This document shows, piece after piece, positions 1-64,000 of a stretch of DNA of 64,000 nucleotides. The stretch comes from a bacterium (GTDB taxonomy: Bacteria > Bdellovibrionota_C > UBA2361 > CALJRW01), in NCBI GenBank assembly GCA_031385045.1, contig JANNBC010000013.1, positions 42,880 through 106,879 of the forward strand, in the 5' to 3' direction. The notes below the pieces were generated by a model. The model ran no database searches. It saw only the letters and a list, made by a program, of their open reading frames with translations, and had not been told where the DNA came from. The translations under genes and the position numbers were made by a program. The first letter of the stretch is position 1, and each line of letters starts with the position of its first letter.

Positions 1-331
1 AAAGTGTGGCATCTAAAACCTGCGTTACTCTTGCTGACGCAGCTCCTAGAGCAGTTAAGTTATGATAGACAAGAGATGTCCCATTTAAGGACTTTGATGC
101 AACCACTTCCGCAAGATTTGTCGCATTGTTTACTGGCAAATCATCTACTAGACCAGAAAGACTAAACAGTGCTTGCTTAACACTATTCGCGATGGATTCA
201 GATTCAACATCATAGGCAGCCGTTCGATAGTTCCCATATAAAGATAGTGAAATCGAAGCCAAAATACCAAGAATCGCCACAGTCGTTAGCAACTCAACTA
301 ACGTAAATCCCTTTGATGTCAATGTCTGCAT
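1..331 (-). CDS. Type IV pilin-like protein with prepilin N-terminal cleavage/methylation motif (3' end runs off the window)
   Basis: Not in the ORF track. Manual translation from ATG at 331 gives MQTLTSKG|FTLVELLTTVAILGILASISLSLY..., a class III signal G|FTLVE plus hydrophobic helix; the frame stays open to the window edge. Confidence 0.9.
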   Translation of the reverse strand, partial: MQTLTSKGFTLVELLTTVAILGILASISLSLYGNYRTAAYDVESESIANSVKQALFSLSGLVDDLPVNNATNLAEVVASKSLNGTSLVYHNLTALGAASARVTQVLDATL

Positions 332-578
332 CTAGATAACCAATAAAAGCATCTCCCGCATTTCTAACAACATAAGAACACATTATTGCGACACTACAAT
401 CTGGAAGACTATTATATTAAGAATAAGTGATCACTATTCTAATTACAAGACATAACCTCATAATTAGAATCGATTGGTAAGTATGAGTAGTTAAAAAATA
501 AGTCTTTCTACCTTTATCAAATTGAGTAACTAATAATATAATCAATGCTATGAGCTCTCATAACCTGCCACAATAACT

Positions 579-2495
579 GTGTTTAATATCTCTAAGAAAT
601 TAACTTCCAGATCTGTAATTAACACTCTGCGCTGCAAAAACTTACCATTTATCTTATCGGTAACATTAGCCTGCTGTCTTTACTTAAGGAAAATCCATGA
701 ACTGCTATTTAAGGTCGAACTAGCTAGCCAATTACCCTTGTTGAACATAGATCTCAGTAGTTATTATCTATGGATCCTAAGAGGAGTAACAGCTCTAGAG
801 AAAAACGGGCAACTGCTCGGATATGATCCCTATATGGGTGCAGGAAGGATCATTAGTCCATCTCTTGGCATTGGATGCTTCTTATTAACCAAGATCTGTT
901 ATTACCTAAAACCATTATTTTCAGTGGAACAGTCACTACTCTATCTAGAAATATCTCTAATTATTTTACCACCACTTTTATTAATTCCAGTTTGCAAAAC
1001 CCTGAGAAGTGATTCCAAGATTTATCTGCCAGCACTAATGCTAATAGCCACTGTTTATGGATTCCATCTACCTCTAACTCCCGGTATTCAAAATGGAGCA
1101 CTACTAACCTTTGAAGCATCTTGTTTTATCTCAATCTATGTTGTGACACTAATTTGTCGCTGGGTCAAAAGTACTAGTAAAAAAGACTATCTACTTTTTA
1201 CAATATTACTACCACTTGTCATTCAACTTCATATTGCTTCAATCATTACACTTTTCTTCCCATTATTTTTAATTACCTTGAATTTGATTTGGAATAAAAA
1301 ATTAGGACAATTACTTTACTTAAGTCTTACCTACTCTTTCTGCCTTCTTGTAAATTATAACTTGCTCGCTCTTTGGATTGAGACAAGAGGTTGGTATACT
1401 GGAGCAGACTATCTAGGAAGTAACTACCTTGTAGTTTGGAATGAACTATTTGGAATAACAGGAGTAGATCTCTTTAGTATACTAAGTTCTGTAATCCGTT
1501 GCAGTCTTGTCTTGTTTTCTGCCGCTTATCTAAGTGCTAACCTAAAAAAGTCTTTTTGTAATAAAAAACTATTATTCTACTGGCTAATCTATTTAATAGT
1601 AATTGTATCTTTTGCTGATAATTTCCTAGGTGGAAATAAAATCCAAGCCGCCAGATACATGCTCCCTGCTTGGATCATAGTCTTAGTCTTTGCTACTGCC
1701 GAACTAAGTCATAAATCAAATCGGCCTCTCAAGCTGACCTTCTATAGCTTACTAATTCTTTCTGGATTTATTTGTAAATATTCAACAAAGAACACAGAGC
1801 TTTCTAACTCGGCAAAAGTAACGCCATATTCTAAGTACTACACACTGACAAATGAAAAAGTTTTTTTTAATATTCTAACCCCCGAAGAGCAACGCCTAGT
1901 TAGCTTTATCTCCCATGATCTACCTAAAAATGGACGACTACTAATGGAAACAGCAGATAAATTTACTTTTCATTTGGTATCATTAATTAATGCTACTTCC
2001 AATGTTTCACAAATTGGCGAGGAGGCCAAATCAAGTCATACGATCAACAACTTTCAAATTTTTTATCGAGGGGACGATCTAATTGCCTTCCAAGAAATAC
2101 CTTATTTGCCAAACAGTAACTTTGAGCAATATTTAAATCTCTATAATATTACCCATATTGCCACCACCGACCTAGTTACTAAAGGGTTAATTAGTCCTTT
2201 CTTAGATCCAAAAGGACTTTTTGTATCAAATATTTACTCGATATTTAAAACTAAGATCGAGCCAACTTGGTTTATGACCGGCAAAGGAGATGTTGAATAT
2301 GCAATCAATCAAATTAAATTACACCATTTATCAGCCGGAGAAATTATCACTAAATTTCATTATATCAAGGGTTTAGTGACCGAACCAAATGTAAAAATTA
2401 ATCCAATCTACATCCTAAAAGATCCCGTTCCCTTTATTTCCTTTAATAATGTTGATGCCCTAAGCGAAATAAAAATATATTTTCCTAGAAACTAG
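579..2495 (+). CDS. Polytopic membrane protein, probable GT-C-fold glycosyltransferase (YfhO-like)
   Basis: Many TM segments in the N-terminal two-thirds, GYDPYMGAG early loop, soluble C-terminal domain. Start codon uncertain. Confidence 0.55.
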   Translation: MFNISKKLTSRSVINTLRCKNLPFILSVTLACCLYLRKIHELLFKVELASQLPLLNIDLSSYYLWILRGVTALEKNGQLLGYDPYMGAGRIISPSLGIGCFLLTKICYYLKPLFSVEQSLLYLEISLIILPPLLLIPVCKTLRSDSKIYLPALMLIATVYGFHLPLTPGIQNGALLTFEASCFISIYVVTLICRWVKSTSKKDYLLFTILLPLVIQLHIASIITLFFPLFLITLNLIWNKKLGQLLYLSLTYSFCLLVNYNLLALWIETRGWYTGADYLGSNYLVVWNELFGITGVDLFSILSSVIRCSLVLFSAAYLSANLKKSFCNKKLLFYWLIYLIVIVSFADNFLGGNKIQAARYMLPAWIIVLVFATAELSHKSNRPLKLTFYSLLILSGFICKYSTKNTELSNSAKVTPYSKYYTLTNEKVFFNILTPEEQRLVSFISHDLPKNGRLLMETADKFTFHLVSLINATSNVSQIGEEAKSSHTINNFQIFYRGDDLIAFQEIPYLPNSNFEQYLNLYNITHIATTDLVTKGLISPFLDPKGLFVSNIYSIFKTKIEPTWFMTGKGDVEYAINQIKLHHLSAGEIITKFHYIKGLVTEPNVKINPIYILKDPVPFISFNNVDALSEIKIYFPRN

Positions 2496-2497
2496 TA

Positions 2498-2731
2498 TTA
2501 CTCCTTCGTAATATTTTTAATAATTCGTAGCTCTAAATCTCTTAGATCACCAACCTTACTAAATCGATTATCAATAAATTGGCGGAAACTCTTTTTGATA
2601 ATCTTTAAATGTTTAGCAAACCGAAGACAACGACGGCAGATAATCAGATGCATTCTCACTTCCATTCTTTGAAGTAAGGTTAGATCTTCCTGACTATCAA
2701 CAATCCGAATAATTTCACGGCAAGATCGCAT
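2498..2731 (-). CDS. Zinc-finger (zf-HC2) anti-sigma factor
   Basis: MxSC...HLIICRRC (HxxxCxxC) motif; lies directly downstream of an ECF sigma factor. Confidence 0.85.
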   Translation of the reverse strand: MRSCREIIRIVDSQEDLTLLQRMEVRMHLIICRRCLRFAKHLKIIKKSFRQFIDNRFSKVGDLRDLELRIIKNITKE

Positions 2732-2736
2732 AACTC

Positions 2737-3330
2737 TTATCTTGTAATTTTAAACTCTAAGCAGTGTCTTAAGCTAGCCTTTGCTCTAAATAGCAAGACA
2801 CCTAAGTTAGTGACAGTTACATCTAAAATCTTACATATTTCTTGACTTGAATATTCTTCAATCTCTCGAAGATAAAAGGCAAGCCGTTGCGACAAAGGTA
2901 GATTAGTAAGACATTTTTCAATAAAACTAAGTGTTTGAGAAGCTTCTAGCATTTTATCAGGGCTAACTAGATGACTAGACCAATGGCCTTTGTCATCAAA
3001 ACAATCATTCAGTAAGTCTTCGATCCGATCTTCTGGAATATTTTTTTGAATATCTCGATGAAGCTCACGAGCCTTATTATAAAGAATTCCAAAAAGATAA
3101 GTTTTAAGCTGAGAACGACCTTCAAATTTATCAGGAGCCTGAAAAAATATTGCCCAAGTATTTTGCACTAGATCTTCTGCTTCCTGATCTGAAATAAACC
3201 CCAAACCATAGGCTCCCTTTAGTAAGTAAGAAGTATACTCTCTAACAATCAGCTCAATTACCTCAGAATTCTTACTGCTTATTGCCTCGACTAACTCAAT
3301 CTCAGTAAAATCTTCAATTTTTTTATTCAC
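2737..3330 (-). CDS. ECF-type RNA polymerase sigma-70 factor
   Basis: Region 2 (AEDLVQNTW...FEGRSQLKTYLFGILYNK) and region 4 (LP..QRLAFYLRE...EICKILDVT..NLGVLLFRAK). Confidence 0.93.
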   Translation of the reverse strand: MNKKIEDFTEIELVEAISSKNSEVIELIVREYTSYLLKGAYGLGFISDQEAEDLVQNTWAIFFQAPDKFEGRSQLKTYLFGILYNKARELHRDIQKNIPEDRIEDLLNDCFDDKGHWSSHLVSPDKMLEASQTLSFIEKCLTNLPLSQRLAFYLREIEEYSSQEICKILDVTVTNLGVLLFRAKASLRHCLEFKITR

Positions 3331-3558
3331 TATAATTTTAATTAAAAACGATTAAAAACAGGAAGTTAAGCTTCTTAACTATAGAATCAGACCCTTCCTA
3401 TCGCAATAGACTGTAAATTAATTCTATAATCTAAAAAACTTTGTAATAATTTAGTTAAGACACACACTAATAGTGGTAATAAAGATTATCTGAGGTAGTT
3501 AACTCAAATTCTTTAAAATTTAAAAAATAAACATATAATATATTCTTGGAGAAATAGA

Positions 3559-3807
3559 ATGATTAAGAAAACTCTTTTGTTAGCATTAATTGCTATCTGT
3601 AGCCTAGTGATTGGAATTACTTCTGCTAGCGCTTCCCCAGTAGCACCAAATAGTAACATGCAAACACTACAAGCTGATGACACCAAAAAGTGTGATGACG
3701 GCAAAGAAGATGAAACAGCTAAATGCGATGACGGCAAAGACAAAGAGGCCACTAAGTGTGGTGATGGGAAAGAGAAAGAAAAATGTGGGGCTGGGAAATG
3801 TGGTTAA
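3559..3807 (+). CDS. Secreted Cys-repeat peptide, HvfA/bufferin(BufA2)-like precursor
   Basis: GGAG RBS, Sec signal ending ASA, then KCDDGK, KCDDGK, KCGDGK and terminal KCGAGKCG; sits next to doxX and an ECF/anti-sigma pair. Confidence 0.8.
   Translation: MIKKTLLLALIAICSLVIGITSASASPVAPNSNMQTLQADDTKKCDDGKEDETAKCDDGKDKEATKCGDGKEKEKCGAGKCG
3688..3804 (+). repeat. Intragenic degenerate tandem repeat encoding KCxxGK units
   Basis: Lys-Cys codon pairs start at 3688, 3721, 3754, 3781 and 3796; GATGACGGCAAAGA occurs twice, 33 nt apart. Confidence 0.85.
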
Positions 3808-3848
3808 TCTCCTTCTTAGATTAATTTTATAGAAAAATTTATTCTTTT

Positions 3849-3885
3849 AAACGGCATTCAGAACTAAAAAAACTGACTGCCGTTT
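3849..3885 (+). terminator. Stem-loop between the peptide gene and doxX (partial terminator or mRNA stabiliser)
   Basis: AAACGGCA-TTCAG...CTGAC-TGCCGTTT followed by a T-rich tail. Confidence 0.6.
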
Positions 3886-3918
3886 TCTTTACCAGCAAAA
3901 GTATTTTAATTAACGACT

Positions 3919-4359
3919 ATGTCTAAAATCCTAAATCTGATTAGCAATTTAAAAGATTTTCCACCTTTACTTTTTCGCTTAATCCTTGCTTATGGATTTC
4001 TTTATCCAGCGCTGGCTAAAGTTAATAATATCTCAGCAATCGCCGAATGGTTTGCTGGTATGAACATTCCCTTTCCTCTTTTAAATGCTTACTTAGCAAC
4101 TACAACTGAAATATCAGGGGTAATTTTACTAACTCTGGGACTTGCAACTAGATTAATCTCAATCCCATTAATGTTTACAATGTTCGTTGCAATCTTTACA
4201 GTCCACTTTCAACATGGATTTGAGGCTGGCAAGAATGGCTTTGAGATCCCATTATATTACTTATTAATGCTCTTTAGTTTATTAATCAGTGGCCCTGGAA
4301 GATTAAGTTTAGATTATTTAATTTTTAAGAAATTTCAATTAAATTCTTGTGGAAAATAA
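3919..4359 (+). CDS. DoxX family membrane protein (HvfX-like)
   Basis: RLILAYGF..PA..K, GLATRL, NGFEIPLYY and GPGRLSLD DoxX motifs. Confidence 0.9.
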   Translation: MSKILNLISNLKDFPPLLFRLILAYGFLYPALAKVNNISAIAEWFAGMNIPFPLLNAYLATTTEISGVILLTLGLATRLISIPLMFTMFVAIFTVHFQHGFEAGKNGFEIPLYYLLMLFSLLISGPGRLSLDYLIFKKFQLNSCGK

Positions 4360-4936
4360 AAAGCTCTTTGCTGATTTTTCAAATGGAATAATCGATCGGC
4401 GTATTTTTCTAAAGGGGCTTTTAGTTCTAACAGGAAGCTTAACCCTTAGTGGTTGCCTAAGTTATTTTTATCAAGAATCTGGGGAGAGCTCGCGACTTGA
4501 TAATCTTCAACTGAAAAATATTGCAGCAGCACAAAGACATCTTTTCCCTAAAACAGATACAGCTCCAGGAGCCGAACAAATTAATGCTTTAGATTACTTG
4601 CAGTTCGTCCTTCATGATCAACAGATCAGCCGAGAAGATCGAGACTTTATCCTTAAAGGCGCTGTTTGGCTTAACGAAACAAGCATAGAAGACTTTCAGA
4701 TTGATTTTTATTTGCTAGATTTTAATCAACGTGAAAAACTTTTTCAAAAGATCTCCCAAAAAACTTGGGGAGAAAATTGGCTTTCAGCAATTTTAAAATA
4801 TATCTTTGAAGCACTGCTGAGTGATCCGCTGTATGGCGGAAACCCAAACTCTATTGGTTGGGATTGGTTACAATTCCAACCTGGATACCCAAGACCTACA
4901 GAACTGAATCTTTATCCTAAAATTTTAAAGCTATGA
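4349..4936 (+). CDS. Gluconate 2-dehydrogenase subunit 3-like small subunit, Tat (lipo)protein
   Basis: RRIFLK twin-arginine signal with LSGC lipobox; PGA motif; DPLYGGN..GW C-terminal motif; overlaps both neighbours. Confidence 0.88.
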   Translation: MENKKLFADFSNGIIDRRIFLKGLLVLTGSLTLSGCLSYFYQESGESSRLDNLQLKNIAAAQRHLFPKTDTAPGAEQINALDYLQFVLHDQQISREDRDFILKGAVWLNETSIEDFQIDFYLLDFNQREKLFQKISQKTWGENWLSAILKYIFEALLSDPLYGGNPNSIGWDWLQFQPGYPRPTELNLYPKILKL

Positions 4937-6606
4937 TCAAAGATTGTGATGTTTGCATTATTGGTTCCGGTGCCGGTGGATCCCCAATTGCCTTTGAGCT
5001 TGCGAGTGCAGGATATTCTGTAATTGTCTTAGAAAAGGGGCCGTGGTTTAAAGAAAATGATTTTGCTAAAGATGAGCTAGTAGCAGTGAGACGAAGTGTC
5101 TATACACCAAGTCTAAAGCAAGAATTTCATGTGCTTGAAACTGGCAAAGAGAACAATTGGAAAGCTCAATCAACTTTAGATTCGGGTAGAAACTTTTGGA
5201 ACGGAAACTGTGTTGGAGGATCTTCTAATTTTATGAGTGGTTACTTCCATCGTTTAAAGCCCGAGGATTTTCGACTGCTTTCAGAATTTGGAGCGATTTC
5301 TGGGGCTAATATTGCTGACTGGCCCATTAGCTATCAAGATCTCGAGCCTTACTATGCTAAGGTTGAAAAAATTGTTGGCATCTCAGGAAGAATCATCGCT
5401 CATCCCTTTCAAGAACCTCGCTCTACTCCAGATTTTCCATTTCCACCACTTCAAGAAAATTATGTTAGTAAAATAATTGATGACACCTGTGCTCAATTAA
5501 ATTTTAATTCTGTGCCAGTTGCCCGAGCAATTCTTTCACAACCTCATAACAATCGAGCAAGTTGCTACTACTCTAATTTCTGTGGAAGCTATGGTTGTCA
5601 TAGCGGAGCCAAGGGTAGCGCCCGTGCTGCCCTTTTAGATCTCGCTGTTAAAACTGGGAAATGTGAGATTCGTCCCCATTCTTTTGTTTATCACCTAACA
5701 AGTGACAATCAGGGAAAGGTAAATCTTGTGAAGTATTATGATCGCGAAGGACAAACACGACAAGTCTCAGCCCAGATTTTTGTAGTAGCCTGCCAAGCAA
5801 TCGAGACTAGTCGTTTACTCTTAATGTCTACTGGCAGTAAACATCCTGAGGGTCTTGCCAATCACAATGGTCAGCTTGGTAAAAATTTAATTTTTTCTGC
5901 AGGAGCAACTGGCAATGGCACAATTCGACTATCTGACTATCCAGAAGACATCGCCCAGCAATTAAAACTTCCCGGACTCTTTGTTAATCGCTCTTTGCAA
6001 GACTGGTATATTGCTAACGATAGTTCATTAGGTGGAAGGGTTAAAGGGGGACTTATTGATTTTCTTTTCGATCATGCTAATCCAATTCGCCGTGCCAATA
6101 GTCTAAAATGGGAGGGTGATCAATTACTATGGGGCGAAGCACTTCAAAATCGTCTACAAGCAGGATTTACAAATGAAAGACAACTAAACTTCGAAGTCTT
6201 TAATGACTGGCTCCCAACCGATAATTGCTTTGTAGCTCTAGATCCTACCAATAAAGATAAGTGGCAAAATCCTGTAGCCAAAGTTAGATTAGGATATCAT
6301 CAACACGACTTAAAAATTGCTAAATTTCTTGGTGAAAAAGCTAAATCAGTCTTAGAAGCTATGAAACTTAAAAACATAACGACCAGTGTCAGTGGGGCTC
6401 CGCCCGCCAATCTTGTCGCTGGTGGTTGTCGCTTTGGAGTCGACCCTGACAAGCATATCTTAGATCCCGACTGCCGAGCTTACAGTGCTAGTAATTTGTT
6501 TGTTGCTGATGCTAGCTTTATGCCTACGGGAGGCAGTGTTCCATATACTTGGACAATCTACGCCAATTCATTTCGAGTAGCAGATAAGATTAAAGCTCAA
6601 CTTTAA
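4933..6606 (+). CDS. GMC family FAD-dependent oxidoreductase (dehydrogenase large subunit)
   Basis: GSGAGG FAD-binding motif, VGGSS, WPISYQDLEPYY, CYYSNFCGSYGC Fe-S-type Cys cluster, C-terminal GGCRFG/DASFMPTGG. Confidence 0.93.
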   Translation: MIKDCDVCIIGSGAGGSPIAFELASAGYSVIVLEKGPWFKENDFAKDELVAVRRSVYTPSLKQEFHVLETGKENNWKAQSTLDSGRNFWNGNCVGGSSNFMSGYFHRLKPEDFRLLSEFGAISGANIADWPISYQDLEPYYAKVEKIVGISGRIIAHPFQEPRSTPDFPFPPLQENYVSKIIDDTCAQLNFNSVPVARAILSQPHNNRASCYYSNFCGSYGCHSGAKGSARAALLDLAVKTGKCEIRPHSFVYHLTSDNQGKVNLVKYYDREGQTRQVSAQIFVVACQAIETSRLLLMSTGSKHPEGLANHNGQLGKNLIFSAGATGNGTIRLSDYPEDIAQQLKLPGLFVNRSLQDWYIANDSSLGGRVKGGLIDFLFDHANPIRRANSLKWEGDQLLWGEALQNRLQAGFTNERQLNFEVFNDWLPTDNCFVALDPTNKDKWQNPVAKVRLGYHQHDLKIAKFLGEKAKSVLEAMKLKNITTSVSGAPPANLVAGGCRFGVDPDKHILDPDCRAYSASNLFVADASFMPTGGSVPYTWTIYANSFRVADKIKAQL

Positions 6607-7115
6607 ATAGCATTTATTTGATCAATTAATTGCTTAAAGCCTGATGGTTCTAAGCTAGCTGACTCCATTAACTTCACAATTAACTGATTATTTTTTAAAA
6701 CAGCACGAGAAATTGGATATGCAATTAAGATCTCCATTAGTTGTTTAGCTAATTCTTGATTAACACATTCATCAAACAATAGAATTTCACTTTTGAGATT
6801 ATCAGCCTTAATCACAAACTTAGCTTTTGATCTACAAAAATAAGGCGCTGTGGAACGATAAAATTCTAGCTGGTGAAAATTATTATTTGCAATTGGAACG
6901 GAGAAAGATCCCTTGGCTACTGAGACAGAATAGCGACTAAGCTCTACATTTTGTTCCTCGGTTAAGAGGACTTCCTTTTTCTTCCCAAGCTTTGCCATTG
7001 ACCGACCAATTAACCAGGGAACAAGTGGTAGAGCGGGAATAATTGATAACAATGGCGCGAATGGACAAGACATTACTACTACTCTCCCATCATTTAAATC
7101 ATTTGCAAAGATCAA
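6603..7115 (-). CDS. Hypothetical protein
   Basis: 170-aa ORF with an N-terminal hydrophobic stretch; no recognised motif; start uncertain. Confidence 0.5.
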   Translation of the reverse strand: MIFANDLNDGRVVVMSCPFAPLLSIIPALPLVPWLIGRSMAKLGKKKEVLLTEEQNVELSRYSVSVAKGSFSVPIANNNFHQLEFYRSTAPYFCRSKAKFVIKADNLKSEILLFDECVNQELAKQLMEILIAYPISRAVLKNNQLIVKLMESASLEPSGFKQLIDQINAI

Positions 7116-7195
7116 GAAAAGTAGCCGACTAAGTTTTGTAACTCTAGTTAATATCTGCTAAGATTTACCAAGCAATTTAATACTATAGAAATTTT

Positions 7196-7774
7196 ATGAC
7201 TAATGTTACAGCAACTAAGATTGCCCCACTACCGTTCCCAGAAAGCTTTCTCCTGCGATATTTGATTGCCCCGTATTATCTTAGTAAGTACGACTTAGCT
7301 TTTGCAAGTAGTGACTATGAGAAATTAACAAAGATTATTATTCGTCTAGTTAATGCTGCTGGCGCTGATAAGATTACTCAAAGAGTTAAAATAAAAAGAA
7401 TCTATGGACTAGAAGAATCTTCCACTAACTGGTCTTTAGGAATGACCTTGGAGCATCTCGTTTTAGTGGGGGAAGGCTTTATGAAAATCATCCAACAACT
7501 AAACGATGATGGTAAATCTTCCGTGATTGCTAATCCTGCCTTAGTAAAACCACAAGGGGAAATTGCCGATCCTTTAGCCCTATTTACAGATCATATTCAG
7601 AAGTACAAAGATTTTATTGCTGGAATCAACTTCTCTAAAAATTCCACAAGCACTAATCTACATCCTTGGGTTGGAGAGCTTACCCAAAAAGATTGGCATA
7701 GTTTTACTGTAATCCATCTGCAAGTGCATCTTAGACAAATCAAAATAATTTTTGATCATCTAAAAGACAACTAA
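7196..7774 (+). CDS. DinB/YfiT-like four-helix protein
   Basis: WSLGMTLEHL, HPWVGEL and HLQVHLRQI His pattern typical of the DinB superfamily. Confidence 0.7.
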   Translation: MTNVTATKIAPLPFPESFLLRYLIAPYYLSKYDLAFASSDYEKLTKIIIRLVNAAGADKITQRVKIKRIYGLEESSTNWSLGMTLEHLVLVGEGFMKIIQQLNDDGKSSVIANPALVKPQGEIADPLALFTDHIQKYKDFIAGINFSKNSTSTNLHPWVGELTQKDWHSFTVIHLQVHLRQIKIIFDHLKDN

Positions 7775-7781
7775 AAGTTAA

Positions 7782-8657
7782 TTGGCTATGCTCTTAGTGA
7801 TAAAAATACTTGGAATACTACTAATTTTATTTCTTGCCTCCTGTTCTCGGATCAAAATCTATGCGGTGAATGTCCTAGCACTTTACCGCGGACAAACTCT
7901 CTATCGAGATTTAAGTTATGCCGCTTTGCCCAGACAAAAACTTAATGTCTATACTCCAAAAGAGAAGACTGAAGAGCTTCGCCCTGTAATCATATTTTTC
8001 TATGGCGGCGGATGGGAGACTGGCTCTAAAGACGATTATCGTTTTGTTGCGGAGCCATTTATTAGCAATGATTATGTTGTCGTAGTCCCTGACTATGCCA
8101 AATATCCTGAATTCAAATACCCAACTTTTGTAGAAGATGGGGCAAAGGCAGTTGCTTGGACTTATCAAAATATAAAACACTATGGTGGAGATCCAGAAAA
8201 AATAATCCTGATTGGTCATTCTGCTGGAGCACACCTAGCTGGATTATTAGCAACCAATCAAGACTATCTAGCAAACCTGAAAGTCCCTAAAGAAATCATT
8301 CGTGGCTTTGTTGGAATTTCAGGTGCCTATGATTTTATACCAGTAAAACAAAGTTATGTTGCCGTATTCTCTCCAATAGCTAAAAATCTTGCTAGTGGCA
8401 TGCCAGCAACATACTTTAAAGATCCAACTCTCCCCGTCTTATTAATCCACACACGACAAGACGAAGTTATCGATCTGGAAAATATTACTAGCATGCAAAC
8501 TCAAGCTGAGGAATACAAACTAAACTTGGATGTTAGATATTACGACTCACTAACTCACATAGGTACAATTGCCGCCTTCTCTCTTCCACTCCGTTCAAAG
8601 TCTTCTCTACTATCAGATGTCCTCACTTTTTGTAAAAAGCAAACAAAAGAAATTTAA
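7782..8657 (+). CDS. Alpha/beta hydrolase (esterase/lipase), probable lipoprotein
   Basis: FFYGGGW oxyanion motif, GHSAG nucleophile, LASC lipobox. Confidence 0.9.
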   Translation: MAMLLVIKILGILLILFLASCSRIKIYAVNVLALYRGQTLYRDLSYAALPRQKLNVYTPKEKTEELRPVIIFFYGGGWETGSKDDYRFVAEPFISNDYVVVVPDYAKYPEFKYPTFVEDGAKAVAWTYQNIKHYGGDPEKIILIGHSAGAHLAGLLATNQDYLANLKVPKEIIRGFVGISGAYDFIPVKQSYVAVFSPIAKNLASGMPATYFKDPTLPVLLIHTRQDEVIDLENITSMQTQAEEYKLNLDVRYYDSLTHIGTIAAFSLPLRSKSSLLSDVLTFCKKQTKEI

Positions 8658-8813
8658 TTTCTATATCAGACATCTCGAATAGCTATTCTAGAAGTTTATC
8701 TTGTGACCAGCATTACTAGAGCAGAATTTTATTGAACTTAATTATTTTCAAGTAATTTATAATAAAATAGCGTACACTGGTAAGTTGAGATCTTTATTAT
8801 TAAACAAGTACCT

Positions 8814-9278
8814 ATGGAACAAAGCAATATTTTTACTGAAATCCTTTTTGCTGGAACACTCTCAGGATTAGTAATCACTAGCCTAGTCACTTATATCTTT
8901 CATTTAATTTGGAAGAACTCGGGGTTCAATATTTCACCAGTCAAAGCTATTGGAGATGCCCTAGGAAATAAAGGCATTAAGAGTACAGGGGTTACTAGCT
9001 TGGTAGCTCACTTACTAATAGGTAGTATTTTAGGAGTTGTTTATTTCGCGTTACTATCTAAATTCAACCTCCCACCACTTCAGTCGATTCTAGCATCTAC
9101 CGCAATTGGCTTTGGTCATGGGTTTGTTGTTGCCTTCCTAATTTTTAATAGTCTCAATGAGAAAGCAACAACAAAAGACGTCCGTGATTTCAGCCCAGCA
9201 ATTAGTATTATCTACTTAGCGGCTCATGTAATTTTCGGACTAGTCATTGGAGCTCTTTACGCTAGCCTGATCGCTTAA
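8814..9278 (+). CDS. Small four-TM membrane protein
   Basis: Four hydrophobic helices, three carrying His residues (AHLLIG, GHGF, AHVIFG). Confidence 0.6.
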   Translation: MEQSNIFTEILFAGTLSGLVITSLVTYIFHLIWKNSGFNISPVKAIGDALGNKGIKSTGVTSLVAHLLIGSILGVVYFALLSKFNLPPLQSILASTAIGFGHGFVVAFLIFNSLNEKATTKDVRDFSPAISIIYLAAHVIFGLVIGALYASLIA

Positions 9279-9988
9279 AATCTAAATGTGAGATAAGCAG
9301 CAAGGGCTGTAATCCGACGATCAGATTTATTTAAACGATCACTAGTCTCTACAAAGTATCCAACTTCAACTCTTGTTTTTTTATTATCCCAGTAAGGTCC
9401 AAAAAAGATTCGATTGCGATCGTAGCCAGACTTAACACTTGGCTTAACGGCATTTAGATTATAAAAATATTCATCATAAGCTGTTAAACCAACGACTGCT
9501 CCATCAGCCAAATCCATCAGTGGGTGAGAAACTCTAAGTAAATAGCGCAATCGATTAGCCTCTCCGTATACGCCCTCGATATAACGCTCTTCCAGACGTG
9601 CCCGATGATTAATCTGCCAATTACCAAAAGTCTGATCATAAGTTACTTGTTGCCAAATGCGTTGCTCATCATTGAACTTATGGTTATACGCCGAATCCAT
9701 AAAAAGCGGTGTCCAGGCATACCCTAACCATAAAACAAGATTTGGCGCTAAGGCATAACCAACGGCCGGGCGAACTAATAAGCGCTCAGGATAACTAACA
9801 TTGTCTCCAATCCTAGGTTGTAACTCTGCTGACCAACGCCAGTTAGAGCCTTCCTGAAACTTACCATTGGCCATAAAAGCTGACCAAAGCTGTGTATCAT
9901 TCTCTGCCGACGCTAAGCTACAAAAGCAAATGAACTGTAGAGCTAAAAAATAGCTAAAAAATAATTTTTGATAATTTTTTGTAAACAT
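9275..9988 (-). CDS. DUF2490 family outer-membrane beta-barrel protein
   Basis: Signal peptide, EQRIWQQ, HRARLEER, NRLRY and DRNRIFFG motifs, terminal Phe. Confidence 0.85.
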   Translation of the reverse strand: MFTKNYQKLFFSYFLALQFICFCSLASAENDTQLWSAFMANGKFQEGSNWRWSAELQPRIGDNVSYPERLLVRPAVGYALAPNLVLWLGYAWTPLFMDSAYNHKFNDEQRIWQQVTYDQTFGNWQINHRARLEERYIEGVYGEANRLRYLLRVSHPLMDLADGAVVGLTAYDEYFYNLNAVKPSVKSGYDRNRIFFGPYWDNKKTRVEVGYFVETSDRLNKSDRRITALAAYLTFRF

Positions 9989-9999
9989 AAGTTTTACCC

Positions 10000-11289
10000 T
10001 TAAACTATATAATTATAAATCTTGAGTATTAGATCTGGCCCTAAGCCATTTACTAAAACAATAAAAATTAAAATAATTAGCGCCAGCTTTTCACGCAATT
10101 TTGGTTGAAATATTTTATTATAAATTTGTAATGGATTTCCATAAAATGAATCTCCAAAAATTCGAAAGCAAGAATATCCATTTAAGGCTAAAGCAAAAAC
10201 AAAGCACCCCGCCACCAACCAGTATTCCTGACTTAGATTATGAAGTAGAATTTCGATACTCATAAATCCTAACGTCCCAGGAAATCCAATTAAGGATAAA
10301 ACACAGAAAAGAAAAGAAAGACCAAATACCGGAAATGAGATCGCCAGGCCTGTTGCGGAATCTAAATTTTCTGGACCAATTCGATCTCGAAGCATAGCAA
10401 TAATAATCACTAAACTACTAATGCAAATGGAAGTATTAAAAAAATCCATAATCGAATGAATTTCGGAACCATGCTGCACCAACAGACCATTTAAAATAAA
10501 GAGCGGGACGTGCCACTGATAAAGGGAAGAAGCAATCCCACTCAACTTCCGCTCTCCAAATAAAATCAAAGCAGAATATAATAAATTAGCGGTTAGCATG
10601 ATTAAAATAATCTTTGGATATAAATGAAAGGCTGTAGTCATTAAAAAACCAAACTTGCACCAGAATACAAAACCAATATTCAAACGAATAATTGCCGCCA
10701 AGCCATATCTAGTTGGTGCTAAGAAAATTGGCTTAACCCAAAAATGAAACGGGAAAATTCCTACCATTAATGCCAAACTTAGGATGCCTAGAATAATTGT
10801 TGTTAGAGTTAAATGACTGGCAGAAGTCTGTAGCTGGCTAATAGTAAATAGACCATTAAAGACAGTCAGATTAACTAACAGCAAACTAAGTAAGCCAATG
10901 GCAATTAATGAAAAGCCACTAAATACTAAAAAGTAATGACTCTGCTTAATAGTTTGATAAACATCTTGTCGGCTAATTCGGATATGAAGTAACAGAGCGC
11001 AGGTAATAAAAAATATAAACAGCAGAAGACTGTCTGTTAATAAGCAAAAATTGATTAACAATTGCAGACAAAACCAACTATGCGAGAAGCGAAATTTAAA
11101 GATCCTAGAACCAAACGCTGAATAGACCAGTGTCAACATCAAATTAAAGATCACTCCACAGAAGAGAGTTGGAGTCTGCAAAACTGCTTCCGAAATAAGT
11201 CCTAAATCTGTAGCATTTGGATTACTAAATAACCAAACAAATAATGCCAAAAAGCAAATGCTGATTAAGGTATATAAATTTCTAATCAT
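10000..11289 (-). CDS. NuoM/MrpD-like proton-translocating membrane subunit
   Basis: GIFPFHFW and LIGFPGTLGF..E antiporter-like motifs; co-oriented with dabB and dabA. Confidence 0.8.
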   Translation of the reverse strand: MIRNLYTLISICFLALFVWLFSNPNATDLGLISEAVLQTPTLFCGVIFNLMLTLVYSAFGSRIFKFRFSHSWFCLQLLINFCLLTDSLLLFIFFITCALLLHIRISRQDVYQTIKQSHYFLVFSGFSLIAIGLLSLLLVNLTVFNGLFTISQLQTSASHLTLTTIILGILSLALMVGIFPFHFWVKPIFLAPTRYGLAAIIRLNIGFVFWCKFGFLMTTAFHLYPKIILIMLTANLLYSALILFGERKLSGIASSLYQWHVPLFILNGLLVQHGSEIHSIMDFFNTSICISSLVIIIAMLRDRIGPENLDSATGLAISFPVFGLSFLFCVLSLIGFPGTLGFMSIEILLHNLSQEYWLVAGCFVFALALNGYSCFRIFGDSFYGNPLQIYNKIFQPKLREKLALIILIFIVLVNGLGPDLILKIYNYIV

Positions 11290-11293
11290 TGCC

Positions 11294-12619
11294 TTACTTA
11301 TGAATATTAAATTTTAGGAAGCGATAAAAAACTTTCTCAAACAAATGAAAAAGATATTCATTACAACGAAGATCAAAATATCTAAGCCCAGTAGAAGTTT
11401 TCTCAAGTAGATTTAAGACACTCCATTTATCAGAAAAACTGGAGTAGTTCTCCCAAAAAACATAAGCATAGATTTTCTGCCAAAAAGTATTCCGCGCTGG
11501 AACCTTCTTCGGCTGATACTGACCAATTGTATGCTGAAAAGCTTGATGATCATGCAGGAGTGAAGCAGCATTAAGCAGTTGGTATGTTCGCAGCAGTGCA
11601 TGACCAATAAAGTGTACTAAAACAATTGTCGTCCAGCCAAATCCAATCTCGATAAACATTACTCCTACCTGTGTCATGGCCGAAAATGCTAGCGTGCTTT
11701 TAGCATCACTTTGGATTTTGGCTAAAATCGATCCGTACAACACGGTTGTTAAGCCAACTAAAACTAACAAAACGGCAAACCAGACTGGACGACCAAGGCT
11801 TTCTGTAATCCTTAGTAGTAAATAAATTCCAGCGTGCACCGATAGACCACCATAAAAAATAGCACTAGATGGGGTGGGACCTTCCATTGCTTTTGGCAAC
11901 CAGTGACCAAAAGGAAACTGTGCCGACTTCCCCATCGCTGAAATCAAACACAAAATTAGGATTAAATTAATTGTTAGTGGCTGTTGAATACCACGCATAT
12001 CTGTAAAACTTAAAATCCCTAAGTTAAGTACAATTAATGAAGCTAATAATAAACCAGTATCAGTAACGCGATATGCCCAAAAAGCCCGTAGGGAATTAGT
12101 AACAGTCTGCTTACGAAATGAGAAGAAGGCAATCAATAGAGCTGAAGTTAATCCTACAATTTCCCAGCCAATAAAAATTCCCGTTAAATTTCCAGACAGG
12201 ACAATTAAATGCATCCCAAAAAGAAAAAAGTGATAAAGGACAAAGAATCTGAAATAACCAAGATCTCGATGCAGATACTTGGAAGCAAACACACCAACAA
12301 TCGCGCCAAGTAAAACATTTAAACTGACAAAGGCTAGCGATAGATAATCAATTAAAAACTTAATCGAAATAGATTCCTGTCCAAAGTTTAGCAAATCAAT
12401 ACTAAGAAATTGCAGCTGTGAGTGACTATCTAATAAGAAGCGAAACCAAACAACACTGAGTGCAATGAACGATAAGGATTGAGAATAAAGAATAGTCTTA
12501 ATAACTAATTTTTCACTAACCCTTCTCTGCACCAAGCGATCAATGACAATCACCAAAAGCGATAGAACTGGTAAAATAAAAATCAGCTGTGCTGCTAACT
12601 GTGAAATTAATTTAATCAT
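11294..12619 (-). CDS. dabB: DabB/NuoL-like proton-translocating subunit of the DAB inorganic carbon transporter
   Basis: FIGWEIVG, KSAQFPFGHWLPKAMEGPTPSSAIFYG; directly downstream of dabA. Confidence 0.88.
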   Translation of the reverse strand: MIKLISQLAAQLIFILPVLSLLVIVIDRLVQRRVSEKLVIKTILYSQSLSFIALSVVWFRFLLDSHSQLQFLSIDLLNFGQESISIKFLIDYLSLAFVSLNVLLGAIVGVFASKYLHRDLGYFRFFVLYHFFLFGMHLIVLSGNLTGIFIGWEIVGLTSALLIAFFSFRKQTVTNSLRAFWAYRVTDTGLLLASLIVLNLGILSFTDMRGIQQPLTINLILILCLISAMGKSAQFPFGHWLPKAMEGPTPSSAIFYGGLSVHAGIYLLLRITESLGRPVWFAVLLVLVGLTTVLYGSILAKIQSDAKSTLAFSAMTQVGVMFIEIGFGWTTIVLVHFIGHALLRTYQLLNAASLLHDHQAFQHTIGQYQPKKVPARNTFWQKIYAYVFWENYSSFSDKWSVLNLLEKTSTGLRYFDLRCNEYLFHLFEKVFYRFLKFNIHK

Positions 12620-12624
12620 GACTA

Positions 12625-15555
12625 CTACCTAATCCTTAAGAAATCTAAATTATCAGTTCTGGTAATAATCTTTTCTAAATAATTGTTACTAATTGGTAGG
12701 GTAATTAAATCAACTGGCTTCTCTCTAAAATTACCGTTAACATCATACTCTAAGAAAGTATTACTTAACTTATCCCAACAAACCAACCTCACCCAGTGCC
12801 CCCCAACCATTCGGCGAACCGTTGGGTCAGACTGAATTGCTTTTTGTAACTGTTCCAGCTGACAGCTAACAACCATTAGCAACCTAACTGGCTCGTGAAT
12901 CTCAATCATTTGCTGTGGAAGTCCTGTTCGTAAATCACTACAAGTTCCATTCATTAAGCCCAACATGGAAACAATATTATGTGGTAGTTTCGATCCAGCT
13001 CCGTAAACTTCGTTATCAAGTGCTGAGAAGAAATATTCTAAGTTAATCCCACCACATACTGGAACAATCGCACGCATTATACCTGCTAGGATTTGTGCCT
13101 CAGCATCCTGAGTAGAATCATAAGAAACTAAGAATGATCTTCGATCAAAGAATAGATTTTTTGTTTCCTCTCTTTTACCAACAAAGCACAAAGCATTTCC
13201 AGCATGCCCATATTCTGGCCGAGGCTCTGATAGAGTTTGAGACCGGGAATTCACTTCCTTAAAAGCAGCTAGTGGAGTTCGTACTGAAATTTGAGCAAAA
13301 CGTCGACAACGCTCTAAGGAATTATTCTGACAGGCCTGGACCATCAAATTTTTGATATCTGAAAATAGTTCTTGATGAGAGTCAGGAAGTAAATCTAGAT
13401 CATAGTACTGAATCTGGTCATTACATGTATTGTGATAAGCACCAATACAAAGAGTATCTTCTGGGATGATAATCCCAAAGCGATCCCGTAAGATTCTTCG
13501 AACAATTGGCTTATTAAACATCATCGCAATCACGCGCGCATTCATTCGCCCTGGCCTACCACCGCAAGCTCCACAATCATACGCCGAGCGCAGGGGATTA
13601 TTACGACTAGAAGATCCATGTCCATAAAAGACAACTAATCTACTAAAACCTTTAATCAGTCCAATTGTTTTTAAAACATTTGCGACACGCTCAGCCATTT
13701 CACCTTCGGTATAACCAAGAGTCTGATCATCTGCCTCTTCTAGGGAAGATATTTCAATTTCTAAATCTGAAAGTTCGGTTGTAAGCGATCCATCTAAATC
13801 AAAGAACTTACTAAAAGGTTTTCTGAGACGCGGAAAAAGAATACTAAAGAGCATCGGAAACAAAGAAAATATTCCGATAATTGTCATCAACCAGCCATGT
13901 AAAATTGAACCAGAGAAACGAGTTAAATAATTATTGAAATACAGATTAACAAATTGTCTTTTTTGCAGATTAAGTAAGCGATGACTGGCATCATCTTTTG
14001 GTTTTTGACGAACGATATGTGTTGGCTTAATTACAATTGGACAATATGGAGCATGTTCACCACTCATTGACTCATAAATAGCATCAATCCCAAAAAATCC
14101 AGCTGTCCCAAAAGTTTTGATTGCTGGATTTAAGATCTCTAAATGCCGGCGGATTGACTCTTCCCGATCATCTAAACAAAAAACCATTTGTGCTAGTGCA
14201 TCTGTTTCTGGAATTGAATTATTAACATTAGATTTTAACGTTTTTAACGCTCGCTGATAAAGATTTTCTTCGTATGCTAAATGTAGAATTCTCTGTCTTT
14301 TAATTTTTGGATAAACTAAAATCTGCTCAAGCAGATTTTCAAAATAATCCTGATTAGCAAAAACTGATAAGATATCTTTAGTATCTAAAACAACAGTGAA
14401 TAAGTGATAAGCCAAGAAGAAAAGCTGATCGATTCGGCTCAGTGCCGCGCGGTTGGGTAGCTGTTGCTGAAGTAACAGTTCGCTAGAGCAAGATTTTCTA
14501 GCTAAATCTGATAACAGAATTCTTAAAGTCACATATTCCAATAAACTTGGTTTAATTTCTTGAGTTAATTCATGTAAATATTCTGGATTTTTCTCTGCAG
14601 AACAAATAAACCCAGCCCAACCCTTAAGCGCTAGGACTTCGCTAAAAATTAACTCCTTGGCTTCACTTGAAGTTAATTCTTTTTTAGCCAATATTTCTAG
14701 TAATAAATCCTGCGGCTCAACTCCACGGTAATAAGCAATATCTTTAGTAATCGGAGTTAGCCACTCTGGTAAGTATAGGTCTGACTTCTCCACAAGTGCG
14801 TAGAAAGATTTTAAAATACCCACGGAGCGATTCGGCATCGAGATCGTAGCTTGTCCCAGATCTAGGTACTCTTCACAAAATCTAATCAAAAATGGATCAA
14901 CTTTTTCCCTAACAATGGAGTCTTTATCAGCAAATTCAGAATGATAAGAAAGTTGCTTTGCAGCCACAGCCAGCAGACATCTTGTCCAGAGAGCCTCTTT
15001 GACTATTTCGCTTGGTATATTATTTTTTAATGTTGCCTCAACTAAATTTCGTAATCCAATAGCAGCCTGCCGATTAATTTTTTCAAGGAATTTTGTTTCC
15101 GCCTGAAAAGTTTCTGAAGACACCCAAGTTTTAGCGTGGCTCACAACTTCAGAACTTACAGGTAAATGTAAATCTGATTCTCGTAGCAACCATTTAATTT
15201 GCTGAAAAGTTTTTGCTTCAGGAGTATTAACTAAAATACTTTTGATCAACACTAGGTTCTCTGGATCAACATTGGCATCATTTAAAACATAGTCCAAATC
15301 ACTAGCAGAAATTCTTCCTTGTCGATAAAAATCAATATATTGATTTTCATCAAGATAAGCACGGGCATCAAAAATTCGCGCGCCTTCTTCTAAAGCTTCA
15401 AAGAATGATAAGTGCTCTAGTCCATGTAAAGTATTGTGATGGATGAAAACATCAATCGGCCCTTGGCTCGGTAACAATTCAGATAATTCTTCTAGGATCT
15501 GAGCAATAGTCTCAGAGCTTAGCTCCTCGTTTTTGTGATGAAATGGCATTAACAT
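12625..15555 (-). CDS. dabA: DabA (DUF2309), beta-carbonic-anhydrase-like subunit of the DAB transporter
   Basis: LPSQGPI..FIHHNTLH, FCLDDREES, GHGS and CGACGG zinc-ligand motifs, RPEYGHA. Likely start is ATG 15555 or 15549 rather than TTG 15618. Confidence 0.93.
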   Translation of the reverse strand: MLMPFHHKNEELSSETIAQILEELSELLPSQGPIDVFIHHNTLHGLEHLSFFEALEEGARIFDARAYLDENQYIDFYRQGRISASDLDYVLNDANVDPENLVLIKSILVNTPEAKTFQQIKWLLRESDLHLPVSSEVVSHAKTWVSSETFQAETKFLEKINRQAAIGLRNLVEATLKNNIPSEIVKEALWTRCLLAVAAKQLSYHSEFADKDSIVREKVDPFLIRFCEEYLDLGQATISMPNRSVGILKSFYALVEKSDLYLPEWLTPITKDIAYYRGVEPQDLLLEILAKKELTSSEAKELIFSEVLALKGWAGFICSAEKNPEYLHELTQEIKPSLLEYVTLRILLSDLARKSCSSELLLQQQLPNRAALSRIDQLFFLAYHLFTVVLDTKDILSVFANQDYFENLLEQILVYPKIKRQRILHLAYEENLYQRALKTLKSNVNNSIPETDALAQMVFCLDDREESIRRHLEILNPAIKTFGTAGFFGIDAIYESMSGEHAPYCPIVIKPTHIVRQKPKDDASHRLLNLQKRQFVNLYFNNYLTRFSGSILHGWLMTIIGIFSLFPMLFSILFPRLRKPFSKFFDLDGSLTTELSDLEIEISSLEEADDQTLGYTEGEMAERVANVLKTIGLIKGFSRLVVFYGHGSSSRNNPLRSAYDCGACGGRPGRMNARVIAMMFNKPIVRRILRDRFGIIIPEDTLCIGAYHNTCNDQIQYYDLDLLPDSHQELFSDIKNLMVQACQNNSLERCRRFAQISVRTPLAAFKEVNSRSQTLSEPRPEYGHAGNALCFVGKREETKNLFFDRRSFLVSYDSTQDAEAQILAGIMRAIVPVCGGINLEYFFSALDNEVYGAGSKLPHNIVSMLGLMNGTCSDLRTGLPQQMIEIHEPVRLLMVVSCQLEQLQKAIQSDPTVRRMVGGHWVRLVCWDKLSNTFLEYDVNGNFREKPVDLITLPISNNYLEKIITRTDNLDFLRIR

Positions 15556-15600
15556 AAATTTGTATATAATCTGATTAAGGGCAAGACTGTAAGTCAAAGG

Positions 15601-15641
15601 TTTAGTGACTAAATGCAATTTATAAACATTTAGTCACTAAA
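15601..15641. promoter_or_regulatory. Perfect 15-bp inverted repeat between sulP and dabA (terminator or operator)
   Basis: TTTAGTGACTAAATG-N11-CATTTAGTCACTAAA; each arm contains the near-palindrome TTTAGT-N-ACTAAA. Confidence 0.6.
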
Positions 15642-15660
15642 TTATTATAGATCCTAAAGT

Positions 15661-17196
15661 TTACCCTGCTTTTTGAATCCTAGGGCTTCTGGCGATGTAG
15701 TTATTTAACTCCTGCATAAACTCTTCATCGATAAATGAGCATTGTTGGCAGTCAATTACTACTGATTGATGAATTGTTAAGGCGTTTTCGGCAACTTTTT
15801 TAACTTTTGGAAAGTTTGTAAACATCAACCCTTCAGTAAATGAAATTCGAGCCTGTTCCGAGTCACTCTCAATTACAAATTTTGGAGAGAAAACACTCTT
15901 AACAGAACGACACTTTAAACTTTCAAAAACTAAATAAAGTAAGAAGCCTCCAAATACTCCAGCTAGCAAATCAACCCCAACAGTAACAGCAAATGTTACA
16001 AAAAAGACTGCAAATGTGGACTTCCCCTGATGCCAAGCATGCTTCCACTCAGGAATTGAGAAAAGACGATATCCAATCACAATTAAAATTGCAGCTAAAG
16101 CCGCAATTGGTAAATGATTCAAGATACCTGAGAAGAAAACTACAGCGACAAAAAGTAGGCCACCATGAATGAAGTTACTTCGGGAGCTTCTAGCTCCAAA
16201 ATCGATATTTGCTTTACTACGACCGATCTCTGAAATCATTGGAATACCACCAATCAGAGCAGCCAAACTATTAGCAAATCCGATTGCTATCAGATCTTTA
16301 TTTAGATCAGCTTGCTCTTCCGGAGAGCGACTCTTGTTGATTGCCTTTACTGTTAACAAAGATTCGATACATCCGATTACTGAGAACAAAAAGATAAACT
16401 TCCAAGCAGTAAAGGTTGTTAGCGCACTCCAATTTGGAGTAACAAACCCTTGGGAAAGTGAATCTGGCAAATGAATCAAGAAGGAATCATTTAACTGATA
16501 GCTAGCACCAAAGAATTGATATGAGTGGCTTTCACCCAAAGCAAACATAAAACTAGCTGTAATTGCTAAAAGCAACACGACCAAAGCACCAGGAATCTTA
16601 AAATACTTTTTTAACTTTGGATTTAAGGAACAAACCATAACAGCAAGACTGACCAAGCCAATTATAGAAATTAATGGATTAGCTAAATGTAAGCTTTGGA
16701 AGAGATTACTGATTAACTCTAGAGGAGAATGACCGACGGCCTTCATCCCTAGTAAAAAGTAAGTCTGCTTTGCCATCACAATTAATCCGATAGCAGAAAT
16801 CATGCCATGGACAACGGAAGCAGGAATGTAATCAATTAATTTTCCTAGCTTAAAGTAACCCATCATCACCTGGAATAAACCTGAAATGAGAGCCACTGCT
16901 AAAACAGCACGATAGCCAGCTAGTAGGTCACCACCAGCACCTAACTCGGTAACGCCTGCTAGAACAATAACAATTAGTCCCGCCGGAGCACCTTTAATTG
17001 AGAACTTAGCTCCACCAATAAACCCTGTTAAGAGGCCACCAATAATTGAGGTAATAATACCTGCAATTGGCGGACAACCACTAGCCACGGCAATCGCCAT
17101 ACATAAAGGGAGAGTAATGAGAAAAACTAAAAAACCTGAGTTCAGATCCTTTACCATGTCACCGGAGCGACATTTAGAAAAAGTTGGAAAATGCAT
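15661..17196 (-). CDS. sulP: SulP/SLC26 family anion (probably bicarbonate) transporter
   Basis: DLNSGFLVFLITLPLCMAIAVASG, GGIPMISEIGRSKANI, C-terminal STAS-like domain. Confidence 0.92.
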   Translation of the reverse strand: MHFPTFSKCRSGDMVKDLNSGFLVFLITLPLCMAIAVASGCPPIAGIITSIIGGLLTGFIGGAKFSIKGAPAGLIVIVLAGVTELGAGGDLLAGYRAVLAVALISGLFQVMMGYFKLGKLIDYIPASVVHGMISAIGLIVMAKQTYFLLGMKAVGHSPLELISNLFQSLHLANPLISIIGLVSLAVMVCSLNPKLKKYFKIPGALVVLLLAITASFMFALGESHSYQFFGASYQLNDSFLIHLPDSLSQGFVTPNWSALTTFTAWKFIFLFSVIGCIESLLTVKAINKSRSPEEQADLNKDLIAIGFANSLAALIGGIPMISEIGRSKANIDFGARSSRSNFIHGGLLFVAVVFFSGILNHLPIAALAAILIVIGYRLFSIPEWKHAWHQGKSTFAVFFVTFAVTVGVDLLAGVFGGFLLYLVFESLKCRSVKSVFSPKFVIESDSEQARISFTEGLMFTNFPKVKKVAENALTIHQSVVIDCQQCSFIDEEFMQELNNYIARSPRIQKAG

Positions 17197-17250
17197 ATAA
17201 AAATATTTTGTTAAAGTTACTTATTAATTTCGATAGAAGACGCAAGAGTA

Positions 17251-17568
17251 TTAAGCTGTGGCAGGAGGCGCGCGTCCGAAATTAGTAACTTGATAACTAC
17301 TAGAAAATAATCTTTTGAATTGATAGCTAGGAATAATCGCGACCAAAGTGCGATTTGTTTGACTTGTAAAATCTTGACCTGCAATAATAAACTTCAGCAA
17401 GTCGATTGCTTGAAAACCATCTAAGTCATCCCGAGACTCAAATTTTTTAATTTCTAAAGTTTTATTGATTGAGCTGTCACAAGAATTGTGAATATCAGCA
17501 ACGGCCTGAACAAAGCCAGTGAAGACAAGAATTGTTAAAAAAAGTTTCCGAAGAAACAAACCACACAT
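17251..17568 (-). CDS. Secreted upstream ORF ending in RAPP, candidate translation-arrest (leader) peptide
   Basis: Signal-peptide-like N-terminus (RKLFLTILVFTGFVQAVA|D), C-terminal GRAPPATA*, 54 nt upstream of sulP. Confidence 0.65.
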   Translation of the reverse strand: MCGLFLRKLFLTILVFTGFVQAVADIHNSCDSSINKTLEIKKFESRDDLDGFQAIDLLKFIIAGQDFTSQTNRTLVAIIPSYQFKRLFSSSYQVTNFGRAPPATA

Positions 17569-18169
17569 AAAAATATTTAGTGCAAAGGAATTTTGATAGC
17601 AAACAAAAACAAAATTTTAGGGCTATCCAGTTTGTATCTTATAGAGGAGGTTTGTTTCTTACACAATGGACTAGTCAATGAATTTCTAAACTAGTAACCC
17701 ACACAAGTTTCCAATAGGCAGACTTAACACCTTAAAATCACTTGCTTTTTAGGCCTAATAGAAAATTTAGGTAAAAATAAAAATTTTCTTTATAAGCTTT
17801 TTGATTAAAATCAGTCCCGATTAAGAAATGTTTAACAAGTACTTATCTCTAATAGCTTTTAATCAGAACTAAAAATTATTAAAAAGTTTTTTAATAATTT
17901 CCATTAAAAAATTTTAAAGATAAAATCAAATCATATTCATTTGGTTAATTTCTCATTGATGTTGAATTATCAGATAAACCTGACGGAAGTTAAATATGTT
18001 AACCCTTTCCGAATAATTAATTTAAAATAACGTCATTGTATTTAATGTTTTTGAGTAGTACTCTTTTTTTGAGATAAAACTCAAATCCGAAAATACATGC
18101 TTATTGTCATGCCAAAGCCTTAGAAATTAACAATGGCTTTTTTACTAATTATATTTTTGTATTAGAACA

Positions 18170-18379
18170 ATGTTAGAAAAAGAATCTCCAAATACGACTA
18201 ACTTAACAGGTGAAGCACTTAGAGAACATCTAGCGAATCACTACAAGAATACGATTGGAACATCCCCAGTCGACCCTGCCGCTACTTTGCCAGCTAGCGG
18301 AAGGCGCTTTGATATTGCTGCTCTAGTTTTGGTTGCCTCTCAACAATGTCTTGAACTTGTAAGCAACCTTCCATTATAA
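18170..18379 (+). CDS. Small hypothetical protein
   Basis: 69-aa ORF with more GC-rich, coding-like composition after an AT-rich intergenic region. Confidence 0.45.
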   Translation: MLEKESPNTTNLTGEALREHLANHYKNTIGTSPVDPAATLPASGRRFDIAALVLVASQQCLELVSNLPL

Positions 18380-18404
18380 GCCTTTGGTTTAATCTGGTTA
18401 CTCG

Positions 18405-20405
18405 CTAATTATTAATTACTGCCTTTCCTAAAAACTGGAAACTAACTTGTGGGTGATTTTTTTTAGAGTTAAAAACTCGAACCTTACCATCAGGCAGTGA
18501 TTCCAGCTCGTAATCATTGATTATTTCACTAGCTTCATGATTAGCTGCAACTAAGATAATGCCTCGATCTGTTTGAATAAAATCTAATGCTGGTAAATCT
18601 TCTCTCAATAATCGAAGAAAACTTTTATATGAATAATCAGTAATTAAGGAGTTATTAATCACTAAAGTTGGAGTTTCTGAATCCAAATTTCCAACTAAGC
18701 CAATTGGAGTGATTTCAGCAATCGTAAATGGGATTGCCTTTTCTGTGATCAGCTCATCCTCTTGATCTCTAAAGAAGAGTCCAGTGTATCCTTCTTCTCC
18801 AACGAACAAACAACAAATCTCTTCCTTGTTATAGTAATGCACACCGATCAAGGCTCCAAAGATTTCTCTCTGCTCAAGACTAACTAAATGATTCGCACAG
18901 TAAAAAGTAAGTGTTCCATCTCGTGCACTCTCTGCTAAGCAAGTCAGCTCATTATTCTCATTTACATGAATCCCAATTGGCCAATTGGGATTATTTGGAA
19001 ATTTAACTGAACGTAAATTAAACATCTGCAAAGGATCTAAGATCAGTTTCCATCCAGTGCTGGAACATAGTAATTCTGGGATAATTGCTTTCGAACTGGG
19101 AAGGACGTGACAAGGCATACTAGTAATAAAAATACTATTCTCACTCTCCTGCAAAAATTCGCCATTAAAAATACAGTGCTTCTGTCCAGCAGTCTGAACT
19201 ATGGCGTTTCCAGTAGCATGAAACTCTGGACAAGCTTGAAAAGCTTCCACTTGTTGCTGATTAATTAGAAAAATAGCATTAATAATAGGATAACCTTCAG
19301 CACATAAAGAAACAATACAAAGTGCCCGACCCCGATCTTCAATTGTTGCTTGAAAAAAAAGTTTCCCTTGATAAAAAACCGGTGAGGTTTCTAGCTCCAT
19401 TGCTAAGATTCCATCGAAGGAAGGATCGTTACTTAAAAAATCTGAATCTTCTAATTGAAAACTACTTAAATCATAATTCAGAAATGGTAAGCTCCGATCA
19501 TCTTTTGTCAGCTCGCCCCAAAATACAATTTGAGACTTGCCTTTAATTTCAACTAAGGCTGAGTGAATATCAAAGATTGGGTAATCATCAACCGAGAGCT
19601 TCTCATGTAACTCGCCCTCTTTAATTAAGTAAACAAACTTACTTGTAGCAATAATCCCAGTAGGCTTTTTTGTTTCCTTAAGAAATTCGGCATTAATAAA
19701 GTCACCATCTAAATCTACAGGGAAAATCTGATTAGACTGAAAAAGATATAACTCTCGGCCAACTTGATACACCCCTAAGGTCTGGCCGAAATCATTATAA
19801 GCCAAAACATTGAAACGATTCGGCGTAATCAAGCCAACTTTTAACATTGGCTTGCCATTAACTAATGAATAGAGATGCGTCTGATCTGCAGTGCTCGCAT
19901 CTAAATCTAACACCTCAACAATTGCCTTATTTTGAGCTGGAGCAATTTCTAGAACTCTTTTGATTCGTCCTACTTTCGTATCAATCAATACTTGTCCACT
20001 AATAAGTGGAAACTGACTGCCATAATATTCGACAACTCCATACTTCTCACCTAAAACTTGCCACCGATCTTGTACTTTAGAAATTATAGTACAGGCTAAG
20101 AGTTCATTTAAAATTCCTTCTGCCGGCAAAAAAACACCCTGATTAGCTTTTAATTGAGTGATAGATTTAAGAGCAGTAGTAAGAGATTGATCATCAACGA
20201 CAGTCGGAATCACTGCCTTCCCAAAATCAAACTCCTTAATTACTCTAACTGCATTTGCGGGATCTTTTGTTAGATCTAGTTTAAGAATTGCTACGAGCGC
20301 GAAACAAGCCCGATAAAGATCAGAACGTAAGCTCCGTGGTAAGCTTTCTTCGCACTTAACAGCATTTACAAGAACAGGAAGACTTTGGACTAAATCTGAC
20401 AACAT
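18405..20405 (-). CDS. Large hypothetical protein
   Basis: 666-aa open frame, beta-strand-like composition, no recognised motif. Confidence 0.65.
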   Translation of the reverse strand: MLSDLVQSLPVLVNAVKCEESLPRSLRSDLYRACFALVAILKLDLTKDPANAVRVIKEFDFGKAVIPTVVDDQSLTTALKSITQLKANQGVFLPAEGILNELLACTIISKVQDRWQVLGEKYGVVEYYGSQFPLISGQVLIDTKVGRIKRVLEIAPAQNKAIVEVLDLDASTADQTHLYSLVNGKPMLKVGLITPNRFNVLAYNDFGQTLGVYQVGRELYLFQSNQIFPVDLDGDFINAEFLKETKKPTGIIATSKFVYLIKEGELHEKLSVDDYPIFDIHSALVEIKGKSQIVFWGELTKDDRSLPFLNYDLSSFQLEDSDFLSNDPSFDGILAMELETSPVFYQGKLFFQATIEDRGRALCIVSLCAEGYPIINAIFLINQQQVEAFQACPEFHATGNAIVQTAGQKHCIFNGEFLQESENSIFITSMPCHVLPSSKAIIPELLCSSTGWKLILDPLQMFNLRSVKFPNNPNWPIGIHVNENNELTCLAESARDGTLTFYCANHLVSLEQREIFGALIGVHYYNKEEICCLFVGEEGYTGLFFRDQEDELITEKAIPFTIAEITPIGLVGNLDSETPTLVINNSLITDYSYKSFLRLLREDLPALDFIQTDRGIILVAANHEASEIINDYELESLPDGKVRVFNSKKNHPQVSFQFLGKAVINN

Positions 20406-20566
20406 TAGAGTAAAGTAACATTTTTTAAATGTTAAACAACTTCCAATTGTAACTAAATAAGGAATAGATATTTATTTACAAGCTAGTATGAATTTTCTAT
20501 ATTCATCAAAATTTTGTCTTTACTAGCCTAGTGCTATTTCCCAATTAAATCTGAAGTAACCAAGCT

Positions 20567-21331
20567 GTGCTCCCATTAATTCAACCAACTCAAAAAGTAG
20601 CTCTAGAAATTGAGTTTAAATATCTATTACAAGATCCCGCTCCTAAACTATTGCAACAACTAGCTTTAAGTCCAATTCAAAAATTTATTGCTCAATATCA
20701 TTTCAGCCGAGACTTAAGCCAGGCGATGCTACTACCAATCATGAGAGAACTTTGCCCAGAACAAATAGCATCGGTTGATGCTACTAGATTAAAGGGTCGA
20801 GTCCGAAAACTCACAGTGGATGATCAAGTAAAATATATTCTTGGATTAAAGGGCCCGAAAGACGAAGCATTCAAACGACTAAATATCGTTTCTAAACCAG
20901 AAATTGAAGCGGAGTGTACAGAAGCAGAGTTTAAAAAACTAAAGAGAAATGCAGATAAAGGATATATTATTAAACAGCGCACTGTAGTTCCCTGTACCGT
21001 TTTACATGAAGGAACTACTTATCAACTACAAGCTGAGTTTGATAAAGTTACTACTGTTAATGGTTATCATTTAAGACCAAATTTTCTAATTATGGAAATC
21101 GAAGTTCCAGAAGAAAATTCAACTAAGATCATTCAAGCCGTAAGGAAAGGAATTGTCACCTTACACTTGCTAGATATGGATTTAAATCTTGATACTCTGA
21201 ATAAAATCGAAATACCAATTGATTGCGCCGAAGACTACGCTGACTTAATGGCCAGTAGTAAGCTAGTTGAGAACATCCATCATAAACATGGACCAGTGAG
21301 ACATCTTAAGAAATTCTTTGACTTAGCCTAA
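20567..21331 (+). CDS. CYTH-like (triphosphate tunnel metalloenzyme) domain protein
   Basis: N-terminal EIEFKYL (ExExK) motif, RVRK, LGLKG, EIE and EIEV. Confidence 0.7.
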   Translation: MLPLIQPTQKVALEIEFKYLLQDPAPKLLQQLALSPIQKFIAQYHFSRDLSQAMLLPIMRELCPEQIASVDATRLKGRVRKLTVDDQVKYILGLKGPKDEAFKRLNIVSKPEIEAECTEAEFKKLKRNADKGYIIKQRTVVPCTVLHEGTTYQLQAEFDKVTTVNGYHLRPNFLIMEIEVPEENSTKIIQAVRKGIVTLHLLDMDLNLDTLNKIEIPIDCAEDYADLMASSKLVENIHHKHGPVRHLKKFFDLA

Positions 21332-21341
21332 CTTCGTTGGA

Positions 21342-22925
21342 CTAAAGAGGATCTTTAGAGAGAACGATATCAGCATTTTGAGAAAGAAATAATCTCTCAG
21401 CCCAGTCTCCAGGAAAAAGGATCACATTATTACCATCCACATCTTTAGCTAATGCTGTTTCCATTGGAATTTTTAAAGTATCAGTCTTGTCAGCATATTC
21501 TTTTGGCAACCATCTAATACTATTCCAATTGGTCATTTCAATCCGAGTCTGTGCCCCATACTCACTCTCTAAACGATACTGCACAACTTCAAACTGAAGT
21601 GGACCAACTGCAGCAAGAATTGGATCACGTTGCCCGCCGCCTTGCAGATATAAAGCTTGAACAACACCCTCCTGCAAAAGTTGTTCAAAACCAAGATGGA
21701 ATCTTTTAAATTGAGCGGTTTGATTATTATGAAGATAGGCAAAAAACTCTGGAGCGAAACGAGGGATTTCCTGATAAACAATCGAAGTATCCTCTGTAAC
21801 AGTATCACCAATTCTTAAATCTGAATGACCAATTACTCCGATAATATCTCCCGCAAATGCTTCCTCCACTGTCTCTCGATCTTGACCAAATAATTTATGC
21901 GAACTGGAAAGCCTAAGCGTCTTACCTGTTCGAGTGTGAGTGACACTCATGTCTCTTGAAAATTCTCCAGAACAAACACGAATAAAAGCAATCCGATCGC
22001 GGTGCTTAGGATCCATGTTAGCTTGAATCTTAAAAACAAAACCAGAAAAACTAGGCTTATCTGTTGGAACTAAACCATTAATTCCATGTCTAGCTCTCGG
22101 CTCCGCCGCATAATTTAAAAATTCATCTAATAAAAATTGAATTCCAAAGTTATTAATCGCACTTCCAAAAAAAACTGGAGTTAGTTTTCCAGTTAAGACT
22201 TCTTCATGATTAAAATCAGATCCCGCACCCTCTAGTACTTCTAGTTCCTCTACTACTCTTTCATAAACATCTTCGGCTAAGTGCTTGCGAACTAAAGGAT
22301 CACTAATATCAGCTACTGCCTCTGGTGCACGATAAGAACCACCGGCAACCCTTTCAAATAAGTGAAATTGTCCCCGCATCCGATCGTAAATTCCGCGAAA
22401 ATCATTTCCAGTTCCAAGTGGCCAGTTAACAGCATAAGCACTAATCCCCAAAACGCTTTCCAGTTCATCTAATAGTTCTAAAGGATCCTTAGCCGGTCGA
22501 TCCAACTTATTCATAAAAGTAAAAATGGGAATGCCCCGACGACGACAAATTTCAAATAATTTGCGAGTTTGATTTTCAATCCCCTTACCAGCATCTATCA
22601 CCATGATTACAGCATCAACTGCTGTTAGAACTCGGTACGTATCTTCTGAGAAATCTTTATGTCCCGGAGTATCTAGTAGATTAACAGCATAGCCCCGATA
22701 CTCAAATTGCAGAACTGTTGAGCTGACGGAGATTCCTCGTTTACGTTCCAACTCCATCCAATCTGAAGTTGTTGCTCTTTGATTTTTCTTAGCAGAGACA
22801 GACCCGGCAAGTTGTACAGCTCCACCATAAAGTAAAAACTTTTCTGTTAACGTTGTCTTCCCGGCATCCGGATGGGAAATAATCGCGAAAGTTCTTCGCC
22901 GGGCAATTTGTTCACTAATCTTCAT
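21342..22925 (-). CDS. prfC: Peptide chain release factor 3
   Basis: RRRTFAIISHPDAGKTTLTEK, DTPGH, NKLD, FKIQANMDPKHRDRIAF. Confidence 0.97.
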   Translation of the reverse strand: MKISEQIARRRTFAIISHPDAGKTTLTEKFLLYGGAVQLAGSVSAKKNQRATTSDWMELERKRGISVSSTVLQFEYRGYAVNLLDTPGHKDFSEDTYRVLTAVDAVIMVIDAGKGIENQTRKLFEICRRRGIPIFTFMNKLDRPAKDPLELLDELESVLGISAYAVNWPLGTGNDFRGIYDRMRGQFHLFERVAGGSYRAPEAVADISDPLVRKHLAEDVYERVVEELEVLEGAGSDFNHEEVLTGKLTPVFFGSAINNFGIQFLLDEFLNYAAEPRARHGINGLVPTDKPSFSGFVFKIQANMDPKHRDRIAFIRVCSGEFSRDMSVTHTRTGKTLRLSSSHKLFGQDRETVEEAFAGDIIGVIGHSDLRIGDTVTEDTSIVYQEIPRFAPEFFAYLHNNQTAQFKRFHLGFEQLLQEGVVQALYLQGGGQRDPILAAVGPLQFEVVQYRLESEYGAQTRIEMTNWNSIRWLPKEYADKTDTLKIPMETALAKDVDGNNVILFPGDWAERLFLSQNADIVLSKDPL

Positions 22926-23044
22926 GGATCTTATTTAAAACGTTAAATAACGTCTATCATTTAACTCTTTAAAAAGCCACTTTCTCCATTTAAAAACAAT
23001 ATTTTATACACTAAGAGAACTCTCTAACTGCCCCTGAACAATTA

Positions 23045-23790
23045 CTAGATCGTTGCCAAGGCAAACATGTTACTTAAGCTTTTTAACTGCAGTGCGTGGA
23101 TATTATGAGCTTTGCCTAAGTCTAATAACCTCTGTCCTGAGGCAGTTTGATACTGATGATCTTTAAAGAACTTAATACTATCATCAATAAAACTAGTAGA
23201 ATTGTCATAAGCAAATAAATCACTAGCTCCAAACAATTCCTTATATAAGCTACAACTAATCTTCCACTGCGTTAAGCAATCTGTACTACCTAGATTAAAC
23301 ATGTCAGCATCCTGTAAAATTGCATCCGCCAAATCTTTTGCTGGAACTTGGCAAATCCGCCCATCGGCTCGGCGCTCCATACAAGTCGCCATAATCCTTC
23401 CACCAATTTCATCAAGAGATTTCTGATCAAAAAAATCAGCTAAATTTGCCTTAGCAAACTCCACACTGCGAATTTCATGAGCTTGAGCACCTTCACGTTG
23501 ACCAGTATCATGATAAAAAGCAGCAAATAATAATTTTGTTAACTGCGGATTCTCTACTTTTAATAAATCTACTAATGGTAATTTATGCTCCATACCCCAA
23601 AGGATCATGACGGCCTCAACCACCATCATGGATCTAAATTATGAAAAGACTTCTCCGCTGGTAGGCTTGCTAATAATTCTAATGCCGGCCGCAAAGCTGC
23701 CGCATTTTGCTGAATGAACTCATTCCTTAAATCTTTTGCAAGCCGAAATGTCTCCGTCAGATCCTGAGTTACTACTATTCGTTGCTCCAT
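23045..23790 (-). pseudogene. HD-domain phosphohydrolase split by a frameshift near 23630
   Basis: An upstream ORF 23790-23626 (GGGAG RBS) ends ...SFHNLDP*; the downstream frame has YHDTG, HE..S and DAD. The HNxxH motif is broken at the junction. Confidence 0.7.
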
Positions 23791-24011
23791 AACCACTCCC
23801 TACAAACATTAAAGTTGATAAAAAGAGTTATGAAGCAGTTTAACTTTTGTTGCTTAGCCAATAATTTGGGAATTGCCCATTTTATACCTTGTAAATAGCC
23901 AAAAATCCCTACATAATATCAAAATATGCGATAAAGTATCAAAAACTGCTAAAGAGCATCCACTCTTTAAGACAAGCCAGTGAACATAATTGCAATATTT
24001 ATCACAAAGTT

Positions 24012-25133
24012 ATGCCTGAAAAACATTCTAAATCCTTTAAACAGTTTTTTAATGAGCAATTCGAACTCTGGTCACTAGAGAACAATCTTAGCTTAAGAGA
24101 TCTAGCAGACCGTTGCGGAGTTACCTCCTCCTATCTTGGGCAGGTCAAAAATTATGGTCGAATCCCAGGTCTTCCTGTATTAATCCTTCTGGCCTTTAAC
24201 TTTAAACTTTCTAAGCCAGCTGATATTCTAAAAATTGCCGAAATCAATTCTACTTGGCCTTATCGCCCAAATATCAAATTAAAAGATAGCCAAGATGAGA
24301 CTCCTGGATTTATAAATTTTAAAATTGACATGAGTGGTTTTCAAGGAGCGATCAGAGAAATTGTTCGCGACGAAATTCGTCCTCAGAGCTTGCCAGAATT
24401 AAACTCCAAGACAACCCTGCGGATCGGCATCAACCCATTGCAAAGTGGTTTTCAAAACAAATCCAAACAACATATCTTCCAAGAACTTTTCCAACTAATC
24501 ACAGTTAGCATGCATGCTAATTTAGAATTTGTAGAAGTAGATCATCGCAACGCTTTAGAAATGCTAAAATCTGGTCGCCTAGATATTTATGGCCCACTTT
24601 ACATTACCGCCTCAAGAATCGGCCACTACACTTTTTCTGAACCTCTGGGCCACTCCCCAATGTCCGTTTTCTGGAGAACAGCTCCAAGTAAATTCCTAGA
24701 AGAATTGCCTATTCCACAAAATTTACAAGAAATAAAAAAGAACCCATATAAAATAGCAGTCCTAGCAGAAACGTGTAGTCATGATTTTGCTCGTAATATT
24801 TTAAACCTCAACTCAGAAAATCTAATTATCTGTGAAAATCCAGAGGAAATAATTGAACGCGTAACCCTTAGTGGACTAAAAAGATCAGCCCACTTTGCCT
24901 TCTGTGACTTGCTAACATCAAGCTCTATCCAAGAAGACTTTCCATCTTCTGTGAAATTACTTTTTAAAGATAATCCCCTACAGCCAGGATACGACTTATC
25001 AATTGCAGTGAGAGAAGACTGGCCGGACTTCTTAAGAAAACTAAATACCACAATTACTTTTCTAAAATCCCACGGCAGCCTTGAGGATCTCTACCAACGC
25101 CATAGTATTGATTTTTTAAATTTCCAAAAATAA
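24012..25133 (+). CDS. XRE-type HTH regulator fused to a substrate-binding (PBP2/SBP_bac_3-like) domain
   Basis: LSLRDLADRCGVTSSYLGQV HTH; LKSGRLDI...ITASR..YTFSEP and LN..I..LK..GSLEDLY..H SBP motifs; no signal peptide. Confidence 0.75.
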   Translation: MPEKHSKSFKQFFNEQFELWSLENNLSLRDLADRCGVTSSYLGQVKNYGRIPGLPVLILLAFNFKLSKPADILKIAEINSTWPYRPNIKLKDSQDETPGFINFKIDMSGFQGAIREIVRDEIRPQSLPELNSKTTLRIGINPLQSGFQNKSKQHIFQELFQLITVSMHANLEFVEVDHRNALEMLKSGRLDIYGPLYITASRIGHYTFSEPLGHSPMSVFWRTAPSKFLEELPIPQNLQEIKKNPYKIAVLAETCSHDFARNILNLNSENLIICENPEEIIERVTLSGLKRSAHFAFCDLLTSSSIQEDFPSSVKLLFKDNPLQPGYDLSIAVREDWPDFLRKLNTTITFLKSHGSLEDLYQRHSIDFLNFQK

Positions 25134-25139
25134 CGAAAC

Positions 25140-27629
25140 CTAAGGAAGTGCCCGACAAACACTTTGAGTTGACTGCTTAGCACCACGCTGCCCCTTAAAT
25201 TCTAAGTTAATAGTTCCTAAGGTGACTCCATCTTTAGAAAATTGATAGGCAAGATCATATTTCCCCCGCACTCTCGGAATTAGCTTGCCAACTCTTCTAG
25301 CCTTATTAAGTAAGCTTATCTTTTTTGTTTTTGCACATAACTGCTGATCTACACTTACTTGATAGGTAAGTTCCGTATTAAAGCTAACAGAATTTAATGG
25401 AGTAATTTTTAAAACTGCTCGGTGTGCCGAGCTAAACTTATTGCTTACAACCTTTCCATTACTTTTTGAAAACGCGGAGAATTGATAGCGTGCAGTTGGA
25501 GTATAAGGGATCCCCTTCCACTTACTAAGTAATTTACGTAAAGCCTCGGGTGAATTTTCTGGAGGAAGATTTCCTAATTGATCGAGTTGATTGACCCCAT
25601 GACAAGATCCACAAACCCGAATCTCACCAGCTTGAAAAGTTAACCAGTAACGCTCTTTTACTACAGACCCACCCTGAGGATCAGTTAAATGCCAAGTGAG
25701 TGCCCGACTTGCAGGAACAATTGCGGCGACAGATCCATCTTCGGCAATCTCCACACTGCCTACTTGCTGACCAGAAATATTTGCCGAACTAGAATCACGC
25801 ATTGGCTGCGCCAACACTCGCCTTCCAGCCGTAGGCTGATCATGATTTGCATAACCTCTAATTTGATCTCCCTGAAAAATCTGCATCTCACTTAGATCAT
25901 ACACTCGACCAGCATTAGCAATACTTTCAATGCCATTCACAACTCTCAAATTGTAAGGTTGCTGTTCATCACTCTGATCGCGCGAAGTAACATTGCGCAC
26001 AATAATCAAAGCTAATTGTTGATCTAATAAATAATTACGAAAATCTTCTAAAGCCACATTCTCATCAGCAAAAACTTGCCCCTCGATCGGAGATAGCGCA
26101 GCATGTGTTAGTGGAGGACGAACCTTGGCAATTAATTCTACAGGTTGAAGCTCCCAAAGATTCCCATTGTAAGAAGTTAAAACATCAGGACTATACCAAG
26201 TTATGTTCTTAGCAATTCCGGCAGTTAATACTTGAATCGGTCGATAATAACCGCCAACATTACCTAAGACTTTAATTCGATAATCATATCGCGATGCTGG
26301 TGAATTTCCAGTCCCAATATTATCATCTTCTCTTGTCTCTCCAGTATGAGCACTAACTAAACTACCATCAGTAAGCTTTACTGGATCACGATATAAACCC
26401 GAATGATCAGGTGATGGTGTATCAGTATAACTTGAAGTACTACGATGTGTTACATAATTCACACTAATTAAATTAGCACTCATACTTGGCGGAGCCTCTA
26501 AGCTAACGATTTGACCACTAGCATGAGTACTAAATTCAGGACAATCAATTCCATAATATTTCCCAGGTTTGGTCGGGTCTTCTTTGATTTGAAAAAAATT
26601 CTCAATTGGACTTTGATTAGAACGATTAAAACCTTCCCCTGAAAAATCTTCTAGCTCATCATCATCCAAGAATGATTTTGGAAAATAATTATGTAGTTCA
26701 TGACGCCCGATATGATTAAGTGTCTCCATCTCAGAGCCATCTTGATTTAGCATCCAAGGAAAAAATTGATTAAAGCTGTGTAAATTAAGATTTTGGCTTC
26801 CCTCATCAAGTCGCTCTTTTTCATTCCGCGCCTCAGGGAAAAATTCTTGTTGAGAATTAATTCTTTCGGCATTGCTGTCTTCCGATGAATAATTAAACGC
26901 GCCGTATGATGTTAACCCGCCAGCTTGCTGATCTCGTTGTAGGTGATCCCAGCGTGTAAAAATTATTCGACCAAAACTATCAAGCGTCGGATGAAAATCA
27001 CCAGATGGAGCATGATCCATCAAAACTAAAGCCCCAGTACTTGGATTTAATTTCCAAATACCAGTGTTTGTTGGTGCAGATTCATACTCATCTCTTTGTG
27101 GGTAAAGATGCCTCTCCCCGTTCCTTGGCCGATCCGTAACAAATATTATCTGATCATCACTACTATAAATCGGCATGACATTATTAAATGCCACTGGCTG
27201 ATTAGGAACTTTAGTAATTACTGGTGTTTGATTTTTTCCCAAACCAGTAATTTCATATATTTGCCAATAATAACTATTAACTTGATACTGACTTGTGGCA
27301 GAGCCAATTACCATACTAAAGATAACTTTATTCCCATCCCAATGCACAGCAGGATCGCGCACAGCAATAGCAGAATCACCCTGAAAGCTATCACTGCCAT
27401 AGCCAGCACTCTTCGTTAAGTTCTTTAAGGTTCCGTCTTGATATCGAATATACAGATCTCCACCTCTAGGAATCTGATCAAGCCCAGCTAAGTGATTTCC
27501 AAAAGTAGCATTAACCGTAATAAAATCATTCGGATTAGGAATCTGTGTCACAAACACAATATCAGCATTTGGCTCAGAACTAACCAAGGCTGGAATTAGA
27601 ATAAAAACTAGGGACAGAAACAATCTCAT
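25140..27629 (-). CDS. Secreted beta-propeller protein with a hydrazine-synthase-alpha-like middle domain and one c-type heme motif
   Basis: Signal peptide, PAVHWDG..VIFSM, GRIIFTRWDH, DGSVAAIVPA, GEIRVCGSCH (CxxCH). Confidence 0.7.
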   Translation of the reverse strand: MRLFLSLVFILIPALVSSEPNADIVFVTQIPNPNDFITVNATFGNHLAGLDQIPRGGDLYIRYQDGTLKNLTKSAGYGSDSFQGDSAIAVRDPAVHWDGNKVIFSMVIGSATSQYQVNSYYWQIYEITGLGKNQTPVITKVPNQPVAFNNVMPIYSSDDQIIFVTDRPRNGERHLYPQRDEYESAPTNTGIWKLNPSTGALVLMDHAPSGDFHPTLDSFGRIIFTRWDHLQRDQQAGGLTSYGAFNYSSEDSNAERINSQQEFFPEARNEKERLDEGSQNLNLHSFNQFFPWMLNQDGSEMETLNHIGRHELHNYFPKSFLDDDELEDFSGEGFNRSNQSPIENFFQIKEDPTKPGKYYGIDCPEFSTHASGQIVSLEAPPSMSANLISVNYVTHRSTSSYTDTPSPDHSGLYRDPVKLTDGSLVSAHTGETREDDNIGTGNSPASRYDYRIKVLGNVGGYYRPIQVLTAGIAKNITWYSPDVLTSYNGNLWELQPVELIAKVRPPLTHAALSPIEGQVFADENVALEDFRNYLLDQQLALIIVRNVTSRDQSDEQQPYNLRVVNGIESIANAGRVYDLSEMQIFQGDQIRGYANHDQPTAGRRVLAQPMRDSSSANISGQQVGSVEIAEDGSVAAIVPASRALTWHLTDPQGGSVVKERYWLTFQAGEIRVCGSCHGVNQLDQLGNLPPENSPEALRKLLSKWKGIPYTPTARYQFSAFSKSNGKVVSNKFSSAHRAVLKITPLNSVSFNTELTYQVSVDQQLCAKTKKISLLNKARRVGKLIPRVRGKYDLAYQFSKDGVTLGTINLEFKGQRGAKQSTQSVCRALP

Positions 27630-27736
27630 TCAAGAAGTTCTTCGGCAATTTTTCTGAGAAACTGTAAGGTTAAGCCCTAAGATTTAGCTCTATTAAGTTA
27701 ATTGGATTTAAATTATAAGTATTAACAAATACTTAT

Positions 27737-27933
27737 GTAGCCGTTCACGTGCTAGGTAAAAGTCTTTTGCCAAGATGCTCAAAGAAAGCAGATCCAGCTA
27801 TTTCTTTGTCAAAATCTGAACGATTTTGTCCAGTGGTGTGAACGGCTAGTCGTCTCCACCCCCAATTTACTTCGTAAATTGACCCCTTAAAGGGGATTTG
27901 ATCTTTCTTTATATTGACTACCTGAACGCTTAC
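27737..27933. mobile_element. MITE-like non-autonomous element (197 bp) with 8-bp target-site duplication
   Basis: ATACTTAT at 27729-27736 and again at 27934-27941; imperfect terminal IRs GTAGCCGTTCACGT / ACCTGAACGCTTAC; several internal hairpins; no ORF. Confidence 0.75.
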
Positions 27934-27945
27934 ATACTTATTTAA

Positions 27946-28881
27946 CTATTCGGCTATCTGCTTAATAGTTAGCATGCTTTTCCCTGTCTCCTGATCTCGG
28001 ATTTCCAGTGTCTCAACATCCTGATAATCAGCGACACGGGATGTTTGCTCCCGAAGACTTCCAATGAATTTTTGCTTAGCAAACTCTGGCATCATCTCTA
28101 CTGGGAAATCTTTAAAAGTAATAATCAGCTTCGAACCTTCCTTAGCGATAGTTTGAAATTTGCTAGAAGTAATCTCATTATTTTGCAAATAATCAAGCAA
28201 GGCATTCTCAGACACTGGACGATCCAAGGAATTTAAAAAAACCATAAAACGAGAACGCCCTTCTTCATCTGGTGCATTCTTTAAGGCAAGCTCCCCAACC
28301 TTCTTAGCTTCATCTTTTTGATCTGTCTGAGCCAAGGCAATTGCTTTGTAAGCTAATGCTGAAAAATTATTAGCATCTTTCTGTAAAACAATCTCAATCT
28401 CTTTTAAGCCCGCCTCATGCTGATTTAAAAAAATCAAACAACTAGCGTAACGACTTCGCACTTCTAAATCATCCGGAACAAGATTTAGATACTGCTGATA
28501 GTATTCACCAGCTTTAGAAAACACCTTACTCTCAAAAGAAACATTCGCCAGCTCAAGTAACGCATATTTATTTTTAGGATCAACTTTTAAAATCTTTGTC
28601 AGCGTATCTATTAATTCAAAAATTAAATTTCGATCTCGAGTAGCAATAACTTTACCCTTTAAAACTTCGGCTAACTGCTCTAGTACAACAACATCCTCAG
28701 GACTAGCTTCCACCTTCCCACGTAAATCTTTTAGCTCTGGAAAATTATGATTAACCTCAGGCGAGTGCTGTGGAACAAACTCTTTTGTCGGTGGTTTTCC
28801 TATGAAACTAGGCGCTAAGTAGTATGCCCCACCAGCAATTATTAAGACTGGAATAATTAATAAAATCTTTTTAGGAAACAT
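27946..28881 (-). CDS. Membrane-anchored TPR protein
   Basis: N-terminal TM helix followed by TPR-like repeats (LKVDPKN..AL..LA, YLNLVPDD..VR..YA). Confidence 0.8.
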   Translation of the reverse strand: MFPKKILLIIPVLIIAGGAYYLAPSFIGKPPTKEFVPQHSPEVNHNFPELKDLRGKVEASPEDVVVLEQLAEVLKGKVIATRDRNLIFELIDTLTKILKVDPKNKYALLELANVSFESKVFSKAGEYYQQYLNLVPDDLEVRSRYASCLIFLNQHEAGLKEIEIVLQKDANNFSALAYKAIALAQTDQKDEAKKVGELALKNAPDEEGRSRFMVFLNSLDRPVSENALLDYLQNNEITSSKFQTIAKEGSKLIITFKDFPVEMMPEFAKQKFIGSLREQTSRVADYQDVETLEIRDQETGKSMLTIKQIAE

Positions 28882-28891
28882 AATTTATAAT

Positions 28892-30046
28892 TTAAAATAA
28901 CTTAGAAAAACTCTCAATAACACTATCTGCAATTTCTTGACCACGCATAGTTAAGGCAAACCCAGTTGTTGTCATCACAAGCAAATCATCACTCACTAAA
29001 CTTTGAAGGTGTTGCTTAAAATTTGGCTCGGTACTTAACATACCCAATTGTTCTAATTTAGAAAATTCCACCCCCTGACTAGTTCTAAGGCCCAGCATAA
29101 TATAATCAAAAGCTACTCCAGCAGTACTAAGCTCCTCCTCCCAAGCAACTACCGGCTTAGAATTTATGATTGCCTCAATATAACTTTGATAATCTGCTAA
29201 GTTAGAGTAACGCTTAGATCTTTCTCCACTACGCCAACAACCATGCGCACCAGCCCCAAAACCTAAATAAGAATTATTTTGCCAATAATTTTGATTATGC
29301 CGGGACTCGCTTCCGGGAATTCCAAAGTTACTAATTTCATAATGATGATAACCAGCAAGCTTTAATCTTTCTCTAATTAACTGATACATGGCAAGCTTCT
29401 GATCTTCATCAACAATTTTTAAATTCCCTCGTTCGTTAGCCGTGAAAAACGGAGTTCCCTTTTCAATTGTTAACTCATAACAAGAAATATGAGGGAGGTT
29501 AAGCGCTAAGTAATCATTCAAATCCTGCTCTAAATCTGGAAAACTTTGATTCGGCGCAGCAAACATTAAATCTAAACTAATATTCTGAAATCCGGCATCC
29601 TTAGCAAAACTTACTGCTTGATAGATATCAGCCGCTTGATGCTTTCTGCCCAGCGCTAACAATGTCTTGTTGTTAAGCGACTGTGCTCCCAAGCTTAAGC
29701 GATTAACGCCTGCTTCAAAATAATTTTGCAATTTATCTAATTCAATTTCTTTGGGGTTAGCCTCAATAGTAATTTCTAAATTTGACTCGATCAAACAATT
29801 AGTTTTGATCAGATCTAAAATCGATCTAATTGCTTGCCCCGAAAAGATACCAGGGGTTCCACCACCAAAATAAATACTAGTTAACTTTTGATCTTTTACC
29901 CTATCAGACTTAAGCCCCGCCTCTATCTCCTTTAGCAAGGCCTGCAAGTACGCCTCCTCTGGCACACGACTAAGCGCATAAGTATTAAAGTCGCAGTAAG
30001 GACATTTATAGCTACAAAATGGAATGTGAATATAGATAGAAAACAA
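28892..30046 (-). CDS. hemW: Radical SAM heme chaperone HemW (HemN-like)
   Basis: IYIHIPFCSYKCPYCDFN, YFGGGTP, YEISNF, HNQNYW. Confidence 0.92.
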   Translation of the reverse strand: MFSIYIHIPFCSYKCPYCDFNTYALSRVPEEAYLQALLKEIEAGLKSDRVKDQKLTSIYFGGGTPGIFSGQAIRSILDLIKTNCLIESNLEITIEANPKEIELDKLQNYFEAGVNRLSLGAQSLNNKTLLALGRKHQAADIYQAVSFAKDAGFQNISLDLMFAAPNQSFPDLEQDLNDYLALNLPHISCYELTIEKGTPFFTANERGNLKIVDEDQKLAMYQLIRERLKLAGYHHYEISNFGIPGSESRHNQNYWQNNSYLGFGAGAHGCWRSGERSKRYSNLADYQSYIEAIINSKPVVAWEEELSTAGVAFDYIMLGLRTSQGVEFSKLEQLGMLSTEPNFKQHLQSLVSDDLLVMTTTGFALTMRGQEIADSVIESFSKLF

Positions 30047-30059
30047 AATAGGTGTGTAA

Positions 30060-31439
30060 TTAATTGAACGGTATCATTACCCTAAATTCACTTCCCTTTC
30101 CAGTTTCTGAATAAATTTCCAACTTACCTGAATTTAGCTCAATTAAAAGCTTAGTAATTGCCAAACCTAAACCCACTCCCTCAATTTCCTGATCTGAAAA
30201 ACGAACAAATGGCCGACAAATTTTATTTAATTGCTCGCTTGATAAACCTAGTCCCGAATCTGTAATACTAACCTGACAAAAATCTCCTAAATCCTGAAAC
30301 CTAAGAGTAACATTACCCTGTGGAGTATATTTAATTGCATTCCCAATTAAATTACTAAAAATTCTTTTTAGATGACGTCGGTCGGCTACAACCATCAGAT
30401 CTTTTAGTGGATACTCAAAGTTTAGCTCTAATGATTTGAGCTTAGCATCAAATTGATAAACTCGTTCAAGTTCATGAAACAACTCAGTTAAAGGAATATT
30501 TTCTAAAGTCGGAGACAAATTACCGGCACGATACTTAGCCACACTTAGTAAATCCTCAATCAATTCAGTTAAAATTCTAATATTTGCGTCAGCCATAGAC
30601 AATAACTCTGCGCCATCTCCAGCAATTAAATTATTATCCTGAAGGCAGGTATTAATTGCTTGTAAATTGTTTATTGGAGATCTTAAGTCATGAGACAAAC
30701 CGGAAATTAGCTTTCCTTTATAAATATTATTATGACGACTCCTAGCGATCTTCCCATGTAATCCTTGAATCTGTTGTTTTTGAAAATATTGGGCAAAAAA
30801 CTCTCGAGCAAAACTTTTAGCTGCGATCATTCTTTGGAGCGTCAGTGTTTCATTGCTATTAAATCCAAACCACAAGGCGTAAGAGCTTAAATTGTTAACT
30901 TCTGGAGACATCTCCAGAGATTGTCGAAACAAAATCTGGATTTCATACTTATGAAAACTTGAATAAATAACTGAATCTAATTCAAAAGTACTATCCGCCT
31001 CTGTTGATTGATCAAGAAGACTTAACTCCTTAGTAAATATTTTTTTAATTTTTTCATTACTATTTAAGTTTCCTCCAACTTCTAAAACCTCTACACCATT
31101 ATCTCCAGATCTAGTCAAAATAACCAGCTGAGCAACACTTTCATTTAGGCTTAAATAATCTGAGCGATCGGCTACTAGAGATTTATGAACAGGTAGTCCT
31201 TTTTCGATCTCCAAATCAATGAATACAGATATTTTATTTAATAGGCCCACAAAAAGCGTCCTCATTTCAGTCCTACGTTGTTTAATTACTAAATTAGGAT
31301 CTAAATAGCTTAAACAGTTACTGACCTCATTTTTTAAGATACGGTATTTTTGATCAATCCAAAGCAAGATTAATGATAAAATTATCACCACTGGGATGCT
31401 TACCATGGAGAGCAAGTCTGCCCTTAGCAACTCAAACAT
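30060..31439 (-). CDS. Sensor histidine kinase
   Basis: SHDLRSP H-box, NLIGNAIKYT N-box, DSGLG and GVGLGL G-boxes; one N-terminal TM. Confidence 0.92.
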   Translation of the reverse strand: MFELLRADLLSMVSIPVVIILSLILLWIDQKYRILKNEVSNCLSYLDPNLVIKQRRTEMRTLFVGLLNKISVFIDLEIEKGLPVHKSLVADRSDYLSLNESVAQLVILTRSGDNGVEVLEVGGNLNSNEKIKKIFTKELSLLDQSTEADSTFELDSVIYSSFHKYEIQILFRQSLEMSPEVNNLSSYALWFGFNSNETLTLQRMIAAKSFAREFFAQYFQKQQIQGLHGKIARSRHNNIYKGKLISGLSHDLRSPINNLQAINTCLQDNNLIAGDGAELLSMADANIRILTELIEDLLSVAKYRAGNLSPTLENIPLTELFHELERVYQFDAKLKSLELNFEYPLKDLMVVADRRHLKRIFSNLIGNAIKYTPQGNVTLRFQDLGDFCQVSITDSGLGLSSEQLNKICRPFVRFSDQEIEGVGLGLAITKLLIELNSGKLEIYSETGKGSEFRVMIPFN

Positions 31440-32652
31440 TCTTAGAATCTAAAATTAAACTTTGATTTTTTTTGTTAATCAAAGATTGTAATTGAACGGC
31501 AATCAACCTCGGGTCCTCATCTTTACCAATATAAGCATCTACGCCTTTTTGAAATAATTGAATTTTTTGATCAACATTTTTTTCCGAGGTTAAAAAAACG
31601 AATGGAGTAGCGCGGTAGCGATCTATTTGACGAACAGAATTTAAAACATCTTCCCCGTTTAAATCTGGCATATGTAGATCGCAAACAATTAAATCAATAG
31701 GCTTCTTTGTTCGTCTTAGATAGTTAATGGCAGCCCGAGGAATTACAAAATCTTTAAATTGAAATTGACTATTAGCTAAATATTTCTTTAGGACAGTTGT
31801 AAAAATACTACTATCGTCAATTAACAAAACGTTACTTAAGCCTTTTGGGGCAGAATCATTCAATAATGACTCGGCAGGAGGATCTATTGCCGATTTTTTT
31901 ATTGAATGAGATTTGATTTTCAATAATTGTTTTTCACAATCAAAACTGTATGCTAGATTTACGTAACCAACTTGATCTAAAATAAAACTAATACTGACAT
32001 CTCCCCTTCTAGTAAGTTCCTTTAACCTTTCCCAAAAATAACTAGAAGTTACTCCTAAAGCATCAAGATCTGCTGGCTCTAAAAAATCTGCTATCAAAGA
32101 TTCATCCAACTGAAGATTTTCAAGATTAGAATTACTTAACTCTTCTGCTATCCGAAGCATTAATTTTTCAAAAACCTGTTGTAACTTATGCTCTACTTTC
32201 TCCTTTTCTATAAGCCTACTTTCATAAAATTTCCAAGCGCTAGAAATCTCCGACCAACGTCCTAAGTATATTGGAAAATTATCAAATATTCCCAAGCAAT
32301 TTTTAGCCACTAAAGGATCAACCGCCCAGATTGCACAAACTTGATTACCGCGAATAATTGGAAATGCCCCTAATCGTTCTAAGCGACCCAAGGGTAATTG
32401 AGCCATTAATCCCAAAGGAAACTCCAAAGTTGGATTTAAATACAAAGGAAATCTGATTCGATTAGATAATTTCTTGAAAAACTTCTCAGGAAGCCAATTT
32501 AACATCTTCAATGCTTGATCGCTCAATTCTCGAGGATCACACCCTGATTCAGCTAGTTTCTGCAGTCGCTTTTTAGAAAAATAACTAGGTAGAACATCCA
32601 CGACACTCTTGGCTTCTAAATCCTTAAACAGAAAACTCAATAGGCGCTTCAT
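31432..32652 (-). CDS. Response regulator with C-terminal REC domain and N-terminal T2SSE_N-like region
   Basis: VLLIDDS, DLIVCDLHMPDLNG and FLTS REC motifs; N-terminal LP...LERLGAFP...WAVDP...I pattern resembles GspE/PilB N-domains. Confidence 0.8.
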   Translation of the reverse strand: MKRLLSFLFKDLEAKSVVDVLPSYFSKKRLQKLAESGCDPRELSDQALKMLNWLPEKFFKKLSNRIRFPLYLNPTLEFPLGLMAQLPLGRLERLGAFPIIRGNQVCAIWAVDPLVAKNCLGIFDNFPIYLGRWSEISSAWKFYESRLIEKEKVEHKLQQVFEKLMLRIAEELSNSNLENLQLDESLIADFLEPADLDALGVTSSYFWERLKELTRRGDVSISFILDQVGYVNLAYSFDCEKQLLKIKSHSIKKSAIDPPAESLLNDSAPKGLSNVLLIDDSSIFTTVLKKYLANSQFQFKDFVIPRAAINYLRRTKKPIDLIVCDLHMPDLNGEDVLNSVRQIDRYRATPFVFLTSEKNVDQKIQLFQKGVDAYIGKDEDPRLIAVQLQSLINKKNQSLILDSKNV

Positions 32653-32654
32653 GA

Positions 32655-33224
32655 TTAAATTTTAATTATTCTTTCCAAATATATCTCTGACTCTAGTCCA
32701 AAAAAGTCTAAGAAATTTACTAGCGATCGCTCTGGTTTAATTAATAATCGAAGAACTAAGAACTTTGTTGCCAATTTTTCTTTCACAAATGAATTAAGAA
32801 ATTTCTTAGCTTGATATTCTGAATAGCGATAATCGGATGTCGGAGTTAATTCACTCGCCAATATTTCTAAAATAGATTTAGCATAATGATTTGAAAAACT
32901 TCCTATACTACCAGCAGTCAATTCTTGATTAGCACTTACGTAGCCTTGATATTCAATCAAATTTAAAGCCATAAAATACTGTTTCGAAATATTATTCTTT
33001 AAAAACGCTTCCAACTTTTCGATTAGGGCTCGAAGGTTCTCTTGATCATTCGTATCATCAAAATTAGCTTGTAAATCAACAAAACGATTTTCAACGATAC
33101 TACTAACTTCTTGAAATAAATTGGATCTTTGAAGACTACCTGAGACCACTCCAATCATACTCAACATGAATGCCACAGCAATCGTTGATTCAATCAAAGC
33201 CCAACCTTTATTTGGATAAAACAT
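32655..33224 (-). CDS. TadE/TadF-like pseudopilin
   Basis: KG|WALIE prepilin-like motif plus TM helix, within the Tad locus. Confidence 0.6.
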   Translation of the reverse strand: MFYPNKGWALIESTIAVAFMLSMIGVVSGSLQRSNLFQEVSSIVENRFVDLQANFDDTNDQENLRALIEKLEAFLKNNISKQYFMALNLIEYQGYVSANQELTAGSIGSFSNHYAKSILEILASELTPTSDYRYSEYQAKKFLNSFVKEKLATKFLVLRLLIKPERSLVNFLDFFGLESEIYLERIIKI

Positions 33225-34428
33225 AGTTTTGCCTAGCTTGAATAAAGTTATTTACAAAATGACTTAGCTCTTGTTGATCATTAAGTATTAAATTTTCTAA
33301 TAAAATTTTAGATGAAAACCTATCTACCGCCTTAGTTAAGACTTCCTGCCATCGATAATCATCTAGATTTATTTGTTGCTTAATTATTAAATAATAAAAA
33401 TTAATTTTTTCTCCTTCCGGGATAATACTAGCTATTTTTTCAAAGCGACTCTCTAACTGGGTTCTCAGGCTATCTTGATCGAAGTTTTGAGGTGGCTGAC
33501 TTGCAACAATAATAATTTTTTGATTTGTTTGAGAATTAATATTTTCAACTAATCGCTTAAAAATCTGCTCTAAAGCTAATGGTAAATTAAAAGTAAATTT
33601 ATCTTGGCCTAACCCCCAGACGATCTCTGAGACCGTTCGGCTAGTCAGATATTCAGGTCGAAGTTTCCCTGTATTTAAATCTACAATTTGCTCTGTAAAA
33701 TTAGATGAAAATGGAAACTGATAATTTGCCTCTAGCAACTCGTTCCAAGCAGCCGCTGAACAATAATCAAAATTATCACCATAAGCCCCTGCTTTGATTG
33801 GTAATAAGCCTACTGAATTCTTATTACTCCCCCAGATAGTAAGCTCCCCTTGTTGATTTACTTGATAATGATTAACTATTTCTAAAGCGACTAATTTCAT
33901 TAAGTTAAAATCCTGATTAAAACATTGCCGAGTTAAGCTGTGAGCATCAGACGCATAATCATGATATAAGTTGAAATAAGAATCTATAAACTGGGCAGTC
34001 GGCCAATTCTCATATTCTTCTGGAGTAACTTTGCTTGCTAGATCAATGATTAAATTGATACTTTGTTTGCGAACTTCAGCCTGACTAGCAACTCGAAGTG
34101 GAATTTTTAAATCTAAAAAATAATCAGCAAAATTTAGTTGATAATCTGAGTTATACCTAAGCGTCACTTGATTATCATTAAACTCTACAGCGGTTTGATT
34201 AAAATCAATTTGCTTTGACTTAAGATAATTATTGACTACTTCCTGTGCCTGAAAATAGTCAGGTAGGTTTTTAATTGCTAACATTACAGCTCGATCTAAA
34301 TGTTGCTGAATAAGCTGTTGTCGATAATAGAACTCTGATATTCCAATTGTTGTAAGTGAAATCAACATTAGAATCGGTAGTAGAATAATCGCAAGAATTA
34401 ATGTAAAACTACCTTTTGCGGAGTTCAA
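33208..34428 (-). CDS. TadG-like pilus assembly protein
   Basis: KG|SFTLILAIILLP N-terminus and QQHLDRAVMLA Tad-domain pattern. Confidence 0.65.
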   Translation of the reverse strand: MNSAKGSFTLILAIILLPILMLISLTTIGISEFYYRQQLIQQHLDRAVMLAIKNLPDYFQAQEVVNNYLKSKQIDFNQTAVEFNDNQVTLRYNSDYQLNFADYFLDLKIPLRVASQAEVRKQSINLIIDLASKVTPEEYENWPTAQFIDSYFNLYHDYASDAHSLTRQCFNQDFNLMKLVALEIVNHYQVNQQGELTIWGSNKNSVGLLPIKAGAYGDNFDYCSAAAWNELLEANYQFPFSSNFTEQIVDLNTGKLRPEYLTSRTVSEIVWGLGQDKFTFNLPLALEQIFKRLVENINSQTNQKIIIVASQPPQNFDQDSLRTQLESRFEKIASIIPEGEKINFYYLIIKQQINLDDYRWQEVLTKAVDRFSSKILLENLILNDQQELSHFVNNFIQARQNYVLSK

Positions 34429-35231
34429 ATTCTTCCTCCATTTGTTAAAGTAATAACTTCTAAGACTGGCGGTGTTACGAATAGAATAATTAATCCAGCA
34501 AATAATAATAGTAATGGAATTGTTGCCTTAACTGGCAATTTCGCAATTCGCTCCTCAACTAATTCTTGATATTGCAACTGAGTAGCATCACTGAGCTCCC
34601 GTAATGGAACGATTAACTCACCACCTTGCTCATAGGCTAGAGCTAAATGAATTAGGGAATGTCTAACAGCAGCAACTGGGCACTCCGCGCTTACCTCTCG
34701 TAAGCTTTGAGTGAAAGTCAGGCCCTGCTCAGTACAATCTAAAACCTTAGCAAACATTTTCAGCAAAGAATTTTTCGAACTACCTATGTCAGAATCTTGA
34801 GTAACTATTAGTTTTAAACCTGAAATAACATCCTGCCCTGATTCTATTGTCATCATTAATCTTTCCATCATCAGTGGTAACGCATACTGAAAACTAAGGT
34901 TTATTTTTTCTTTTCTCTGACTTATTAGGTAAGATCTGAGGAAAATCAGTAACGATCCAGCAATTATGAATATTATTGCAACCTTTTTATAATCTAAGAA
35001 ATCTCTTACTCCACAAATTATCACTAATAAAAATATAAAAACCCAAATTAGTTTGTGATTTACCAAAGAAACTATTTTTCGTGAACCTTGCTTGAGAATT
35101 TTTAAAGATGACTGTTCGCTAATTAAATCCAATAAAACTATTCTAGGACTTCTAGTTGTTTGTAGAAATAATGCCCAAGTTGATAAGAGCATCACTGCAA
35201 TAGCGATACTTAGAATAAAACTTCCATCCAT
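34425..35231 (-). CDS. tadC: Tad inner-membrane platform protein TadC (T2SS F-like)
   Basis: LP..MERL...IESG, EERIAKLPVKATIPL; follows tadB. Confidence 0.8.
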   Translation of the reverse strand: MDGSFILSIAIAVMLLSTWALFLQTTRSPRIVLLDLISEQSSLKILKQGSRKIVSLVNHKLIWVFIFLLVIICGVRDFLDYKKVAIIFIIAGSLLIFLRSYLISQRKEKINLSFQYALPLMMERLMMTIESGQDVISGLKLIVTQDSDIGSSKNSLLKMFAKVLDCTEQGLTFTQSLREVSAECPVAAVRHSLIHLALAYEQGGELIVPLRELSDATQLQYQELVEERIAKLPVKATIPLLLLFAGLIILFVTPPVLEVITLTNGGRI

Positions 35232-35232
35232 A

Positions 35233-36021
35233 TTACCTCCATGATTCTGAATTACTAATTTTTAATATTCCAATAAATCCACAAGATACTAAAGAAAGGG
35301 CTAGAATTAATAACTTCATACCAATAGGATTTGCCCAGGCATTCAGTAAAGTCTGATAAGAAGCAACTACCTGAACACTAAACATGGCGACAACCGCTAT
35401 CAAAATTCCAAAAGCAGATAATTTTTGCATCGCAACAGCCGTATTGGTTTTACGACGAAATGATTGTCTGGCTCGAACAACCCGAGCAATTCTATGAAGA
35501 CAAAAAGATAAAGATGCCCCTTGCTGCCTTGATAGAAGATAAGCATCTTTAAATAAAATCAAATCAGGGTGTTGGATTTCTGAAGCAAAAGACTTAATCG
35601 CTTGATCTTCAGCAATACCTGAGCTTACTTGCTGTCGAAAGCTTTCAATTGCTTCAGCAATTGGAGTATTATTAGCAAATAGATCTTTACTTTGAAGTAA
35701 AGCGGCAAGCGGGTCTAAACCACACTTCATGCTTGATGATAATGAAATTAAGAAGGTAGGGTAGTCACGCTCAAAAGCATTTAATTGTAACTTAGAGCGA
35801 CGAACCTTCGCCTGTTTTTTAATTATTAAGTAAATTGGGTAAGCCAAAATCAGAAACTTATTAATTAATCCAAGAACAAAGATGAGTAATATTAAAAATA
35901 AATTATTCCAATATTTTCTGTTTTTAAGTTTTTCCTTAGGAACAGCATCAGGATTTTTTTGAATTGGATTTAATAAACGTTGATACCGAGACTCTGCTGA
36001 GTTGATGAAAAATTTGCTCAT
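35233..36021 (-). CDS. tadB: Tad inner-membrane platform protein TadB (T2SS F-like)
   Basis: FERDYP.FL..L.SSMK.G, QQGASL..L..IA..VR.R; follows cpaF. Confidence 0.8.
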   Translation of the reverse strand: MSKFFINSAESRYQRLLNPIQKNPDAVPKEKLKNRKYWNNLFLILLIFVLGLINKFLILAYPIYLIIKKQAKVRRSKLQLNAFERDYPTFLISLSSSMKCGLDPLAALLQSKDLFANNTPIAEAIESFRQQVSSGIAEDQAIKSFASEIQHPDLILFKDAYLLSRQQGASLSFCLHRIARVVRARQSFRRKTNTAVAMQKLSAFGILIAVVAMFSVQVVASYQTLLNAWANPIGMKLLILALSLVSCGFIGILKISNSESWR

Positions 36022-37349
36022 TGTATTTCTCTAATTACTTGGGCTTCTGGTATCTCTAGTTCACTTGGAAGACTAACAAGACTAAAAGTTGGCATTATCT
36101 CAGCTAGCTCCTCTTGGTAACGGCTTACACGATTAGGAATCTGCCAAACTGGCCGACCTAAATTATTCTGATATTTAAAAATAGTTGTTTGGCGAATAAC
36201 TTGATCTGCATGACCACAAATTTCTCGAACTTCAACGATTCGTCTTTTACCTGAGAACTTACAGACATTTAGATAGACAATTGCTTGGATTGAATTTGCT
36301 AATTGTTTTGAAATAACATCTTTGGTTGCACCTTTTTGAACTCTCCCAAGAAAAAGTTCCAGGCGAGCTAAGGCGTCCCTAGCACTTCTTGCATGAACAG
36401 TTGATAATCCAGGATGTCCCGAGGCACATACATCAACAAAAGCTTCGGCCGATTCAGCATCTCGAATCTCCCCAAAAACTATCCGATTCATAGCCATTCT
36501 CATTCCCGCTCGAATACACTCGGAAGGAGATATTCTTCCCTCACCCTCAGTATTTACTCCTCTGGTTCTGATATAACGAACATGAGGATGAGCCAATTGA
36601 ATTTCTGGAGTGTCTTCAATGACAAGAATAGATTCTTCGCTGGGAACACAAGCGGCTAAAGCACGAGCAAGAGTTGTCTTACCACTACCAACTTCACCTG
36701 CAATCATGACTGTTTGCCCGGCTTGAATCATCGTTCGCAAATAATCCATGACTCCAGAAGGCGCCAGACCAAACTCAATTAAATCCTTTACAGTAATCTG
36801 TGCGTGGCGATTAATTCGAATTGTTAGATATGGGCCTTGCTCGCAAAGACTCGTGTGCACAGCATGAACCCTAGCCCAAGCCGAATACATTGCGTCGATA
36901 ATTGGAATTTTATGTGAATAACTAACCCCACTTTTATTTAAAATTCTCTCAACAAAAGCCTGATAATTTTCGGGGCTTGGGAATGATAATCCTGTTTTAT
37001 AATTTTTGCGTCCCTTTTGGATCTCAATCTTATCGTAAGCAAAAACAATAATATCATTAATCTCTGAATCGTCGACAAGCTCCTGCAGGATTCCAAATGG
37101 CCGATTATTTTTTTCAAAATAGGCTAATAACTGATCAAGCTCAAATGCACTAAGCGATAGCCCTGTCTGTTGAGCAACTGAGTCAACTAAATTTCGTATT
37201 TCTTTAAAACTGACACCTTCCGCATCTGAGATTAAAGAGAGCTCTCTCTGCACAAGTTGTAAAACCTGAACAAGTGCTGGTGAAAGTACTCGCTGAGATT
37301 CCATTAAAAAACGCTCTGGTTCATTTGGTCTCATTTTAACTCCCAACAA
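36018..37349 (-). CDS. cpaF: Tad pilus assembly ATPase CpaF/TadA
   Basis: GEVGSGKTT Walker A, IEDTPEI, RIVFGEIRD.E, SGHPG.STVHA. Confidence 0.93.
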   Translation of the reverse strand: MLGVKMRPNEPERFLMESQRVLSPALVQVLQLVQRELSLISDAEGVSFKEIRNLVDSVAQQTGLSLSAFELDQLLAYFEKNNRPFGILQELVDDSEINDIIVFAYDKIEIQKGRKNYKTGLSFPSPENYQAFVERILNKSGVSYSHKIPIIDAMYSAWARVHAVHTSLCEQGPYLTIRINRHAQITVKDLIEFGLAPSGVMDYLRTMIQAGQTVMIAGEVGSGKTTLARALAACVPSEESILVIEDTPEIQLAHPHVRYIRTRGVNTEGEGRISPSECIRAGMRMAMNRIVFGEIRDAESAEAFVDVCASGHPGLSTVHARSARDALARLELFLGRVQKGATKDVISKQLANSIQAIVYLNVCKFSGKRRIVEVREICGHADQVIRQTTIFKYQNNLGRPVWQIPNRVSRYQEELAEIMPTFSLVSLPSELEIPEAQVIREIQ

Positions 37350-38211
37350 AAAATCCTTGCGGACGCTCTGGTGTTTTTAACCATTTTCCATTTACAAAAA
37401 CATACTTTCCTTGATCTTTCTCGTCGTGAACCTCTAAATAGCCCTGCACATCCGAGACCTCTTCCGTACTAACGTTTCGTTGCATTAAATTATCAGCTGT
37501 TAAAATTGGATTTTGCCAATCATCTTGATCGTTAAAACTACGAAGTGCAAAAGCAATCTTACCTCTAGGAATCGCAGTATTAATTTTTAGACATTGTTCT
37601 TGGGTCACAAGTAAAGTCACCGTACTAGGAACATTTGGAGCAACTTGTCCCTCAACTGGAGCAACAGAACGCTCGGAAGAAAGAATTTTAACATGTTCAG
37701 CAATAACAATTGTCTTTGCCTTATCAACTAAAAGCACATCTACAATCGATCCTGATCCAGCCCACCCCTCAACTGCACTCGTGGCATCAACCTTAATCGT
37801 CATCGCACGCATTCCAGCTGGAATACTTTCAATCACTGGATTTAAACTACTCCCAGAGGTTGTGAAATTATCTCGAAAAAGTGGGGTCTTTGCGGGCAAG
37901 CTTACTAAAGTTTCTAATCCCTCTAGTTCCTTAGAATTTAAAATTGCCATATCGGGCAATTGATGTTTAGGATATTTTATTTTTTCTAAAATAATTTTTT
38001 GAAATGGGGTGCCCGCAGCAACCATCTTTGCGGGAACAGGAACATCAACCGTATCGTACTCAGCAACATAGACTGGCTGAGGCTCTTTAAAGTTTTGCTT
38101 TTGCTTTGCAACAATCACAATGCTTAGAGCAAGTAAGCCTGAGATGACTATTCCGATTAGTGGAACATAGCTACTCCGAACAGTTTTATTGACATGGCTA
38201 ATTCTTTGCAT
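37336..38211 (-). CDS. cpaB: Flp pilus assembly protein CpaB/RcpC
   Basis: SAF-like region, IPAGMRAMTIKVD...V.GW...GS.VDVL, TVTLLVT, I.FALRS. Confidence 0.9.
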   Translation of the reverse strand: MQRISHVNKTVRSSYVPLIGIVISGLLALSIVIVAKQKQNFKEPQPVYVAEYDTVDVPVPAKMVAAGTPFQKIILEKIKYPKHQLPDMAILNSKELEGLETLVSLPAKTPLFRDNFTTSGSSLNPVIESIPAGMRAMTIKVDATSAVEGWAGSGSIVDVLLVDKAKTIVIAEHVKILSSERSVAPVEGQVAPNVPSTVTLLVTQEQCLKINTAIPRGKIAFALRSFNDQDDWQNPILTADNLMQRNVSTEEVSDVQGYLEVHDEKDQGKYVFVNGKWLKTPERPQGFFVGS

Positions 38212-38220
38212 AGTAGAACT

Positions 38221-38409
38221 CTAAGGATTTAATTGATCGTCAATGATAACTGCCTGACCCTGAGCCCATGTACCGATACTATTTAACATGCCAGCAACTC
38301 CATTTCCCAAATTACCCATTGCTAGCCACAGTACTGTCGCAACAATGGCAGCACCGGCACTATACTCAAGTAGAGCATAACCTTTTTTGTTATCAACTTT
38401 TCTTTTCAT
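38221..38409 (-). CDS. flp: Flp family type IVc pilin
   Basis: KKG|YALLEY Flp motif plus hydrophobic helix; GGAGAAG RBS before ATG 38409. Confidence 0.85.
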   Translation of the reverse strand: MKRKVDNKKGYALLEYSAGAAIVATVLWLAMGNLGNGVAGMLNSIGTWAQGQAVIIDDQLNP

Positions 38410-38504
38410 TTTCTTCTCCAAAATTTCTCAACCATTTGTTAAGAATTAAAAATCTTTTTCACGCTACTTCCTATCCAATGAACAGGATGAACTTACTTAC
38501 GTTT

Positions 38505-39857
38505 TTAAATATTTGCTGAATCAATTATCCTTGGGAGCTCGATCAGCTTCGGCTCAACTAATAGTTCTCTTTTCCATGTTATTTGCTTCTGCCAAGTGCT
38601 CCAAAACCTAAACATTTTATTCCAAACAAGCTGTAGTGATAGCAAAAGATGTTCTCTTCTTTTAATTTGAGAAATAGGTTGATCACTCAAAATTTCGGCA
38701 CAAATTTTGAGTGCCTGCCGATTCTTTAATCCACCAAGACTATGAAATGTCTGACCAGAAGCTGGCCAACAAGAACCATTGGAATGGTGAATTAAACTTT
38801 GACCAATCCAAGCACTTTGCTCGTTAATCAGTTGTGAATTTATATGAGAGCGTACGCTCGCTGAGCTAAGGCCGTTACTGCTCAAGCGATTCTCCAATAA
38901 TAATACTTCTTGATTCTTACCTAACTTTGACCAAGCAAGTTTTAATTTTATAATTGTCGAGAAACAACTTGCAGGATCATTAGAAACTACCAAAATCAAC
39001 TTTGAGCAACAGCGGTACCAAATATTTGAATCTGGAGTTCTAAGTGAAGATGCATCAACTAGAATAAAGTCGAATTCATTACTAGCTAAATCTAAAAGCT
39101 GAGCTAATGTTTTTAGATTTTTAGAACTCGTTTGATTTTGATAATCATCAAAATTTGCCGGAGGTAGCACAAAAAACTCACTACCAATGAAAACAGAAGA
39201 AAGGCAATCGTAAAAATTTTCTTTAGTTAAAGGCTTTGTGCCTTTTAATACTTCACTTAAGTTCTCATTATAATATGGTCGGGCTTGGAGATAGCGACTT
39301 AAATCTTGACTGTCAGAATCTAAATCAATTAAAAGTATTTTTTTTCCAGTAGTTGCTAATGACTCAGCAAGTCCTGCAGAGATTGTTGTAACACCCTGAC
39401 CACCCTTAGCACTGTCAATTAAAACAATCTTTCCTTTTGACCCAGTGACAACTCTCTTAGAAAGAATGATTAGCTTTGTCACAACTTCAAATGCATCTGT
39501 GTCATAAGATATTAAATCATCAGCCCCCAGTCTCGCCAAAGATTCAATTTGGAAAAGCGACCGTGCTCGTTGCCGATCTACAGCAATGATAATGGCAATG
39601 TGGGAAGCTTTATCCTTAATAGTTTTTAACAATCCAGGATCTTGAGTAATTAATTCTTCTCCAACAATATACAGATCCGCAGGTTGATGATAATTGATCT
39701 CTTCAGGCGTTAAGGTGTTTAAGCTAAGATTTGGAACAAACGCTTCTTCCAGAGAACTTAAACCTTCTAAGCTCTGCAAGCTTTCAGAAATCTTCCGATA
39801 CCAGGAATGTCTGCTGGTGGCTGAAGAGTCGAGAATAAGGACGTTAAGCATAAGCAA
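38505..39857 (-). CDS. cpaE: CpaE/TadZ-like MinD/ParA-family pilus localisation protein
   Basis: Degenerate receiver-like N-domain plus AKGGQGVTT deviant Walker A and LLIDLD. Confidence 0.8.
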   Translation of the reverse strand: MLMLNVLILDSSATSRHSWYRKISESLQSLEGLSSLEEAFVPNLSLNTLTPEEINYHQPADLYIVGEELITQDPGLLKTIKDKASHIAIIIAVDRQRARSLFQIESLARLGADDLISYDTDAFEVVTKLIILSKRVVTGSKGKIVLIDSAKGGQGVTTISAGLAESLATTGKKILLIDLDSDSQDLSRYLQARPYYNENLSEVLKGTKPLTKENFYDCLSSVFIGSEFFVLPPANFDDYQNQTSSKNLKTLAQLLDLASNEFDFILVDASSLRTPDSNIWYRCCSKLILVVSNDPASCFSTIIKLKLAWSKLGKNQEVLLLENRLSSNGLSSASVRSHINSQLINEQSAWIGQSLIHHSNGSCWPASGQTFHSLGGLKNRQALKICAEILSDQPISQIKRREHLLLSLQLVWNKMFRFWSTWQKQITWKRELLVEPKLIELPRIIDSANI

Positions 39858-39928
39858 AGTTCTTTGATTTGCTTAATAAGCGTTCTAAATACTAATAAGT
39901 TTCCTAAAGATATAAATTTTTATATACT

Positions 39929-40068
39929 AAAACCCATTGGGTTTTTCTTAACAGCTTGGAAAAAATCTAATAGATTTTTCGGTATTTTGGGTTCTAGTAT
40001 ATTTGTCTTCCCCAGTATTTAGCCTTATAGAATAAGGCTAAATACCTTAGCGGCCCCCAAGGGTCGCT
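39929..40068. promoter_or_regulatory. Cluster of four inverted repeats upstream of the Tad operon
   Basis: IRs at 39929-39945, 39961-39979, 40015-40045 (perfect 14-bp arms) and 40049-40068. Confidence 0.5.
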
Positions 40069-40167
40069 TCAAGTGCTTCGCAATTGATATATTAACCGCC
40101 TTTAAAATTTTTTGTAATTTTTAATGTTGCTTAATATAATCCCCTAATTAATTTTTATTCTTAGAAA

Positions 40168-41139
40168 ATGTTAAAGAAGTTATTTATTTCACCTGAGGCC
40201 AGTCTCTACCAATCCCTAGAACATTCTAATGATTTCTTAAGTACCTATATTTTTTCCTCTCCTGAAAGTCAGGCAATCTGTAACAATCCATTAGTCTTTG
40301 GGATGGAATATACAGAAAAGCTAAAGAGTGCTTGTGCTAAGACCTTTAGCAAATTAAAAGATCTAAGACTTGCTAACTTTCTAGAGCATCAAGTTGTTGT
40401 GCTAAACATTTTGCGTGGTGGATTAAATTTTGGCTTACGAGATGCGCTTCATCAGTCTCTAGGGTTTAATAAACATTCCTCCATTTTTATTAGTGCCCAA
40501 AGACAACAAGCTAAAGATAATAGTTGGATTATTACCGAAGATACTTACAAAAAAATTGATTTACATCCTATTAATCACTTAGTTTTTGGGGATGTTGTCG
40601 CAACAGGAACAAGTCTTTTCCATGGCTTAGATGTTGTCTTTAATTATGCTGCTAGTAAACAACTACAAATTTCTGAAGTAACTTTCTTTACAATTGGCGG
40701 ACCTAGAACAATTGAAATCTGTGAAGAACTTTTTCAAAAATATCACTTAACCTTAAAAATTAAGAAAATAAATATTGTCTTCTTGGAAGGAGTCTTTGTT
40801 GTTGCTGATAAGGACACTCCATATCAAATCAAGATTGATGGAACAGATCTAATCCGACTGGGCGCAACCATGGCACCAGAATTTATTGAGTCTCAAAAAG
40901 AAAACCCGCTCTACCCTTTAGAGCGTTGCACAATCTATGATGCCGGAAGTCGTGCCTACAATGTTCCCGAATACCTTCAGGATGTGATTGAATACTGGGA
41001 ACAAGTAGAAAAGATTGCCGAGAAAACTTCGCTTTTACAGTATGTCCAAGAGCGTACAGATCGACAGCTATTTGGCACCAATATCGATCTTAAATCGATC
41101 TGTCAGGATCATCTTAAGAAATTAAAAAAGTTATTGTAA
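40168..41139 (+). CDS. Phosphoribosyltransferase-fold protein (UPRTase-like)
   Basis: NILRGG and LVFGDVVATGTSL PRPP-binding loop, YDAGSR. Confidence 0.65.
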   Translation: MLKKLFISPEASLYQSLEHSNDFLSTYIFSSPESQAICNNPLVFGMEYTEKLKSACAKTFSKLKDLRLANFLEHQVVVLNILRGGLNFGLRDALHQSLGFNKHSSIFISAQRQQAKDNSWIITEDTYKKIDLHPINHLVFGDVVATGTSLFHGLDVVFNYAASKQLQISEVTFFTIGGPRTIEICEELFQKYHLTLKIKKINIVFLEGVFVVADKDTPYQIKIDGTDLIRLGATMAPEFIESQKENPLYPLERCTIYDAGSRAYNVPEYLQDVIEYWEQVEKIAEKTSLLQYVQERTDRQLFGTNIDLKSICQDHLKKLKKLL

Positions 41140-41165
41140 GCGCAGCCTGATAAGAGCCGGGTCTA

Positions 41166-42539
41166 CTAAGACAACTTACTAAAGACTTGTTCTCTAAATG
41201 CTGGAACTTCTTCTGCTGTTGGGGTTAAGAACATAAATAAGGAATTTCCAGCAATATGATTATGCCCCCAAGGTAAAACTCCAAAAGAAGTTTTTAAGAT
41301 TTGCTCGGGATCCGCCAAGCTTCCTAATTTTTTCACTACTTGATCATAAGTTGTGCCAGCACCTGTTGGATGAGAAAAATAAACAAAGTTTGTTAGCGTT
41401 ACTTCTCTGCCTGGTTGGTATTGTTCAAACCACAATTTGGCCATAGCAGAAGGAGTATTGCCGGTAGGTCTTAATCCGGGATCAAATAAAGTTACTCGTC
41501 CATCTGGCAACTCAAAGTAATCACACATCACAAAGCCAAAAGTATTCGGATCGTGTCTTTTAATTCCATCAACCAGATCAATAATTGCCGGTCCGATTAT
41601 TTCTAATCTCTCTTTAGTAATTGGTAAATTAATATTACCCGCATAGGAAACTTTATCTGGCCCAATAATTTGATTAGTTAATGCAACGACTTGAATATCG
41701 GCACCTTGTTCTAGACTGATAAAAACTTGAAAGCTCTTATTAACTCCCAGGATTTCTGGTTGTAAAACTATTAACGGTGATAAATTGTGAGCCTTAGTAT
41801 TAGTGCGAATCTTCTCAACCAGCGCCTCAAATTCTCTTTGATTCTCAACTCGCCAAACGCCGGCACTGGCGTTCTCTGTATTACAAGTTTTAACATACAA
41901 AACTTTTTCACCTCTACCAGAATAAGCATCATACTGTTCTTTTGTGACTTCAAAAACATTTAAGATTACTTGCTCTGGGGCATACTTAGTTAGTGTATGA
42001 ACATGCTCCTTAGAATTACATCTAACAAATTGATCCTGACGATTGGCAGTAACATCATCAAACCCAGTTCCATAATCATCAATATTATATACTTGGCGAT
42101 TTCTTCGAACTAAGTCTTGTTTTAAGCTAACTAAATCAGAAACATAAATTGGAGAATCTTTGCCAAGAAAACCAGCTGACTGCAAATAGCCAATCGCAGT
42201 TAAATCTATTCCTGGATAAATTTTTTCCTGACCATCCGATCCACGCTTATGATATTCGGCCGGTAAGTAAACAGAATTTCTTCGCGGGTCAGTAATATAA
42301 ACAGCGGAGAGTGGCATTACCAATTCGGCACCAGGCCCATGCAATTCAGAATAACAATTTCTAACACCCTGACGAGTCTCATCAAATTTAGATGTATTAA
42401 AAATAAAACTGACATCATATTTGGCAACCGCTGATAAGAGTCCTTGGTATGTCGGTGCGGTTAATCTGGCAAGCGGGCTTGCTTCTGGGAAAAAGCGAGT
42501 GGGAGTATTTCTATTATGCGCTAAAGGATTCATATACAA
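41166..42539 (-). CDS. Divergent ATP-grasp fold protein
   Basis: NSKE, LYVKT...SAGVWRV, VLQPEI, CDYF...LFDPGLR pattern of ATP-grasp ligases. Confidence 0.6.
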   Translation of the reverse strand: MYMNPLAHNRNTPTRFFPEASPLARLTAPTYQGLLSAVAKYDVSFIFNTSKFDETRQGVRNCYSELHGPGAELVMPLSAVYITDPRRNSVYLPAEYHKRGSDGQEKIYPGIDLTAIGYLQSAGFLGKDSPIYVSDLVSLKQDLVRRNRQVYNIDDYGTGFDDVTANRQDQFVRCNSKEHVHTLTKYAPEQVILNVFEVTKEQYDAYSGRGEKVLYVKTCNTENASAGVWRVENQREFEALVEKIRTNTKAHNLSPLIVLQPEILGVNKSFQVFISLEQGADIQVVALTNQIIGPDKVSYAGNINLPITKERLEIIGPAIIDLVDGIKRHDPNTFGFVMCDYFELPDGRVTLFDPGLRPTGNTPSAMAKLWFEQYQPGREVTLTNFVYFSHPTGAGTTYDQVVKKLGSLADPEQILKTSFGVLPWGHNHIAGNSLFMFLTPTAEEVPAFREQVFSKLS

Positions 42540-42601
42540 CCTAAAGATAAACTCTAGGAACTATATAGATAAACTAACGTTAATCAAGAAGGCTATGGGG
42601 C

Positions 42602-43327
42602 TTAAAGACTTTCTAGGAAACTCAATATTTGATCAGTAAAATCAATATTTAAACCTTCATGATGGCTATATTCAGGGTGGAATTGAACTAGGATAATTTT
42701 AGCAGTTGGATCTTTAGATTCGAGTATCTCCACAATCCCATCATTAGATTTTGCTACAACTTGAAGGCTTGGGGCAATCTCTCGAACAGCTTGATGATGT
42801 CTACTAGCAACTGCTTGAACTTTTGATGTATTTAATTTTTTAAAAAACCAAGAATCTTGATCAAATTGAATATCATGGTAGTGACTCCTCCAATCTTCAT
42901 ATTCATTATGACGATCGGAATTAGTCTGTTCTTTGATATCAAAATATAGTGAGCCACCTAAGCAATAATTTACAAACTGCATTCCACGACAAATTCCAAA
43001 GACTGGTTTTTTTAGTTCTAAGGCTGATTTTAATGATTGATGTTCAATATAATCACGATAATTCTCGGGCCACTTCGTTCGATATTTAATTTTTTCAGCT
43101 TCACTTAAAGGATGCCCAAAATAACTGGGGTTAATATCGGCACCACCTGCAAATACCAGTAAATCAAAATCACTTAGTTTTTGATGATTATCAATAATAA
43201 TCTGATTTGCTTGTTCAAGACTGTCTGCCCAGGAATCAAAAACTTCCACCTTAGAATTAGTTCTTTCTAACCACTTAGTATAAAGACCTAAGTCATACTC
43301 TGATTTAAGTAGTGCTATTTTTTTCAT
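42602..43327 (-). CDS. Gamma-glutamyl-gamma-aminobutyrate hydrolase family (peptidase C26) protein
   Basis: GGADINP, GICRGMQ (catalytic Cys), SRHHQAV, VQFHPE. Confidence 0.9.
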   Translation of the reverse strand: MKKIALLKSEYDLGLYTKWLERTNSKVEVFDSWADSLEQANQIIIDNHQKLSDFDLLVFAGGADINPSYFGHPLSEAEKIKYRTKWPENYRDYIEHQSLKSALELKKPVFGICRGMQFVNYCLGGSLYFDIKEQTNSDRHNEYEDWRSHYHDIQFDQDSWFFKKLNTSKVQAVASRHHQAVREIAPSLQVVAKSNDGIVEILESKDPTAKIILVQFHPEYSHHEGLNIDFTDQILSFLESL

Positions 43328-43342
43328 TATTTTAAAGGCCTA

Positions 43343-44800
43343 CTAAAGGATAGTAAAACTTCGCTGTCTTAAAAGTGCCGCATTGTGGATCGACTGGCTA
43401 ATGAATTGATCGATGGGCTGATTTCGATCTTGTCTTAAATCTTCAATTACAGACTGAAAAGAGGGATTGCTTGGATCGAATGGTTCAACCCCAGAGGAAC
43501 TATGAATTCTACTAAAGACAGTAAGGTACCGGCTACTTTGCTTGCTACTTAAAGTTACATCCAAAGTCTTACCAGTTTCTTTGGAAATATAGGAAATTGT
43601 TTTGCTACCTGCCGGCTCTAAGACAACATAAACATTATTGGAACTTAAATGTCCATTAGAGGAAGTCTCTCCAAAGGTCGCTCTTAATTGCTTTCTGAGT
43701 GCATGCAAGCCTCTTTCAGAATTAATTTTACTAATATCTAGAGATGATACTGGAATAGAAAAAGAAGCTAAATAATGAGACTCCAAACCAGATAACAGCT
43801 CTGAAGCTTTCAGTGGATCAATTACTGTAAGCAATGCGCCTTCATCTAATTTAACAAAATCTTGATAAGACAAGCGTTCAGACTTCGCTACCTTTTTGAA
43901 TTCATTATAAAGAATCTCCTTCGCAAGTAAGACATAAGGATTAAAAGTATTAGCTTGGAAATGATTGAAGCGAATGTGAGAAAGGGAGGAAGCTTCTTTA
44001 TCGGAAAGTGACAAGCCATTTGATCCAATGGAGACATCATTAATAATGCTATTGAGATGACCAAAGTTGTAGACGGTACAATAGCGCGCCGGATCAGACG
44101 ATAAGTCACAAGTAAGGTAGGAGACCCGATCTGCTAATTCTTTTATGTTAAATAAAACATCATAAACAAAGGCTTGCTTGCGTTGCACAAACCATTCTCG
44201 GTCTTCGGCAATAACATGAGCCACAACCTCTGGATCAATTTTATTTTTAAGAAGAGTAGCCCTTAAGGGAGTATCCAAGATTACTTTTTTAGCTTCAGGA
44301 TCGTGATCAAAATCTTTTCTCTGAAAAGCAATTCGAATAATTTTCTCGCCAGTATGATTAAATGGTGGATGAGCAATGTCATGAAGCAGCGCTGTAGTGA
44401 CAGCCAACTTCGTTAAATCATAACCAACATTCCGAAAACGATCCTCAGCTTCTTGCGAGACTGAATATTCTGCAAAAAACTTAGCGCAAGCTGCCGCCTG
44501 AATTGAATGGAGGTGTCGACTTGAGGTTTGAAAAGCATTACCTCTAGTAAATTTGGCAATCATCTGAGATACGCCAGTCAACCTTTGAAACTCAGCACTC
44601 TGAACTATTTCACCTACTGGCTCACCAAGATATTTAGTAAAAAATTCGATACTTCTTGGAGATAAGTTTGTGGTTAGGGATTTTGGATTAAAATTAGTGT
44701 CTAAATGGAACAAACCGCGGAGAATATGAAGACTTTCAGATTTAGCAGATAAACGCTCAAACTGTTCCAGTACTCTTACATTATCTCCGTGTTTAATCAT
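43343..44800 (-). CDS. HD-domain phosphohydrolase, dNTP triphosphohydrolase (SAMHD1/Dgt-like) family
   Basis: FQRL..VSQ, SRHLHS, ALLHDIAHPPFNH.GE, ADRVSYL. Confidence 0.75.
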   Translation of the reverse strand: MIKHGDNVRVLEQFERLSAKSESLHILRGLFHLDTNFNPKSLTTNLSPRSIEFFTKYLGEPVGEIVQSAEFQRLTGVSQMIAKFTRGNAFQTSSRHLHSIQAAACAKFFAEYSVSQEAEDRFRNVGYDLTKLAVTTALLHDIAHPPFNHTGEKIIRIAFQRKDFDHDPEAKKVILDTPLRATLLKNKIDPEVVAHVIAEDREWFVQRKQAFVYDVLFNIKELADRVSYLTCDLSSDPARYCTVYNFGHLNSIINDVSIGSNGLSLSDKEASSLSHIRFNHFQANTFNPYVLLAKEILYNEFKKVAKSERLSYQDFVKLDEGALLTVIDPLKASELLSGLESHYLASFSIPVSSLDISKINSERGLHALRKQLRATFGETSSNGHLSSNNVYVVLEPAGSKTISYISKETGKTLDVTLSSKQSSRYLTVFSRIHSSSGVEPFDPSNPSFQSVIEDLRQDRNQPIDQFISQSIHNAALLRQRSFTIL

Positions 44801-44990
44801 AAATTAACCGAATTTTAAATGTAATTAAATTTGTACATTAATTTGGCATTTATGCAAATCATACATCTGATATAAGTTAGTTATTATTGAAGTACAAAGG
44901 TTCAAATGCTGACCAAACAACTGATATCAAGAGCGCTAACTTGATGAGCGATCTACTTTAACGTTAAGAAAAAATTGGCAACCTCGTTTT

Positions 44991-45524
44991 CTAAAACCCC
45001 TCCGTAAGGCTCTCAGCTTTTTGCATAATTGCTAAGCTCTTAGAATCAATCAGTTTATTTTGAGCAATTAAGTCTCGAATTTGGGATTTATTTAAAATGA
45101 CTTTTTCAATTACCTCTCCCTCATCTAGTTCAAGCTGACTAGGCACTAGATCTTCAGCTAAGTAACAATGAATGATTTCATTACAAAACCCTGGAGTTGG
45201 GAAAATGTGTCCTAAACTTTTTATAGAATTTGCCTTATAACCGATTTCTTCTTGTAGCTCTCTTTGCGCACACTCGATTAGATCCTCTCCTGGTTCGATC
45301 GTCCCAGCTGGGAATTCATAGATTTCTTGCTGAATTGCATGACGGTACTGCTTTATCATCACGTAGGTATCGCTACTAAGTTTAGGGATAATCAAGACTG
45401 CGCCTGGATGTTCAATTAAATCACGACGATGAACGGAACCATCGGGATGTTCAAAAAATTGCTTTTTAACTGGGAAACGGAATTCCTCAGTAATAGTTTC
45501 TGTTTTTAAAAGTTTGATTTTCAT
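44991..45524 (-). CDS. NUDIX hydrolase (ADP-ribose pyrophosphatase-like)
   Basis: HPGAV, QYRH, PAGTIEPGE..CAQRELQEEIG Nudix box. Confidence 0.92.
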   Translation of the reverse strand: MKIKLLKTETITEEFRFPVKKQFFEHPDGSVHRRDLIEHPGAVLIIPKLSSDTYVMIKQYRHAIQQEIYEFPAGTIEPGEDLIECAQRELQEEIGYKANSIKSLGHIFPTPGFCNEIIHCYLAEDLVPSQLELDEGEVIEKVILNKSQIRDLIAQNKLIDSKSLAIMQKAESLTEGF

Positions 45525-45619
45525 TGTGGTTGGTTAAGATAGGAAGTAGAATATAAATGATTCAAATTTCGTTCTCCTCATTAAAAATAACAAAATCTGA
45601 ATTTTATAAGAGAAATCAC

Positions 45620-46120
45620 ATGTTAAAAACTAAAATCGTTACCAGTCTTAATAAACAATTAAATCGTGAATTACAATCAGCTTATAAATATACGGGAATG
45701 GCTGTGTATTGTGATAATAATAAACTGCCTGGATGCGCCCAGTGGCTGAAGCTTCAATCTTCTGAGGAACGGGTTCATGGAATGAAGATTTATCATTATC
45801 TTACTGAGCTTGGTGAGCAAGTAGAAATTTCGGCAATTGATACTCCAAAGCAGAAATTTAAAAATATCAAAGAAGTCTTTGAAGCAGCGTTGCAAGCAGA
45901 AGAAGATATTACGGCAAACTTAGTTGACTTAACTAACCTAGCACTCTCTGAAAAAGATCAACTAACTTACAACTTCATGCAATGGTTCCTCCAAGAACAA
46001 GTCGAGGAACTGGCTACTACTCGCTCAGTAATCGATGATATTGATAAGCTCGGCACTTCAGGGGTTGGGCTATTTATGTTAGATGAAAAACTAGCTGGGC
46101 GCGCAGTACCGCAATCGTAA
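45620..46120 (+). CDS. ftnA: Non-heme ferritin
   Basis: LNKQLNREL.SAY.Y, EER.H.MK, E...T, FMQWFLQEQVEE ferroxidase motifs; likely start ATG 45620. Confidence 0.92.
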   Translation: MLKTKIVTSLNKQLNRELQSAYKYTGMAVYCDNNKLPGCAQWLKLQSSEERVHGMKIYHYLTELGEQVEISAIDTPKQKFKNIKEVFEAALQAEEDITANLVDLTNLALSEKDQLTYNFMQWFLQEQVEELATTRSVIDDIDKLGTSGVGLFMLDEKLAGRAVPQS

Positions 46121-46151
46121 GCATTTTTACTACGTTCTACCACTAAAGTTT

Positions 46152-46180
46152 TTGCAAAAGCATTAAGCCCTTGCTATATT
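46152..46180 (+). promoter_or_regulatory. Sigma70-type promoter, probably leaderless
   Basis: TTGCAA-N17-TATATT with extended TG, 6 nt before GTG 46187; no SD. Confidence 0.55.
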
Positions 46181-46186
46181 GCCATC

Positions 46187-48127
46187 GTGCTTACATTAAC
46201 CAAAAACCACTACCTCACTGTTACTCTCATAATACTTTTTAGCTTAGCGCTAAGATTACCACTTCTTGGAAGTGGCATTCCATATTTTTATGATGAAGAC
46301 GAAGCGCACCACTTCAATCGCCAAGTACAAATGCTTCAAACTGGAGAGCTTAATCCCAAATATTTTTTAAAGCCTAGTTTAAATTTCTATCTCCGCCTAC
46401 CAGCAATCTCTGCTGGCTTTCTCTGGTCTGTTAAAAAAGAACAGGCTAGATCAATCCAAGATGTGCGAACTAAAGATCCTTATGGAATTGGTGGATATAA
46501 CTTTACAGTTTCACACCCAGCAACATTAAAAGCCGACCGCATTTTTTCTATAATTATTGGCTTACTAATCATAGTATCCGTTTATTATTTAACACTACTC
46601 CTAACTAGTAACGCGCTACTGGCAACCCTTAGCTCACTACTAACATCAATGGCGCCGCTATCTTTGGAGTACGCAACAAGTATTGGAGTTAACCAACCAA
46701 CCGCCTTGTTTTGTATCTTAACAATCTTAGCTGGGACTCTTTATTATCGTAATCCAAAAATTCGAACGATCTGCTTAACAGCAATCTTTTCGGGATTGGC
46801 AATTTCTACTAAGTACAACGCCTTACCAATTGTTCTTGTTCCTTTGGTTTGCTGTCTCTTAGTTCGGCCTAGTCTTTGGAAAATATTTATTGCACTAGTA
46901 CTTCCTTGGATAACTTTTATTGCTGGGTCTCCATACATCCTAAAAGAGTTACCACTATTTCTTGATCACCTTGCCTTTGAAGTTTGGCATTACGGAGTGG
47001 CTGGACATGTGCATCATCAAGCGGAGCCTGGAATGGCGCAATTGCTCTACTATCTAGGAACGCTTAGCCTTTATGATTTAGGAATTATTCCCTTAACAAT
47101 TGCCTTAATTGGCATCGTCTATGGATTACAAAAAAAGAATCGCGAGCTAATCCCATTAATTGTTTTCTTTGTTGGATACATGGCTTTAATGATTTCCCAA
47201 AAAGCTAATTTCAATCGCAATCTGCTATTAGTGCTACCATTGATTCCAGTATTAACTGCTATTGGAATACAATATTTATTCATATTGTTAAAAGGAAGAA
47301 CAACTCGTCTCTCAATTATCTTTTTAATTTTAATCCAACCTGCAATACTTAGTATCTATCAGATTCAAAAATCAAAAATTTCTGATAGTCGTAATGATGC
47401 TTATGAATATCTTCATGCCACAGGGATGAACACCTCTCGTTTGGCAGTAGATGGCAATTTATGGCTTCCAAAGTTTACTAAATATGTTGCCCGCAAAGAA
47501 GTCTTAACTAGACCTGGAACAGCGCGTGTCAATCTAGACAAAGAGCAGCTAATTAATCTTTTCTTAAAAGGTTATCAAGAAGTATTAATGCCGGGATATC
47601 ATCAACTTTCAAACTTAGAGAAAACAATTGTTAGTACTAAAATCTTCTTCCCTGGAGACTTAGAAAAGAAACGGATTGTAAGCAATCCTGAGATTCAATT
47701 ACTGACATTTAATCAAAATGAGATCTATCGCAACTTAGATCAACTAAAGATTGCCAGCCTTGATTTTAAATTCAAAGATAACCTTTGTTATTTAGAGGCT
47801 GACAAGTTTAATGAATTCTGGCTTGATCAAAAGATTTACTACTTAAACTTGGAGCAATGCTTAAAAGCTGATCAACAAAGAGTAAAGATATACTTTGAAT
47901 ATTTTTCACCATGGCTTCCGCAGAAGCTAGGCTTAGTAATTCCAGAGGAATTCAAAGTTAACTTTCCAATAAATAGCCAAGAAGGTAAAATTGAGATTGA
48001 ACTTGGCAAAAAGGAACTAAATTTAGGAAAACTTTATTTAGTAATTAATCAACTAAACTCCCCGGAAGAGTTAGGATTATCCACAGATGACCGTAATCTT
48101 GGAATTAAAATTCTTGCCAAGAATTAG
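46187..48127 (+). CDS. ArnT/PMT-like (GT39/GT83) membrane glycosyltransferase
   Basis: YDEDE acidic loop after TM1, GLAISTKY, multiple TMs, C-terminal DDRNLGI. Confidence 0.8.
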   Translation: MLTLTKNHYLTVTLIILFSLALRLPLLGSGIPYFYDEDEAHHFNRQVQMLQTGELNPKYFLKPSLNFYLRLPAISAGFLWSVKKEQARSIQDVRTKDPYGIGGYNFTVSHPATLKADRIFSIIIGLLIIVSVYYLTLLLTSNALLATLSSLLTSMAPLSLEYATSIGVNQPTALFCILTILAGTLYYRNPKIRTICLTAIFSGLAISTKYNALPIVLVPLVCCLLVRPSLWKIFIALVLPWITFIAGSPYILKELPLFLDHLAFEVWHYGVAGHVHHQAEPGMAQLLYYLGTLSLYDLGIIPLTIALIGIVYGLQKKNRELIPLIVFFVGYMALMISQKANFNRNLLLVLPLIPVLTAIGIQYLFILLKGRTTRLSIIFLILIQPAILSIYQIQKSKISDSRNDAYEYLHATGMNTSRLAVDGNLWLPKFTKYVARKEVLTRPGTARVNLDKEQLINLFLKGYQEVLMPGYHQLSNLEKTIVSTKIFFPGDLEKKRIVSNPEIQLLTFNQNEIYRNLDQLKIASLDFKFKDNLCYLEADKFNEFWLDQKIYYLNLEQCLKADQQRVKIYFEYFSPWLPQKLGLVIPEEFKVNFPINSQEGKIEIELGKKELNLGKLYLVINQLNSPEELGLSTDDRNLGIKILAKN

Positions 48128-48545
48128 TCTCTCCAGTGTTAAAGACTTGCCGTAACTGTTTGTTTTGAAATACTTCTACTGGATTAATTGGTAATTGGTT
48201 TAACGCAATATATTTTAAATCTTGTAACTTAGTTTTTCCAGTGGCAACAAGGGCATTTGGTATGTCCATTTTAAATGGACTCTCAGCAACATTTGCCAAC
48301 ATCTTATCGACCTTCTGGCCAACATCTCCAAAACTAAGAGCACCTTCGGTTAAGATGGCTTGATGAGTTGGGATTTGATAAGTTTGTAATTGGCTGATTG
48401 CAAATTCTCTTACACCGGGCAGAAACAAATCAGCCTCTGCAAGCATCCAATGGAACACTTGAACAGTAAGTACGATTTTGAAAATGAATTTAAAGAGTGT
48501 AAACATGTCTTCCTTGAAAAATGTTACCAAACAACTGCTATACAT
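48105..48545 (-). CDS. Hypothetical protein
   Basis: ORF with N-terminal hydrophobic segment; start probably at MFTLF. Confidence 0.5.
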   Translation of the reverse strand: MYSSCLVTFFKEDMFTLFKFIFKIVLTVQVFHWMLAEADLFLPGVREFAISQLQTYQIPTHQAILTEGALSFGDVGQKVDKMLANVAESPFKMDIPNALVATGKTKLQDLKYIALNQLPINPVEVFQNKQLRQVFNTGETNSWQEF

Positions 48546-48707
48546 AGTATCGACTCCTCTAAGTAAATTCTTTAGGCCTTAATATAGTACAAAAGAGACT
48601 CCTAAGATAGACAAAATAATCAGTAATATTAGCTAGTTATCTAAAATAATTATTTTCAGAAGCAGAATGCAAGGTATCTACGATAGGAAAATAAGAGTCT
48701 ATCTAAT

Positions 48708-48971
48708 TTGAAAATCATGAGTAATAATCTTCCTGAAACTACTGCTAATAAAACAATTCAATTCCCTGAAACACGTGCTGTGGAGACTGAAAATTCTCCC
48801 TTTGGTAACGTTCACTTTAATCGAGAAACACCTACAGCAACAAAAATTTTCACCTTACCGCAGCTTGATGGAGCAACGCAGGTAGAGAGAATTATTAACA
48901 ATGGTAGACCAGTAAATCGTGGGCCATTAAATCCACAAATACTCGCTTATCGATTACCAGAGGCGGCATAA
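48708..48971 (+). CDS. Small hypothetical protein
   Basis: 87-aa low-complexity ORF rich in P, T, E and N. Confidence 0.45.
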   Translation: MKIMSNNLPETTANKTIQFPETRAVETENSPFGNVHFNRETPTATKIFTLPQLDGATQVERIINNGRPVNRGPLNPQILAYRLPEAA

Positions 48972-48992
48972 GAATTTTTTTCAAAGCCAACA

Positions 48993-49370
48993 ATGAGCTC
49001 ATTAACTTTTCCAGAATTATTTGAAATAGAAATAGATGGATGGAGAAGGGGGATTGAGGCTAATCAAAAAAATATTACTTCGCACGATCTTCATAACGTA
49101 ATTAAAGAAATGGCTGTAGTCTTTGAAATTGCCATCCAACAAAATTATATCTTTAACTTAGTTGAAATTGCTAGTAACTACTCCAAAGCATCTCAAGGAA
49201 AAGTAAATCCAAAAGAGGTGGCCTTTTATGTATTAAGCACAATCCCTCATCCAAGTAAATTTACAGAAGAAAGCCAAAAAACACTTTCTGAAATCATCAA
49301 CATGGTAGATCTTAAGTTTGGTGGAGCTAAAGAAAGATTAGAAAAACGCTGGTCCCAAAAGAGTCTTTAA
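48993..49370 (+). CDS. Hypothetical protein
   Basis: 125-aa helical-looking ORF. Confidence 0.6.
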   Translation: MSSLTFPELFEIEIDGWRRGIEANQKNITSHDLHNVIKEMAVVFEIAIQQNYIFNLVEIASNYSKASQGKVNPKEVAFYVLSTIPHPSKFTEESQKTLSEIINMVDLKFGGAKERLEKRWSQKSL

Positions 49371-49855
49371 CTGGCATTATTTAGAACTCTTTTCTCTTGA
49401 AAGAATCTCTTAAGTAACTCGGCAGAACTATCTGCTAAGACCTCCGAAATAACTGTAATCTCTGGACCAAGTCGCGAATCTTGACTTAGATCATACAGAG
49501 ACCCACAGGCTCCTCTAGCTGGATCCATTAATCCAATAATTAAATTTGGAATTCGAGCGAGCTTAATCGCGCCCAGGCACATTGTGCAAGGCTCTAAGGT
49601 TACCGCTAAGATACATTCATTTAATCGCCAATCACCTAATTTTTGTGCCGCCATTTTTATAGCTAAGATTTCAGCATGCGCCGAAGAATCTTTACCAGTC
49701 TCAACGAGATTATGAGCTTCAGCAATAACTTCACCCTGATAATATATTACAGCGCCAACAGGCACTTCCCCTGCATCAGCCGCTTTTTCAGCCTCAAGAA
49801 GTGCTAACTCCATTAATTGAATACTAAGTGCCTCAGTAATACGTGATTTTAACAT
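49367..49855 (-). CDS. tadA: tRNA adenosine(34) deaminase
   Basis: GEVPVGAV, HAE, LEPCTMC zinc motifs. Confidence 0.93.
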   Translation of the reverse strand: MLKSRITEALSIQLMELALLEAEKAADAGEVPVGAVIYYQGEVIAEAHNLVETGKDSSAHAEILAIKMAAQKLGDWRLNECILAVTLEPCTMCLGAIKLARIPNLIIGLMDPARGACGSLYDLSQDSRLGPEITVISEVLADSSAELLKRFFQEKRVLNNAS

Positions 49856-49941
49856 AATCCCAAGAATCGCATAATTTCTAAAATTATTGTACTACTTATC
49901 TAGCAATCATTTAACGCAAGGATACAAGTTAAAGGTACTAT

Positions 49942-51126
49942 ATGAATAAAACTCATCACCAAATTATTATCGTCGGAGCTGGCATTGCCGGGCTTTGGAG
50001 TTTTAATGTTCTTAGAACAAAAGGGTACGATGTGATTCTTTTAGAAAAAGACACTATTGGTGGAGTACAGAGCATGGCATCACAAGGGATGATTCATGGT
50101 GGACAACGTTATGCTTTGCAAGGAGTTTTAAATAGTCACTCCGAATCAATTGCTGCGATGCCTGGCGTCTGGGATCAAGCATTAAAAGGAGAAATCACTC
50201 CCAATCTTAGCTCAGCAAAAATCCTAAGTTCTAAACAATACATGTGGTCACCAGGTGGATTAACTTCTAACGTAACTTCTTTCTTTGCATCCAAAGCAAT
50301 GAACTCTCGGGTTGATAGTCTAGATCGAGCTGATTGGCCAGAGATCTTCAAAGCTCATGCAAAATTTAAGGGTAAAATATACGAACTTGATGAAGTTGTA
50401 TTAGATATCCAAAGTGTAGCTTCCGCTTTAAGCAAAGATTACCTAGGACAAATTATTAAAATCGATCAACTGCAATTAAATGTTAAAAATGAAAAACTAG
50501 AATCAGTTATTATCACTCAAGGATCTGAGGATCTAGAATTAACTGCAGATCAGTTTATCTTTACAGCTGGGCTAGGCAACGAAGATATCGCCTCCCTACT
50601 TTGGCCCAATAAGAAAACAACTCAGCGTAGACCATTAAAACAAGTGTTAGTTGATGATGTAGAATTTCCACTTTATGCGCATTGCATTACTGTCGATCCA
50701 CGACCGAGAGTTACTGTATCAGCTCATCCCAAAACCAATGGTAAGTATACCTGGTATCTTGGTGGACTAGTTGCGGTTAAGCATATTACTGATAGTGACG
50801 AACAAGCAATTGATTTTGCTAAACAAGAATTAAAAACTCTTTTTCCATTTATCGATTGGGATAATAAGAAGTGGTCAACACTCCTGATTGATCGCGCCGA
50901 ACCTTATACTAGCAATGGCTTTCTGCCCGAAGGCCCAGCCATTATGGAAAAAGAAAATACGATGTTAGCTTGGCCAACGAAATTAACATTTGCGCCTGCA
51001 ATTACTAATAAATTATTAAATGTTTTAGATAAACAAAATTTACCAACTAAGGGTACCGTAGAAAAATTAAAACTAGCTTCACCAAAAATTGGAACTTACC
51101 CTTGGGAGTCAGCGACATGGCAATAG
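49942..51126 (+). CDS. FAD-dependent oxidoreductase (DAO/GlpA-like)
   Basis: IVGAGIAG, SQGMIHGG.RY, WPTKLT.AP. Confidence 0.85.
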   Translation: MNKTHHQIIIVGAGIAGLWSFNVLRTKGYDVILLEKDTIGGVQSMASQGMIHGGQRYALQGVLNSHSESIAAMPGVWDQALKGEITPNLSSAKILSSKQYMWSPGGLTSNVTSFFASKAMNSRVDSLDRADWPEIFKAHAKFKGKIYELDEVVLDIQSVASALSKDYLGQIIKIDQLQLNVKNEKLESVIITQGSEDLELTADQFIFTAGLGNEDIASLLWPNKKTTQRRPLKQVLVDDVEFPLYAHCITVDPRPRVTVSAHPKTNGKYTWYLGGLVAVKHITDSDEQAIDFAKQELKTLFPFIDWDNKKWSTLLIDRAEPYTSNGFLPEGPAIMEKENTMLAWPTKLTFAPAITNKLLNVLDKQNLPTKGTVEKLKLASPKIGTYPWESATWQ

Positions 51127-51923
51127 CGAAAAGAAAACTTGGTACTACAGGGATTGAGGTTTCAATTCTTAGCTGGGGGACGGTTAAGGTTGGCCGAAAC
51201 TTTATGGTCAAAAATAAAATTCCTGATGGCTTTGCTCTCCCAGATGATTCTACCGTCTTAGAGTTATTAGATATCTGTATCGAACATGGAATTAATTTGA
51301 TCGATCTGGCTCCAGCCTATGGCATTGCCGAGGAAAGAATAGGAAAATTGCTTGGCAAAAATCGCTCTAAGTTTATACTCTCTACAAAAGTCGGCGAAGA
51401 GTTTGATGGCCAGAATTCAACTTACAACTTTAGCAAAGAACATTTACTTTTTAGCATTGAAAGAAGCCTTCAGCGCTTACATACTGATTATCTAGATTGC
51501 ATATTATTACATCTTCCACGAAATGATTTGGATGTAATGAAAGAAAGCCAAGCCTTGCAGACGTTAGCTGAGCTAAAACAAAAAGGACTGATTAGATCTT
51601 TTGGAGCCTCGACGCATTCCATTGCTGGAGGAATCTTTGCCTTAGAAAATTCCGATCTGGCAATGATCCCATTTAACCCTGACTACCAAGAGCACTTACC
51701 AGTAATCAAAAAGGCTGAAGAACTTGGAAAATCAATTTCTATTAAGAAAGGTTTACTCTCTGGACATTTAGACCCAGCAAACTCTCAAAAAAGCTTAACA
51801 AACTGTTTTCAAGAAGCCTTACAATATCAAGGTGTCAAAAGCTTAGTTGCCGGCACAACTAATCCCAAACACCTCCTTGAGAATATTAAGATTGTAAGTG
51901 AGTTGCAGGAAAACTCCTATTAA
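51102..51923 (+). CDS. Aldo/keto reductase
   Basis: GINLIDLAPAYG.AEE, STKVGE, SLQRLHTDYLD...LH; likely start near MAIAKR. Confidence 0.9.
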   Translation: MGVSDMAIAKRKLGTTGIEVSILSWGTVKVGRNFMVKNKIPDGFALPDDSTVLELLDICIEHGINLIDLAPAYGIAEERIGKLLGKNRSKFILSTKVGEEFDGQNSTYNFSKEHLLFSIERSLQRLHTDYLDCILLHLPRNDLDVMKESQALQTLAELKQKGLIRSFGASTHSIAGGIFALENSDLAMIPFNPDYQEHLPVIKKAEELGKSISIKKGLLSGHLDPANSQKSLTNCFQEALQYQGVKSLVAGTTNPKHLLENIKIVSELQENSY

Positions 51924-51967
51924 TTAACATCTTGCCAGACAACGTAAATCAACTAGTAATAGACTAA

Positions 51968-52975
51968 ATGAAAGAAATAAAACTCCCCCCTTTTACTGTC
52001 GCTAATTGTGTCGTCATGAAATGGACGAACCCAATTTTTGCTCGAATGGGGATTTATAAAAAAGAATCCGAGTTTTACTATCAACAGTTTATTCCTTTTG
52101 CTAAGAAACATAACATTAGTATTATTCGTGCTGACTATCGCTGGTTTGATCGTAAAACAGATTTATTTACAAAAGCTTGGTATTTAGATCCTTTAATGGG
52201 CTGGCTTCGAGTTAGCGATATTAAAGTTGATATTATCCACGACTTGTCAGTCAACAAACCAAAGCTAATGCCCTACAAAAAATTCTTTGCCAAGAAAAAA
52301 ATGTTTGCAGCTAATCCCTTTGAACTTGAGATACTCTTAGTTGATAAATATAAAAACTATCAAAAATTCAAGCCTCTGTATCCCAAAACTTTTCTGATCA
52401 ATTCTGCTGACGAATTAAAAGCTAAAATTAAACAAATCCCCTCAGAGCAAGTTGTGATTAAGCCACGGGAAGGTAGCAGTGCTAAGAACGTTGAAATCAT
52501 GTCTAAAGCTGAGGCATTAAAATTAGAGATTCAGCCAAACTACCTACTACAAGAATTCATCAAGACCAAACATCCCGTCCAAGACTTTCGTGTGGTATAT
52601 GCCAACGGTGAAATTCTGCACTACTATACCCGAGTTGCCAGCAAAGGTAGTCTTTTCTCAAACTTCTCGCGCGGTGCAAAAATGACCATCTTGAAAAAAT
52701 CTCAAGTTCCAAGGGCAGTACATGAAGCATGGGAAATTGTTGAAAAAACTATTAGTGAGTACCCTTTCAGCATGTTAACTGCTGACTTCATGCTAGATGA
52801 GAATGGTCGTGCCTATATGATTGAGATGAACTCCAAACCTGGGAAGGTTCTTTATCGTCCAAATGGGGAAATGAAAGCATTTCAACAAATCATGGAAGCA
52901 ACAATTAAAAACTATCAAATAGTTTATCAAGAAAGAATAAATTTTCTTAATAAGAAAAAATCAAAAGTAAAATAG
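51968..52975 (+). CDS. RimK/YheCD-like ATP-grasp protein
   Basis: DKY, VIKPREGS, LLQEFI, DFRV, SNFSRG, IEMNSKPG. Confidence 0.8.
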   Translation: MKEIKLPPFTVANCVVMKWTNPIFARMGIYKKESEFYYQQFIPFAKKHNISIIRADYRWFDRKTDLFTKAWYLDPLMGWLRVSDIKVDIIHDLSVNKPKLMPYKKFFAKKKMFAANPFELEILLVDKYKNYQKFKPLYPKTFLINSADELKAKIKQIPSEQVVIKPREGSSAKNVEIMSKAEALKLEIQPNYLLQEFIKTKHPVQDFRVVYANGEILHYYTRVASKGSLFSNFSRGAKMTILKKSQVPRAVHEAWEIVEKTISEYPFSMLTADFMLDENGRAYMIEMNSKPGKVLYRPNGEMKAFQQIMEATIKNYQIVYQERINFLNKKKSKVK

Positions 52976-53018
52976 CTTTATCAAAAGTTAATAAATCAAT
53001 TTTTATCAGGAAACTAAG

Positions 53019-53819
53019 ATGGACTTTAATCAAGAATTTATCGTCGCTAAAAATATAGCACGTGAAGCAGGAAAACTTGCTGTTTCACTGAGACAAGGCT
53101 TACATCAAATAGTCGAGAAGAGTCCTAAAGACTTAGTCACCGAGGCTGATCTTGCTTGCGATCTGTTAATTAGAGAAGAAATACTGAAGCATTTTCCAAC
53201 TCATGGTTTAGTAACAGAGGAAGGCTTAGACTTTAACATTGATAGCCCTTTTCAATGGCATGTTGATCCAATTGATGGCACAGCAAACTATGCTTCTGGC
53301 TTACCGCTTTGGGGAGTTTCAATTGCGATGGAATACAAAGGCATATTACAATTAGGTGTTGTTGATTGCCCGATGATGAATCAATTCTTTTCAGCTCTTA
53401 GAGGACATGGGGCATTTTGCAATGAAGAAAAACTAGCTGTTAGTAAACATTCAGATTTAAAAACTGCCATGGTAATCAATAATGGCCTGAACCTAGGGAA
53501 AACTCTAGAAGCCCAAGCTGAATACAATAAAAAGTGGTTCGTGATGGTTGAAAAACTAATGCCAGAAGTAGGTCGTACTAGGAATTTTGGAGCCGCTGTA
53601 TGTGAAGCTGCTGCCGTAGCCCTAGGCCATGCCGCCGCCTATACGATTATGGGATACAATGCCTATGACATTGCTGCCATGGTGCTAATCGTAGAAGAAG
53701 CTGGTGGACGTTGTAGCAGTTTTGATGGCACACCATTTATGCTTAGAAATTCAACTAAACCTGGACTTATTAGCAATGGCTTAGTTCACGATCAACTTTT
53801 AAGCGTAATTAACTCTTAA
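53019..53819 (+). CDS. suhB: Inositol monophosphatase family protein (SuhB-like)
   Basis: DLVTEAD, EE, W.VDPIDGTANY, YDIAA..LIVEEAGG. Confidence 0.85.
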   Translation: MDFNQEFIVAKNIAREAGKLAVSLRQGLHQIVEKSPKDLVTEADLACDLLIREEILKHFPTHGLVTEEGLDFNIDSPFQWHVDPIDGTANYASGLPLWGVSIAMEYKGILQLGVVDCPMMNQFFSALRGHGAFCNEEKLAVSKHSDLKTAMVINNGLNLGKTLEAQAEYNKKWFVMVEKLMPEVGRTRNFGAAVCEAAAVALGHAAAYTIMGYNAYDIAAMVLIVEEAGGRCSSFDGTPFMLRNSTKPGLISNGLVHDQLLSVINS

Positions 53820-53922
53820 CAAATATCCAGTTTAGACAAATATTAGCTAGTATCAACTTATTAGTAATTAAATTACAATCAAGACGTCTTATTAGAAGGA
53901 TTTTAATATTTGGAGAAAATTT

Positions 53923-54165
53923 ATGTCAGCGTGCTGCAAAAGATTTAGCGGACTTTGTGTAATTTTAGCGATGGCTTCAATCATTGGCTCAATTGCTATT
54001 TGGTATTTAAGTAAAGGTGCAGATGCTGAAAGCATGGCCCATGCTGAAAGATTCGGAATTTTTGTAGGCCTTTGGGCTCCAACCTTCCTAGGACTAGCTA
54101 ATTATACTAAAAGCTCCTGTTGCTCCTGCTCTACAGAAAAGAAGACTGGCTGCTGTAAATCATAA
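53923..54165 (+). CDS. Small two-TM membrane protein with Cys-rich termini
   Basis: GGAG RBS; MSACC..., HAERFGIFVGLWAPTF, ...SCCSCSTEKKTGCCKS. Confidence 0.75.
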   Translation: MSACCKRFSGLCVILAMASIIGSIAIWYLSKGADAESMAHAERFGIFVGLWAPTFLGLANYTKSSCCSCSTEKKTGCCKS

Positions 54166-54184
54166 AGATTACACCTATGAGAAC

Positions 54185-54214
54185 AAACATCAGGAAATAA
54201 AACTCCTGATGTTT
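54185..54214. terminator. Bidirectional intrinsic terminator
   Basis: AAACATCAGGA-N8-TCCTGATGTTT between convergent genes. Confidence 0.75.
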
Positions 54215-54249
54215 TTATCCCTACTAGAAAATAAACATCTCAAAACTTT

Positions 54250-54765
54250 TTAATTTTTTACGCCAATCACACCGCAAGCAATTCGCGCCCCAGAGTTCCC
54301 AGTTGGCTGAGTTATGAAATCATCAGCATCAACATGAAGAATTAAACCGCGTCCAAGAATACTTTTTTCTCCAGTAAGTTCGATTTGTGGATCTACAAAA
54401 GTTATTTGAATATTTCCGTCCTTGTCCGCTACAAGATTCCCTAAATCTCCAACATGACGACTGGCATTCTCGCGATGAGAATGAGGATGCTCGCCAACAT
54501 TAAAATGACCCCCGGCAGATGTCCCATCAGGAGCAGAGCAATCACCAAATTGATGGATATGGAAACCATGCTCGCCCGGAGTTACACCAGCAATAGCAAT
54601 CTTAACCTCGACTCCCCCTGGAGCAATTTTTTTAAAATTGACTTGTCCAGTAATCTTATTACCAAGACCCTTTAGCTCAGAAACAGCTTCTGATGTTTCA
54701 GCCAAAACTGAGTTGCTAATTAGCAAAACTAATACCGGTATCAAAATGCGCATAATTTTCTCCAA
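54250..54765 (-). CDS. sodC: Periplasmic Cu/Zn superoxide dismutase
   Basis: Signal peptide, HGFHIH, SAGGHFN, RHVGDLGN, RIACGVI. Confidence 0.95.
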   Translation of the reverse strand: MEKIMRILIPVLVLLISNSVLAETSEAVSELKGLGNKITGQVNFKKIAPGGVEVKIAIAGVTPGEHGFHIHQFGDCSAPDGTSAGGHFNVGEHPHSHRENASRHVGDLGNLVADKDGNIQITFVDPQIELTGEKSILGRGLILHVDADDFITQPTGNSGARIACGVIGVKN

Positions 54766-54827
54766 ATAAATTTCTAGTCTAAATAGTCTAAGCCTTAAGT
54801 CCTAAATTGAACATAGCTAGTACTCAA

Positions 54828-55481
54828 TTAATTCTGAATCTTAGAGCCAAAAGCTAAATCTCCAACATCACCTAACCCAGGAACAATGTAAGAACTAGAA
54901 TTAAGCTCTGGGTCAACTGCCCCGACCCAAATTGTAAAATCAGGAAACCTCGCCTTAAGATTAGCTATCCCCTGCTCGGACGCAATGACTGCTGCAATAT
55001 GGGTTTGCTTTGGTTTTCCAATTTTAAAAACTTCTTCTAAGGAATCAATCAGTGAAGATCCCGTTGCCAACATTGGATCAGAGAGAATTAAGACACGATC
55101 CTCCAGCTTCGGACAGGACAGTGATTCTAATTTAATTTTAAACTTCAAATGATCTTCACTATAAACTCGATGAGAAGAAATGAATGCACTATCTGCTTGG
55201 TCAAAAAAATTTAACATCCCATGATAAAATGGTATTCCAGCACGCAAAATTGTGGCTAAGACTGGTTGCTCTTCTAGGCAGGAGCATGGGGCAATACCTA
55301 GTGGAGTCTTAATATCCTTTTTGCTAAAATTTAATCCTTGGCTAATCTCATAGGCAAAGATTGAGCCTAACCTTTCCAAGTTCTTTCGAAACCGCTGCCG
55401 ATCTCTTTGAATTTCAACATTTCGTAGTTCCGAAATATACTCAGTAATTAATGATGATTTTAAACTTAAATTTTTAATCAT
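54828..55481 (-). CDS. upp: Uracil phosphoribosyltransferase
   Basis: ILRAG, DPMLATG.S, YIVPGLGD.GD..FG. Confidence 0.95.
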   Translation of the reverse strand: MIKNLSLKSSLITEYISELRNVEIQRDRQRFRKNLERLGSIFAYEISQGLNFSKKDIKTPLGIAPCSCLEEQPVLATILRAGIPFYHGMLNFFDQADSAFISSHRVYSEDHLKFKIKLESLSCPKLEDRVLILSDPMLATGSSLIDSLEEVFKIGKPKQTHIAAVIASEQGIANLKARFPDFTIWVGAVDPELNSSSYIVPGLGDVGDLAFGSKIQN

Positions 55482-55583
55482 TTGCTATAACTTTAGATCA
55501 AATAAATGGATTGATTAAACCTACTATTCCATAAATAATACTCACAACCATAGAACCTTTCAATTACCTATTGTCTAAATAAA

Positions 55584-56368
55584 ATGCGCGGAGAGTCCCT
55601 ACCATTACGTCTTAGAACATACATGCTAGCTGCAACTATTACAGCCCATGCCTGCTATTCCACAGAAGGCTTCCGCCAGAGGGATTTAAAGTTTTATTTA
55701 GATTTATTTTTAGACTGGATGACTTCACCGTTTATTGATGGACTGGAGTCAATTCACAATACCCAAATCTTACGCTTTCTTAATTATTTAGAATCCGAAG
55801 GTAATATTAAAAAATCTACTCGTCAGAAACAACCTCGCTATAAGCTAACCCGCATTGGCTTAATTGATAGCCTCCGCCTACTAACAGAACAAAAACATCC
55901 TTATCATCATGAAGAGCTACTATTTATTTGCTACTTTATTGCAAACTATTCCGGTAAGATTACGGATCTAATTAAAGCTGAAGGTTTAGAGTTCCCTCCT
56001 GCGATGCAGCTAGAAATTACTCGCCTATTAAATTATCAATCTTTAGTTAAAAGACAAATTCAAAAACTAGAAAAGCATTTAGAAACACTAAAAAACAAAA
56101 TAATTGCTAATCAAAAAGCTGTCCTATTAACAGAGAAACTAATTAGAGAAAAAAAGATTACGATCAAATTACTGCAGTGTTAGAAAAGCAACACCCTTAC
56201 AATCTAAATAGTCAAAAGCCTTTAACAAAATTAATCGCTGAAATTCCAGTAGAACTTCGCCTCGCTGAACTAACAACAGGCTCCAAAAACAGAGAAAGTT
56301 TTATTTGGCAAAAGCAGTCAGAAAACTATACCAGCATGCTGAAGCAACTAAAATCATTACTGACATAA
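55584..56368 (+). CDS. Winged-helix (PadR-like) protein split by a -1 frameshift at an A7 run
   Basis: ORF1 has L..LE.EG.I...RYKLT..G (wHTH); the -1 frame continues DYDQITAVLEKQHPY... from A AAA AAG at 56150-56156. Confidence 0.6.
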
Positions 56369-56370
56369 AA

Positions 56371-56397
56371 AGCCCCCTTCCAAAAGTGAAGAGGGCT
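56371..56397. terminator. Probable terminator hairpin between convergent genes
   Basis: AGCCCCCTTC-N7-GAAGAGGGCT with one mismatch, preceded by an A-run. Confidence 0.55.
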
Positions 56398-56412
56398 AAA
56401 CTAGTAATTTGA

Positions 56413-57693
56413 TTACTTAGCCTTAAACATGCCAAGCACTTGCTTTACGCGATCAAGATTTTTTTCTAAATAAGAAGCAATCAAGATTGTCACAATTCCA
56501 GCAGCACCCATAAACATCCAAGGATTTAATTCATATAATCTAAGAACGAGATCCCAGTAAGTTAATAATAAGCAGACAAAGGTCGAAACAGTCACAAACA
56601 AAGAGAACTTATCTTTAACAGTCCAAGCATAAGTAGCTCCGATGATACTGAGTGCCAAGGCAAGAGAAGTATCAAGCAATCCTCCATTTATTGTTTGTTG
56701 TGAAATAACCATTACTACAAAGCAACAATTTGCCAATGTCCCGAAAAAGTCCTTACCATGAGTAAATCTTGTTTGTAAGTTAAAGCAGTAAATAATTGCT
56801 GGTAAATATGCTACATAAAAACGATAGTCAGCAAGAACTGTTTGGTCTAACTCTGTTACTAAAAGTACCCAAGCAATAATCGTACAGATAATTGCAACAA
56901 ATTTAGATCTTACAAAATATTCTGGCTTCAAATGACTTGTTACCAAACCAAAAATTAATGCTAAGGCAGCAAAAACTAAACTTAAGCTAATATTTCCTTC
57001 TGCATAAAGCACTAAATTTCTAAGTAAGATTATTAAAGCTGGAACAAATAGCATTAACCTCAGATATCCAGCCTCAATTGTTTGATAAGCCAAATTTTTC
57101 TGAAAGTATGCTCGCTCCTGCCAGATACAGATGCTTAGTACTATTCCAGCAAGAATAAGTGAAGATAAATTACCTCGAAATGGCAAGAGTAAAGTAAATA
57201 GTCCAACCAAATAGAACTTACTAAATGGCTTTTCGTTAAAATTACTGATGGTTTTGATTGCTAAAACAGTAAGTCCGGCAAACAAGATAATCCCCACACC
57301 AGCAATAATGATCTGAAAATTATTTTCAAAGCCATTATAAGCTAAATATTTGGGATAAATTTTTGTTAGATTAGCAACAGTTGCATAAATTACTGCCCCT
57401 ACCTGCAAGGCAATAACAGGAACCATTCCAATCCCTAAACTCATTCCAATTTTTGCACTCTTTAGTTCCTTAATTAATGATTTGCAAATTATTCCTAGCC
57501 CAAAAACAGCTAGTAGAAGGTATGCAAAATTTAGAATTCGACTTAACGGTGATTCAAAATCTAAGCTCTGAACTAAAAAAGTAATTGTTGCTAGTACCAA
57601 AGCTCCAGCACCGGCGATTCTTAACATTCCAGGCAGTTTAGAAAGCAAAGTTCCTCCCTCCTGAACCTCTAAATTATTATTTTCTTTATCCAT
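56413..57693 (-). CDS. Polytopic membrane protein of unknown function
   Basis: About 14 hydrophobic segments; GAGGG RBS. Confidence 0.7.
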   Translation of the reverse strand: MDKENNNLEVQEGGTLLSKLPGMLRIAGAGALVLATITFLVQSLDFESPLSRILNFAYLLLAVFGLGIICKSLIKELKSAKIGMSLGIGMVPVIALQVGAVIYATVANLTKIYPKYLAYNGFENNFQIIIAGVGIILFAGLTVLAIKTISNFNEKPFSKFYLVGLFTLLLPFRGNLSSLILAGIVLSICIWQERAYFQKNLAYQTIEAGYLRLMLFVPALIILLRNLVLYAEGNISLSLVFAALALIFGLVTSHLKPEYFVRSKFVAIICTIIAWVLLVTELDQTVLADYRFYVAYLPAIIYCFNLQTRFTHGKDFFGTLANCCFVVMVISQQTINGGLLDTSLALALSIIGATYAWTVKDKFSLFVTVSTFVCLLLTYWDLVLRLYELNPWMFMGAAGIVTILIASYLEKNLDRVKQVLGMFKAK

Positions 57694-57724
57694 AAATCCC
57701 TCATATTTTTAAAACCCCCAGCAT

Positions 57725-57746
57725 AAGTCTATCTGGAGATAGACTT
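57725..57746. promoter_or_regulatory. Perfect 22-bp palindrome upstream of the membrane-protein gene
   Basis: AAGTCTATCT-GG-AGATAGACTT. Confidence 0.45.
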
Positions 57747-57918
57747 TTGGGGATATATTGATTATGAGGTATTTAGAGCTACTAAGCTTAGATACTTTTG
57801 TTACAAAGTAACATTTTAAATGTGAACAACCAAAAATCCACATATAATATGGTTTTTTGATACTAATTAAACAACAAATATTTATTACGTTGTAACTTAT
57901 TGCTGCAGGCTGGCTGAA

Positions 57919-59040
57919 TTAAAAGGCGAATTGGTAGACTTTCCCTGTACCATAATCCAAGAAATAAAGTTCCTGATTCTCATCCACACCAAAGCTGGAA
58001 ATATTTAAATCAGTATCAATTAACTCAACGGTTGATATGTTCTGAGCATCTTTGGTTAATGCAAAGATCTTTCCGGCGACAAAATCACCAAAGATATATT
58101 TACCAAAAAGCGCTGGGAAATTTCCTCCACGATAAACATATCCTCCGGTGATCGAAGTTCCAGTTGAATGCGTATAAGAGTATACAGGCTTGATTGTTTT
58201 TCTATTGCTACAAATCGGCTCTGAACATTCATAGTCAAGATTACCCTCTTTTAATCGCCAACCATAGTTACCACCATTTCGGATAATATTTACTTCTTCA
58301 ATTCTTGCTTGACCAACATCACCTGCCCAAAGCTTATTAGACTCCATATCAAAACTAATCTTCCAAGGATTTCTAAGCCCATAGGCATAAATCTCTTTAC
58401 GGAATCTCTGTGTATTTGTAGCAAATGGATTACTTCTTGGGATAGAATAATTCCTACGCGGTCTGGCATGATCAATATCAATCCTAAGGATTTTCCCCAA
58501 TAAAGAACGTCTATTTTGAGCTCTATTTTCGGGATCCCCTCCGCTTCCGCCATCACCTGAAGCTATATATAAAAACCCATCAGCTCCAAAAGTTAATGAA
58601 CCTCCATTATGATTACTATAAGGCTGTGAATATGTAAGAATAATCAATTCACTATCGGCACTAACTACCCCTTGGACTTCTTGAAATCGAGCAATAACGC
58701 TTGCTCCATCAGACTCTCTAGTATAGTTCACAAAAAGATAACCATTTTCAGAAAAATTTGGATGGAATGCCAATCCTAACAAACCTTGTTCGCTGCTAAT
58801 TCGAATTTTTTCACTGATATCTAAATATAAAGATTTAGTAGTCGTTAAGGTGTTATTGTTAAAGGAATAAATCTCTCCTGATTGCTGAGCAACAAATATT
58901 CTGCCCGAACCATCTTTAGCATTTTGTAAATCTATTGGTTGAGTAAATGCTAAATTTGGGAAAGCTTCGGTAATGTCATACTGAGCCTGAAGTGTGGCAG
59001 AAAGAAAAATTGATAACGAAGCTAAGATAAATTTAAACAT
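57919..59040 (-). CDS. PQQ-dependent sugar dehydrogenase (GSDH family), secreted
   Basis: EQGLLGLAFHP, NHNGG, GDGG, YGLRNPW, GDVG, NYGW, SSFG.D. Confidence 0.92.
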   Translation of the reverse strand: MFKFILASLSIFLSATLQAQYDITEAFPNLAFTQPIDLQNAKDGSGRIFVAQQSGEIYSFNNNTLTTTKSLYLDISEKIRISSEQGLLGLAFHPNFSENGYLFVNYTRESDGASVIARFQEVQGVVSADSELIILTYSQPYSNHNGGSLTFGADGFLYIASGDGGSGGDPENRAQNRRSLLGKILRIDIDHARPRRNYSIPRSNPFATNTQRFRKEIYAYGLRNPWKISFDMESNKLWAGDVGQARIEEVNIIRNGGNYGWRLKEGNLDYECSEPICSNRKTIKPVYSYTHSTGTSITGGYVYRGGNFPALFGKYIFGDFVAGKIFALTKDAQNISTVELIDTDLNISSFGVDENQELYFLDYGTGKVYQFAF

Positions 59041-59229
59041 TTAGAGGACCCTATAAAATTAACAATGAACTAGTGCAGTCTAACTCTAATTAGTGATTAC
59101 TAAAAGAAAATATTAAGGAATAAATGCTTTAAAATGATAAAAAGACACTAAGCTTGAAGAAATCATATCCTAGTGACGAAGAATACTCAGCTCAAGACTT
59201 GATTAGCAGATAATTTTTAGTAAAATATC

Positions 59230-59451
59230 TTGATGAGAGGACAACTACAAGAAGACATAGGAAGATCAAATTCAGGAGACTCGGTTCATCGAACATCTGA
59301 ACAACAGCGAGAAAGAGCAAAGAAATTTAGAGAAGAAGTAGGAATAAGAGTGACCCAGAGAACAGCGGATCTAGGCGAAGCTTATTTCCCATCATTTGGA
59401 TCCGCAGTTAAAAATAAAAATGAACTCCCAAAACCTTCTACTTCACTATGA
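59230..59451 (+). CDS. Small hypothetical protein
   Basis: 73-aa charged ORF; no motif. Confidence 0.35.
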   Translation: MMRGQLQEDIGRSNSGDSVHRTSEQQRERAKKFREEVGIRVTQRTADLGEAYFPSFGSAVKNKNELPKPSTSL

Positions 59452-60528
59452 AGATCGAGGCAGTTCGGCATCCGAGAGTCTAGAATCTAGATTACGCCGA
59501 TCTAAATATTGATGGTAAATTCCTGCGATCGCCTGATGAATTGGAAGCAACCCTTGATAAACAGAATCAGTTGGTTCTAATTTAAAAATTGAGTAGTTCT
59601 GATCCAGATGGATTAGATAAGCATGGGTCTCATCCTCTAAAACCCCTTCATCATAACCAAATGAAATCAATTTTGTACGATAAACTTCTTGTTGTTCTTC
59701 ACTAAGTTGACCTAAAACCTGGTTAATCTCTGCTCGGTAAGCAGGATCAAGAGAATATAATGCATGAGCAACTTCATGTTCGATTGTCCAATCTTGGCAA
59801 GAACTGGCAAATCCAATAATGTAAAAACTATCACGATGCTTAATAAAAGCTTTCTCTAGAGCTTGGATTAGATAGGACTCCACTGGTAAGATGTCGGGAA
59901 ATTTAGCTTTTAGAAATGAATCAGCTACGCTAGATGGAATATTAAAACCAACCCAGTCACGATAATATGTAAAACTCTCTCCGGAGCTGTGTTGCCCACA
60001 TTCTTTACTATACCACTCTACAAACTGAGCCCTAGAAAATACTTCATCCTTAAATTTTGGAGATTCATAATACTCCTGAATTCTTAGAAAGGCATAGCTT
60101 AACAGCAACTCTGAACCAACAACAACCTGAAAGATTCCCGCATACTTTTCTTGAAATTTAAAAATATCCTCAAAGCTTCTGGGAGAAATTCGGGGAATAA
60201 TTGCATCGGCGATTTGGCAAACCACACCGTCGAAGTAACCGGCGGTTTCTTTCGATAACTTTACTCCGTTAATATTCAGATCCGCATTCTCCAATACTTT
60301 TTTTGAAGATACAATCTCAATCAATTGCTCAAACTTCAGTAAACATTGGAAGTGGCTATCAACGATAGGACTAATAACTTTATCAATAACTTCTTGCAAT
60401 CTAGAAATAACCGCCAAATCCTCCGAATGAAATTGGAACGCATGCCCTTCGATCTCAAAGTCGAGGCTATGAGTCCTGATACGCAGACCTAAAATACGAC
60501 TTTCTTGAATAACTGGATCCGATGACAT
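59446..60528 (-). CDS. Hypothetical protein with zincin-type HExxH motif
   Basis: IEHEVAHA followed by DETHAY; upstream TTGCCT-N16-TATAAT promoter. Confidence 0.6.
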   Translation of the reverse strand: MSSDPVIQESRILGLRIRTHSLDFEIEGHAFQFHSEDLAVISRLQEVIDKVISPIVDSHFQCLLKFEQLIEIVSSKKVLENADLNINGVKLSKETAGYFDGVVCQIADAIIPRISPRSFEDIFKFQEKYAGIFQVVVGSELLLSYAFLRIQEYYESPKFKDEVFSRAQFVEWYSKECGQHSSGESFTYYRDWVGFNIPSSVADSFLKAKFPDILPVESYLIQALEKAFIKHRDSFYIIGFASSCQDWTIEHEVAHALYSLDPAYRAEINQVLGQLSEEQQEVYRTKLISFGYDEGVLEDETHAYLIHLDQNYSIFKLEPTDSVYQGLLPIHQAIAGIYHQYLDRRNLDSRLSDAELPRSS

Positions 60529-60590
60529 TTAAGAATTATAATGGGCAACAGTACTTAGGCAACTTTTTGTAAAGTCTCTTAAAATACAGA

Positions 60591-62354
60591 CTAATTTGCT
60601 AAACTTAATTGATCTAAGATTAACCTTCCAGAACTATTTAAACGCACATCTCTTGTACTAGTTATTCTTACATAGAGTGTCTTGCCAGCTAAAGAAGGAA
60701 GAGAAAAAGTTTTTACCCTACGCGGAAGATAGTTTCTGATCTTCATGAGAAGTTTAAACTTTAAACCATCAAGCGAATATCTGATATTAAAGTTTTGGCT
60801 TCTAATACTTTTTTTACGAGCCTTAATATTAATTTTTGTCTGATAAAAACTAGTAGGCACATCAAATTGGTAGGTTGTATCTAGGAAAACTTTTTTCGGA
60901 TTCTTTGGCGTCCTAAGTATCTGAGATAATCGATCAGAATCTGTAAGCAAACTAAGTGCTCCGATGACACTACCCTGTCTTATGTTTTGACTTACGACCA
61001 AAGAACTAAGTGGCTCCTTACTAATGGAGAACTGATCTGCAACTTCCCCATTTACATCAATCATTTTTGCATCTAAACGATTACCGAGAATATCGATAAC
61101 CATTGATCCTAATTTTAATTGCGAGGTATACATTGCGGGATGATCAAGGGTGCCACCGGAAGCCTTAGCTGCTACTCCATTAACCGTATAAATTGTTCCG
61201 AAATGTCCCACTTCTTGTGAAGGCTTAGCATACGACCCAGGAGAACCATCCAAAATCATTTCGTCAGTAAGAGTTGTAGAATCTCCATAGTGACCATCAA
61301 TTAAAAAACTTCTTTCGTAACTATGACTATGTCCAGTTAATACCAAATCAACACCATAATCTTCGATAATTGGAAGAATCTGTTCTCGCATCTGGATTAA
61401 TTCAATTTCGGTATCGGAGTTATGGCTTCCCTTGCTATAAGGTGGATGATGCCAAAAGGCGATCTTCCACTTGCTGTGATCGCTTGCCAAATCTAACTTT
61501 AACCAACTAGCCATTTGCCCTGCACTATCTCGATCTTCATCGTATGAATTTAAACAGATAAAATGAATATTTGCATAATTAAAAGAGTAGTAAGATTCTG
61601 TACCAGAGGCGACACCACCAACCTCAGCATTCTTAGGGAGAGAGAAGGAGGAGTAATAGGGTATGTCACCAGACACATAATTCTTTGCATAGCCATCATG
61701 ATTACCAAGCGTTGGCCAGAGGACTGTATTTCTTAAGATACTCGGATAGATATTAAAAAGTGTATTTGTATATTCAGCATCTAGCCCATTATTATAAGCG
61801 TTATCTCCGAGCATTAACCAGAGATCCGCTTTTCTTCCTGTTGCAACAACATAATTCTCAAAACTATTTCTTACATTAATAGCATCAGTGTTGCCTCGAC
61901 CAGAATCACCGATTGTCCAAATTCTTGTTTGGCTCTCCGAACCTACAGCAGGATTTGTTTTAAAAAAATAACTTCCATCATTGACTGTCAGTAAACCTGC
62001 TGGGGTGGATACTTGATAATAATATTTAGTATTGGGAGTAAGGCCTGAGATCTCGACTCGATGTTCTATCGTAGCATCAACGGCTTGAGTGCTTATTAAA
62101 TTATCTTGAACTGTTCCAAAACTTACTTGTGAACTAGTAGCAAGATCTGTGCGGTAGCGCACAATAACTGTATTCTCTGAAGTTCTTTGCAGATATGGTC
62201 CCCTAATTATGCTAGGTGATTGTGCTGAAACTATTTGTGCAAAAAAAACTATCAAAAACAAGACTAGAGATTTCATTATAATTAGATAATACCACATTTT
62301 AGATCGGCAGTATGTAAACAATCCTTTAATCCCCAGAGAAATTCCCTTTCGCAA
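60591..62354 (-). CDS. Secreted purple-acid-phosphatase-like metallophosphoesterase
   Basis: RGPYLQ, FN3-like GLTPNTKYYY, GDSG, LGDNAY, GNHD, HHPPY, GHSHSYER; real start probably MKSLVLF. Confidence 0.9.
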   Translation of the reverse strand: MRKGISLGIKGLFTYCRSKMWYYLIIMKSLVLFLIVFFAQIVSAQSPSIIRGPYLQRTSENTVIVRYRTDLATSSQVSFGTVQDNLISTQAVDATIEHRVEISGLTPNTKYYYQVSTPAGLLTVNDGSYFFKTNPAVGSESQTRIWTIGDSGRGNTDAINVRNSFENYVVATGRKADLWLMLGDNAYNNGLDAEYTNTLFNIYPSILRNTVLWPTLGNHDGYAKNYVSGDIPYYSSFSLPKNAEVGGVASGTESYYSFNYANIHFICLNSYDEDRDSAGQMASWLKLDLASDHSKWKIAFWHHPPYSKGSHNSDTEIELIQMREQILPIIEDYGVDLVLTGHSHSYERSFLIDGHYGDSTTLTDEMILDGSPGSYAKPSQEVGHFGTIYTVNGVAAKASGGTLDHPAMYTSQLKLGSMVIDILGNRLDAKMIDVNGEVADQFSISKEPLSSLVVSQNIRQGSVIGALSLLTDSDRLSQILRTPKNPKKVFLDTTYQFDVPTSFYQTKINIKARKKSIRSQNFNIRYSLDGLKFKLLMKIRNYLPRRVKTFSLPSLAGKTLYVRITSTRDVRLNSSGRLILDQLSLAN

Positions 62355-62417
62355 AATGACAAATTAGCTTAATTCTTACTAAATGATATTATTTAGTAGC
62401 TTTACTGATTAGTTTTA

Positions 62418-62909
62418 TTGAAGAATTTGGACACAACCAAAATTATAAAACCCAACCTAGAGATTGTTACAATTGAAAACCCGGCGAGAGTCCGTGAGGT
62501 TGCCAATCAATTTGAAGAACTTTCTATTCATCCACCAAAAGATTTAGTTTTTTATTTTAGCATCTCGCTAGTTAGTGTAGTGATTGCCGGACTATCCCAA
62601 GCTGAAGAACGACTACATGTTCTTTACGATGCTGAAATCAAACGTCCACTGGGCTATGCCCATCTAATTGAAGATCCAAAAACTCAATCCGTATCAATTA
62701 ATTTATTAGAAGTATTTAAACATCACTGTGGGCTTGGTCGCGAATTAATGGAGTCAATCTTTGCTCAAGGCTATCAAAAGATCGAAGCCGAAGTGAGTAA
62801 AAAACCATCACTGGAAATGCACGCTGGTGTTCAAGCTTTCTATGCTAACAATGGGTTTGTTCCGGAACTAGAATCCGAAGCTTTCACTACGATGATCTGG
62901 AAGAGATAA
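62418..62909 (+). CDS. GNAT-like N-acetyltransferase
   Basis: LEV...CGLGRELM acetyl-CoA-binding motif and FYANNGF. Confidence 0.6.
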   Translation: MKNLDTTKIIKPNLEIVTIENPARVREVANQFEELSIHPPKDLVFYFSISLVSVVIAGLSQAEERLHVLYDAEIKRPLGYAHLIEDPKTQSVSINLLEVFKHHCGLGRELMESIFAQGYQKIEAEVSKKPSLEMHAGVQAFYANNGFVPELESEAFTTMIWKR

Positions 62910-63008
62910 ATATTTGAGATGTCTTAAGACTTAAAAGATTGTTGTTAGAATTTTCAATTAGCCTTTAAGGCACTTGCCCCAGCCCTTGCTGATTCAATCG
63001 CTTCTTTA

Positions 63009-64000
63009 AACCTCAGTTTTGGATAAGAAGAATGTAACTATCTAGAAATATTGAAATAAAATATTCTTGCCCCTGAAAAGTTTACTTTTTAGGTAAGGAG
63101 GCAAGAATATTATGCATTACTGCACAGTAGAAGTTTACACCAAAGTGGATGATTTTTGCAAAGATTTTTTAGGTAGTAAATCAAAACGAGTTATTTATTC
63201 TGGTGGAAAAAGGAGTCGTGATCGGAAGCGACAACTAAGCGTATCGGAATTGGTAACAATTCTGGTTACGTTCCACCTATCAGGACACAAGAATCTAAAG
63301 CAGTATTATTTATTTCTTTGCAACTATCATCGCAAAGATTATCCAGGACTAGTTAGTTATTCTTGCTTTGTTCAATTAATTCCGACAGCACTTGATCTGA
63401 CCTATGGTTTTTTACAAACGATGTATGGAGATTGTACTGGAATTAGTTTTATTGACAGTACTCCACTCCAAGTTTGCAAACCCAAACGAGCTAGTCGCAA
63501 TAAAGTTTTTAGAGGAATTGCAACCATTGGAAAAAGCACAATTGGTTGGTTTTTTGGCTTTAAACTCCATATCGTAGTTAATGAAGTTGGAGATTTGTTA
63601 TCTTTCTATTTTACTTCAGCAAACACCGATGACCGAAAACCAGTGCCTGCATTAACAGCAAAAATATTTGGTAAATTATTTGCCGACAAAGGTTATATTT
63701 CTAAAAAACTATTCCTTGAGTTGTTTAATAAAAATCTCAAATTAGTAACTGGAATTAAAGATAATATGAAAAATGCTCTGTTGGAATTTAATGAAAAAAT
63801 TCTACTGCGGAAAAGATCGATCATTGAAACCATTTTTGACCAACTAAAAAATATCTGTCAGGTGGAACATTCCAGACATCGTAGTAAGGTAAACTTCCTC
63901 GTTAATCTCATCGGAGCTCTAGCCGCTTATTCACTAAAACCAACTAAGCCTGCTATCAATTTTAACCAAATTCAGACTGCTCTTATCCAAAACTGAGGTT
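63009..64000 (+). mobile_element. IS982-family insertion sequence, apparently intact
   Basis: Perfect 20-bp inverted repeats AACCTCAGTTTTGGATAAGA at 63009-63028 and 63981-64000 enclosing a single transposase. Confidence 0.93.
63112..63996 (+). CDS. IS982-family DDE transposase
   Basis: FIDSTPL.VC, GWFFGFKLH, ADKGYIS, RS.IET.FDQLK..QVEHSRHRS. Confidence 0.95.
   Translation: MHYCTVEVYTKVDDFCKDFLGSKSKRVIYSGGKRSRDRKRQLSVSELVTILVTFHLSGHKNLKQYYLFLCNYHRKDYPGLVSYSCFVQLIPTALDLTYGFLQTMYGDCTGISFIDSTPLQVCKPKRASRNKVFRGIATIGKSTIGWFFGFKLHIVVNEVGDLLSFYFTSANTDDRKPVPALTAKIFGKLFADKGYISKKLFLELFNKNLKLVTGIKDNMKNALLEFNEKILLRKRSIIETIFDQLKNICQVEHSRHRSKVNFLVNLIGALAAYSLKPTKPAINFNQIQTALIQN

Follow-up and report, generated by a model that had tools for sequence, protein, structure and literature searches.

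The locus raised the question of whether a small open reading frame (ORF) just upstream of a sulP gene is an arrest leader that controls the operon behind it. In the window (the whole 64,000-nt stretch of DNA analysed), the ORF occupies 17568-17251 on the minus strand, encodes 105 aa (P0001) with the C-terminus NFGRAPPATA*, and is separated from the sulP start at 17196 by a gap of 54 nt. The initial annotation had described it as a signal-bearing ORF and a candidate RAPP ribosome-arrest leader, and the ORF was present as described. A leader of the RAPP/RGPP arrest class very probably gates the sulP-dabA-dabB-dabB inorganic-carbon uptake operon. The class itself is already known (CruR, ApdP; EMBO J 2025). 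New are its tie to sulP-dabA-dabB operons and a patch of Asp and Glu 41-50 residues before the Arg of the motif, in the register where metal-type leaders hold Cys.

The genes of the operon and the parts of the leader are listed in Table 1. DabA (PF10070) adjoins a NuoL-like subunit (PF00361), the combination by which DAB/DAC systems are recognized, and the substrate of the SulP protein was assigned from this context. No match to Rubisco was found in this genome (95% complete), which encodes one beta carbonic anhydrase, located elsewhere. Imported carbon would therefore serve heterotrophic carboxylation. Upstream of the leader lies a gene for a 666-aa protein (18405-20405, minus strand) without a Pfam match, syntenic in G001, a genome of the same genus.

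Table 1. Features of the putative leader and its operon in the window
Feature	Position	Strand	Basis or remark
Candidate promoter TTGTGT-N17-TATAAG, 5' of leader	17638..17666	-	Pattern from two sequences
Leader ORF, 105 aa (P0001)	17251..17568	-	ORF list; family-less in Pfam/NCBIfam
Signal-like segment, residues 1-24	17497..17568	-	Sequence and hydropathy; kept in 3/3 orthologues
Most conserved segment, residues 25-59 (D25-I26-H27, C30, acidic patch)	17392..17496	-	G001 codon comparison
Acidic patch E44, D47, D48, D50, D56	17401..17439	-	55-43 residues before R99; invariant in 3 orthologues
Length-fixed, sequence-free linker, residues 60-98	17275..17391	-	No indel in 3 orthologues
Putative RAPP arrest motif, residues 99-102	17263..17274	-	Motif kept in G001; RGPP in P0003
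mRNA hairpin (computed)	17210..17297	-	5' arm 17297-17271 (codons up to Arg), 3' arm 17244-17210
AU-rich element, -29 to -11 of sulP start	17207..17225	-	Conserved in G001; masked by leader mRNA in both
sulP, SulP-family anion transporter (PF00916)	15661..17196	-	Below BicA and DauA cut-offs
dabA (DUF2309, PF10070)	12625..15549	-	E 2.6e-206; start is the ATG aligning with G001
dabB-type NuoL-like membrane subunit	11294..12619	-	PF00361/PF00662
Second membrane subunit, NuoM-like	10000..11289	-	PF00361
DUF2490 gene, end of run	9275..9988	-	Missing at that place in G001

The syntenic ORF in G001 is of equal length and 61% identical, and ends in SGRAPPVVA. Orthologue identities to P0001 were 61% for P0002 and 52% for P0003, the latter being the one further homologue that a search of 5.8 billion proteins of similar length brought up. 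The C-terminus of P0003, ERGPPVA, has RGPP instead of RAPP; in ApdA and ApdP, Ala to Gly is the sole replacement under which arrest is retained or becomes stronger (PMC12992588).

Comparison with G001 gave dN 0.32, dS 1.02 and dN/dS 0.31. In residues 25-59, 23 of the 35 codons were identical, 9 differed synonymously and 3 non-synonymously. H27 and C30, within this segment conserved throughout, are invariant in the three orthologues. Residues 60-97 had non-synonymous changes in 31 of 38 codons, without an indel. The last nine codons had four synonymous and two non-synonymous changes, and RAPP was preserved via synonymous ones. An arrest leader had been expected in the initial annotation to keep RAPP in syntenic ORFs; G001 keeps it despite diverged flanks, and P0003 has RGPP. 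A scan of metagenome contigs with the leader alignment found no relatives, which left two DNA copies for covariation. On these sequence comparisons, the ORF is a real gene of the RAPP type, probably regulatory and of the known class.

The layout of the leader is that of the RQH class: a small unannotated ORF directly 5' of a same-strand gene, an N-terminal signal or transmembrane segment (3/3 orthologues), a spacer of more than 30 residues between signal and motif (78 here, from hydrophobic core to Arg), and a C-terminal RAPP/RGPP kept among homologues (RAPP, RAPP and RGPP; 3/3). The putative signal, judged by eye and hydropathy, has a basic n-region (R7, K8), a hydrophobic core and, at residues 22-24, an A-X-A-like end where the cleavage site was placed by eye. 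The only cysteines are C2 and C30. The linker of residues 60-98 would span the exit tunnel. Searches with Pfam and NCBIfam gave no family match (for Pfam, none at E up to 1). Of the 9,124 mechanical ORFs of at least 40 aa in this genome, 3 contain RAPP, and only this leader has it near the C-terminus. Contigs from three sediment runs matched 35 bases in the signal-coding region (window 17524-17558) with 5 differences and then diverged; these matches reflect chance or an unrelated gene.

Two further signal-bearing, Cys/His-rich putative leaders of this genome (G000) end in QAPP, at C26:138823-139257 (minus strand) and C33:7520-7927 (plus strand), and precede a TolC-like gene and a lipoprotein-TolC pair. 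This suggested that the organism employs such leaders elsewhere. QAPP leaders were present in 6 of 30 related TolC loci, those of this genome counted.

The distribution of leaders was then considered, first in the same order, where 13 of 41 genomes gave a DabA match. Ten regions from relatives were fetched, and six had sulP or a fragment of it before dabA; the leader was present in one of these six (G001), the other five being without. A single-sequence SulP scan of genome contigs gave no match, and a six-sequence alignment did. SulP alignment scans yielded at least 80 genome loci and at least 80 metagenome loci. A leader was scored when R[AG]PP lay no more than 7 residues from the stop and 450 nt from the SulP match, with a hydrophobic 12-mer upstream. 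Loci required 600 nt of upstream DNA, by which 6 genome and 14 metagenome loci were excluded as too short.

Among the matches listed, 15 of 74 genome and 12 of 66 metagenome sulP loci had a leader by this rule. Other long ORFs at the same listed loci, spurious frames included, gave 0/692 and 0/289, respectively, and an AAPP-type control gave none in either set of listed matches. Most of the leaders found were RGPP, and those of distant loci shared the design with unalignable sequences. The search upstream of sulP/DUF2309 operons elsewhere, as proposed in the initial annotation, was thus productive: signal-bearing RAPP/RGPP leaders (one RAGP case is included in these context counts) preceded 22 of the 68 listed loci in which dabA follows sulP. 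Leaders were also seen in 2 of 8 listed loci with dabA elsewhere and in 4 of 19 cut short, but in none of the 9 where dab genes precede sulP (sulP inside the operon) and in none of the 36 without a dab gene near. Selection in the orthologues and this recurrence before sulP-dabA both support the tie of the RAPP leader to the sulP-DAB operon.

By record titles, the carriers include myxobacteria, other deltaproteobacteria, planctomycetes, a spirochaete and Microbulbifer variabilis; the title of L099 conflicts with its grouping. L053 and L035 are cultured carriers, and the leaders at L053, L099 and L149 are strongly acidic. In the genus around L053, SulP was found in 1 of 58 genomes at E 1e-100. 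HAPP matches at L115 and L145 were dropped, being DabB C-termini, as was L030, which lacks the hydrophobic segment. The gaps of two deltaproteobacterial pairs (L048/L064 and L043/L058) hold common conserved multi-hairpins, the leaders having diverged.

Leaderless sulP-dabA loci were examined through 47 of 59 candidate upstream ORFs, covering 39 loci. In 17 of these a divergent gene headed the operon, for a histidine kinase in 11 and for an ECF sigma factor in 6. Short divergent HisKA_3 kinases occur at L029, L030, L033, L036, L110, L120 and L124, and ECF sigma factors at L060, L062, L066, L071, L082 and L132; both are candidate CO2 or pH regulators. Taken with the leaders, these loci suggested that the operon is usually under dedicated control, of which the leader is one solution.

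Other elements were seen in leaderless relatives. At L018:5899-5994 (G010) and L021 about 225-317 (G039), a conserved non-coding element with an invariant 13-mer lies upstream of sulP. It had no Rfam match and no unusual folding energy, and is possibly a protein-binding site or another cis-regulator. A motif of family f3, GCGTA..CTCC..GCCCC, is located just upstream of sulP at L015 (about 6555-6585, G004), L019 and L020, and forms a strong hairpin in G004 only (z -3.2). At L015:6822-10274 the operon looks decayed, with only a 99-aa fragment left of sulP and a TAG interrupting dabA. An Rfam scan of 8 relative loci gave no match.

RAPP/RGPP leaders are known to precede many gene types (Fujiwara et al., EMBO J 2025, PMC12992588). 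The claim in the initial annotation that none had been described before a bicarbonate/CO2 operon held in part. A link to DAB was not found in the published material covered, but in the RAPP source list of that paper, of which 8,420 rows were covered, at least 15 rows have a 'SulP family' downstream gene, at least 13 of them with a C-terminal motif. Its main text, as available, does not mention SulP, bicarbonate or carbonic anhydrase, SulP is missing from its RAPP top-30 table, and DUF2309 was not found in the supplements searched. Since most leaders found here are RGPP, SulP may be named in the RGPP table or Appendix of that paper. The literature search, mostly outside subscription journals, returned no leader peptide for a DAB/SulP operon and no natural charge-based arrest sensor.

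The acidic patch was spotted by eye before it was counted. Counting was done on 34 leaders anchored at the Arg (3 orthologues, 16 genome and 15 metagenome leaders), a set in which upstream DNA was short for three and the motif was RAGP in one and RSPP in another. The fraction of Asp and Glu was 0.39 at 41-45 and 0.36 at 46-50 residues before the Arg, compared with 0.05-0.14 at 1-35 and 0.12-0.20 beyond 55. In 27 of the 34, the best 8-mer for acidity had its centre 38-54 residues before the Arg. After removal of 9 near-relatives the peak was 0.38, a height reached by 0 of 5,000 circular shifts. When the leaders were anchored at the signal instead, the peak was broader and at most 0.30.

At least three acidic residues at 41-50 were found in 28 of 34 sulP leaders versus 0 of 18 other RAPP-type leaders, and at least two His/Cys at 40-60 in 5 of 34 versus 12 of 18. 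These comparators (RAPP/QAPP/HGPP; 8 DUF2946, 9 TolC-linked and 1 doubtful) are mostly of the metal type and contain near-duplicates, one probably spurious ORF and no ApdP-type set, and the counts include kin that are not independent. Searches with DUF2946 gave 8/61 and 1/41 genomes, and among 34 secD loci, from one class and two genomes, a single ORF turned up, itself doubtful. Other leaders outside the metal type may have such a patch as well. In 30 published rows inspected by eye, several leaders of potassium/proton antiporters and NhaD had acidic runs; actinobacterial antiporter leaders and 27 ubiquinol oxidase rows were mostly without them. No acidic sensor slot is described in the sections of PMC12992588 covered.

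The leader studied here is not a strong example of the patch. It has only 2 Asp/Glu inside 41-50, the patch being weaker and further out (49-55), and a net charge of -3 over 38-55 versus a class mean of -4.9.

The next question was how a stall could reach sulP. The candidate promoter 5' of the leader recurs in G001 (L022:5662-5690) with identical hexamers and a 17-base spacer identical at 14 of 17 positions. A promoter scan of the minus strand from 17874 to sulP found no promoter-like site. A promoter of sulP inside the 54-nt gap, named in the initial annotation as evidence against leader control, was thus not seen, and the conserved candidate lies 5' of the ORF. No intrinsic terminator was found on the minus strand or in the gap.

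The two pairings predicted in the initial annotation, between the N-F-G-R codons and bases past the stop, both form in the computed folds (pair probabilities 0.79-1.00), in a stem longer than had been noted. The hairpin has 23.8 expected pairs versus 5.0 +/- 4.0 in gap shuffles (0/300 as high). It had been said to stop short of the sulP start; 13 bases are indeed free, yet it reaches -14. The same annotation had suggested looking for covarying hairpins. The pairs differ even in G001, where pairing of the arrest region with the gap was 3.9 versus 8.2 in shuffles. Pairing of the arrest codons with the gap was dismissed as a class-wide feature, as such a hairpin exceeded most shuffles in only 3 of 19 loci (0, 1 and 3 of 40).

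The only conserved part of the gap is the AU-rich 19-mer. In this genome it pairs with the leader codons preceding the Arg. In G001 its partners are the final codons of the leader, and sulP +15 to +24 is paired with the arrest codons. Shine-Dalgarno sites were present at 13.6% of 850 starts in this genome versus 8.6% further upstream, so that starts are mostly without them, and the genome is A-rich at -11 and -13. The computed cost of opening -30..+13 of sulP was 8.5 kcal/mol for the free mRNA and 2.9 with a ribosome in place; for G001 the values were 8.9 and 5.5. In each genome, 2 of 150 shuffles of the leader part cost as much. The -30 window was picked after the folds were seen; with -20..+13 the gain was 4.0 here and -0.5 in G001, and under an earlier constraint model 0.2 and -1.2.

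The preference of the initial annotation for a transcriptional output was not established, since the stem covers the conserved AU-rich 19-mer (-29 to -11) and starts in this organism are mostly without Shine-Dalgarno sites. Initiation control is slightly ahead of Rho for this lineage, and the class may use both. A small hairpin in sulP codons 8-14 (window about 17173-17156, minus strand), kept with changed pairs in G001, ends at a second in-frame ATG (M14), a possible alternative start.

The following mechanism is proposed. A single transcript would begin upstream of the leader, and the ribosome would stall with its P and A sites occupied by the two prolines, by analogy with ApdA, ApdP and CruR. 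During the stall, the signal 78 residues upstream would keep the chain at SecYEG. The stalled ribosome would melt the pairing between leader and gap and expose the AU-rich element 5' of the sulP start, such that the stall is the ON state. From the folds computed for two genomes, we lean somewhat towards this initiation-based output over Rho.

The acidic patch would lie 43-57 residues from the PTC, where the nascent chain meets the translocon, and we consider it a fairly probable release element. A leader role in which it acts in that way, taken as a whole, is marginally favoured. The CXXC of CruR sits 45 residues before RAPP, a spacing that matters (PMC9426467), and the translocon insertion site is about 45 residues from the PTC (PMC7886326, PMC12002286). 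Membrane potential draws acidic stretches through SecYEG and releases the SecM arrest (PMC6028853; bioRxiv 2021.12.23.474019), although basic and polar stretches also raised release, such that simple electrophoresis is not the whole effect (PMC6028853). DAB2 is PMF-driven and requires a membrane potential (PMC13144422).

At high membrane potential the charged patch might be pulled outward, which would free the arrest and lower expression of the operon; a lower potential, or protonation in acid conditions, might prolong the arrest and raise expression. At acid pH the electrical component of the PMF is smaller and CO2 prevails over bicarbonate. That the patch reads the electrical or proton state of the membrane, with these signs, is possible, and we hold it tentatively. 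The patch gives circumstantial backing to the guess in the initial annotation of an input from membrane energisation or pH. Against a voltage reading, the patch of this very member is weak and shifted, and inducing a PMF-consuming pump at low potential would be counter-intuitive under plain de-energisation. A wider and rather doubtful reading is that the leaders are natural gauges of membrane potential or pH, in which the field pulls on an Asp/Glu patch held at SecYEG and the amount of a PMF-driven CO2 pump is adjusted accordingly. The position at 45 residues would then be a swappable sensor slot, where Cys/His respond to metals and carboxylates to voltage or protons, and it would be reused across bacterial groups, possibly also before K+/H+ and Na+/H+ antiporters.

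Alternatives were weighed at each level. It is very unlikely that the ORF is non-functional or an ordinary small exported protein, with RAPP and hairpin arising by chance. Its sequence homologues number only three, as might be expected of such an ORF, but the motif is retained while the flanks diverge, and R[AG]PP leaders occurred in 27 of 140 sulP loci versus 0 of 981 control ORFs among the matches listed. A more serious alternative, though we would put it below even, keeps the same arrest leader and gives it the output of CruR, for which there is precedent (PMC9426467): the stalled ribosome would shield a C-rich loading site, and release would let Rho terminate before sulP. This would fit any input signal. 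Rho is encoded in this genome, the leader strand has no intrinsic terminator, and no anti-initiation hairpin is shared across the class. C exceeded G in the gaps of 16 of 19 leader loci (mean skew 0.158) versus 102 of 201 control gaps (0.017), a comparison with spurious ORF pairs among the controls and with related, non-independent loci. The 60 nt before the Arg had C over G in 15 of 19, but codon bias before the motif inflates C. The gap here, at 54 nt, has only 8 C and lies largely in paired structure, and both close genomes mask the same initiation-proximal element.

As for the input, a general export monitor like SecM or ApdP, in which the patch tunes release without a specific signal, is unlikely. 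The stall would report translocon capacity or tether the mRNA to the membrane, where three large membrane proteins are to be made. The leader has the signal, spacer and motif of Sec-monitoring substrates (PMC10987492), the nearest named Atlas cluster is SecM_small (0.93, a lead only), and unalignable leaders imply no common fold or ligand site. But the downstream genes are neither sec nor yidC, the 36 listed sulP loci without dab have no leader although they too encode membrane proteins, and leaderless operons possess dedicated sensor regulators. Quite improbable is a cation sensor, in which the carboxylates, or the D-I-H that would begin the mature chain together with C30, would bind Zn2+, Mg2+, Ca2+ or Cu/Ni and fold at the tunnel exit like the CXXC of CruR. 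The D-I-H of the leader, we presume, resembles an ATCUN motif. The patch occupies the register in which DUF2946 leaders have their Cys, and the invariance of H27 and C30 fits such a site, but the segment around them is conserved all along. DabA needs zinc. Zinc-coordinating residues are present in DabA2 (PMC13144422). The order of residues within the acidic runs is free to vary, as it would not be in a coordination site, and the low His/Cys counts of the sulP leaders relative to the comparators also argue against metal binding.

The preferred reading, an arrest leader with an acidic release element, bears on two subjects. Regulation of DAB-type CO2 pumps in heterotrophs is not covered in the literature found, and what supplies the pulling force on RAPP leaders outside the Sec group is named as an open question in PMC12992588; the acidic slot touches both. 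If the voltage/pH reading is true, a force so far known from engineered constructs gains a natural regulatory use. If it is wrong, the known RAPP leaders gain a further group, whose target operon is newly defined.

Compared with known systems, the leader shares with the RAPP/RGPP uORF class (PMC12992588; the RQH family, ApdA and ApdP, PMC10987492) a small ORF with a localisation signal, RAPP three residues from the end and a same-strand downstream gene. Most RAPP-like motifs in proteomes do not arrest (PMC10987492), and ribosomes of a foreign species may fail to show an arrest (PMC12992588). The Sec/YidC monitors (SecM, ApdA, ApdP and ApcA) precede secA, secDF or yidC; here sulP, dabA and dabB-type genes follow. 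SecM has the same signal and C-terminal arrest motif, with an mRNA structure opened by the stalled ribosome, and acidic stretches engineered before its arrest peptide respond to membrane potential (PMC6028853). It differs in having RAGP where RAPP is found here, and in its downstream gene, secA.

The operon has the DabA PF10070 and NuoL-like partner of DAB/DAC systems (DabA-DabB, MpsAB, PMC13144422), and differs in its two membrane subunits, its leading SulP and a genome without a Rubisco match. In CutF of Rhodobacter capsulatus (bioRxiv 10.1101/2025.02.05.636593), a secretion-coupled stall melts a stem-loop over the next initiation region, as proposed here. CutF is a copper-induced DUF2946 protein, whereas the present leader lacks a metal motif and its stem a Shine-Dalgarno site. 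CruR (Bp2923, DUF2946) of Bordetella pertussis (PMC9426467) is likewise an exported leader with a C-terminal RAPP, a gap with C over G and a candidate sensor element about 45 residues upstream of RAPP. The leader described here has no PF11162 match, and in place of the CXXC it carries an acidic patch; CruR is followed by copper import, and this leader by carbon uptake.
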